Virus record (IMG/VR): IMGVR_UViG_2537561977_000023
Coordinates: 1 to 10,687 of that record
DNA from: a virus
Lineage: Duplodnaviria; Heunggongvirae; Uroviricota; Caudoviricetes
Reading direction: 5' to 3' (one strand)
Length of the DNA stretch: 10,687 bases
In this document: piece after piece, positions 1-10,687 of the stretch
How the letters are laid out: each line of letters opens with the position of its first letter
How positions within the stretch are numbered: position 1 is the first letter of the stretch
Notes under the pieces: model-generated
Database searches by the model: none
The model's input: only the letters and a program-made list of their open reading frames with translations
Told to the model about the DNA's origin: nothing
Program-made: the position numbers and the translations under genes

Positions 1-933
1 ACATTCCATTAATGCAATACTGAACTGGCTTACCTGAGTTGTATCAATTAGTGCATCTCTGTTTGAGTTAACGGAACCGGTAACAACATAACCTGACCTG
101 TCAGACCAGCCGGGACCATTCCATGTCTGAACAGATGACAGACCACCAAGGCGAATACCTGTAATAAACCTTGAGTTACATTCTGCCTGCGTATATGCGC
201 CAACATCTCTCGCTGATGGCTTGCGGGTTGTGGTGTAAAACTCTGACCAGTCAGCCTCAAATCCATAACCATCACGCGCTGAACGATAAAAAATACCGCC
301 GTTCTTATAATTCACACGGAACTGTACGGCAGGGCAACTCCCCGTATTCATATTGAAGTGGAGTATTAATGCTGTTGCGCCTTTGATATCTGCATCATAA
401 ACACCGCTATTCCAGTTCCAGCCAACAGCTTTATCATTTGCAACCCTGCTTCCTGTTTGCCCTAAAGCAAATGCAGGCTGCTGGTTTTTCGTGTTGTAGT
501 CTCGTCGCCAGCCAGGAGCGTAAGCATCACCATGATTAATATAAGTGAATTGAGCGTTAGTAATTCCGCCACCGCTGGACGTGCTCGGCGTGGTAACGCG
601 TATGGTCATTGCGCCGCGAGTGCCAATAACTTCCACCACAGCACCTGCAAGACAAATATTTCCGCAACCTGTATCTGTAATGACCTTATTATTTGCATAA
701 GCCCATGAGCCTTTGCACATCCAGTAAGGATGGTTAAATGCTCCCTGACTCTCCAGCCACGAAATAAATTGCGCGGTTGTCCAGACCTGACTATCGCCAC
801 CAATATTCAGCCATGAGCTATATGCGCGGCAGGCACCAATATTTTTGGTGAAGGTATCTTTCCCCGGAATATCTGCGCCGTTCTGGTTTTTCTGTAATGC
901 GCCAGAAGCCTGATTTACCGTTTCCTGTAAACC
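1..933 (-). CDS. Tail-fibre C-terminal variable-domain cassette (Mu Sv'/StfE-like), partial: continues beyond coordinate 1; no start codon, begins at the crossover site (silent orientation)
   Basis: Minus-strand frame with codons starting at coordinates divisible by 3 is open for 313 codons from 939 to the window edge. Translation NLGLQETVNQASGALQKNQNGADIPGKDTFTKNIGACRAYSSWLNIGGDSQVW...NGPGWSDRSGYVVTGSVNSNRDALIDTTQ is G/S/T/N/W/Y-rich like distal tail-fibre domains. Not in the ORF track because it has no in-window stop. Upstream stop TAA at 940-942 lies inside the crossover site. Confidence 0.7.
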
Positions 934-947
934 GAGGTTTTAGATAA
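922..947. other. gix/pix/cix-type 26-bp crossover site for the serine invertase (right-hand site of an invertible tail-fibre segment)
   Basis: TTCCTGTAAACC-GA-GGTTTTAGATAA: two imperfect inverted 12-bp half-sites around a central GA dinucleotide, 25/26 identical to the Mu gix sequence as I recall it (TTCCTGTAAACCGAGGTTTTGGATAA). Located 55 bp upstream of the invertase start, as in Mu/P1/e14. No second copy within the window. Confidence 0.7.
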
Positions 948-1001
948 TGGCCGTTTCCGGCCTGCATGGCATGATTTGCGCTTTTGGACGGGAGATTCAG
1001 C

Positions 1002-1588
1002 GTGCTGATTGGCTATGTAAGGGTATCAACAAATGACCAGAATACAGACCTGCAACGAAACGCTCTTGTTTGTGCAGGATGTGAACAAATATTTGAAGAT
1101 AAATTAAGCGGGACAAAGACAGACCGACCGGGATTAAAACGCGCTTTAAAGCGCCTTCAAAAAGGTGACACGCTGGTTGTCTGGAAACTGGATCGCCTCG
1201 GGCGAAGCATGAAACATCTGATTTCTCTCGTCGGGGAACTACGGGAGCGAGGAATTAATTTTCGCAGTCTGACCGACAGCATAGATACATCTTCTCCAAT
1301 GGGGCGTTTTTCTTCCACGTGATGGGTGCCCTGGCTGAAATGGAACGTGAATTAATTGTTGAACGTACACTGGCCGGACTGGCGGCAGCACGCGCACGGG
1401 GGCGCACAGGCGGACGTCGACCGAAGCTGACAAAAGAACAGCATGAGCAAATAGCAAGGCTGATCAAAAACGGGCACGACAGAAAACAACTGGCAATAAT
1501 TTACGGCATTGGTATATCGACGATTTATCGTTACCACCCCGCAGGAGAATCAATCGGAACAATAGAGAAGAGTCAGGAAACAAAATAA
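1002..1588 (+). pseudogene. Serine DNA invertase, Gin/Pin/Cin/Hin family; reading frame broken by a 1-base deficit in the T5 run at 1307-1311 (may be a sequencing artefact)
   Basis: GTG at 1002 preceded by GGAG (991-994). N-terminus [37 protein letters not shown]... is nearly identical to Gin as recalled, with the catalytic serine motif. ORFs 984..1322 and 1319..1588 are the two halves; adding one T gives ...[19 protein letters not shown]... and a protein of about 195 aa. Confidence 0.85.
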
Positions 1589-1616
1589 CCGCTAATCTGA
1601 CCATTAGCGGTTTTTG
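1588..1616. terminator. Bidirectional intrinsic terminator shared by the convergent invertase (+) and U (-) genes
   Basis: Perfect 9-bp stem ACCGCTAAT/ATTAGCGGT with 6-nt loop, followed by TTTTTGTGTT on the plus strand and TATTTTGTTT on the minus strand. Confidence 0.6.
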
Positions 1617-1623
1617 TGTTAAA

Positions 1624-2118
1624 TCAGAACAACCCTTTAACTGAACTGGCCGCGCTGTTAAGGGATGATGTTACCTTATCTTTGAAGCCGGACAGCATAT
1701 CGCTGAACGATGAGGATTGCAGGCGCTCCCGCAAATCCTCATCACAGCGTTCAAGAGTCAGTGAAAATTCTATCTTTTTCGCCTTACCGTAGCGATCAAA
1801 CTCGGAGCGGGTCGTATTCGTTTCGGTCAGGACATACATGCCGTAAATCTGCCCGACGCCATCAATCAGAGGCCAGGGTCGTCCTGTATACGCCTGCGTG
1901 GTCAGCAGCGACAGCGACACTTCGCCACCTGTAATTTCAGGATAAAGCACACCAGAAAGAACGATGCGCTCATCACCTGCACCGATATACTGCCAGCTTG
2001 CCGAACGGTTAACGCGTTCATTTTTCACATGCCGCCAGCTTTTGTTTTGCTGTAACTGCTGATGCGGCAATGTACGCAGCTCAAAAACAAACATGCCGTA
2101 GATCATCATCATGGCCAT
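1624..2118 (-). CDS. U: P2 gpU-like tail protein
   Basis: 164-aa ORF directly downstream of the tape measure gene, in the position of P2 U; ATG at 2118 or 2112 with GGAG upstream. Family assignment is by synteny and recalled similarity. Confidence 0.6.
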   Translation of the reverse strand: MAMMMIYGMFVFELRTLPHQQLQQNKSWRHVKNERVNRSASWQYIGAGDERIVLSGVLYPEITGGEVSLSLLTTQAYTGRPWPLIDGVGQIYGMYVLTETNTTRSEFDRYGKAKKIEFSLTLERCDEDLRERLQSSSFSDMLSGFKDKVTSSLNSAASSVKGLF

Positions 2119-2124
2119 GACTCC

Positions 2125-4966
2125 TCAATCTTTATCGTAAAAACTGCCACGCCCGGCACGGCCGCGCCGTTCCATTTCTGCCCTGACCATTTCACCGACC
2201 AGTTTCGCCAGTTCGCGGGGATTCTGCGTAACAACGTTATGCAGATGAACATGAATTTCACCACCAAATCCGGAGGCAACAGGCTCCCGGTTACGGGAAG
2301 TTACAGGAACTGATGCCACTGGAGAGCGTATGGCCTCCGCCACCGGGCGGGAGCTGGCCGCAACAACAGGGACCAGCGCCGGAGGCAGCGGAGCCGGGAC
2401 CACGGGTGTGATATTAATTGCGGGGGCAGGCTTACTGACCTGCGCAATCTTCCGCTCCTGCCACTCCCCACGAACAGCAAGTGCGCGGGGCAGGTTCTTA
2501 AAGACAATATCGCCGGGGCCAATGCGTTTTTTCGTCTCATCAACCAGCTTACCTGTGTTATCAGCAATTTTGCTGAGTCTGCGTAGCGTCCCGGTATTGC
2601 TGTCTGTGAGCGGTTTGTTGTCTTTGGGTTTATCACCTCCGGTGCCATTGCCATTTTCCACAGGCTTCGGCGGATTGATTTTCGCCAGGTCCCCCTGAAG
2701 CAAGGCAACCTTGTCCTGAAGAATGGCCGCACGCTGTGCGTCTTCGATTTTCTTGCGCGCCCTTTCCGCTTCATCCGGAAGGACGCCAAGTTTTTCAAGT
2801 ATCCACGCCAGCGTATCCAGTAGCATTTTTGCAGGTGTCAGAACAAGTTGTAACGCACCGCCAAGAACGTTACCGAATATCTCGCCAGCACTGGCACATT
2901 TATCCAGCGTTTCCTTGCTGGACTCCATCGGTGACAGCAGCGATTTAAACCAGTTAAAGACCTGAATAATCCCATCGCGCACGACATCAAAAACAGGGCC
3001 AAACCGTTCAAAGGTTTCGCGCAACGGGGTCAGCCTTTCCATAATCCCGCTGAACACCCCGGCAAAAAATGCCCTGATGGGATCCCAGTATTTCCAGATA
3101 AGAACGGCAGCTCCGGCAAGCGCAGCCACGATAAGACTAACCGGACTGAACAGCGCCCCGATAGCGCCACCAAGTAAAGAAACGGAACCCGTCACCATTC
3201 CCCATAATGCAGGCAGAACCCTGACAACATTCATTGATTCGGTCAGGAGAGAAAACCGAGACGCAACGTAGCCAGCTTCCCGTGAAGCACCCCAATAACC
3301 AGAGACAACGAACCAACCGTTGCTGTTGTCGCCAGCAGTGCGCCTCCCGCTATCAGTAACTGGCGCGTCAGTGCCGGGTGGGCCTGCGCCAGCGCCGTCA
3401 CCTTTGAGACAACCCGCGTGAGCCACTGCGTGACAGAACGCAGCGGACCGTCAACCAGATCACTGATGCGAATACGCAGACCTTCCCATGCACTGCCGAG
3501 TGATTTCAGGTTGCCATCAAGGTTATTGGCCATAACCTTTGCCGTGCGTTCTGCCTCACCGCGCGCGCCTTCAAGTTCTTTTCTCAGTTTGGCTAAGAAG
3601 CCGTCACCTGCCGCATCAACGAGGCCCATAAATGATGTGAAAGCCTCTTCTCCGGCAATGTCCTTAAAGAACGATACCCGGTCAACCTCCCCGTATTTGC
3701 GGGTGGCTTTATAGAGATCGGCCAGCACATTCTCCATCGGGCGCATTTTGCCTTTGGCGTCAGCAACTGACACCCCCAGCTCTTTCAGTGCTTCTGCCGC
3801 TGCCTTTGGCGGTGATGACAGATTGGCCAGGCTTTTACGCAACGCTGTACCCGCATCACTCCCCCTGATACCCATCTTCGCCAGCACGCCCGCCATCGCT
3901 GCGGCCTGCTCCAGCGATATTCCCAGCTTACCCGCCACCGGACCTGCATATTTCATGGTTTCGCCCAGTGCGCGAAGGTCAGTGTTGGTACGGGTAAACG
4001 CTGCGGTAAGTGTGTCACCGACCCGGTCCATCTGGTCAGCAGAGAGGCCGAACTGCGTCAGGATATTGGAACCAATATCCGCCGTCTCGCCGAGGTCCAT
4101 ACCGCCAGCCGTTGCCATGCTCAGCACGCCGGGAAGCGCAGCCTGAATGGCCTGCGGTGTGAAACCAGCCATTGCAAGAAATGCCTGTCCACTGGCGGCA
4201 TCGCCTGCGGTGAACTGCGTTTCAGAGCCAAGTTTTAACGCCTGCTCACGCAGCGCCTTAAACTGCGGGCTGTTTTTATCGATTCGCGTCAGTGCCTGAA
4301 CACGGGACATCTCTTTCCCGAACCCGATAGCGGGCTGCAAAAAACGCCCGGCAGCATAGCCGCCCGCTGCCGCCGCACCTGTTGCCAGCGCACCACCTGT
4401 TTTCAGTTTTCCCGCTGTTTCCTGCGCGCGTGAATACCGCTCACGCGCCTGCGTTACACGCGCAAGCGCCCGCCGTTCGCGTTCAAGCTGGTTGTTGTAT
4501 TGTCCGGTGCGTCTGATGGCCTGCTGGATGGTGTTATCGCTGCCTGTCAGGGAATGCCGTGGCGTTTCAGCTCTCCGCCAAGCTCCCGCATTTTCTGAAT
4601 TTCCCGTGTGCGCGATTCATTCAGGCGTTCAAGCCGGATGCTTAACTGCTGCATCAGCTTTTGTTGTTTTTCGCTGAGCACTGTACCCGTGCGTTGTAAC
4701 TGATTAAGGGCGTTAAGCTGGCGTCGTGCTTTCACGATCCCCGCATCCGCTTTACTGACAGCGTCACGGGCGCGCTCAAATGAACGCGCCTGACGCCCGA
4801 GATTTTTGATCGCCCCCTGCGTTCGCTGGATGGAGTCACCAAACTGCCCCATCAGGCGGCGGGCGTTTTCGGCAGGCCGGGTCAGCCTGTCAACGGCGCT
4901 GAAAGCGACCCGGATATCAAGAGTCTTCATTGTCTGCATTCCCGCTGCGAAGTGCCGCCCGCTCAC
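2125..4966 (-). pseudogene. T: Tail tape measure protein (P2 gpT-like), about 940 codons, split over three frames by two 1-base deficits (may be sequencing artefacts)
   Basis: ORFs 4547..4966, 3243..4340 and 2125..3426 are consecutive pieces of one gene. Coiled-coil-like N-terminal part, hydrophobic glycine-rich segments (LLIAGGALLATTATVGSLSLVIGVL; GAIGALFSPVSLIVAALAGAAVLIW) typical of tape measure proteins. Frame restored by adding one base at G3 4550-4552 and at A4 3252-3255 (plus-strand bases). Start uncertain: GTG 4966, ATG 4939 or ATG 4930. Confidence 0.75.
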
Positions 4967-5446
4967 GCCAGCTGACCACTTCGCCGGGCGTCATCATGAA
5001 GATTTCGGCGGGCGACCAGTTAAAAATAACGGCAATATCTGCCACAAAGTCTTCTATGTGCTCAAAGCACACAACCGTGATCAGGCTTCCGTCGCCTGTT
5101 CGTTCTTCCCGCCAGAGTCCGCACCGCTCAAAAAATTTACGGCAACCACACATAACTGAATAAAGTCACGGGATGCCATTTTTTTGATCGTCACTTCATC
5201 CAGTCGCGGTGATGTCACGCGTGACAGCAGCGTAAACATGGATTCCGCTTTCAGATTCAGCACATCAGACAGCGACAAATCTCGCAGAGATCCAGCCTGC
5301 TCAATAGCTCCGGTGATCTCCACATACGTGATTTTTTCGCCGCCTCGCTCAATTGGTTGGGTAAGTTTTACGCCACGCTCACTGGTTTCTTTCACAGTGT
5401 CAGCAACGACCGTGTTTTCGGTATCGATGTTTTTCGTCTCTTTCAT
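4917..5446 (-). CDS. Tail assembly chaperone E+E' fusion made by programmed -1 ribosomal frameshift (P2 E/E' type; analogous to lambda G/GT)
   Basis: The E frame (5446..5081) and the overlapping -1 frame (ORF 4917..5153) are joined at slippery heptamer T TTT TTG (minus strand; plus coordinates 5129-5135). Position immediately upstream of the tape measure gene, as expected. Confidence 0.65.
5081..5446 (-). CDS. E: Tail assembly chaperone E (P2 gpE-like), 121 aa
   Basis: ATG at 5446 with AAGGAG 5 nt upstream; located between the tube and tape measure genes; contains the slippery site near its 3' end. Confidence 0.7.
   Translation of the reverse strand: MKETKNIDTENTVVADTVKETSERGVKLTQPIERGGEKITYVEITGAIEQAGSLRDLSLSDVLNLKAESMFTLLSRVTSPRLDEVTIKKMASRDFIQLCVVAVNFLSGADSGGKNEQATEA
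5129..5135 (-). other. Slippery heptanucleotide T TTT TTG for the E/E' -1 programmed frameshift
   Basis: X XXY YYZ heptamer in the E zero frame (AAT TTT TTG); the -1 frame stays open for 70 further codons to the stop at 4917-4919. Confidence 0.6.
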
Positions 5447-5500
5447 CAGGAAACTCCTTTCAGTCAGAGGCGACGCACTGCGCCGCCTGCATATTACTTA

Positions 5501-6011
5501 TCAGCCAAGCCCGAGCGCGGAACGGATGCGATCGGGCACAATGTCCCTGCCGTCCTTCCGGTAAATGAAGTTCAGCAGGTCAATCTCCCACAACGGGCGA
5601 TCGTTAACACTCAGCTTGTAGTAGGTGTTTTTAATGGCGTAAGTGTGTGATGTGGCTTCGCCCTGTTTGGCTTCCCCCATATCAATTTCCGTCACACGTC
5701 CGCGCATTTCGACTTCATACAGGTCGCTTTCAGCGTCGGTGTAGTATTCACCCGCAAAACGCAGCAGCGTACCGTCAATCGTGCCGCCATACTTCAGGAA
5801 CAACTCACGAACTGCGCCCCCATGACAAAGCTCGCATCAAGCGCGGAGTCGTCCAGGCCGAGATCAATACTTACTGCCCCCATCATGCCACCACCCCGGT
5901 AGCTGTCGGTTTTGCGCGTCAGTTTAGGCAGAGTGACGGACGTCACCTTACCCACTTCGTTTTCACCATCCACAAACAGCGTAAAAAACGAAGATTTTTT
6001 GGTACAGCCAT
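5501..6011 (-). pseudogene. FII: Major tail tube protein (P2 gpFII-like), about 170 codons, interrupted by two 1-base deficits (may be sequencing artefacts)
   Basis: ATG at 6011 overlaps the sheath stop (TGATG) and has GGGAGG upstream. Pieces MAVPK / KSSFFTLFVDGENEVGKVTSVTLPKLTRKTDSYRGGGMMGAVSIDLGLDDSALDASFVMG / GAVRELFLKYGGTIDGTLLRFAGEYY...SALGLG. Frame restored by adding one base to T6 5995-6000 and to C5 5817-5821 (plus-strand runs). Confidence 0.7.
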
Positions 6012-7194
6012 CAGACACCTCCCAGCACCGCAAATGCGGGACCAAAGAATTCATCAGTAAACGTCTGGTAAAGCTCCATATCTTCCAGTGGCGGAACGGG
6101 CGTATATTTGTAGCGAATACGCACGCGCCCCTGACGTAAATCCGTGGTGCCGTTATCCACCACGTCATACCAGCACGACGCCCCAATCAGTTTCCCGGCA
6201 GTCACCAGTGAATCCAGTTTTGCCCTGATGGCACTGATAACATCCTTCACGTTCGCAGGCGTCAGTGGACTGTCGATGGTTTCAAACTGCGCTTCCGCAA
6301 TTGAATCAGCCAGCACCTGTGCGGTTCGGGTATACACCTCAAAGATGTAGGCGTTCGTTTCCGGTGTGCGGTTGCCCCAGAAGCGGAACCCGTTACGACG
6401 AATAATGGTCGTGATTTCTTTGTTGTTGAGGCTGTTGGCATCACTGTCTTCGGCCTGTAACGACCAGAACACATGCCTCGACATCCCCAGCACATTTTTA
6501 ACCGGAACGTTGGACAGTGATTTGTGCCATCCCTGCTCATGGTCAATGTACGCACGAAGGCCGCACGCACAGGCAGGCGCGGGGAACGTTTCGTTTTTGC
6601 CACTTTTCGGGTTCCAGGCGATGAAGTCCGGCCATAAGAGCATCACCTCACGTTCGTTGAATTTCTGGCGGTAGGTAATCGCCTCAGCCATCGTGTTACA
6701 GCCATGACATGAGGCATACACAAACGCGCGCAGTTTACCTGCAATCACGCACAGGGATTTTGCACCGCCTCCGTGTCCAGCTCCGGCGCGGCCAGAATAC
6801 GCGGACGGTATCCGATGCTTTCATCCTGCTCTGCAACAAGCAGCGCATACATCCCCGTATAGCTGCCGTCATCCTCAGAACCACCGATAACCAGTTGATC
6901 CTGCGTCTTTCCGTCTTCTTCTTTGTGTTCAGCCACGCGAACGACGATCACCTTTGTGCTCACCTGGTCTGCGATGGCCTTAAGCGCACGATAAAGCGTC
7001 CCCGTTGTCCCGCATTTTCCCAGCACGTCATTGACGCGGGTCAGCAGTGTGGGCTTGTTCAGCGGGAACAGCTTCGCGTCCGCATCATCCGCCGTTGCCA
7101 CGATACCGATAACGCTGGAATCAACATCGTTAATCGCTGTTACCAGGTCGGTATTTTCCGTAACACGGGCACCATGAAAACGAGTTTCACTCAT
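6011..7194 (-). pseudogene. FI: Tail sheath protein (P2 gpFI-like), about 394 codons, interrupted by one 1-base deficit (may be a sequencing artefact)
   Basis: ORFs 6745..7194 (N-terminal) and 6011..6748 (C-terminal) are one gene. Motifs ILAAPELDTEAVQ, GFRFWGNRT, YTRTAQV and YTPVPPLE match P2 sheath as recalled. ATG at 7194 with AAGGGG upstream. Frame restored by adding one base to T4 6758-6761 (plus strand). Confidence 0.8.
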
Positions 7195-7351
7195 AGCTTC
7201 AGCCCCTTGTATCCGTTAAATGATTCGGCAACAATCATCACCCACCACGCGCGTAATCTCACCCCTGCGCCGTTCTCCCGCCACGGCGACAACGAAAAGC
7301 AGTAACCCCCTCCGCACGCACATGCGACCATGCCGCACAGGGAGGGAGCAG

Positions 7352-8461
7352 ATGACCGACACCACCATGCAATTGCTCAGTCAGAGCACAGCCCCCGTGA
7401 AAATGCCGGATTTTGATATTCTCGCGGAGGGTAAAACGCTGTCCGGCGTGGCAGAGCGCCTGATGAGCCTGTCGCTGACCGACAACCGGGGATTTGAAGC
7501 GGACCAGCTCACCATCACGCTGGATGATGCGGATGGTCAGTTGCAGCTACCACCACGGGGCGCGCGCCTGACGGTTCTCATTGGCTGGAAAGGAGAACCA
7601 CTGACAGAAAAAGGCACTTATATTGTTGATGAAATCGCTCACGAAGGACCGCCGGACAGGCTGACTGTTTCAGCCAGAAGCGCAGATTTTCGGGATGAAT
7701 TTAACGTTAAACGTGAGGTGTCCTGGCATGATGTGACCGTTGAGCGTGTGGTATCCGCCATCGCTCACCGGTACGGTCTGAAACCGCAAATCAGCGAAAT
7801 GCTGATGGATATTGAAATCGACCACGCCGACCAGACCGAAGAAAGCGACATGTCCTTCCTTACGCGCATGGCGGAAATGCTGGGCGCAATCACTACGGTA
7901 AAAAGCGGTAATCTGTTATTCATCATGCCAGGCGGTGGCGTGAACGCACAGGGCCAGCCGTTGCCCTCGTTCGCCATCACGCGCAGCAGTGGCGATCGCC
8001 ATCAGTTCCGCATTGCTGACCGCGAAGCGTATACGGGGGTACGCGCTTACTGGCTTGATCTTAATTACGGGAAAAAGAAAAAAGTCAGCGTGAAACGCCG
8101 CAAACCGCCCAAGCCCAAAAAGGAGAAAAGCAGCAGCCGTGAAGGTGATTATATGGAAGGCGCGGAAGGCAATGTGTTTGTGTTACGCAAGACTTATCAG
8201 AACGAGCAGGCAGCAAGACGCGCAGCGGCGGCAAAGTGGCAGCAGCTACAACGCGGAGCCGCATCATTCTCCATCACGCTGGCGCGTGGACGTGCAGAAC
8301 TCTACCCCGAAATGCATGGCACGGTAACAGGATTTAAAAGCGAGATTGATAATCAGGACTGGATCATTGCAAAAGCCGGGCACACCATTGATAACAGCGG
8401 CTTTACCACACAGCTTGAGCTTGAGGCAAAAATCCCGGAATGGATAGCAGAAACAGAGTGA
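7352..8461 (+). CDS. D: P2 gpD-like tail protein (phage late control D family), 369 aa
   Basis: ATG at 7352 preceded by GGAGGGAG (7341-7348). The track's 7220 start adds a low-complexity N-terminal extension with no RBS and overlaps the FI promoter region, so 7352 is preferred. Confidence 0.75.
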   Translation: MTDTTMQLLSQSTAPVKMPDFDILAEGKTLSGVAERLMSLSLTDNRGFEADQLTITLDDADGQLQLPPRGARLTVLIGWKGEPLTEKGTYIVDEIAHEGPPDRLTVSARSADFRDEFNVKREVSWHDVTVERVVSAIAHRYGLKPQISEMLMDIEIDHADQTEESDMSFLTRMAEMLGAITTVKSGNLLFIMPGGGVNAQGQPLPSFAITRSSGDRHQFRIADREAYTGVRAYWLDLNYGKKKKVSVKRRKPPKPKKEKSSSREGDYMEGAEGNVFVLRKTYQNEQAARRAAAAKWQQLQRGAASFSITLARGRAELYPEMHGTVTGFKSEIDNQDWIIAKAGHTIDNSGFTTQLELEAKIPEWIAETE

Positions 8462-8503
8462 GCAACTTAGAATAGCGGCAACACCACGTTAAGGGAGGTC
8501 GCT

Positions 8504-8764
8504 ATGTTCCGTTGTCCGCTTTGTGGCGCATCTGCCCGTATCCGCACCAGTCGTCCGGAAAATGATTCAAACACCGTGCGGCAAAAGTATTACCAGTGTA
8601 ACAACCTGGAATGCGGCGTATGCTTCTCAACACTGGAAGCTTTCCATAAATTCACATCAAAACACGCCTCCGGCGTTCACTCTTCAGAAGGTATCCCGTG
8701 GCATGAACTGCCAGCTTCACACAGGGGAAACAATCAGATGAGTTTGCCTTTACCTCAGAATTAA
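8504..8764 (+). CDS. ogr: Ogr/Delta-family zinc-finger late-gene transcriptional activator, 86 aa
   Basis: MFRCPLCGASARIRTSR...YYQCNNLECGVCF has the CxxC...CxxxxC zinc-binding pattern and close similarity to P2 Ogr as recalled (MFHCPLC...HQCQNVNC). ATG at 8504 with AGGGAGG 5 nt upstream. Sits after D, as in P2. Confidence 0.8.
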   Translation: MFRCPLCGASARIRTSRPENDSNTVRQKYYQCNNLECGVCFSTLEAFHKFTSKHASGVHSSEGIPWHELPASHRGNNQMSLPLPQN

Positions 8765-8852
8765 CAGGCAGAATTGCCGGAGTAACAAAAAAGCGATAGA
8801 TTACGTGCGGGTGCCTTTCGGCTGATGGTCGGAGGGAATACCCGAAGGCCAG

Positions 8853-9089
8853 ATGTGGAAAGGCCCCGGAAAACATTTTTGTTTAACCGAGGCCCTAACA
8901 CTTCTTACCTTCGCAAGTAGAAGGTTAGCGCCTCTCCTCTCAGGAGACAAGCGTTATGACGCAAATTCCGTTAAAAACCCTGTTACTTTGCATAACTGCG
9001 GTAGCGATAATCTGGATCCTCCACACATCACCGTGCGAGTTACGATTCAGGTTTGCTGGCACGGAAATTGCGGCATTCTTACTATGTAA
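8853..9089 (+). CDS. mok-like overlapping reading frame of the hok locus (translational coupling frame), 78 aa
   Basis: ORF begins 103 nt upstream of the hok ATG and ends 7 nt before the hok stop in another frame, the arrangement known for mok/hok. Its own sequence is not distinctive. Confidence 0.4.
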   Translation: MWKGPGKHFCLTEALTLLTFASRRLAPLLSGDKRYDANSVKNPVTLHNCGSDNLDPPHITVRVTIQVCWHGNCGILTM

Positions 9090-9096
9090 TAAGTAA
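8956..9096 (+). CDS. Hok/Gef-family type I toxin (small membrane peptide), 46 aa; absent from ORF track
   Basis: Translation MTQIPLKTLLLCITAVAIIWILHTSPCELRFRFAGTEIAAFLLCNK: N-terminal hydrophobic helix followed by the conserved C-E-L-R-F-R ... E-(V/I)-A-A-F core seen in Hok, HokB and Gef as recalled. AGGAG at 8942-8946, 9 nt before the ATG. Confidence 0.75.
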   Translation: MTQIPLKTLLLCITAVAIIWILHTSPCELRFRFAGTEIAAFLLCNK

Positions 9097-9184
9097 GATA
9101 ACCGCGACGGGGGAGTAATCCCCCGTCAATCGGTTGCTAAGGTTGGTCGAAGCGGCACCCTATCTCACTGGCATGAACAACAAA

Positions 9185-9216
9185 CCCGCAGCGTAAAAAC
9201 TGCGGGTTTTCTTTTT
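9185..9216 (+). terminator. Intrinsic terminator, plus-strand orientation (candidate 3' end of the hok transcript)
   Basis: Stem CCCGCAG/CTGCGGG with 8-nt loop, followed by TTTTCTTTTT. Confidence 0.55.
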
Positions 9217-9248
9217 GGTTCCCTCATTCATGAGGACACCAAAAACAA

Positions 9249-9278
9249 AGCCCACAGCATAGAATCTGTGGGCTTTTT
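9249..9278. terminator. Intrinsic terminator hairpin, possibly bidirectional
   Basis: Perfect 9-bp stem AGCCCACAG/CTGTGGGCT with 8-nt loop; TTTTT follows on the plus strand and TTGTTTTTGG on the minus strand. Confidence 0.55.
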
Positions 9279-9352
9279 GCATTCAAAGATGGACGTTATA
9301 TGGACACTTAAAAATAAAATCCATTTATTTTCAAATAATTAAACTTCTGCTT

Positions 9353-9374
9353 AAAGCGCCCGCAGGCGCTTTTT
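9353..9374. terminator. Hairpin immediately 3' of serS (likely serS terminator; T-run is stronger on the plus strand)
   Basis: AAAGCGCC-CGCA-GGCGCTTT perfect 8-bp stem with 4-nt loop, about 20 nt downstream of the serS stop (9395-9397). Confidence 0.5.
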
Positions 9375-9394
9375 AGATTCAGAAAAATTGGGTA

Positions 9395-10687
<1,293 letters not shown>

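Follow-up and report, generated by a model that had tools for sequence, protein, structure and literature searches.

Right-hand end of a probable Mu-type invertible tail-fibre segment, with a frameshifted Gin-family invertase, in a P88-like prophage

Bases 1-1588 of the window (by which we mean the whole analysed stretch of 10,687 nucleotides) most probably represent the right-hand end of a Mu-type G segment in a P88-like prophage residing next to serS; we estimate the probability of this reading at about 0.93. The prophage is probably carried by E. coli LT-68. A Gin/Pin-type invertible fibre switch had been proposed in the initial annotation, made from the sequence alone, and this proposal is supported by a Gin orthologue, a site close to gixR and a cassette similar to Mu S'. 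Observed in this analysis were the site and the open frame, their homologies, the architecture of relatives, the in-frame fusion of the cassette and natural flips in relatives.

The window comprises bases 1-10,687 of contig ADUP01000041.1 (GCA_000188815.2), and its left edge is the physical end of that contig. Of the two sites and two cassettes of a G segment, this sequence contains one each. Because the window starts at the contig end, the constant part of the fibre gene and the partner site could be demonstrated in relatives and not in this genome, for which we infer the presence of the partner half. Coordinates of the individual features are collected in Table 1.

Table 1. Features of the window and their coordinates
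Feature	Position	Strand	Basis or remark
Silent alternative C-terminal tail-fibre cassette, homologue of Mu Sv' (G(-) receptor-binding part)	1..939	-	DNA, protein and structure matches
gixR-type 26-bp crossover site TTCCTGTAAACCGAGGTTTTAGATAA	922-947	+	Site search; alignment with Mu gixR
Layout of the crossover site: inner half TTCCTGTAAACC, core GA, outer half GGTTTTAGATAA	922-947
Gin-family serine DNA invertase gene, frameshifted	1002..1588	+	Pfam, identity to Gin, structures
Invertase fragment of 106 aa (catalytic domain)	1002-1322		Separated from the next fragment by a -1 frameshift
Invertase fragment of 88 aa (HTH)	1322-1588
5' invertase region matching the enhancer-bearing part of Mu gin	1002..1171	+	Identity to Mu gin
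T5 run, site of the frameshift (T6 in Mu, P88 and most relatives)	1307..1311	+
Bidirectional terminator-like hairpin between the invertase and the convergent tail gene U	1587..1612	.
Single-base deletions	~28, 1306-1311, ~3251, ~4552, ~5816, 5988, 6762

The complete switch is most probably organised as follows. The fibre gene H would start with a constant 5' part, situated off the contig, and would then run into a 26-bp gix site. Past this site, two convergent sets would follow, each consisting of a variable fibre C-terminus and an assembly chaperone (one Sv/U-like, the other Sv'/U'-like), and the segment would end, directly ahead of the invertase gene, with a second, inverted gix site. Strand exchange at the central GA of the two sites would be performed by a serine invertase of Gin type, together with Fis on an enhancer in the 5' part of the invertase's own gene, and would flip the segment of roughly 3.07 kb. 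In the orientation found here, the Sv' cassette would be silent, as it abuts the invertase and its upstream side is closed by TAA of the outer half-site. After the flip, the cassette would be fused in frame to H at the junction of ...IEYL and GLQETVNQ..., providing the alternative receptor specificity of Mu G(-) type. Since the invertase gene reads as a frameshifted pseudogene, such a flip would need an invertase acting in trans, unless the frameshift is an assembly error.

Crossover site, silent cassette and invertase

The crossover site differs in 1 of its 26 bases from Mu gixL and likewise in 1 from gixR. It is separated from the GTG start codon of the invertase (1002) by 54 nt, and this whole arrangement aligns without gaps to Mu gixR and gin. 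The gix-like site noticed upstream of the invertase, in the position that gixR takes before gin, was thus identified correctly. It is the sole match in the 10.7-kb window when up to 3 mismatches are allowed (chance expectation 0.00, from shuffled sequence) as well as the only match there to a degenerate gix/hix-type pattern, TTNNNNNAAACCNNGGTTTNNNNNAA; neither search revealed a second gix-like site within the window. Exactly the same 26 bases are found in P88 and in the related loci L001, L009, L013, L021 and L022. The outer half of the site, on the invertase side, holds an in-frame TAA of the minus strand (942-940).

Immediately after this TAA, a stop-free minus-strand frame of 313 codons extends from base 939 to base 1. 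Translation of the minus strand from base 945 reads I-stop-NLGLQETVNQ... and then continues stop-free down to base 1. There is neither ATG nor RBS at the start of this frame, and no sigma-70-like promoter was found in 1-1700 on either strand. A start-less frame of this length, running from the crossover and unseen in the ORF track, is therefore confirmed; it is missing from the ORF listing because it runs off the window end. The accompanying claim that the cassette continues past coordinate 1 holds only in part. The frame is still open at base 1, but the cassette is nearly complete there: in relatives the native stop lies 21-23 nt further left, so that the window carries 313 of about 320 cassette codons. 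Moreover, a 1-nt deletion (CC to C) is present at about base 28 in comparison with all five aligned relatives (5/5). As a result, the final 9-10 of the 313 codons are read in a shifted frame, and ...QVSQFSIALMEC... takes the place of the conserved C-terminus ...QARPIQYCINGTWYNAGSI.

The cassette protein shares 95.4% identity with Mu Sv' across 302 aa. In Pfam it gives only a weak match to gp37_C. Comparison with solved structures, one of the checks suggested in the initial annotation, leads to PDB 8ju3 ('Tail fiber protein S, Tail fiber protein S''; E = 8.4e-201), that is, to the receptor-binding end of the fibre. A frame closing just beyond base 1 and devoid of fibre homology had been named as a finding that would speak against the switch; in relatives the frame does close there, yet its resemblance to known fibres is overwhelming. 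An internal ATG within the cassette frame is taken by annotation pipelines as the start of a "tail fiber protein" of 219-247 aa, and the region thus shows how a silent cassette is mis-called as a free-standing fibre protein.

In Mu, the G(+) phage, which expresses S and U, has E. coli K-12 as its host, while the G(-) phage (S' and U') infects E. coli C, Citrobacter freundii, Shigella sonnei, Enterobacter cloacae, Serratia and Erwinia (PMC4406740). Judging from 95% identity, the silent cassette of the window should confer receptor specificity of the Mu G(-) type.

The gene downstream of the site is split by the T5 run, and this copy contains no intact invertase frame, a circumstance absent from the initial annotation. 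When one T is restored, the gene encodes a 195-aa invertase with Pfam matches to Resolvase (E = 1.3e-50) and HTH_7 (E = 1.6e-13). The repaired product is a small serine recombinase and Gin homologue with an N-terminal catalytic domain (Ser9) and a C-terminal HTH. It shares 85.6% identity with Gin over 181 aa, and its best solved structures are the Gin entries 4m6f and 3uj3 (E = 8.8e-101 / about 1e-100). We identify it as a Gin orthologue.

The initial annotation had pointed out that in Gin, Hin and Cin systems the 5' part of the invertase gene bears a Fis-dependent enhancer. Over its first 170 nt, the present gene is identical to Mu gin at 168/170 positions; the differences fall at positions 111 and 116, and the first 110 nt are identical. 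In Mu, the coding region of gin contains three Fis sites, which lie some 550 bp before the start of mom (PMC3378877); placed on Mu coordinates, this location corresponds to roughly +60 to +170 of gin. A crude weighted scan with a 15-bp Fis motif yielded numerous weak candidates, which were shared with Mu, and singled out no clean pair of Fis sites 48 bp apart in the expected region. Because the motif scan was non-specific, the enhancer is assigned by identity to Mu gin: its sequence is conserved, and Fis binding together with enhancer function is putative.

Partner site and inversion in related prophages

The partner site and the constant region were expected to lie outside the window. Indeed, the window contains none, and relatives have an inverted site within the fibre gene H, about 3.07 kb to the left. 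This was found in P88, L001, L002, L009, L013, L021 and L022. The partner site of relatives reads TTCCTGTAAACC GA GGTATTCGATAA, and the core GA is common to both sites. In the genome under study, the partner would be the inverted site TTATCGAATACC TC GGTTTACAGGAA, situated about 3.07 kb to the left together with the constant part of H. Measured from centre to centre, the two sites are 3,071-3,075 bp apart in P88, L013 and L009, 3,063 bp in L001 and 3,090 bp in L021, and 3,058 bp in Mu.

Between the sites, relatives harbor in this order the variable end of H, a chaperone gene, a chaperone gene on the opposite strand and the cassette of the window. The variable end of H is 68% identical to Mu Sv. 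The chaperones of L013 are 89.7% identical to Mu U and 98.9% identical to Mu U', respectively; the U'-like gene directly follows the cassette in relatives and falls outside the window here. All relatives with both this site and this cassette resemble Mu in having exactly two sites and two sets of cassette plus chaperone.

The reading phase across the site fits the proposed fusion. H reads through its own site as ...IEY LGLQETVN..., in the same phase as I-stop-N LGLQETVN of the window. When L013 was inverted in silico at the central dinucleotide, a 700-aa in-frame fibre was obtained, the C-terminal 320 residues of which are the cassette. This C-terminus matches the expressed H of L009, which represents a natural fused form. 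The proposed in-frame fusion of the cassette to the constant fibre N-terminus after inversion is thus corroborated in relatives. In L003 and L005 as well as in L009, the cassette of the window occupies the expressed position as part of H and the other cassette adjoins the invertase. Across relatives, the exchange of inner flanks between the two outer half-sites takes place precisely at the core.

Both orientations occur among relatives. Complete E. coli genomes (n = 5,426) include 136 with the Sv'-invertase junction found in the window and 228 with the alternative junction; in genomes with such junctions, the matching places number 2 at the median and 6 at most. A flip is also seen between parent 2020N21-110 (L021) and its derivative 2020N21-110-24 (L022). 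Their flanks are 100% and 99.97% identical, while exactly the inter-site segment (3828-6943 in L021, 3505-6661 in L022) is inverted, and the invertase is an intact 195-aa protein in both. The flipped copy of this pair shows 33 gap openings and "frameshifted" annotations, which is expected if reads of both orientations were polished together.

Several further observations concern the segment in individual loci. In other strains, draft contigs (L029, L030 and L032) begin where the crossover site has its outer edge, 54-62 nt before the invertase GTG, and the contig of the window itself starts at the boundary between cassette and chaperone; draft assemblies tend to break at or near this invertible segment. 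L023-L027 carry a third, shorter cassette type in place of Sv', with the site-proximal flank tattttctccccgcttgtgccgagTTCTCGTAAACC, and only the last ~370 nt of it resemble the cassette of the window (about 86% identity). In L001 the Sv'-type inner flank occurs at both sites, which points to recombination between cassettes. An IS3-family element interrupts the outer half of the invertase-side site in L003, L005 and L014 (TTCCTGTAAACCGAGGTTTGAGGTGT), the last of these being probably Shigella sonnei 3233-85; this insertion should lock the segment.

Single-base deletions and alternative explanations

Altogether, seven single-base deletions distinguish the window from relatives that are 98.7% identical to it and have none of the seven. 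The genes broken are the cassette (at its end), the invertase, the tape-measure gene (2 deletions), the tube gene (2) and the sheath gene (1). Five of the seven are contractions of same-base runs, namely CC to C, T6 to T5, A5 to A4, A3 to A2 and C6 to C5. Coding regions of the window showed no insertions, no nonsense codons and no larger deletions. If the deletions in the invertase and in the cassette are both real, this copy cannot flip by itself and the C-terminus of its cassette is wrong.

The seven deletions are also the main argument for regarding the locus as a dead remnant, that is, a decaying prophage in which invertase and cassette are pseudogenes and the G segment is a fossil without switching. 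Existence of the T5 invertase allele in independent assemblies adds to it: the exact 106-aa product occurs in 9 contigs by count of the protein collection, and we read 14 contigs carrying it, so the allele is genuine in genomes other than this one. It is the 106-aa product that marks the frameshift allele. The 88-aa fragment, present in 232 contigs, was rejected for counting frameshifts, as many contigs simply begin there and L014, for example, has T6. Against decay, the deletions are without exception 1 nt long, most of them run contractions, and the same genes are intact in relatives; such a pattern is compatible with errors of an early (2011-era) draft assembly, which may explain it at least as well as real decay. 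L013 has the T5 invertase too, yet its other tail genes are called full-length. Finally, L024 and L025, both with T5, have their segments in opposite orientations; a frameshift in the invertase thus need not mean that the switch is frozen. We consider the remnant possible, though rather doubtful.

Two other explanations deal with the nature of the cassette itself. Some P2-like prophages with identical gpU (L004, L007, L008 and L010-L012) contain a shufflon-like multi-cassette fibre switch, in which an invertase of 199 aa accompanies 3-6 short Collar-domain cassettes, whose order varies. The window might accordingly be imagined as part of such a system, of the Min/p15B type or of the 199-aa-invertase type, with a number of crossover sites and more than two alternative fibre ends. 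Those loci, however, contain no match to the present site within 5 mismatches, and relatives with both this site and this cassette are uniformly of the two-site, two-set design, which makes the multi-cassette system highly improbable. The internal-ATG calls of annotation pipelines would suit an ordinary expressed fibre gene with a misread 5' end, with no switch and only coincidental resemblance of the site to gix. We find this scarcely credible: TAA within the site closes the frame, the start and RBS are absent at its beginning, the pipeline calls split a domain found uninterrupted in both Mu S' and the expressed H of L009, and the site match has a chance expectation of 0.00.

The Mu-type G segment thus stays our preferred reading, and the pair L024/L025 raises the question of how prophages with the T5 allele might switch. 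Their flanks are 100% and 99.96% identical, and the 2.7-kb segment (2239-4950 in both) shows 8 mismatches in comparison with 0-2 in the flanks. This pattern suggests inversion in trans, or gene conversion. The invertases Gin, Cin, Pin and Hin are able to cross-complement, and the simplest reading of flips in T5 prophages is that the invertase is supplied in trans by another prophage. A general proposal, that T5-frameshift prophages still flip through trans invertases of co-resident prophages or through reversible T6/T5 on/off control, is speculative and in our view unlikely to be correct. If true, it would add a second control layer over the classic switch.

Prophage context and relation to known systems

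The rest of the window contains P2-type U, T, E, E', FII and FI, then D, ogr and a hok-like ORF, and finally serS; Pfam matches to GpU, GPD and Ogr_Delta were obtained among these flanking genes. The gene order is that of P88 (genus Xuanwuvirus) and of dozens of prophages, in which the FI-U block is inverted relative to P2. The operon FI-FII-E-E'-T-U (1624-7194, minus strand) runs opposite to D/ogr (7352-8764, plus strand) and to H/G, unlike in P2, and P88 and all related prophages that were examined show this arrangement without exception. Given the opposite-strand position of FI-U, D needs its own promoter in the 157-bp FI-D spacer; an Ogr-type late-promoter dyad, TGT-N12-ACA, was not found in this spacer. 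The idea that the FI-U block is a second, larger inversion made by the invertase was rejected, as the arrangement does not vary among P88 and relatives and the borders of the block contain no gix-like site. A 46-aa hok/gef-like ORF (8956-9096, plus strand) lies between ogr and serS at the prophage end, and relatives bear a weak HOK_GEF Pfam mark at the same position. A scan of the whole window at Rfam gathering thresholds detected no RNA family.

Escherichia phage P88 (Xuanwuvirus, Peduoviridae; KP063541) is similar to the window in its site, in the silent cassette next to the invertase and in gene order including the opposite-strand FI-U block; bases 6-1700 share 96.1% DNA identity with it. 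Unlike the window, P88 carries its invertase (195 aa) and its tail genes in intact form. The phage can be induced and forms plaques (PMC5285337); the paper describing it does not mention inversion at all, although the module is present and annotated in P88.

Bases 1-1380 are 93.1% identical in DNA to Mu 34090-35471, a stretch that covers the C-terminal part of S', the G-segment boundary and gin; it is annotated as the S' C-terminal part expressed in G(-) phage and serine recombinase Gin. The layout of Sv' cassette, 26-bp site, 54 nt and invertase is common to both, the segment of relatives measures 3.07 kb in comparison with 3.06 kb in Mu, and both chaperones are matched. There are differences as well. 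The constant part in relatives is the N-terminus of a P2-type H of about 380 aa (Phage_tail_fib + Phage_fiber_2), whereas Mu Sc has about 170 aa, and the carrier is a P2-like prophage instead of a transposable phage. The outer half-site next to H (GGTATTCGATAA) and the one next to the invertase (GGTTTTAGATAA) depart from those of Mu at a few bases. The C-terminal DNA-binding third of the invertase diverges from Gin, DNA similarity to Mu stopping at about base 1380, and the gene is frameshifted here, unlike gin of Mu.

The C segment of P1/P7 with Cin, the P segment of e14 with Pin and the Hin system of Salmonella belong to the same family of Fis/enhancer-dependent serine invertases. They reside on other host elements, and their cix, pix and hix sites differ in sequence; in the case of Hin, it is a promoter that is flipped and not a coding cassette. 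The cassette DNA is also matched by phages D108, SfMu, P7 and P1, and the fibre cassettes of P7 and P1 share 85-96% DNA identity with bases 6-900 of the window.

Mosaicism of fibre modules among Mu, P1 and P2 has been recognised since the early 1990s. Taken as a whole, the module described here is a near-copy of the archetypal Gin/G-segment switch of Mu; since that system is well known, we regard the present one as ordinary and not new. It illustrates that the G-segment module circulates almost unchanged (93-96% DNA identity) among phages of Mu, P1 and P2 type.

Follow-up and report, generated by a model that had tools for sequence, protein, structure and literature searches.

The window analysed here – the whole stretch of 10,687 nucleotides – comprises nt 1-10687 of ADUP01000041.1, a contig of the draft genome of Escherichia coli LT-68 (GCA_000188815.2), and carries a gene for a serine DNA invertase of the Gin family (1002..1588, plus strand). 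On the 3' side of this gene, all on the minus strand, come gpU, the tape measure, gpE/E', the tail tube and the sheath; beyond the sheath follow gpD, ogr and, on the plus strand, a hok homologue, before serS is reached on the minus strand. The host element is a P2/P88-like prophage beside serS, an arrangement common in E. coli. Between the convergent invertase and gpU genes lies an inverted repeat (I5, 1579..1620; 18-nt arms, 89% complementarity), in which a hairpin is followed by a T run – a terminator candidate that, judged by its sequence, is likely bidirectional. The hok homologue, an intact 46-aa ORF of the Hok/Gef family between ogr and serS (8956-9096, plus strand), is uncalled in the LT-68 annotation and called in relatives; an Rfam scan of the window returned no family at gathering score, Sok included.

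As deposited, the invertase gene is 587 nt long, against 588 nt (195 aa) in relatives, and is broken into two ORFs at a run of five T residues (T5, 1307..1311; plus strand), which stands in the context CCAATGGGGCG-TTTTT-CTTCCACGTGATGG, positions 1300-1322 reading TGGGGCGTTTTTCTTCCACGTGA. This run is the site of an apparent -1 deletion: all nearest relatives, and Mu gin as well, have T6 here. The 5' ORF, listed as 984..1322 (plus strand) and terminating in ...PMGRFSST followed by the stop codon, has a 106-aa product; the true invertase start is the GTG at 1002, which lines up with the GTG start of Mu gin, and the stretch from there (1002..1322) encodes invertase residues 1-103, among which is the VRVST motif that holds the catalytic serine, and ends with SST and the stop. 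The 3' ORF (1319..1588, plus strand), starting at GTG 1319 or ATG 1322, encodes the last ~30 residues of the Resolvase domain and HTH_7 in a product of 88/89 aa, whose 88-aa form is annotated in LT-68 as EFZ57759.1.

In Pfam searches, the first ORF matches positions 2-112 of the 145-position Resolvase profile (PF00239, E = 1.6e-36), while the second matches Resolvase positions 116-144 and HTH_7 (PF02796, E = 7.6e-14) and, in addition, the DNA-binding domain of Hin (1hcr); the gene repaired by an extra T yields a 195-aa protein with a single continuous Resolvase plus HTH_7 match. Because the two profile halves adjoin, and join after the repair, the ORFs belong to a single gene, with a one-base offset between its halves, and are not a chance pair. 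The repaired protein matches the Gin structures 4m6f and 3uj3 with E ~1e-100, 102 of the 103 N-terminal residues being identical; its VRVSTNDQ motif aligns with Gin (the 3uj3 entry has VRVATNDQ, Ala replacing that Ser). Its identity is 85% to Mu Gin, 97.9% to the protein of phage P88 and 99.5% to the invertase of Escherichia phage 500465-2. A sequence-only reading of this DNA had described a Gin/Pin-type invertase, frameshifted as written, and the Pfam and Gin structure matches and the alignment with Mu gin bear it out; the split it placed at T5 1307-1311, between ORFs 984..1322 (ending PMGRFSST and the stop) and 1319..1588, is exactly the one in the ORF list.

The same reading had T5 separating the catalytic domain from the HTH part. 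The gene is indeed split at T5, but residue 103 (...PMGRF), the last before the break, still lies within the Pfam Resolvase domain, and the 3' ORF holds the last ~30 residues of that domain; because of this position, the 5' product would lack both those residues and the DNA-binding domain. We take the ~30 residues, from the structures of gamma-delta resolvase and Gin, to be the long helix E, engaged in dimer and tetramer formation. An uninterrupted two-domain polypeptide of ~190 aa, absent from the gene as deposited, is present in all nearest relatives that cover the gene, and its absence here is most likely technical.

A gix-like 26-bp crossover site, TTCCTGTAAACCGAGGTTTTAGATAA (922..947, plus strand), marks the right boundary of an invertible segment. 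It is the sole match in the window, with zero expected by chance, and is identical at 25 of 26 positions to the site beside Mu gin. Within the segment, on the minus strand and reading away from the crossover site, lies a silent alternative C-terminal tail-fibre exon (Sv'-like; 1..939): between the crossover site and the start of the window, the frame runs for 313 codons free of stops, and it has its counterparts in minus-strand 'tail fiber protein' genes of relatives. The left end of ADUP01000041.1 – where the window begins too – falls within this segment, so the orientation of the LT-68 segment is unreadable from the window, which holds a single crossover site, the inverted partner lying off the contig. 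Inverted arms at 494-558 and 3530-3594 delimit the segment of the relative L015, which would span window positions ~-2150 to 952; this puts the left site ~2.1 kb before window position 1.

The recombinational enhancer presumably lies inside gin, in its 5' part, and the corresponding stretch here (sis; 1002..1180, plus strand) is a presumed Fis-dependent enhancer on the strength of DNA near-identical to Mu gin (3 differences in ~177 positions). In the Hin system, the enhancer is ~100 bp from a hix site (PMC3798978). By homology to Mu Gin, invertase dimers would bind two inverted 26-bp gix-like sites and, with Fis at the enhancer in the 5' part of the invertase's own gene, would invert the ~3-kb segment; inversion would swap the tail-fibre C-terminal exon and the assembly chaperone and thereby change host range.

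Through the gpD protein of the window, 21 further contigs were found that carry this prophage at this locus, the nearest relatives beside serS being L015 (CP065611.1, a 5.19-Mb record) and L017 (UFYN01000002.1). Across 18,463 aligned columns (18.5 kb), LT-68 is 99.88% identical to these two, the differences consisting of 13 substitutions and nine gaps. Each of the nine gaps is a single base absent from LT-68, there are no insertions, and eight of the nine lie within runs of the same base. The invertase run (T6 to T5 at 1307, plus strand) is one of them. Another falls in the silent tail-fibre exon (CC to C at 29), two in the minus-strand tape measure gene (A5 to A4, as read on the plus strand, at 3252..3255, and A3 to A2 at 4553..4554), two in the minus-strand tail tube gene (C6 to C5 at 5817..5821 and A7 to A6 at 5983..5988) and one in the minus-strand sheath gene, where a single T is lost at 6762..6763 (TTTTGTCACC becoming TTTTGCACC); the remaining two lie further along the contig, in ftsK (T6 to T5 at contig 14062) and in intergenic DNA (T8 to T7 at contig 17926). 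The shortened runs in LT-68 amount to 5 of 21 among runs of at least 6 nt, 1 of 69 among runs of 5 nt and 3 of ~13,500 among shorter ones. Of the 13 substitutions, seven are concentrated at 25-241, in the distal silent exon adjoining the contig end, where a paralogous segment could have acted as donor in gene conversion or the contig end could be mis-assembled.

The consequences for the annotation reach well past the invertase. The tape measure (2125-4966, minus strand) is represented in LT-68 by pieces of 357, 355 and 127 aa, compared with 935 aa in relatives; the tail tube (5501-6018, minus strand) by 100 and 74 aa, compared with 170 aa; the sheath (6011-7194, minus strand) by 245 and 149 aa, compared with 394 aa; and ftsK (12898-17042 on the LT-68 contig, L019) by ORFs of 1015 and 378 aa, compared with an FtsK of 1329-1381 aa. 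Exact matches to fragment proteins of the window, the 88-aa invertase product included, are annotated in LT-68 as EFZ57758, EFZ57759, EFZ57766, EFZ57768 and EFZ57769. In L015-L018 and L020-L024, every affected gene that is covered is full length (195, 935, 170, 394 and 1329-1381 aa), and the closest relatives with a contig across the T run are all T6. The LT-68 sheath fragments were found in no other assembly among ~15 billion proteins. As for the invertase gene itself, LT-68 equals L015 except for the missing T and stands one substitution away from T6 genes in 16 complete genomes.

A Logan contig, SRR11460450_559 (L014), was considered as an independent copy of the LT-68 lesions, as it shares the 100-aa tube fragment, but its 26 substitutions in 3.3 kb mark another strain, and it has homopolymer deletions that are its own; it therefore speaks neither for nor against the lesions.

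We hold it very probable, on these sequence comparisons, that the T5 of LT-68 is a draft-assembly error – a T6 run under-called – and not a mutation of the strain. What leads to this reading is that indels are about as numerous as substitutions, that all of them are deletions whose frequency depends on run length, and that they strike ftsK and intergenic DNA as well as the prophage; they are private to one assembly, hit conserved genes and are absent from near-identical genomes. The true LT-68 gene is, then, most likely an intact 195-aa serine invertase of the Gin family, in a P88/P2-like prophage beside serS; a technical origin of the deletion pattern, and a Gin-like mode of action for the enzyme, are what we infer. 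The sequence-only reading had made its conclusions conditional on the lesion being real, which it is likely not: it is one of nine private LT-68 deletions, relatives have T6, and in complete genomes T5 is found 0 times and T6 120 times. A literature search for the sequencing platform or a genome paper of LT-68 brought nothing useful.

The count just quoted refers to complete E. coli genomes, of which 120 records contain the 82-nt context with T6 exactly, and no record contains the exact 81-nt one with T5; the best 60 rows for the T5 query all span 82 bases in the record, that is, T6. Elsewhere the shorter allele does occur. A product identical to the 106-aa one is encoded on at least 13 other contigs, the genes all being T5, and these fall into at least four haplotypes (L003/L006/L009/L010; L004/L005/L012; L007, with further gaps; and L011b). 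L026, also T5, is a single substitution from the LT-68 haplotype, in a prophage that is only 94% identical overall. Because the tape measure, tube and sheath genes on the T5 contigs are intact where covered – except in L007, for which no tape-measure product is called – these assemblies are not generally error-prone, and the T6 run is, as far as the contigs tell, a genuine, rare and recurrent site of mutation. L007 (SEVP01000003.1, 1042-1640) is a serS-side copy with T5, two more one-base gaps and a diverged 3' end; either this copy has truly decayed or its assembly, too, is noisy.

The 88-aa C-terminal ORF, found on 232 contigs, might suggest a widespread frameshift, a candidate we rejected: of the six places shown, one is T5 (L026), one is T6 with an IS element in the crossover site (L027), three are contigs whose first base is nt 1322, each representing more places of that kind, and the last is LT-68 itself. 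Such contigs do not count as T5 alleles. Contigs L029-L031, and ~16 similar Logan contigs, start exactly at window position 1322, 10 nt past the T run; presumably, the assembly graph is broken here by the divergence of two invertase copies within a genome.

Other copies of the cassette are damaged in other ways. In Shigella sonnei 3233-85 (L027; AKND01000018.1, 2351-3615), an IS3-family element sits inside the gix-like crossover site, with window positions 937-940 duplicated on both sides, and a second IS copy lies further into the segment; the invertase is T6, and the insertion is clearly a real, and different, way of disabling the switch. In E. coli WS1933D (L002; NZ_CP035836.1, 5644-6230), the serS-side invertase is annotated as a 'frameshifted' pseudogene owing to an A5 to A4 change at the equivalent of window position 1159, not the run affected in LT-68; the record marks its baseplate J gene, too, as frameshifted.

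Real T6 to T5 changes thus do occur (on at least 13 contigs, with L026 near the LT-68 haplotype), and the lesion in LT-68 may be real. On that account, LT-68 would make no full-length invertase, and its segment would invert only through a Gin/Pin-type enzyme acting in trans. The invertase is dispensable for phage growth; the same allele turns up in independent assemblies and several haplotypes with the neighbouring phage genes intact; and other copies have been damaged otherwise, as in WS1933D (A5 to A4) and S. sonnei 3233-85 (IS in the crossover site). Set against this are the eight other private deletions, ftsK among them, and the absence of insertions over 18.5 kb with 13 substitutions, together with the T6 run of all closest relatives that cover it and the absence of T5 among 120 exact-context copies in complete genomes; moreover, with about one quarter of the long runs shortened here, and T5 rare in relatives, a technical origin is much the likelier. 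A real mutation in LT-68 is, all told, unlikely.

Would a genuine T5 freeze the switch, as the sequence-only reading had proposed? Two relatives bear on this point. L004 (AASIEN010000037.1) and L005 (MSJS02000080.1) carry the same prophage, both with T5, and their flanks differ by 1 and 2 mismatches over 7.2 and 10.4 kb (3 SNPs in 17.6 kb), while their 2.69-kb segments (7239-9950 in each) are exact reverse complements. At the crossover sites, the outer half-sites stay and the inner half-sites are exchanged precisely: the left site reads ...CTCGGTTTACGAGAA in L004 and ...CTCGGTTTACAGGAA in L005, and the right site TTCCTGTAAACCGAGG... and TTCTCGTAAACCGAGG..., respectively. Between them, the two sequences record a clean inversion of the Gin type that a prophage with T5 has recently undergone. 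Even a genuine T5 therefore does not freeze the segment, since both T5 prophages show opposite orientations with their half-sites swapped, and that part of the earlier proposal falls; the two orientations belong to the relatives L004 and L005, LT-68 showing one segment end only.

The simplest cause of the L004/L005 inversion is an invertase from another element. Precedents exist: e14 bears a function that complements Mu gin, and its P segment is inverted by PinQ, which another cryptic prophage encodes (PMC12529663, its ref. 65). In the 5.4-kb contig L011 (AIHP01000018.1), an intact T6 invertase (1603-2190, minus strand) and a T5 copy (5003-5372, plus strand) stand at opposite segment ends; the contig is probably an assembly path joining two prophages through a shared segment, and shows that T5 and T6 copies can coexist in one genome. 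The short-read contigs L009, L010, L012 and L020 stop exactly at the crossover site (window 940-948), as would be expected if both orientations, or several related segments, were present in the sequenced culture.

Taken further, the T6 run of Gin-family invertase genes might be regarded as a recurrent natural off-switch of the switch itself, its T5 alleles having arisen or spread on at least four haplotypes of P2-like prophages that are intact in other respects, with orientation still being changed by invertases of co-resident prophages or by rare restoration of the frame. We consider this very unlikely; were it true, the supply of invertase in a lysogen would be shared among its prophages and would not be a property of any one of them.

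It is also conceivable, although extremely doubtful, that all nine deletions are real – LT-68 being a mutator deficient in mismatch repair, or its prophage being in decay – and that the invertase is a genuine pseudogene. A mismatch-repair-deficient strain would likewise gather homopolymer deletions, dependence on run length is also a mark of replication slippage, and structural genes of the prophage, on which selection may be nil, account for five of the nine. Yet the nine deletions are matched by zero insertions, and they are about as numerous as the substitutions, when even in mutators base substitutions outnumber indels; the FtsK motor domain is lost through one of the deletions, a second lies in intergenic core DNA, and the locus is without the nonsense mutations, IS elements and larger deletions seen in truly decayed copies such as L027.

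Recoding, by a -1 ribosomal slip on CG-UUU-UUC or by transcriptional slippage that yields a little full-length invertase, can be dismissed as barely credible: although the P-site tRNA-Phe could, from the sequence, re-pair in the -1 frame on the U run, and although T5 prophages occur in both orientations, the X-XXY-YYZ heptamer is absent, the fold of the 89 nt downstream is no more stable than that of shuffled sequences (z = 0.25), the runs known to cause transcriptional slippage are far longer than T5, the single-ORF T6 form is overwhelmingly common (Mu gin included) and trans-acting invertases are a simpler cause of the inversions (PMC12529663). As a candidate for a programmed -1 frameshift gene, the locus was rejected on the missing heptamer, the fold score and a two-frame layout that is not kept in relatives.

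Returning to an under-called T6 run as the preferred explanation, this seeming pseudogene should not be counted among real features, and it offers nothing new; if the lesion were real, it would add one more pseudogenised prophage invertase, a known and common outcome. The practical lesson is one of caution, as this draft contig bears about one homopolymer deletion, or spurious frameshift, per 2 kb, and 'pseudogenes' taken from it (tape measure, tube, sheath, ftsK and invertase) require read-level confirmation. Of modest interest in its own right is the illustration, by near-identical T5 prophages in opposite orientations, that tail-fibre segments can be served in trans.

The deletions of LT-68 resemble homopolymer under-calls of draft genomes in being of a single base, in rising steeply with run length, in affecting core and accessory genes alike and in being absent from close relatives; the noisy assembly L014 has the same kind of lesion in the same type of prophage. 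Among annotated phages, the P2-like P88 and Escherichia phage 500465-2 offer the same prophage type with an annotated DNA invertase, although their genes are uninterrupted. Pin of e14, PinQ, Cin of P1 and Hin of Salmonella belong to the same subfamily of small serine recombinases, dependent on Fis and an enhancer, and enzymes of this group act on each other's segments in trans (PMC12529663); they are more distant in sequence from the LT-68 invertase, and their own segments and cargo differ. The most instructive comparison is with Gin and the G segment of Mu, which has a like plan: a constant tail-fibre part, a segment with two C-terminal exons and two chaperone genes, and an invertase outside it. 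Besides its overall protein identity (85%, with 102 of 103 in residues 1-103), the LT-68 gene shares with Mu gin ~97% DNA identity in the 5' half and a crossover site alike at 25 of 26 positions, and Mu gin has the T6 run that the repair restores. It differs from Mu gin in its surroundings – a P2/P88-like prophage, beside gpU and the tape measure, and not a Mu genome – in the diverged C-terminal third (the HTH region and tail) and, as deposited, in the one-base gap. With both domains of the enzyme, one gix-like site and a silent exon, the cassette is, as its sequence would have it, Gin-type by function and descent.

Follow-up and report, generated by a model that had tools for sequence, protein, structure and literature searches.

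The record of phage P2 places FI, FII, E, T, U, and D on one strand, followed by ogr, as an initial annotation of the present locus had correctly stated. In the window analysed here, which comprises 10,687 nucleotides and corresponds to the first 10687 nt of the draft contig ADUP01000041.1, the genes U, T, E/E', FII, and FI face away from D and ogr. This raises the question of whether the order is native or the product of a rearrangement or a misassembly, and of how D would be transcribed in such a position. The analysis described below makes it highly probable that the opposite orientation of FI-FII-E/E'-T-U and D-ogr is the native, fixed order of a P2-related clade, in which D appears to have a late promoter of its own.

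Gene layout of the window

Gene identities were established from open reading frames, Pfam matches, tblastn searches with P88 proteins, and gene calls on the source contig. They confirmed the strands and identities originally given for U, T, E/E', FII, and FI (minus, 1624-7194) and for the invertase, D, and ogr (plus). Pfam matches and near-identical phages left no ambiguity in the annotation. The window covers the right-hand end of a prophage of the P88-like type (Xuanwuvirus-type, Peduoviridae), which is integrated beside the host gene serS (9395-10687, minus strand; ORF and gene calls). The prophage ends at about 9216-9230, and homology to P88 stops at 9216.

The contig starts within a partial alternative tail-fibre C-terminal segment of a Mu G-type invertible region (1-721, minus strand), which is 93-96% identical to the invertible-segment fibre genes of Mu, D108, and P7 and to P88 gp42. 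A gix-like crossover site of this fibre segment, TTTCCTGTAAACCGAGGTTTTAGATA, was located at 921-946 on the plus strand, at a match to the Mu 'G-segment boundary', and is followed by the plus-strand gene for a Gin/Pin-type serine DNA invertase (1002-1588; Pfam Resolvase and HTH_7). At 1587-1612, a hairpin followed by a T run was matched by a terminator scan on both strands; the predicted RNA structures have folding energies of -15.7 and -16.1 kcal/mol (z-scores -4.05 and -3.74). This hairpin is a candidate for a shared bidirectional terminator of the convergent invertase and FI-U transcripts. The previously reported distance of 8 nt between U and the invertase terminator is roughly right; the U stop codon (1624-1626) and the hairpin are separated by 11 nt, or by 6 nt if the T run is included.

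The minus-strand block begins with the tail protein gene U (1624-2112; Pfam Phage_P2_GpU, E = 8e-39; 99% identity to P88 U) and the tape measure gene T (2125-4930; Pfam PhageMin_Tail). The tail assembly chaperone genes E (5081-5446) and E' (from 4917) occupy 4917-5446, were assigned from Phage_P2_GpE gene calls and the P2 E/E' annotation, and contain the slippery run AAATTTTTTG. They are followed by the tail tube gene FII (5501-6011; Pfam Phage_tube on both of its fragments) and the tail sheath gene FI (6011-7194; Pfam Gp18_domIII_N, Phage_sheath_1, and Phage_sheath_1C). FI and D diverge from a control region of 157 bp, exactly as annotated before (7195-7351).

On the plus strand, D (baseplate hub/late control, 7352-8461; Pfam Phage_GPD) is an unbroken gene of 369 codons whose product is 48% identical to P2 D and occurs as an identical protein on 22 contigs. 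The gene for an ogr-type zinc-finger late activator of 86 aa (8504-8764, plus strand; CX2C-X24-CX4C; Pfam Ogr_Delta, E = 5e-14) starts 42 nt downstream of D. The region thus carries P2-type FI, FII, E, T, U, and D proteins with an Ogr_Delta activator next to D, as in a Peduoviridae tail and late-gene module. A hok/gef-family toxin ORF of 46 aa (8956-9096, plus strand), considered prophage cargo, was recognised from its translation and from a HOK_GEF match on the equivalent ORF in near-identical genomes; its counterpart in P88 is annotated as MokW-like. In the P88 record, ogr itself is unannotated. An Rfam scan of the window returned no RNA family.

Distribution of the inverted order among relatives

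Alignment of the window with P88 (NC_026014) gave a single collinear piece (6-9216, 86% of the window) with 95.7% identity, a value that describes the prophage part inside the window and not whole-genome identity. The window has both the high nucleotide identity and the P88 gene order of Xuanwuvirus, and phiSM, P884B11, 500465-2, and others align with it collinearly as well. The inverted order was found in the ICTV genera Xuanwuvirus (P88, P884B11, and phiSM), Reginaelenavirus, Reipivirus, and Senquatrovirus. Besides P88, phiSM, and SEN4/5, the phages with this order include Klebsiella phages of two further genera. Plaque formation has been reported for P88 (PMC5285337), phiSM (PMC6456863), and SEN4/5, the latter with contractile tails in electron microscopy (PMC5261728). 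The lineage with the inverted order is already described and includes working phages. The earlier proposal of a native order in an undescribed lineage was correct regarding the native order but not regarding the lineage, which consists of described ICTV genera.

Among complete E. coli genomes, 385 contain 80% or more of the window in collinear form. If the FI/D junction is taken as the marker, roughly one in four complete E. coli genomes has a member of the family; the junction itself is unbroken in 1358 of the 1376 E. coli genomes that have it, with 95-99% identity. When 80 Enterobacterales loci drawn from about 30 genera were compared, all 60 loci with a D protein at least 61% identical to P88 D were inverted, and all 19 loci with an identity of 53% or less were P2-collinear; the clade loci are homologous and, hence, do not represent independent observations. 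The window groups with the inverted loci, having divergent FI and D genes and a D protein at least about 60% identical to that of P88. It does not show the co-directional FI-through-D run of a P2-type F operon (Peduovirus order), since FI-U run on the minus strand, opposite to the plus-strand gene D. The collinear FI-D order was observed in P2 and eight other Peduoviridae genera.

Most likely, one ancient inversion, reaching from the PF promoter through U, defines the clade, a reading that is based on ranking by D identity and not on a rooted tree. The clade with the split F operon comprises four or more phage genera, with hosts from about 30 genera, and the orientation of FI relative to D offers a simple synapomorphy separating the P88/SEN4-type clade from other Peduoviridae. 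A search of the literature on Xuanwuvirus and Ogr late promoters yielded no paper discussing the inversion, and the searchable papers on P88, phiSM, and SEN4/5 mention neither the inversion nor a PP/PO-style FI/D promoter.

Predicted promoters in the FI/D spacer

It had been suggested that the inverted order would cut D off from its late promoter. This claim is unsupported, the spacer containing an Ogr-type activator site and a -10-like hexamer facing D. The predicted activator site, GTTCT-N12-ACAAC, spans 7272-7293 (centre 7282.5), and its TCT-N12-ACA core at 7274-7291 has a left half-site one mismatch away from the canonical TGT of the published consensus TGT-N12-ACA (PMC3931495). In dyad form and length, it equals the P2 PO/PP, PF, and PV sites annotated in NC_001895. 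The canonical form is present in the spacers of Kp4871-3 and SEN5, and the P/O spacer of P88 has the same TCT-N12-ACA variant as the window. The site became apparent only when the spacer was compared with the P2 sites annotated in NC_001895 and with the P/O spacer of P88. An exact search of the window for TGT-N12-ACA missed the spacer and returned a single match, at 6456 within FI, a result at or below chance, and the looser pattern GTTNT-N13-CAA was too degenerate genome-wide, with 10 matches in P88 versus 3.6 expected.

Predicted -10 hexamers flank the site on both sides, 32 nt from its edges. On the minus strand, GATGAT (7234-7239) would belong to a leftward late promoter (PF) with a predicted start near 7227; on the plus strand, GACCAT (7326-7331) would belong to a rightward late promoter for D (PD) with a predicted start near 7338, after which the Shine-Dalgarno sequence of D, GGGAGGGAG, is found at 7340-7348. 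In the P2 PP/PO region, the centre of the site lies 55.5 nt from each annotated transcription start, and the -10 elements are 32 nt off the site edges (NC_001895). The spacer in the window repeats this layout on both arms, with a central dyad between divergent late genes (one mismatch) and -10 hexamers at P2 spacing on both sides.

This motif geometry is conserved in about 30 genera. A site score of at least 9/10 was obtained for 47 of the 60 clade spacers versus 1.8% of control windows. The xAxxAT hexamer was present on the FI side in 57 of the 60 clade loci and on the D side in 43, compared with about 5% of control windows for the latter, and the site together with both -10 hexamers occurred in 37 of the 60 inverted loci versus none of 11433 control windows. 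Among collinear relatives, the FI-side -10 was found in 12 of 14 loci and a hexamer on the opposite arm in one of 14.

These observations suggest that D is probably served by its own late promoter and is not orphaned. We also consider it reasonably likely that the FI/D spacer acts as another bidirectional Ogr-dependent promoter in the style of PP/PO, derived from the PF site that was moved by the inversion, with the D-side -10 gained later. Ogr binding at 7272-7293 and transcription starts at the predicted positions are what we infer from the sequence. According to this proposal, an ancient inversion would have brought the dyad-symmetric activator site of PF immediately in front of D, and a D-side -10 hexamer would have been acquired afterward. 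The single central site would then serve both divergent promoters, the leftward one (-10 at 7239-7234) transcribing FI through U from near 7227 and the rightward one (-10 at 7326-7331) transcribing D and probably ogr from near 7338. Translation of D would depend on its own strong ribosome-binding site, replacing the U-D start/stop overlap of P2. The arrangement probably works because the inversion placed a symmetric Ogr-type site next to D, and if the spacer is indeed a bidirectional promoter, splitting of the P2 F operon could have been tolerated and then fixed in the clade.

Alternatively, the order might be native and D expressed otherwise, either from a constitutive or differently regulated promoter in the spacer or from a start elsewhere. 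We regard this as unlikely, even though the left half-site departs from TGT, a strict D-side xAxxAT hexamer is missing in 17 of the 60 clade loci, and the promoter model is built on motif geometry and conservation. The D-side hexamer is placed at exactly the spacing of the mapped P2 late promoters, and its frequency in the clade (43/60) stands against that in control windows (about 5%) and in collinear relatives (1/14). Furthermore, a scan for sigma-70 consensus promoters found none in the spacer; the single match in the window, at 8324-8353 within D, compares with 8.1 expected by chance and could be used as a lead for an ogr promoter, being evidence for nothing. The predicted -10 hexamers are weak, and the predicted D leader measures about 14 nt. 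Weak -10 elements and the missing sigma-70 match are expected because the promoters would be activator-dependent, and they do not constitute positive evidence. The initial annotation had named closely related functional phages with the same order and an independent promoter for D as able to overturn its view of a rearrangement: functional relatives with the same order exist, and an independent D promoter is indicated by sequence evidence only.

Alternative origins of the order and comparison with known systems

Seven 1-nt deletions, mostly in homopolymers, were detected in the window, and the resulting ORF splits in FI, FII, T, and the invertase gene had been missed before. They are located at about 28 in the tail-fibre segment, at 1306 in the invertase gene (T6 to T5), at 3251 and 4552 in T, which is divided into three ORFs, at 5816 and 5982 in homopolymers of FII, and at 6762 in FI. 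Gene calls show unbroken genes for the invertase in near-identical genomes (195 aa) and for T (935 aa), FII (170 aa), and FI (394 aa) in relatives. The split ORFs are most likely sequencing errors, since the deletions are mostly homopolymeric and do not occur in seven prophage copies with 99.5-99.9% identity, and since the host gene ftsK is also split on ADUP01000041.1. They call for caution regarding homopolymer errors in this draft assembly.

A recent inversion in one prophage, rendering it defective and separating D from its late promoter, would account for an order unlike that of P2 and for the interrupted FI, FII, T, and invertase genes, but it is very improbable: the interruptions look like sequencing errors, a conserved activator site and a -10 hexamer face D, and the same order is present in the plaque-forming phages P88, phiSM, and SEN4/5 and in all 60 clade members from about 30 genera. 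Regarding gene order, this explanation was rejected, the order being fixed in a clade that includes functional phages.

There is hardly any chance that the FI-U block is a second segment flipped by the adjacent Gin-type invertase in the manner of the tail-fibre G segment. Although the invertase gene abuts the block on the left and a gix-like site lies at 921-946, no second gix-like site was detected in the window, where the next best match had at least 10 mismatches in 26 positions and was no better than shuffled sequence. The comparison of 1560-1660 with 7170-7380 revealed no inverted repeats, in agreement with the earlier remark that none were obvious at the junctions. The block has the same orientation in all genomes examined (1358 of 1376 E. 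coli junctions unbroken, and every clade locus), including SEN5 and the RIVM_C039205 prophage, from which the invertase is absent. An assembly artefact that misoriented the block in a draft contig with homopolymer errors and a start inside an invertible segment is practically inconceivable and was ruled out by independent complete genomes, as both junctions are internal to the contig and identical junctions are found in complete chromosomes (such as CP065611.1, 99.8% identity), in independently sequenced phage genomes, and unbroken in 1358 E. coli genomes.

An inverted order of this kind is no reason to suspect rearrangement, misassembly, or prophage decay, the layout being standard for a common prophage family. 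It may also show, as an example from nature, how an operon with a symmetric activator site can be split by inversion and still be co-regulated.

Comparison with the Mu G, P1 C, and e14 P segments (inverted by Gin, Cin, and Pin) shows that the window starts inside a segment of this kind, with its gix-like site and invertase gene. The FI-U block lies outside this system, having neither gix-type sites at both ends nor both orientations among genomes.

P88 and phiSM share the order and strands of the window, from the invertible fibre segment and the invertase through U-T-E'-E-FII-FI (minus) to D, ogr, and hok (plus). Nucleotide identity is 95.7% with P88 and 93.6% with phiSM, and the 157-bp spacer is nearly identical. 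The window differs from P88 by a 9-nt insertion in D and from both phages by one substitution beside the activator site, at 7294, and by the seven 1-nt deletions, which are probably sequencing errors.

The P2 F operon (PF: FI FII E E' T U D, then ogr) matches the window in its complement of tail genes and in the type of its activator (Ogr/Delta), with protein identities of 33-49% to the P88 lineage (36% for Ogr), and its activator site is about 70-80 nt upstream of FI, as here. All P2 F genes are on one strand, with the D start overlapping the U stop, whereas here FI-U face away from D, and a separate ribosome-binding site and a putative promoter precede D. The closest parallel to the spacer is P2 PP/PO, which likewise has a central dyad between divergent late operons, -10 elements 32 nt off its edges, and starts about 55.5 nt from its centre. 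However, P2 PP/PO has the half-site TGT instead of TCT and controls packaging and head genes, while the spacer stands between the tail genes FI-U and D-ogr; the function of PP/PO is mapped, that of the spacer predicted.

Gene order and single-base deletions

The layout of the window was supported by an ORF listing, Pfam scans, and tblastn searches with P88 proteins. The invertase gene (1002-1588) lies on the plus strand and is followed on the minus strand by the tail genes U (1624-2112), T (2125-4930), E'/E (4917-5446), FII (5501-6011), and FI (6011-7194). A spacer of exactly 157 bp (7195-7351) separates the divergent genes FI and D; D (7352-8461, with the ribosome-binding site GGGAGGGAG ahead of its start at 7352) and ogr (8504-8764) are on the plus strand, and host serS (9395-10687) forms the downstream end. 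In P2, FI-FII-E-T-U-D-ogr are all on one strand, whereas here the FI-U block is opposite to D and ogr, so that the initial annotation described the block accurately as inverted relative to P2.

The window corresponds to nucleotides 1-10687 of draft contig ADUP01000041.1 (assembly GCA_000188815.2). Prophage copies that match it at 99.5-99.9% identity over the shared region are present in seven other genomes, one of them the complete chromosome CP065611.1, and the length differences consist of single-base deletions found in the window only. Seven were counted against CP065611.1 (at 28, 1306, 3251, 4552, 5816, 5982, and 6762), six of them within the part shared with shorter contigs. Most fall within homopolymers (T6 to T5, A5 to A4, C6 to C5, A7 to A6), and together they split the fibre segment, the invertase (195 aa when intact in relatives), T (twice; 935 aa), FII (twice; 170 aa), and FI (394 aa). 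The host ftsK is likewise split further along the contig. Together, the homopolymer context, the intact near-identical relatives, and the split ftsK suggest that the deletions are probably sequencing errors rather than pseudogene decay.

Several further features were observed. A slippery run, AAATTTTTTG, at the E/E' overlap (5131-5140, minus strand) fits the -1 programmed frameshift that is conserved in P2-type tail chaperones. D carries a 9-nt insertion relative to P88 (8108-8122) in a lysine/proline-rich low-complexity stretch (KPPKPKKEK), with the frame kept. Between ogr and the prophage end lies a 46-aa hok/gef-family toxin ORF (8956-9096), whose counterpart in near-identical genomes is called with HOK_GEF and, according to the P88 annotation, is MokW-like; an Rfam scan of the window gave no match, for example to a Sok-type antisense RNA. 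Two adjacent terminator-like hairpins (9178-9227 and 9230-9279) separate the prophage from the 3' end of serS. Homology to P88 stops within this region, at 9216, and the pair probably represents the attachment-site junction, with one phage-side and one host-side terminator.

Distribution of the inverted order

Alignment to related P2-like phages, as proposed in the initial annotation, yielded a single collinear alignment with P88 over positions 6-9216 (95.7% identity). Further collinear alignments were obtained with Xuanwuvirus P884B11, Citrobacter phage phiSM, Escherichia phages 500465-2, 520873, 503458, and PhiR44_2, and phage Chuche, and the annotated strands of P88 and these phages match those of the window. 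The same gene order, lacking any invertase, was found in Salmonella phage SEN4/5 (Senquatrovirus), and it also occurs in Klebsiella phages belonging to Reginaelenavirus and Reipivirus. The collinear P2 order is instead present in Peduovirus, Felsduovirus, Kapieceevirus, Aptresvirus, Citexvirus, Arsyunavirus, Baylorvirus, and Duonihilunusvirus, the last being collinear although an invertase sits between its fibre genes and FI.

In an Enterobacterales scan using one genome per species (80 loci, about 30 genera), orientation was called for 79 loci. The FI-U block was opposite to D in all 60 loci whose D is at least 61% identical to P88 D, and the order was collinear in all 19 loci whose D is at most 53% identical. 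Because orientation splits cleanly along this D-similarity ranking, the sequences argue for one old, clade-defining inversion. The contig NZ_JBQPOM010000071.1 is labelled as the Firmicute 'Vagococcus sp. WN89Y' but carries this enterobacterial prophage module, with a D 99% identical to P88 D; the assembly is probably contaminated or mislabelled.

Among the three readings considered initially, that of a native order in an undescribed lineage held for the order and failed for the lineage, which is already described and classified. A defective rearrangement is refuted by the 60/60 clade loci and by the occurrence of this order in functional phages: P88, obtained by induction from E. coli K88, is plaque-forming (PMC5285337), phiSM is spontaneously released, forms plaques, and lysogenises K-12 (PMC6456863), and SEN4/5 is a plaque-forming phage whose contractile tails were seen by electron microscopy (PMC5261728). 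Misassembly is refuted by the FI/spacer/D junction, intact in 1358 of the 1376 complete E. coli genomes having it; 385 complete E. coli genomes are collinear with the window over at least 80% of its length. The gene order is already visible in many public annotated phage genomes and is of low novelty, and no comment on it was found in the three cited papers.

Invertase and left junction

The contig begins part-way through an invertible tail-fibre segment of the Mu G / P7 C type (1-946; 93-96% identical to Mu, D108, SfMu, and P7), and mixed orientations or inverted repeats of this segment probably caused the contig break. A single gix-like site (921-946) was found at its edge, and a search of the window for a second yielded none. 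An inverted-repeat search of the block ends confirmed the earlier impression that the breakpoints lack such repeats, and orientation of the block was invariant among the E. coli junction set and the 60 clade loci examined. These three results exclude the FI-U block as an invertase switch.

Between the convergent invertase and U lies a hairpin (1587-1612) with folding energies of -15.7 and -16.1 kcal/mol (z-scores near -4). T runs follow it on both strands, and it resembles a bidirectional terminator shared by the two genes. The invertase/U junction is common to just 621 of the 1589 matching E. coli genomes, and in the remainder homology starts at about 1618, just past the hairpin, as it does for prophages that lack the invertase. 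A serine acetyltransferase is encoded here in one E. coli prophage. The left junction is a hot spot for cargo insertion; at the corresponding position, between G and FI, P2 carries the non-essential gene Z/fun.

Predicted bidirectional promoter in the FI/D spacer

Annotated activator sites and transcription starts of the P2 record (NC_001895) served as the reference for spacing. In the divergent late promoter pair PP/PO, the two mapped starts (3016 and 3127) each lie 55.5 nt from the centre (3071.5) of the site GTTGT-N13-CATC, and 32 nt separate either edge of this site from the beginning of a -10 hexamer. The FI/D spacer has a predicted site and two predicted -10 hexamers in the same layout. 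The candidate Ogr-type site GTTCTCCCGCCACGGCGACAAC (7272-7293) reads TCT-N12-ACA, one mismatch from the activator consensus TGT-N12-ACA (PMC3931495). The predicted minus-strand hexamer GATGAT (7239-7234), 32 nt to its left, would place a start near 7227 and give FI a leader of about 33 nt, and the plus-strand GACCAT (7326-7331), 32 nt to its right, would place a start near 7338 with a leader of about 14 nt bearing the D ribosome-binding site. The earlier suggestion that D has lost its late control is unsupported, given this predicted site and D-side hexamer.

Spacers of relatives lend support to this model. Among the 60 loci with the inverted order, which comprise 48 distinct site/arm combinations, 47 have a site scoring at least 9 of 10; xAxxAT, at a distance of 32-34 nt, was present on the FI side of 57 loci and on the D side of 43. 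The three elements coincided in 37/60 loci vs 0/11433 control windows from the same loci. In collinear relatives with a site upstream of FI, a -10 was present on the FI side in 12/14 and on the opposite side in 1/14; likewise, the P2 promoter of FI (PF) has none on the arm opposite FI.

The putative site in the P88 P/O spacer (14214-14235) has the same TCT variant and the same following AAAAG as the window site, so that both putative late activator sites of this lineage differ from the canonical TGT-N12-ACA. The lineage's Ogr has the spacing CX2C-X24-CX4C, vs X22 in P2, and site and activator may have co-varied. The Kp4871-3 and SEN5 spacers carry the canonical form, with different N12 and flanks.

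The most economical reading of these sequences is that inversion of the FI-U block carried PF along, which would have brought its symmetric activator site back to back with D; a D-side -10 would then have completed a bidirectional late promoter. The site, starts, and activation in this PF/PD model are predictions, and the putative promoter is the only mildly new element here. A plus-strand scan from D to ogr found no terminator, and ogr may therefore be read from the D-side promoter as well; in P2, ogr is read from PF.

What the first reader, a model, noticed from the sequence alone, without database searches (positions are those of the whole stretch)
4917..5446. Conserved programmed -1 frameshift (E/E') upstream of the tape measure gene
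E (121 aa) contains the heptamer T TTT TTG (plus coordinates 5129-5135) near its 3' end. The -1 frame stays open for 70 codons and overlaps the start of T, giving a predicted E+E' fusion of about 176 aa. This matches the tail assembly chaperone frameshift known for P2 E/E' and lambda G/GT. It is a true recoding site, distinct from the homopolymer lesions. Both products are longer than I recall for P2.
Basis: partly seen in the sequence, partly recalled or inferred. Interest (0 to 1): 0.45.

Follow-up and report, generated by a model that had tools for sequence, protein, structure and literature searches.

The report
P2-type tail chaperone frameshift site
This is the well-known ribosomal slip site that lets P2-like phages make a short and a long tail-assembly chaperone from one gene start; here it lies intact in a common E. 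coli prophage whose neighbouring tail genes are broken, so it is real but ordinary.

Summary
E is 5446..5081 (121 aa). T_TTT_TTG is at 5135..5129 in the X_XXY_YYZ phase. The -1 frame then runs 70 codons to TGA 4919..4917, giving a 176-aa fusion that overlaps the tape-measure ATG (4930) by 14 nt.

The fusion aligns with P2 E+E' across the junction (31% identity, E 2e-26). Its -1-frame part matches Pfam Phage_P2_GpE.

An in-phase slippery heptamer sits at the homologous position in 89 of 94 distinct related loci. Variable sites switch from third positions of frame 0 to third positions of frame -1 exactly at the slip site. No conserved start codon exists for E'. The interpretation, a programmed -1 frameshift of the P2 E/E' type, is therefore supported.

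Two refinements:
- The site is an overlapping double heptamer, A_AAT_TTT_TTG (5138..5129). A sister allele in about 600 E. coli genomes keeps only A_AAT_TTT, and another lineage keeps only T_TTT_TTG.
- The window's tube, sheath and tape-measure genes carry five 1-nt deletions, so the site may be idle in this genome.

Public records split E' into a separate 51- or 78-aa ORF. This is already known biology, and interest is low.

The parts
5081..5446 (-). Gene E, the frame-0 product: 121-aa tail assembly chaperone homologue, stop TGA 5083..5081
   Evidence: ORF and translation. PHROG 103 'tail protein', E 3e-35. Pfam PF10109 Phage_TAC_7 only 17.2 bits, below the 25-bit cut-off. The exact protein is seen on at least 1000 public contigs. 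Annotated 'tail protein' in relatives.
5454..5459 (-). Shine-Dalgarno sequence AAGGAG, 7 nt upstream of the E start codon
   Evidence: Read directly from the sequence.
5129..5138 (-). Slippery decamer A_AAT_TTT_TTG. It holds two overlapping in-phase heptamers: A_AAT_TTT (5138..5132) and T_TTT_TTG (5135..5129).
   Evidence: These are the only two in-phase X_XXY_YYZ heptamers in the whole E gene. The decamer is unique in the window, 0.05 expected. T_TTT_TTG lies at the column homologous to the P2 site.
5166..5168 (-). Last -1-frame stop (TGA) upstream of the slip site. It marks the 5' limit of the window in which a -1 shift can reach E'.
5084..5128 (-). Dual-frame overlap between the slip site and the E stop (45 nt). 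Sequence variation here follows the -1 frame, not frame 0.
   Evidence: Variable columns by frame-0 codon position 1/2/3 are 3/10/4 of 15 each. Upstream of the slip site they are 26/17/49. Chi-square p = 0.0018, Fisher p = 0.0011.
4917..5129 (-). E' segment in the -1 frame: 70 sense codons plus TGA 4919..4917. Joined to E residues 1-106 it gives the 176-aa E+E' fusion.
   Evidence: PHROG 1756, E 1e-39. Annotated in public records as a separate 51-aa (GTG start) or 78-aa (ATG start) 'GpE family phage tail protein'.
4938..5045 (-). Conserved E' domain (fusion residues 135-170), matching Pfam PF06528 Phage_P2_GpE
   Evidence: E 6e-12, 45.3 bits against a cut-off of 23. It holds the conserved ADIAVIFNW...WRE motif of the family alignment.
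4928..4930 (-). ATG of the tape-measure gene T, overlapping the end of E' by 14 nt
   Evidence: Relatives annotate a 2808-nt tape-measure gene starting at this position.
2125..4930 (-). Tape-measure gene T, split here into three ORFs by 1-nt deletions near 3252-3256 and 4553-4555
   Evidence: ORF list. Alignments to the intact relatives L001 and L003.
5501..6021 (-). Tail tube gene (FII homologue) immediately upstream of E, split here by 1-nt deletions near 5816-5822 and 5989. Bounds are approximate, transferred from relatives.
   Evidence: Annotated 'phage major tail tube protein' in relatives.

Best explanation
The region encodes the tail assembly chaperone pair of a P2-like (P88-like, Xuanwuvirus) prophage inserted next to serS.

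Most ribosomes translate E from ATG 5446 to TGA 5081 and make a 121-aa protein. A minority slip back one nucleotide on the U-rich decamer A_AAU_UUU_UUG (5138..5129). They continue in the -1 frame for 70 codons and make a 176-aa E+E' fusion that ends 14 nt inside the tape-measure gene.

Shown here:
- the geometry of the two frames and the slip site;
- homology to P2 E+E';
- conservation of a slippery heptamer at this column;
- the switch of purifying selection to the -1 frame at the slip site;
- the absence of a conserved start for E'.

Inferred from P2 and lambda work:
- the slip is ribosomal;
- it happens at a low, fixed rate without a strong RNA stimulator;
- the shared E part binds the tape measure, and the E' part recruits the tube protein during tail assembly.

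Which heptamer is used in this allele is unknown. A slip at A_AAU_UUU, or a P-site-only slip on U_UUU, gives ...N-F-F-E.... A tandem slip at U_UUU_UUG gives ...N-F-L-E.... Both products are 176 aa.
For: Geometry.

Homology: BLASTP of the fusion against P2 E+E' gives 31% identity over 150 aa, E 2e-26, with the junctions aligned. PF06528 is found in the -1 frame. PHROGs 103 and 1756 match.

Synteny: tube, E, E', tape measure and U follow in the same order in annotated relatives and in P2. The P2 record annotates the -1 frameshift at the same heptamer.

Conservation across 94 distinct loci:
- T_TTT_TTG alone in 38;
- A_AAT_TTT plus T_TTT_TTG in 12;
- A_AAT_TTT alone in 10;
- C_CCT_TTC in 15;
- C_CCT_TTT plus T_TTT_TTG in 5;
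- T_TTT_TTA, T_TTT_TTT or T_TTT_TTC in 7;
- G_GGA_AAG in 1.

In L039 and in phage SEN4 the -1 frame opens exactly at the heptamer.

The codon-position switch is at the slip site. There is no conserved start codon or Shine-Dalgarno sequence for E'; three lineages have no ATG, GTG or TTG at all before the conserved domain. No promoter-like site lies in 4800-5600.

Literature: P2 shifts at TTTTTTG, giving E of 91 aa and E+E' of 142 aa, with no hairpin (PMC3091744). Lambda G:GT is about 30:1 and P2 is 2-3 fold higher (PMC5009743). UUY A-site codons and R_RRU_UUY motifs are shift-prone in E. coli (PMC4066793).
Against: - No protein or ribosome data exist for this allele.
- U_UUU_UUG and A_AAU_UUU are near background in E. 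coli reporters without a stimulator, at 0.118% and 0.070%.
- I find no stimulator. The downstream fold has z = -1.5, the consensus structure is -2 kcal/mol, and there is no Rfam match.
- The E part misses the Pfam PF10109 cut-off, and no NCBIfam model matches.
- In this window the tube, sheath and tape-measure genes are frameshifted, so the site may not be doing anything in this genome.
Confidence: 0.9

Rival explanations
1. E' is an independent small gene, as public annotation has it: a 51-aa ORF from GTG 5072, or a 78-aa ORF from ATG 5153. It is translated from its own start and no recoding occurs.
For: PGAP and GenBank records annotate a separate 'GpE family phage tail protein'. Both separate ORFs are on record in public protein collections, while neither 176-aa fusion is.
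Against: - Neither start is conserved. The ATG is GTG in the sister allele. It is absent in L039, where a TAA stop abuts the heptamer. L044, L008 and L009 have no start codon before the conserved domain.
- No Shine-Dalgarno-like sequence precedes either start.
- Selection on the -1 frame begins at the slip site, 57 nt upstream of the GTG.
- In P2 the homologous E' is annotated as made only by frameshift (PMC3091744).
Confidence: 0.03
2. The frame change is made by RNA polymerase slipping on the T6 run (transcriptional slippage), not by the ribosome.
For: The site is a homopolymer run. Close relatives of another lineage differ only in run length, T6, T7 and T8, which shows the run is slippage-prone at some level, in replication or in sequencing.
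Against: T6 is shorter than the runs of about 8-9 known to give productive slippage in E. coli (own knowledge). Homologues keep an X_XXY_YYZ heptamer with only T4 (AAATTTTATG, exact 55-nt context in 526 complete E. coli genome records) or T3 (CCCTTTC) at the same column. That conserved phasing fits tRNA re-pairing, not polymerase slippage.
Confidence: 0.04
3. The recoding signal is an intact relic. The prophage in this genome is defective, so E and E+E' are either not made or have no tail to assemble.
For: There are five 1-nt deletions relative to two intact relatives: two in the tape-measure gene, two in the tube gene and one in the sheath gene. Each splits its ORF. The neighbouring recombinase ORF is also split.
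Against: E/E' itself has no indel and is 99.9% identical to copies in genomes with intact tail genes. Several of the lesions lie in or beside short homopolymers, so sequencing error is not excluded. This rival concerns present-day use, not the mechanism the sequence encodes.
Confidence: 0.5

Closest known systems
Bacteriophage P2 gpE / gpE+E' (FETUD tail operon; Christie et al. 2002, as cited in PMC3091744 and PMC5009743)
   Same: The protein is homologous across the junction. T_TTT_TTG lies at the same column, flanked by the same F-L-S codons. The gene pair sits between the tube and tape-measure genes, and E' ends inside the tape-measure gene. No downstream hairpin is found (PMC3091744).
   Different: - The products are longer: 121 and 176 aa against 91 and 142 aa. 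The extra length comes from an N-terminal extension of about 20 aa, a 10-aa insertion just after the junction and 2 more C-terminal residues.
- The slip site lies 45 nt before the E stop, not 18 nt.
- An extra overlapping heptamer, A_AAT_TTT, is present.
- The overlap with T is 14 nt, not 8 nt.
- D and ogr are on the opposite strand.
Sister allele of the same prophage family (Citrobacter phage Shae_phiSM, Escherichia phages 503458 and 520873, Xuanwuvirus P884B11)
   Same: About 85-88% nucleotide identity, the same gene order and the same -1-frame protein.
   Different: The site reads GTA AAT TTT ATG, so only A_AAT_TTT remains and T_TTT_TTG is lost. A 55-nt query around this site matches 599 complete E. 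coli genomes (526 records exactly). The window-type query matches 820 genomes (729 records exactly).
Phage lambda gpG / gpGT tail assembly chaperones (Levin 1993; Xu, Hendrix and Duda 2004, 2013, 2014, as reviewed in PMC5009743)
   Same: Both have two overlapping ORFs between the major tail gene and the tape-measure gene, joined by a low-level -1 shift on a heptamer. Neither product is in the virion.
   Different: Lambda uses G_GGA_AAG and has a non-contractile tail. I did not test sequence homology to lambda G/T. P2-type efficiency is reported as 2-3 fold higher.
Phage 186 gene H (orf51/orf52)
   Same: T_TTT_TTG at the same column. E is 111 aa and the fusion is 162 aa. The record states 'probably produced by a translational frameshift'.
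   Different: Only about 30% protein identity to the window's fusion, and a single heptamer.

Membership tests
P2 gpE / gpE+E' tail assembly chaperone pair | The fused frame-0 plus frame -1 product is homologous to P2 E+E' across the junction | tested here: met
   BLASTP gives 31% identity over 150 aa, E 2e-26, with NFF aligned to GFF. A 13-sequence alignment has the FF column in 12 of 13.
P2 gpE / gpE+E' tail assembly chaperone pair | The -1-frame part carries the Pfam PF06528 Phage_P2_GpE domain above the gathering score | tested here: met
   45.3 bits against a cut-off of 23, E 6e-12, fusion residues 135-170.
P2 gpE / gpE+E' tail assembly chaperone pair | The frame-0 part belongs to Pfam PF10109 Phage_TAC_7 above the gathering score | tested here: inconclusive
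   17.2 bits against a cut-off of 25, E 0.005, but the match covers profile positions 2-78 of 79. PHROG 103 matches at 3e-35. No NCBIfam model matches.
P2 gpE / gpE+E' tail assembly chaperone pair | An in-phase slippery heptamer (T_TTT_TTG in P2) near the 3' end of E, at the homologous column | tested here: met
   T_TTT_TTG at 5135..5129. An in-phase heptamer is present in 89 of 94 distinct loci.
P2 gpE / gpE+E' tail assembly chaperone pair | Located between the tail tube gene (FII) and the tape-measure gene (T), with E' ending at or inside the T start | tested here: met
   Annotated relatives and P2. The overlap here is 14 nt.
P2 gpE / gpE+E' tail assembly chaperone pair | Both E and E+E' proteins are made, and both are needed for tail assembly | not testable with these tools
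   Needs protein detection and genetics. Known only for P2 (PMC3091744; PMC5009743).
Conserved tail-assembly-chaperone frameshift of long-tailed phages (lambda G/GT class) | The second ORF lacks its own initiation signals and is under selection from the slip site onward | tested here: met
   No conserved start codon or Shine-Dalgarno sequence. The codon-position switch is at the slip site.
Conserved tail-assembly-chaperone frameshift of long-tailed phages (lambda G/GT class) | A low, fixed ratio of long to short product | not testable with these tools
   Needs a reporter assay or quantitative proteomics.
Conserved tail-assembly-chaperone frameshift of long-tailed phages (lambda G/GT class) | Sequence homology to lambda gpG/gpT | not tested
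   I treat lambda as a functional analogue only.
Transcriptional slippage site | A homopolymer run long enough for RNA polymerase slippage (about 8-9 or more A/T), conserved as a run | tested here: not met
   The run is T6 here. Homologues have T4 or T3 at the same column while keeping X_XXY_YYZ phasing.
Stimulated -1 frameshift signals (dnaX / IS3 type) | A conserved downstream hairpin or pseudoknot 5-9 nt after the heptamer | tested here: not met
   Fold z-score -1.5, with 12 of 200 shuffles folding as well. The RNAalifold consensus is -2 kcal/mol, with no helix in the right place. No Rfam family matches.

The most novel reading that the evidence does not exclude
The window's allele carries a tandem, overlapping double slip site, A_AAU_UUU_UUG, on which ribosomes can shift at either of two successive codon pairs. 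Sister lineages keep only the upstream half (A_AAU_UUU) or only the downstream half (U_UUU_UUG). The slip site would thus have moved by one codon during evolution through a double-site intermediate. The double site might also set a different E to E+E' ratio than either single site.
Probability: 0.35. Interest if true: 0.3.

Novelty: already known. Interest (0 to 1): 0.15.

Why it matters
It matters mainly for annotation. Every public record I looked at for this prophage family calls E' as a free-standing 51- or 78-aa gene. The 176-aa fusion is absent from a collection of about 15 billion proteins, although the locus occurs in about a quarter of complete E. coli genomes (1370 of 5426).

Biologically it is one more instance of the conserved tail-chaperone frameshift. 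The one mildly useful point is the natural allelic series at a single homologous site: A_AAT_TTT_TTG, A_AAT_TTT only, T_TTT_TTG only, and C_CCT_TTC. This would be a ready-made set for testing how heptamer identity sets the chaperone ratio. It could also address why U_UUU_UUG, a weak motif in reporter assays, is the commonest choice in P2-type phages.

Tried and rejected
The viral-contig scan with an alignment was far more useful.
- My motif-based mapping script failed on 5 of 94 loci. Inspection showed a wrong motif hit (L012, L096) or contigs with indels or altered T-run length (L019, L024, L041). None is a real exception to conservation.
- The Christie 2002 paper is not held, by DOI or by PMC id. 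P2 facts are taken from papers that cite it.
- There was no NCBIfam match, no PDB relative by profile search and no Rfam family. No paper on a P88 or Xuanwuvirus frameshift was found.
- I looked for a downstream stimulatory structure in the single sequence and by covariation. None was found.
- I considered a slip at the A7 run (5186-5192). It is rejected because the run is not in X_XXY_YYZ phase and the -1 frame hits TGA after six codons.
- I considered that T6 might be a miscalled T7, given the lesions elsewhere. It is rejected because all 12 distinct relatives of the window's own allele read T6 and the exact 121-aa E occurs on at least 1000 contigs.
- I did not run structure prediction.
Full report
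**What is in the sequence**

The genes of this part of the window run on the minus strand.
- E is the ORF 5446..5081, 121 aa. A strong AAGGAG lies 7 nt before its ATG.
It is phased AAT TTT TTG (N104 F105 L106), the X_XXY_YYZ arrangement.
- The -1 frame is closed by TGA at 5168..5166 and then stays open to TGA 4919..4917.
- Counting from the last base of the heptamer gives 70 sense codons and a 176-aa fusion.
- The tape-measure ATG is at 4930, so E' overlaps T by 14 nt.

Every number in the finding is therefore correct. One thing was missed: a second in-phase heptamer, A_AAT_TTT (5138..5132), overlaps the first, so the site is really the decamer A_AAT_TTT_TTG. These two are the only in-phase heptamers in the whole E gene.

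**Is it more than chance?**

The motif alone is not.
- TTTTTTG occurs six times in the window against 3.5 expected.
- About 10% of codon shuffles of E put at least one in-phase heptamer in the 28-codon window where a -1 shift can reach E'. Only 1.3% put two there.
- The decamer occurs once against 0.05 expected.

The case rests on the homology and comparative evidence below.

**Where the window comes from**

The window is the serS-proximal end of a P2-like prophage of the P88 / Xuanwuvirus type (Peduoviridae).
- The 671 bases around the finding are 98.7-99.3% identical to Escherichia phages 500465-2, PhiR44_2 and P88.
- They occur in 1370 of 5426 complete E. coli genomes.
- serS at the window's end is 99.5-99.8% identical to E. 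coli.
- Annotated relatives show the order sheath, tube, 'tail protein' (121 aa), 'GpE family phage tail protein' (51 aa), tape measure, and a further 'phage tail protein' in the position of P2 gene U.
- No record annotates ribosomal slippage here.
- An exact look-up finds the 121-aa E on at least 1000 contigs and the 51-aa and 78-aa free-standing E' ORFs on hundreds. It finds neither version of the 176-aa fusion.

**Homology to P2**

- The P2 record annotates E (91 aa), E+E' (142 aa) and a -1 frameshift at TTTTTTG. PMC3091744 says the same.
- The window's fusion aligns with P2 E+E' over 150 residues (31% identity, E 2e-26), with the junctions in register: NFF against GFF.
- The -1-frame part matches Pfam PF06528 Phage_P2_GpE well above its cut-off.
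- The frame-0 part matches PF10109 Phage_TAC_7 along its whole length but below the cut-off (17.2 against 25 bits). It matches PHROG 103 at 3e-35.
- The extra length relative to P2 comes from an N-terminal extension of about 20 aa, a 10-aa insertion just after the junction and two C-terminal residues.
- Across the family E ranges from 91 to 130 aa and the fusion from 142 to 182 aa. The sizes here are long but within range.

**Conservation of the slip site**

I collected annotated phage records and 80 viral contigs, and scored 94 distinct E/E' sequences. An in-phase X_XXY_YYZ heptamer lies at the homologous position in 89:

| Heptamer(s) at the site | Distinct loci |
|---|---|
| T_TTT_TTG alone | 38 |
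| A_AAT_TTT plus T_TTT_TTG (the window's clade) | 12 |
| A_AAT_TTT alone | 10 |
| C_CCT_TTC | 15 |
| C_CCT_TTT plus T_TTT_TTG | 5 |
| T_TTT_TTA, T_TTT_TTT or T_TTT_TTC | 7 |
| G_GGG_GGT plus T_TTT_TTG | 1 |
| G_GGA_AAG (Mannheimia, further downstream) | 1 |

The five failures were script errors or contigs with indels.

Three close lineages are informative.
- The window's allele has both heptamers.
- A sister allele at about 87% nucleotide identity reads GTA AAT TTT ATG and keeps only A_AAT_TTT.
- L039 (76% identity) reads GTT AAT TTT TTG and keeps only T_TTT_TTG. Its -1-frame TAA stop abuts the heptamer, so the shift can occur nowhere else.

A 55-nt query centred on the site matches 820 complete E. 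coli genomes for the window allele (729 records exactly). It matches 599 for the sister allele (526 records exactly).

**Which frame is under selection?**

Among 17 distinct close sequences, I counted variable columns by frame-0 codon position.

| Region | Position 1 | Position 2 | Position 3 | Reading |
|---|---|---|---|---|
| Upstream of the slip site | 26 | 17 | 49 | frame-0 coding |
| 45-nt overlap, slip site to E stop | 3 | 10 | 4 | frame -1 coding |
| E'-only part | 4 | 20 | 9 | frame -1 coding |

Frame-0 position 2 is frame -1 position 3. The overlap differs from the upstream region (chi-square p = 0.0018, Fisher p = 0.0011). It is indistinguishable from the E'-only part (p = 0.86).

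The -1-frame peptide is conserved: ERCGLWREERTGDGS, ERARLWREERAGDGS and GRSGLWREERGGDGR. The frame-0 tail is not: LSGADSGGKNEQATEA, MSEPDSGAKSVQETAA and LAGQDSGGKSGAATAG.

Translation of the -1 frame therefore starts at the slip site, 57 nt upstream of the GTG that PGAP uses as the start of the 51-aa ORF.

**Rivals**

*Independent initiation of E'.* This is contradicted by the result above and by the lack of any conserved start codon or Shine-Dalgarno sequence. Three lineages have no ATG, GTG or TTG at all before the conserved domain. No promoter-like site lies in the region.

*Transcriptional slippage.* This is unlikely. The run is only T6, and homologues with T4 or T3 still keep the heptamer phasing.

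*A dnaX- or IS3-type stimulated signal.* This is not supported. The downstream fold is no better than shuffles (z = -1.5), there is no conserved structure and there is no Rfam match. This agrees with what is reported for P2.

**Mechanism and its open point**

By homology with P2 and analogy with lambda (PMC5009743), I infer the following, without having shown it:
- E and E+E' share the part that binds the tape measure;
- the E' extension recruits the tube protein;
- neither protein ends up in the virion;
- their ratio is fixed by the slip frequency.

Reporter data for E. coli (PMC4066793, Table S3):

| Motif | No stimulator | IS911 stimulators | IS3 pseudoknot |
|---|---|---|---|
| U_UUU_UUG | 0.118% | 0.247% | 0.765% |
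| A_AAU_UUU | 0.070% | 0.355% | 11.4% |
| C_CCU_UUC | 0.193% | 1.39% | 23.2% |

The family's favourite heptamer is thus intrinsically weak, and no stimulator is visible. Yet P2 is said to shift 2-3 fold more than lambda. I cannot explain this. Slow decoding of UUG by minor tRNA-Leu species is one idea, from my own knowledge and untested.

I also cannot say which half of the decamer is used here. The two possibilities differ by one residue (F or L at position 106), and mass spectrometry would separate them.

**Context caveat**

Relative to two intact relatives, the window has five 1-nt deletions. Two are in the tape-measure gene, two in the tube gene and one in the sheath gene. Each splits its ORF. 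E/E' has none.

Either the prophage is decaying, and the recoding signal is an intact relic, or the sequence has errors. The T6 run itself is genuine: all 12 distinct relatives of the window's own allele share it, and the exact E protein is very common.

**Verdict**

This is the known, conserved P2-type E/E' programmed -1 frameshift in a very common E. coli prophage family.

The only additions are the overlapping double heptamer with its single-heptamer sister alleles, and the fact that public annotation never joins the two frames. Interest is low.

Noticed in passing
window about 3252-3256, 4553-4555, 5816-5822, 5989, 6763: Five single-base deletions relative to two intact relatives split the tape-measure gene into three ORFs and the tube and sheath genes into two each. 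Some lie in short homopolymers (A4 against A5, C5 against C6), others do not. This is either a decaying prophage or sequencing error.
   Followed up: partly
L040:941, L024:941, L041:941: Three closely related viral contigs differ at the slip site only in T-run length. CC-T6 is the normal -1 arrangement, T7 fuses E and E' in one frame, and T8 puts E' in the +1 frame. This could be real run-length variation or homopolymer miscalls.
   Followed up: partly
window 984-1588 (+): An invertase-like recombinase gene next to the tail fibre genes is split into two ORFs (984-1322 and 1319-1588). The homologue in E. coli WS1933D is also annotated as frameshifted.
   Followed up: no
L006 (NZ_JBQPOM010000071.1): A contig titled Vagococcus sp. 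WN89Y carries an E/E' locus 95% identical to this enterobacterial prophage. The likely cause is contamination or misassignment of the assembly.
   Followed up: no
window 7220-9096 (+): The D-like (VgrG/Pvc8 family), ogr-like (8504-8764) and hok/gef-like (8956-9096) genes lie on the strand opposite to sheath-tube-E-T-U, unlike the co-directional FETUD-ogr order of P2. No Sok or other Rfam RNA reached its threshold.
   Followed up: no
window 5186-5192 (-): There is an A7 run inside E (ATC AAA AAA ATG). It is not in heptamer phase, and a -1 slip there would stop at TGA 5168-5166 after six codons. In L006 the corresponding run is in phase and the -1 frame is open from there.
   Followed up: partly
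window 4917-5153 and homologous loci in public records: Public annotation of this prophage family calls E' as a separate 51-aa (GTG) or 78-aa (ATG) 'GpE family phage tail protein'. Neither 176-aa fusion is present among about 15 billion public proteins.
   Followed up: yes

Follow-up and report, generated by a model that had tools for sequence, protein, structure and literature searches.

Between ogr, the late-gene activator (8504..8764, plus strand, Pfam Ogr_Delta 52.4 bits), and serS (9395..10687, minus strand, from the ORF list), the window, by which is meant the whole 10,687-nucleotide stretch of DNA analysed, carries a small locus directly downstream of ogr. An earlier note on this DNA had described a hok/mok-type type I toxin locus in a place where P2 has only attP. 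The type is borne out by a Pfam match above threshold, by a sub-threshold RF01794 match of the leader and by the end-pairing and Sok homologue located below, and the position by P2 itself, which has a terminator directly after ogr, only this terminator and attP between ogr and int, and no hok locus. The toxin gene, a hok-family ORF of 46 aa (8956..9096, plus strand), exists as the note had read it, with a good ribosome-binding site in the form of a Shine-Dalgarno AGGAG (8942-8946) 9 nt before the ATG, and it was indeed missed by the ORF track because it is shorter than 60 aa.

Hok is a well-known family of membrane-killing peptides. The peptide encoded here, MTQIPLKTLLLCITAVAIIWILHTSPCELRFRFAGTEIAAFLLCNK, has a hydrophobic stretch at approximately residues 8-22 (Kyte-Doolittle 15-mer maximum 2.75) and C-terminal to this the residues C-E-L-R-F-R-F-A-G-T-E-I-A-A-F, with the Hok/Gef C-terminal region (C27-E-L-R...E-I-A-A-F41) aligning with HokB and HokC, so the signature of a TM helix followed by C-E-L-R-F-R...E-I-A-A-F that had been recognised by eye is present. 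The profile search proposed at the time gave a match to Pfam HOK_GEF (PF01848) that scored 33.8 bits where 22 is the cut-off (E 2.5e-8) and covered positions 7-42 of the 42 in the profile, and PHROG 251 was matched at 50.6 bits (E 2.8e-13). The dN/dS of the hok frame against nine homologues is 0.12-0.40, that is purifying selection, and this together with the Pfam and PHROG matches argues that hok is not a chance ORF. The NCBIfam models for HokA (NF007290, 27.7 bits against a cut-off of 89) and for the Hok subfamily (NF007279, 25.2 bits against 73) score below threshold, and by profile score the peptide is not an equivalog of either, PGAP naming the identical protein simply Hok/Gef. No defence-system model of PADLOC was matched.

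It is apparent that the locus is already known, having been named by automatic annotation both in RefSeq and in phage P88. RefSeq WP_032140709.1, a 'Hok/Gef family protein' of P2-like prophages (e.g. in E. coli CFSAN018748 and H22), is identical to the 46-aa peptide, and the identical peptide together with DNA that is 100% identical over 8896-9100 is found in 37 complete E. coli genome records. A further call of the same peptide, P0001, has an N-terminal extension to 72 aa that is not encoded in the window and was set aside. A tblastn search of plasmids with the peptide (E <= 0.01) retrieved only the same 46-aa clade, and R1 and F hok were not retrieved. Literature searches that combined hok with P2-like phages or with ogr turned up no paper on this locus, and no published data were found on toxicity, Sok neutralisation, RNA stability or 3' processing of the 46-aa clade.

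The hok mRNA probably begins shortly after the end of ogr. A putative promoter (8774..8802, plus strand) has a -35 of TTGCCG (8774-8779), a 17-nt spacer and a -10 of TAGATT (8797-8802), with the +1, as read from sequence, a G at 8809, 6 nt past the -10. This start is also where position 1 of the Rfam model RF01794 aligns, and the -10 (TAGATT, TAAATT, TAGAAT, TACAGT or TACATT) keeps a constant distance from GGGTGCC in all 13 loci of an alignment drawn from P2-like phages, Stx phages, IncI plasmids and integrase elements. From here a full-length mRNA of approximately 400 nt (8809..9216) would run to the end of the T run of an intrinsic terminator (9182..9216, hairpin 9182-9209 with the T run to 9216), and it aligns end to end with the 12 other loci. 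Its MFE is -168.8 kcal/mol (z = -8.25 against shuffles). A generic consensus promoter scan gave no site over threshold in 8700-9400, neither this promoter nor that of Sok, and both promoters therefore rest on positional homology and conservation.

The covariance-model search that the earlier note had called for was made. RF01794, the 'sok' model, aligns over its full length (positions 1-157) with 8809-8967 of the hok strand at E 2.7e-9, which speaks for homology of the leader, but at 47 bits the match is under the gathering score of 59 and it surfaced only in the E-value mode of Rfam, there being no match anywhere in the whole window at gathering thresholds. The same model gives 110-118 bits on K-12 hokC and hokB (hok strand), 48 on P88 and 36 on 933W. 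A further 35 weak Rfam matches, to miRNA and leader models on terminator hairpins, were treated as chance.

The fold-back elements tac and fbi, which had been missed by eye, can now be placed. The tac-like 5' element (8809..8826, plus strand), which is seen in MFE folds of full-length and truncated RNA, in RNAalifold and in pair counts, has three alternative partners. The first is a local partner immediately downstream (8827..8843), found in the fold of RNA truncated at 9130 and in truncated folds of P88 and 933W, and this pairing resembles the metastable hairpin that R1 mRNA forms while nascent (PMC9841398). The second is a ucb-like element, GUGGAAAGGCCCC (8855..8867), which pairs with tac in the truncated and RNAalifold consensus folds, with columns 1-14 pairing columns 47-59 in 13 of 13 loci, and in the closed fold pairs instead with the GAGG region at 8887-8894. 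The third is the fbi-like element GUUGGUCGAAG-C-GGCACCC (9142..9160), which forms with tac an MFE helix of 18 bp with one bulge, 90-93% of cells being paired across the 13 loci. The variation in this helix is all one-sided and pair-preserving (U-A/U-G, G-C/G-U), and there are almost no true compensatory pairs because the 5' tac arm is invariant in 13 of 13 loci, yet the covariation score of the whole structure, 0.144, is above all 500 shuffles and all slid controls. The tac/fbi end-pairing of hok/sok is thus found in the modelled folds, and alternative partners of tac that would allow refolding after 3' processing are likewise predicted. The GNRA hairpin and intrinsic terminator that had been noted 3' of hok are also there, the first being a conserved 9-bp hairpin with a GUAA tetraloop (9106-9114/9119-9127), with 99.1% of cells paired across the 13 loci and compensatory changes at four pairs, and the second the terminator-like hairpin and T run given above.

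The antisense RNA had also been missed by eye, and together with its promoter it can be placed on the minus strand, convergent with hok and running from approximately 8914 to 8857. By hairpin homology, size and position a Sok-like RNA of approximately 58 nt (8857..8914) is predicted, with an 18-nt single-stranded 5' tail (GCGAAGGUAAGAAGUGUU), a hairpin (GGGCCUCGG...CCGGGGCC) and then UUUCC; its fold has -20.6 kcal/mol and a slightly longer stretch has z = -7.2. The putative Sok promoter (8922..8950, minus strand) has a -35 of TTGTCT (8950-8945), a 17-nt spacer and a -10 of TAACCT (8927-8922), with the +1 a G at 8914, 7 nt past the -10. This -10 is invariant in 14 of 14 loci and the -35 is TTGCTC in 10 of 14. 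The reference for comparison was the annotated K-12 sokB and sokC, in place of the mapped R1 sequence. The promoter geometry is identical to that upstream of annotated sokB (TTGCCG-17-TAAGAT-7-G), and SokB and SokC have the hairpin core GGCCUCGG...CGGGGCC in common with the Sok-like RNA. The K-12 RNAs are 57-59 nt, against 58 nt here, and lie 48-49 nt from the hok AUG, against 42 nt here, whilst relative to the mRNA 5' end in the RF01794 match annotated sokC covers 43-101 nt and the Sok-like RNA of the window 48-105 nt. At the level of sequence there is thus a cis-encoded antisense Sok of approximately 60 nt, with its own promoter and complementary to the leader.

Whether hok is translated through a mok frame is a separate matter. 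The earlier note had drawn attention to an ORF (8853..9089, plus strand) overlapping hok as mok does, and this part of its claim stands, as there are 78 open codons in an R1-like arrangement (hok = mok + 1) that end 7 nt before the hok stop, with GAAGG (8844-8848) 4 nt upstream of the AUG at 8853. If regulation were of the R1 type, with this ORF a working mok whose read-through hok needs and whose initiation is blocked by Sok, these features would be accounted for, as would the invariance of the AUG in 13 loci. Only 4 nt separate this AUG from the predicted Sok duplex, close enough for Sok possibly to occlude it, and the hok Shine-Dalgarno is predicted to be buried within a hairpin (8933-8938/8942-8947) with a P(unpaired) of 0.03-0.08, a buried hok Shine-Dalgarno being in R1 what makes mok translation necessary (PMC9841398). 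That the overlap is exactly that of mok with hok is doubtful, for the frame closes early in every other distinct locus checked. From the same AUG there are 19 codons in P88 and UTI89, 8 in 933W, 21 in P0003 and a single codon in 1720a-02 and the IncI plasmids, and in the other distinct loci checked there is no upstream start that overlaps hok, save for one TTG in P0004. The hok frame, by contrast, is under purifying selection. The AUG itself belongs to the conserved ucb-like helix, and structure alone could account for its invariance; it lies outside the Sok target, whereas the start of K-12 mokB is inside; no start codon is present within the Sok-tail target, where the mok genes of R1 and K-12 begin. 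A working mok is therefore an unlikely explanation of the locus. As the frame is open only in the window allele, with 1-21 codons in its relatives, a functional mok is doubtful even in that allele, and the 46-aa clade can probably do without coupling through a mok frame.

The note had offered two origins for the locus, either phage cargo or a host hok locus that became the integration target, and the genomic setting decides for the first. Downstream of the terminator lies a phage attP arm (9217..9352) of a serS-specific integration module, with a palindrome at 9222-9235 and a bidirectional terminator-like hairpin at 9247-9276, an arm that the serS prophage of UTI89 also has, whilst neither P88 nor the empty site of K-12 has it. 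This is followed by the att core AAAGCGCCCGCAGGCGCTTT (9353..9372), which is the serS terminator hairpin and is identical in the attR of the window, the attL of UTI89 and the attB of K-12, with the flanks switching on either side of it in these three sites. That the hok locus is only approximately 135 nt from the prophage-host junction might suggest that a chromosomal hok downstream of serS served as the integration target, but the whole distance lies inside the prophage, the att core at 9353-9372 being the serS terminator and not hok. The comparison with the empty site that had been proposed was also made, and no hok lies between serS and dmsA in K-12. Furthermore, phage P88 has the whole hok locus in its own genome, immediately following ogr, and hok is contiguous with ogr in prophages integrated elsewhere, e.g. 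next to raiA. With the K-12 empty site, the raiA-adjacent prophages and the position of the att core all against it, the host locus is refuted, with hardly any probability left to it, and the presence of the locus in P88, its lack at the K-12 empty site and an att core that lies some 135 nt further out make it phage cargo.

The relatives of the locus occupy the same place and differ in what surrounds them. In the prophages carrying WP_032140709.1 hok is likewise directly after ogr, although they adjoin raiA and have a com/DNA-methyltransferase pair after hok where the window has its serS-specific att/int module, and no complete genome has the exact combination of hok and serS att/int found in the window, the best full-length match being 87%. 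P88 gp52 (YP_009113095.1, 'MokW-like host killing', PHROG 251) occupies, as an annotated homologue, the place between ogr and att that hok has in the window, and so does the Hok of the UTI89 serS prophage (WP_000078920.1). In these two the 5' leader is 98.5% and the 3' UTR approximately 92% identical to the window, with promoter, tac, fbi, hairpin and terminator alike, whereas peptide identity is no more than 47.8%, which makes theirs a different allele of the cassette of toxin and Sok tail, and the uORF from the common AUG stops after 19 codons. The divergent stretch is 8901..9096, which holds the Sok 5' tail and target, the Sok promoter, the hok Shine-Dalgarno and the hok ORF. Identity to P88 is 65.5% in 8901-8955 and 62.4% in 8956-9096, against 98.5% in 8765-8900, approximately 92% in 9097-9216 and 96.3% in 6-8764, and the homology with P88 ends exactly at 9216. 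Judged by these identities, the Sok 5' tail, the Sok promoter and the hok ORF (8901-9096) form a swapped cassette.

Given that the hok loci on the chromosome of laboratory E. coli strains are reportedly often inactive (Pedersen and Gerdes 1999), it could be proposed that this is a decayed, non-functional relic, like the inactivated chromosomal loci of K-12, that the prophage passively carries. The scores of the clade under the Rfam and NCBIfam thresholds and its lack of a conserved mok would fit with this. However, there is no IS element, frameshift or truncation, and promoter, Shine-Dalgarno, ORF, fbi and terminator are all there, whilst the dN/dS of hok is that of a constrained gene and structural helices stay paired through compensatory changes. 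The locus has also been kept in P88, a phage recovered by induction, and in hundreds of E. coli genomes, and a relic thus appears improbable. It is very probable instead that the locus is a hok/sok-type type I toxin-antitoxin module, still intact, which a P88-like (Xuanwuvirus, P2-like) prophage carries between ogr and att as accessory cargo.

The most likely way for such a module to work is proposed by analogy with R1 hok/sok (PMC9841398). The full-length hok mRNA would be stable and translationally silent through its end-pairing, until slow 3' trimming takes off fbi and tac re-pairs with the ucb-like box, whereby the hok start and the loop that Sok targets (8897-8914) become exposed. Short-lived Sok would then pair with the exposed target, with the duplex being cleaved or the hok start closing again, and once Sok transcription stops Hok would be made and the inner-membrane potential would collapse. 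The predicted accessibility of the hok AUG in the window allele follows this course, with 0.28 in the full-length RNA, 0.89 in the truncated RNA and 0.27 in the truncated RNA with the Sok region occupied, but in the P88 and 933W alleles truncation opens no hok start in prediction and the 5' end folds locally instead. A thermodynamic switch between closed, open and Sok-bound states is therefore only weakly inferred. Prophage loss, or the shut-off of host transcription by another phage, could act as a trigger. A third possible trigger is late transcription that reads on past ogr and collides with the promoter of Sok, for no terminator-like site was found between ogr and hok (8700 to 9105), the terminator at 9182..9216 being the first one downstream of ogr, and late read-through could thereby switch the module on in lytic growth. 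As candidate roles, the module may stabilise the prophage, exclude other phages or assist lysis when the prophage is induced.

A more tentative reading, with a probability well short of even, joins two proposals. The 46-aa clade, which P88-like phages have in common with Stx phages, IncI plasmids and ogr/delta-integrase elements, may represent a form of hok/sok that is independent of mok and in which Sok acts directly on hok, by RNA refolding or cleavage and not through a leader ORF, and it may at the same time exchange toxin, Sok promoter and Sok tail as a cassette between conserved UTR arms. If true, this exchange would yield toxin and antitoxin alleles that do not cross-react, so that each of the P2-like prophages and satellites that share a host or compete could keep a killing module of its own. 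The unconserved mok, the swap of toxin and Sok tail and the lack of a terminator after ogr would, again if true, show how type I toxin-antitoxin systems diversify on phages, and that the rule of mok coupling derived from R1 is not universal in the family. The value of the locus is as a dissected example of its sub-clade, with promoter, tac, ucb, fbi, Sok, terminator and att core placed to the base.

Compared with hok/sok (parB) of R1, the likeness is in the Hok/Gef peptide, the mRNA of approximately 400 nt closed by 5'-3' tac/fbi pairing, the order of hairpin, fbi and terminator after the stop, the short cis-antisense RNA against the leader and, as predictions for the window, the alternative tac/ucb pairing and the local 5' hairpin (PMC9841398). 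The differences are that the leader of the window is below the Rfam gathering score, that there is no conserved mok and no start codon in the Sok target, and that the locus is on a phage and not a plasmid. HokC and HokB of K-12 have 36% peptide identity to the window Hok, and hokB/sokB and hokC/sokC differ in their far higher RF01794 scores (110-118 bits against 47), in having annotated mokB and mokC, and in being chromosomal, not phage-borne.

The name 'MokW-like host killing' of PHROG 251 suggested that the gene might be the hokW of the Stx2 prophage Sp5, an identity that was rejected as the primers of the paper on that system show a different, 51-aa gene (Takada et al. 2021, PMC8621323). 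That gene encodes an R1-like Hok (MKQQKAM...) with a GGGUGCUUGAGGC leader, against the 46-aa Hok of the window, to which a second ORF of 933W is related, one of 46 aa that lies near lom and carries no annotation. The hokW-sokW system is toxic and neutralised by Sok, and HokW is made upon prophage induction with phage release roughly doubled (Takada et al. 2021, PMC8621323), thus providing a tested precedent for a pro-phage role of a prophage-borne hok/sok.

The hok ORF described in an earlier note on this DNA is real, it encodes 46 aa on the plus strand (8956..9096) with AGGAG 9 nt upstream, and the ORF track missed it for its length alone, which is under the usual 60-aa cut-off. The assignment of its product, MTQIPLKTLLLCITAVAIIWILHTSPCELRFRFAGTEIAAFLLCNK, to the Hok/Gef family is borne out by a profile search, with 33.8 bits for Pfam Hok/Gef (E 2.5e-8, cut-off 22 bits) and 50.6 bits for PHROG 251. 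K-12 HokC and HokB are each 36% identical to the peptide, which falls far below the cut-offs of the NCBIfam HokA and Hok models, and a PADLOC search of the locus returned no match. The dN/dS of the frame against nine homologues is 0.12-0.40, thus the ORF evolves as a coding gene. Loci of this kind are known, and this very gene has an annotation already: the core (8896-9100) recurs with 100% identity in 37 complete E. coli genome records, in which PGAP names the product WP_032140709.1 "Hok/Gef family protein". Some novelty lies only in the readings that the locus works without mok and that it carries an exchanged cassette.

The hok mRNA can be laid out from a putative promoter (-35 TTGCCG 8774-8779, 17 nt, -10 TAGATT 8797-8802, +1 at 8809) to an intrinsic terminator (9182-9216), which together with a GUAA-loop hairpin (9106-9127) follows the ORF as had been claimed. 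The RNA 8809-9214 (406 nt) folds at -168.8 kcal/mol (z = -8.25), with a predicted helix of 18 bp and one bulge between the 5' tac element and its 3' partner fbi (8809-8826 with 9142-9160), a predicted hairpin over the hok SD (8933-8938 with 8942-8947) and a predicted helix closing the hok start (8926-8931 with 8951-8956). Thirteen homologous loci were aligned, drawn from P2-like prophages, Stx and lambdoid phages, IncI plasmids and integrase-linked elements. Pairing of the tac/fbi helix is 90-93% across them, and since its 5' arm does not vary, the changes preserve pairing but are one-sided only. Four pairs of the GNRA hairpin are compensatory, and none of the 500 shuffles and no slid control reaches the covariation score of the whole structure (0.144). 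The first codons of hok (8960-8971) form a conserved long-range helix with the 3' part of the ORF (9061-9072; 87.6% paired over the 13 loci), one pair showing six compensatory changes (CG, UA, AU), and this helix may add to closure of the hok start. RNAalifold prefers an alternative in which the 5' end pairs with 8855-8867, the predicted fold of an RNA truncated before fbi has this pairing too, and in predicted folds of shorter RNAs tac pairs with 8827-8843. On these models the three partners of tac would correspond to the fbi, ucb and metastable hairpin of the R1 mRNA (PMC9841398).

A covariance-model search gave a match of the whole Rfam model RF01794 ("sok") to 8809-8967 on the plus strand with E 2.7e-9, although its 47 bits are below the gathering score of 59. 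In K-12 the same model matches the hok strand of hokC (118 bits) and hokB (110 bits), with the annotated sokC antisense within the hokC match. Despite its name, 'sok antitoxin', the model follows the strand of the hok leader, so the strand of a match must not be taken as that of Sok. A putative Sok promoter lies on the minus strand (-35 TTGTCT 8950-8945, 17 nt, -10 TAACCT 8927-8922, 7 nt, +1 G 8914), its geometry the same as that upstream of K-12 sokB (TTGCCG-17-TAAGAT-7-G) and its -10 box invariant in 14 of 14 loci. The predicted Sok of 58 nt (minus strand, 8914 to ~8857) carries a free 5' tail of 18 nt and shares the hairpin core GGCCUCGG...CCGGGGCC with SokB and SokC, its position 48-105 nt from the mRNA 5' end matching that of sokC (43-101 nt).

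The interpretation in the earlier note is supported except for mok. The longer ORF (8853..9089) does overlap hok out of frame (hok = mok + 1), ending 7 nt before the hok stop, yet it is open in the window allele only; from the same invariant AUG the frame closes after 19 codons in P88 and UTI89, 8 in 933W, 21 in the homologous locus P0003 and 1 in 1720a-02 and the IncI plasmids. Apart from one TTG in the homologue P0004, the sister loci checked have no further upstream start that overlaps hok. Conservation of the AUG can be structural, since it lies within the ucb-like helix, and no start codon falls in the Sok-tail target, unlike K-12 mokB, which begins there. A functional mok is therefore unlikely. 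Predicted accessibility of the hok AUG in the window allele is 0.28 at full length, 0.89 when truncated and 0.27 when truncated with the Sok site occupied, a modelled pattern that would allow mok-independent control; as the same prediction did not reproduce it for the P88 and 933W alleles, such a control step is one we infer.

The locus (8765-9216) sits, as proposed, between ogr (8504..8764; Pfam Ogr_Delta 52.4 bits) and serS (9395..10687, minus strand), and it had been left open whether it was phage cargo or a host locus that became the integration target. Homology to P88 runs up to 9216, where the hok terminator ends, and the part homologous to the empty serS-dmsA site of K-12 begins only at the serS terminator. 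When the window junction is aligned with K-12 and with the opposite end of the UTI89 prophage, the three share an att core of 20 bp, AAAGCGCCCGCAGGCGCTTT, which is the serS terminator hairpin (9353-9372). Given these limits, the stretch 9217-9352 belongs to a serS-specific integration module as its phage att arm, and the hok locus, ~135 nt within the prophage, is phage cargo. In prophages located beside raiA this hok allele likewise comes after ogr, and this too speaks for phage cargo and against a host locus. Within the arm are a palindrome, CCTCATTCATGAGG (9222-9235), and a terminator-like hairpin that is bidirectional (9247-9276); they might serve as sites for Int/IHF or insulate transcription. 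A 27-kb record named as a plasmid, pBone4_3 (CP054252.1), carries the ogr-hok module followed by the serS-type att arm of UTI89, and resembles a plasmid less than it does a P2-like prophage that was excised or mis-assembled.

A serS P2-like prophage with this layout is found in ~290 of 5,426 complete E. coli genomes, including UTI89. Phage P88 (Xuanwuvirus, Peduoviridae) matches 6-8764 in a single piece at 96.3% identity and has a homologue in the same place after ogr, annotated "MokW-like host killing" of the hok/gef family. Under the match to 1-8400 the P88 annotation lists a DNA invertase and genes for tail fibres, which would make up an invertible host-range segment. Against the 96.3% of the upstream 8.7 kb, identity to P88 within the locus is a sharp mosaic, 98.5% over 8765-8900, 65.5% over 8901-8955, 62.4% over 8956-9096 and ~92% over 9097-9216, with the two Hok peptides 47.8% identical. 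What diverges coincides exactly with the 5' tail of Sok and its target, the promoter of Sok, and the SD and ORF of hok, and cores like that of the window (80-91% peptide identity) occur in other contexts, such as convergent to an ogr/delta gene beside an integrase. Read from these alignments, the mosaic indicates cassette replacement by recombination within conserved UTRs, not divergence in place; if so, such exchange might give Sok alleles that do not cross-react. The closest alleles (85-91% peptide identity) are in three E. coli contigs (L010, L011, L013), where hok at 1501-1647 faces, in convergent orientation, an Ogr/Delta-like gene of 84 aa with an integrase after it; this is a different mobile element, perhaps a satellite, so that the linkage of hok to ogr/delta genes comes in two architectures.

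Downstream of ogr P2 has only a terminator, Int/IHF sites and attP, so the remark that canonical P2 carries just attP there was correct. The rho-independent P2 terminator directly after ogr (NC_001895 24265-24288) is absent in the window, where none lies between ogr and the hok start (8764-8809). Read-through from ogr or the late operon could thus enter the locus against the Sok promoter, and the hok terminator would also end those transcripts. By homology, the molecular mechanism would be that of R1, and as candidate roles it may stabilise the prophage, exclude other phages or assist lysis. A literature search found no experimental data on the 46-aa Hok clade. The Stx2 phages 933W and Sp5 have a second hok-type locus adjoining lom, distinct from the published 51-aa hokW; in 933W (NC_000924.1 45660-45797) it is a 46-aa ORF, unannotated in RefSeq, with full leader, fbi and Sok promoter. 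Identity of the window gene with the published hokW-sokW of prophage Sp5 is ruled out, as hokW is an R1-like 51-aa gene and differs from the 46-aa gene here; hokW-sokW is itself a prophage hok/sok that is triggered by induction and roughly doubles phage release (PMC8621323).

Follow-up and report, generated by a model that had tools for sequence, protein, structure and literature searches.

A probable attR junction of a P2-like prophage at the serS terminator stem-loop of Escherichia coli

In the RefSeq record of phage P2 (NC_001895), which we used as the P2 reference, the features that follow ogr are a rho-independent terminator, the Int P arm, an IHF site, the core, Cox sites and a P′ arm that overlaps the 3′ end of int. 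The published consensus of the integrase arm-type site is tgTGGaCa (PMC3448106). At the chromosomal position considered here, a P88-like (Xuanwuvirus) prophage named "GI-3" was already reported in 2025, downstream of serS in the ST131 E. coli strain NS30 (PMC12632120). That report calls attL and attR only "inverted repeats", labels serS a "serine recombinase" and does not dissect the arm. The wording "inverted repeats" fits a palindromic core of the kind described below; the label miscalls the gene, since serS encodes seryl-tRNA synthetase. Our literature search returned no description of P2-like prophage integration at serS, the one paper to mention a prophage beside this gene being the ST131 report (PMC12632120).

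We analyzed a window of 10,687 nucleotides (the whole stretch of DNA studied) and, within it, the interval 9097-9394 between the stop codons of a hok gene and of serS. We read this interval as the attR junction, comprising P arm, core and B′, of a P2-like (P88/Xuanwuvirus-type) prophage inserted between dmsA and serS, and we assign this reading a probability of about 0.88. The initial annotation had proposed a prophage/host junction next to an undisrupted serS, with the core either between hok and serS or between ogr and hok. Alignment to prophage-free chromosomes located the insertion point. The serS part of the window is matched by all 5426 complete E. coli genomes, and in the prophage-free ones the similarity begins only at 9353. 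Because the empty-site genomes match only from this position, the sequence up to 9352, hok included, is inserted DNA, of which 256 bases fall in the interval, and hok is not native chromosome, as the initial annotation had considered it might prove to be. The K-12-type empty site, which lies directly between dmsA and serS, reads ...gacaaaaAAAGCGCCCGCAGGCGCTTTttagattcag....

The same comparison identified the core. In complete lysogens an identical 20-mer, AAAGCGCCCGCAGGCGCTTT, lies at both ends of the prophage, on the dmsA/int side and on the hok/serS side. In S931B and UMNK88 it is present at attL (...gacaaaaaAAAGCGCCCGCAGGCGCTTTaacgtttc...) and again at attR (...cttAAAGCGCCCGCAGGCGCTTTttagattc...), and the 20-mer is also found in the K-12-type empty site. 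The duplication is thus seen in relatives whose identity to the window is 93-96%, the window itself coming without the other prophage end. At the dmsA side of the window's own genome, we would expect the integrase gene, then AAAGCGCCCGCAGGCGCTTT, then TTTTGTCTCCC, and the attP joint predicted after excision is CTTAAAGCGCCCGCAGGCGCTTTAACGTTTC. In the window, the core (O) occupies 9353-9372 on both strands; it is the stem-loop of the serS terminator, the third hairpin of the initial annotation and the boundary between prophage and host. The remaining 9373-9394 (minus strand) is host DNA, the B′ arm, and consists of the rest of the serS 3′ UTR up to the stop codon at 9395-9397; it is identical in prophage-free genomes. 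The serS gene (9395-10687, minus strand) encodes an intact protein of 430 aa with both seryl-tRNA synthetase Pfam domains, and its DNA is 99.8% identical to that of K-12-type strains; the gene was not disrupted. Of the two places suggested for the core, the hok-serS interval was therefore correct, while the one between ogr and hok is excluded by the free phages P88 and Chuche, which carry hok in the same slot. In the mechanism that we propose, a P2-type tyrosine integrase, encoded at the far end of the prophage by dmsA, would recombine attP with a 20-bp attB, AAAGCGCCCGCAGGCGCTTT, and this target would be the stem-loop that terminates serS transcription.

Several hok/gef loci are present on E. 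coli chromosomes, along with numerous palindromic repeats between genes. A cluster of hairpins downstream of serS might for this reason be taken for host repeats of the REP, BIME or ERIC type, with hok chromosomal and the junction further to the left, a possibility that the initial annotation had left open. However, none of the 5074 empty-site genomes contains anything to the left of 9353, the free phages P88 and Chuche carry ogr, hok and the first terminator-like hairpin (T1, below) in this order, and the segment 9240-9440 occurs about once per genome and only beside serS. A search of the window with Rfam returned no match to a repeat family. We rejected this explanation on the empty-site comparison and give it practically no chance of being correct.

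The attR reading gains further weight from comparison with P2 at the sequence level. Positions 9247-9372 align, in the same order, to the first four features of the attP of P2, which is annotated from experiments in NC_001895: the second terminator-like hairpin (T2) aligns to the P2 terminator, and gATGGACgttatATGGACA aligns to gATGTGGTCAatgTGTGGACG in the P2 Int P arm. The right half of P2 attP finds its counterpart in the attL of S931B, with which it aligns. P88 and Chuche have the same layout with cores of their own. The predicted arm-type sites of the P arm (9289-9306, plus strand) are the direct repeats gATGGACg and tATGGACA, 11 bp or one helical turn apart, whose hexamers ATGGAC stand at 9289-9294 and 9300-9305, 11 bp from start to start. 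Both this repeat and the surrounding AT-rich stretch had been pointed out in the initial annotation, and both are in the place it gave, 9280-9350. Hexamer pairs with an 11-bp spacing occur three times in the whole 10.7-kb window. Of the 8 positions of tgTGGaCa, 7 are matched by the second repeat and 5 by the first. The pair recurs with unchanged spacing on the int side of lysogens (L005 7522-7538, with starts at 7522 and 7533), inside the 3′ end of int. ATGGAC N5 ATGGAC is accordingly present in both arms, and at least two direct arm-type repeats lie on each side of the core, as judged from the window together with the int side of the lysogens.

Between these repeats and the core, the DNA is rich in A+T (75% over 9280-9350, versus 47% for the whole window). 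It includes a putative IHF-type bending site at 9308-9345 (both strands), in which TTTCAAATAATTA at 9329-9341 is one mismatch away from the consensus WATCAANNNNTTR. The window sequence AAATAAAATCCATTTATTTTCAA aligns to AAATAAATCCTTTTATTTCAA, the annotated IHF protein_bind feature of P2. Among 13 attR variants, most of the changes in this region affect either the NNNN positions of WATCAANNNNTTR or the spacer that precedes the core; in the E. albertii variant, the conserved TT of the consensus is changed as well. We read the ATGGAC repeat and the AT-rich tract as the integrase-arm and IHF elements that are standard in P2-type sites, and from their sequences we infer that Int and IHF bind there. 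By analogy with the P2 system, integrase dimers would contact the core with their core-binding and catalytic domains and would use their N-terminal (arm) domain for the ATGGAC repeats, IHF would bend the AT-rich tract and let the arm-bound integrase reach the core, and Cox, acting on the int-side arm in attL, would direct excision.

Inverted-repeat search and folding recovered all three perfect-stem hairpins that had been described in the interval, at the places given for them, the earlier ranges having taken in the T tails. T1 (9182-9216, both strands) has arms of 10 bp at 9182-9191 and 9200-9209 that pair perfectly, so that the stem spans 9182-9209, followed by the tail TTTTCTTTTT. Its folding energy is -16.3 kcal/mol (z -3.7), and none of 200 shuffles folded as well; on the plus strand we read it as the terminator of the hok mRNA. 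T2 (9247-9278, both strands) has perfect arms of 11 bp at 9247-9257 and 9266-9276 (z -4.6; 0 of 200 shuffles as good) and aligns to the annotated terminator of P2 attP outside the P arm. The third hairpin, which is the core, has perfect arms of 8 bp at 9353-9360 and 9365-9372 and taken alone beats its shuffles only weakly, with z about -2 and 9-10 of 200 shuffles as good. Two hairpins were found in addition to these. One lies at 9106-9127 (9 bp perfect, z -4.7). The other, central hairpin at 9212-9245 (both strands; z -2.9) consists of an outer stem, TTTTTGGT/ACCAAAAA, and an inner stem, CCTCA/TGAGG; it is kept in 13 distinct attR sequences, which vary little.

In the central hairpin, the right half (TGAGGACA) looks like an arm-type site. 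Over 9231-9245 (TGAGGACACCAAAAA), it is similar to the second arm repeat with its flank at 9299-9313 (TATGGACACTTAAAA), and this segment could represent a third arm site for integrase, weaker than the other two, or be what is left of a duplication. T1 and T2 also resemble each other, and the block 9178-9279 forms an imperfect palindrome of 50+50 nt, 72% complementary, with its center at 9228/9229. T1 may have arisen by duplication of the ogr terminator and have arrived together with the inserted cargo.

Folding of 9170-9290 gave three adjacent hairpins on either strand, with z values of -8.0 and -6.9. A scan for terminator-like structures found 5 sites in 8400-9700, versus 2.0 ± 1.3 in shuffled sequences, and a promoter scan of the same segment found none. 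When a terminator is defined as a GC-rich stem-loop with a T-rich tail, T1 qualifies on either strand. T2 does so on the minus strand and, if A-T pairs are left out of the stem, on the plus strand as well. Judged by position and aligned sequence, T2 is the counterpart of the P2 feature annotated as "rho-independent terminator for ogr transcript and F operon". It shows one compensatory change, from C-G to T-A, in the sequences L020 and L026. For the four hairpins together, 99.3% of cells in the 13 attR sequences are paired, yet 174 of 500 shuffles equaled this value, so covariation is not significant among sequences that are 95% identical. Rfam matches to a microRNA, to SR1 and to a Thr-leader were dismissed as chance matches to hairpins.

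The position of these hairpins raises the question of whether the block 9178-9279 acts mainly as a retroregulator of int, like λ sib/tI, and not as insulating terminators. Transcripts of int would then cross attP into the block in the circular phage and be processed, and in the prophage the block would be separated from int. The geometry is that of λ, in that int is read toward attP and the P arm is immediately followed by the block; the long palindrome, the strong folding of the minus strand and the conservation of the block beside different upstream cargo are also consistent with such a role. The minimum free energy structure, however, is composed of three separate short hairpins and not of a long duplex of the RNase III type, the homologous P2 hairpin is annotated simply as the ogr/F-operon terminator, and the covariation result adds nothing in favor. 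We therefore regard a mainly sib-like role as very unlikely and keep to the reading of T1 and T2 as terminators. To our knowledge, no N-type antitermination has been described in P2-like phages.

The left part of the interval belongs to the hok gene. The 46-aa reading frame that ends at 9096 encodes a Hok/Gef protein (PF01848, 33.8 bits versus a cutoff of 22), and 9097-9216 is the 3′ end of its mRNA, composed of a stem-loop after the stop codon, an fbi element and the T1 terminator. Within the 3′ UTR (9097-9150, plus strand), the stem-loop at 9106-9127 is followed by an fbi-like segment at 9131-9150 that pairs with the 5′ end of the mRNA at 8809-8826. This pairing closes the predicted minimum free energy structure of 8809-9216 (z -8.9) and, in the folding model, is the tac/fbi closure typical of hok mRNAs. 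The Rfam model of sok (RF01794) scored 47 bits on 8809-8967 (E 9e-9), and no sok RNA in the window reached the gathering score of 59 bits.

P88 and Chuche have this cassette through T1 and then diverge, their similarity to the window stopping at 9216 and 9231. In UMNK88, a toxin-antitoxin cassette of YafO type takes the place of hok, and everything from 9181 rightward is shared with the window. Because UMNK88 exchanges hok and keeps the sequence from 9181 rightward, the slot from ogr to T1 can be seen as exchangeable cargo and the segment from T1 to the core as a conserved attachment module. The hok/sok locus is shown to be phage cargo and not part of the chromosome. The slot (8765-9216 in the window; 2026-3402 in L006) holds hok/sok here, a YafO-family pair in UMNK88 and, in Chuche, com and a DNA methyltransferase gene after hok.

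Integration at this core divides the serS terminator between the two junctions. The hairpin of the empty site is followed by seven T, of which the attR copy keeps three, and the T-run moves to attL. These counts were read directly from the sequence, the terminator scan having returned nothing for the empty-site hairpin, whose T-run is absorbed by the longest-stem rule. In the scan, the core hairpin of attL passes, with the tail TTTTGTCTCC, and that of attR fails, with the tail AAGCAGAAG (the hairpin is followed by TTTAAGCAG). We infer from these tails that the attR hairpin is a weaker terminator for serS and that serS transcripts are in part read through, to stop at T2 or T1. At the other junction, the phage-derived attL hairpin with the host T-run would stop C-int transcripts before dmsA, and on the plus strand T1 and T2 would end the hok and late (ogr/F-operon) transcripts before they enter serS in antisense. 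The site would also provide a clean example of a phage that uses a terminator hairpin as attB yet supplies spare terminators of its own. It is conceivable, though unlikely in our estimate, that in about 6% of E. coli serS transcripts run about 100 nt into the prophage, through the core, the putative IHF site and the predicted Int arm sites, before T2 or T1 and couple serS expression to the assembly of the excisive complex, or else that the three-hairpin block acts on int in a sib-like manner.

The prophages of S931B and UMNK88 are complete P2-like elements of about 36 kb between dmsA and serS, with the order dmsA, int, C, cox, replication genes, capsid and tail genes, D, ogr, cargo, serS. In both, a tyrosine integrase gene lies at the junction opposite to attR and is transcribed toward the core. 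The integrase of S931B has 330 aa and a P2-like N-terminus, and its gene ends 84 bp from the core; that of UMNK88 is alike. The nearest integrase of a free phage is 56% identical. The Cox of this phage is a protein of 173 aa unlike P2 Cox, and a search of both arms, including L005 7400-7700, for the P2 cox-box TTAAA(G/C)NC(A/C) found none. Gene D, further inside the prophage, is a single reading frame of 413 aa with the GPD Pfam domain in the window (7220-8461), whereas related RefSeq genomes (L002 2209-3062; L005 42064-42917) give a shortened gene of 801 nt with an upstream pseudogene fragment; the D protein of Chuche has 369 aa. The start of D is probably annotated inconsistently.

To place the junction in the species, we took a census of the 5426 complete E. 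coli genomes. It found attR in 347 genomes, attL in 344 and an intact empty dmsA-serS spacer in 5074, and in these genomes the site is occupied by almost nothing else. Scans with the P-arm motif returned attR junctions only, and another 28 loci from metagenomes, IMG/VR and E. albertii all showed the same attR junction. When the arm was compared with 50,697 phage records by megablast and blastn, only T1 was matched, in P88 and Chuche. ST131 genomes were among the best matches to the window. The right boundary of a prophage present in about 1 in 16 complete E. coli genomes, ST131 included, is now fixed exactly, and its 20-bp target can be named, a gain that chiefly concerns annotation.

A rival reading takes the junction for a decayed remnant that has become fixed, with elements that can still be recognized, but that no longer excises and has no present function beyond termination. 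Several observations are consistent with such a remnant. Exact attP junctions (P arm, core and P′ arm) gave 0 matches in IMG/VR, JGI metagenomes and GTDB genomes, although absence of attP from assemblies does not demonstrate inability to excise. An identical integrase is encoded in three phage records, all of them cut-outs of prophages with dmsA still attached. The UMNK88 copy carries an IS3 insertion and pseudogenes, and the DNA invertase gene of the window is frameshifted. In contrast, the integrase, C, Cox and all structural genes of the S931B prophage are intact, and the core and the arm repeats are perfectly conserved in the 13 distinct attR variants and in E. albertii. Furthermore, the prophage has a patchy distribution, being carried by 6% of E. 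coli genomes in several lineages and found in two species, which implies repeated integration. On balance, we consider a decayed, fixed remnant unlikely and retain the reading of the interval as the attR of a P2-like prophage.

Two of the records mentioned above deserve a remark of their own. The "phage genome" entries ON470599.1 (L007) and PV468777.1 (L008) are prophage cut-outs with host dmsA, and their ends are not true phage ends. The invertase gene of the window (1002-1585, plus strand), of Hin/Cin type and located by the tail-fiber genes, carries a frameshift at a run of T near 1301-1310. Over its first 103 aa, the product shows 100% identity with the protein of S931B, which is intact and has 199 aa; the remainder lies in another frame, so the gene is either a pseudogene or the result of a sequencing error.

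Compared with known systems, the locus is an ordinary site of a known kind at a position that has already been reported, and it does not represent a new kind of system. GI-3 of strain NS30 (PMC12632120) belongs to the same prophage family and occupies the same chromosomal position, whereas the copy in the window is only 93-96% identical to any complete genome searched. λ sib/tI resembles the locus in position only: in both, int is transcribed toward attP, on the far side of which lies a hairpin terminator. The hok/sok locus of plasmid R1 is similar in having a Hok/Gef reading frame, an overlapping mok-like frame, tac-fbi closure, a stem-loop downstream of the stop codon and a terminator at the 3′ end, in what we take to be the layout of the R1 hok mRNA. 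It differs in that the locus of the window is phage cargo, in that the sok model scores 47 bits there, short of the gathering score of 59, and in that the likeness covers only 9097-9216 of the interval.

The likeness to P2 lies in the order of the elements. Both have a terminator on the ogr side, two arm repeats 11 bp apart, an IHF site (annotated in P2, putative here), a core, a spacer of about 90 bp and two arm repeats in the 3′ end of int, and the terminator, the arm repeats and the IHF region align at the level of sequence. Other traits differ. The core is the 20-bp hairpin of the serS terminator, in contrast to the 27-bp core of P2 at locI, and the host target is accordingly another; the arm repeat is ATGGAC here and TGTGGAC in P2; and the distance from the P arm to the core is greater by one helical turn. 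Between ogr and the P arm there is a hok/sok cassette that brings a terminator of its own, the Cox protein is of a longer type and no P2 cox-boxes were found in the arms, and the integrase is at most about 56% identical to those of free-phage relatives. We conclude that the serS site is a member of the P2-type family of attachment sites, with a core specificity that is new relative to P2.
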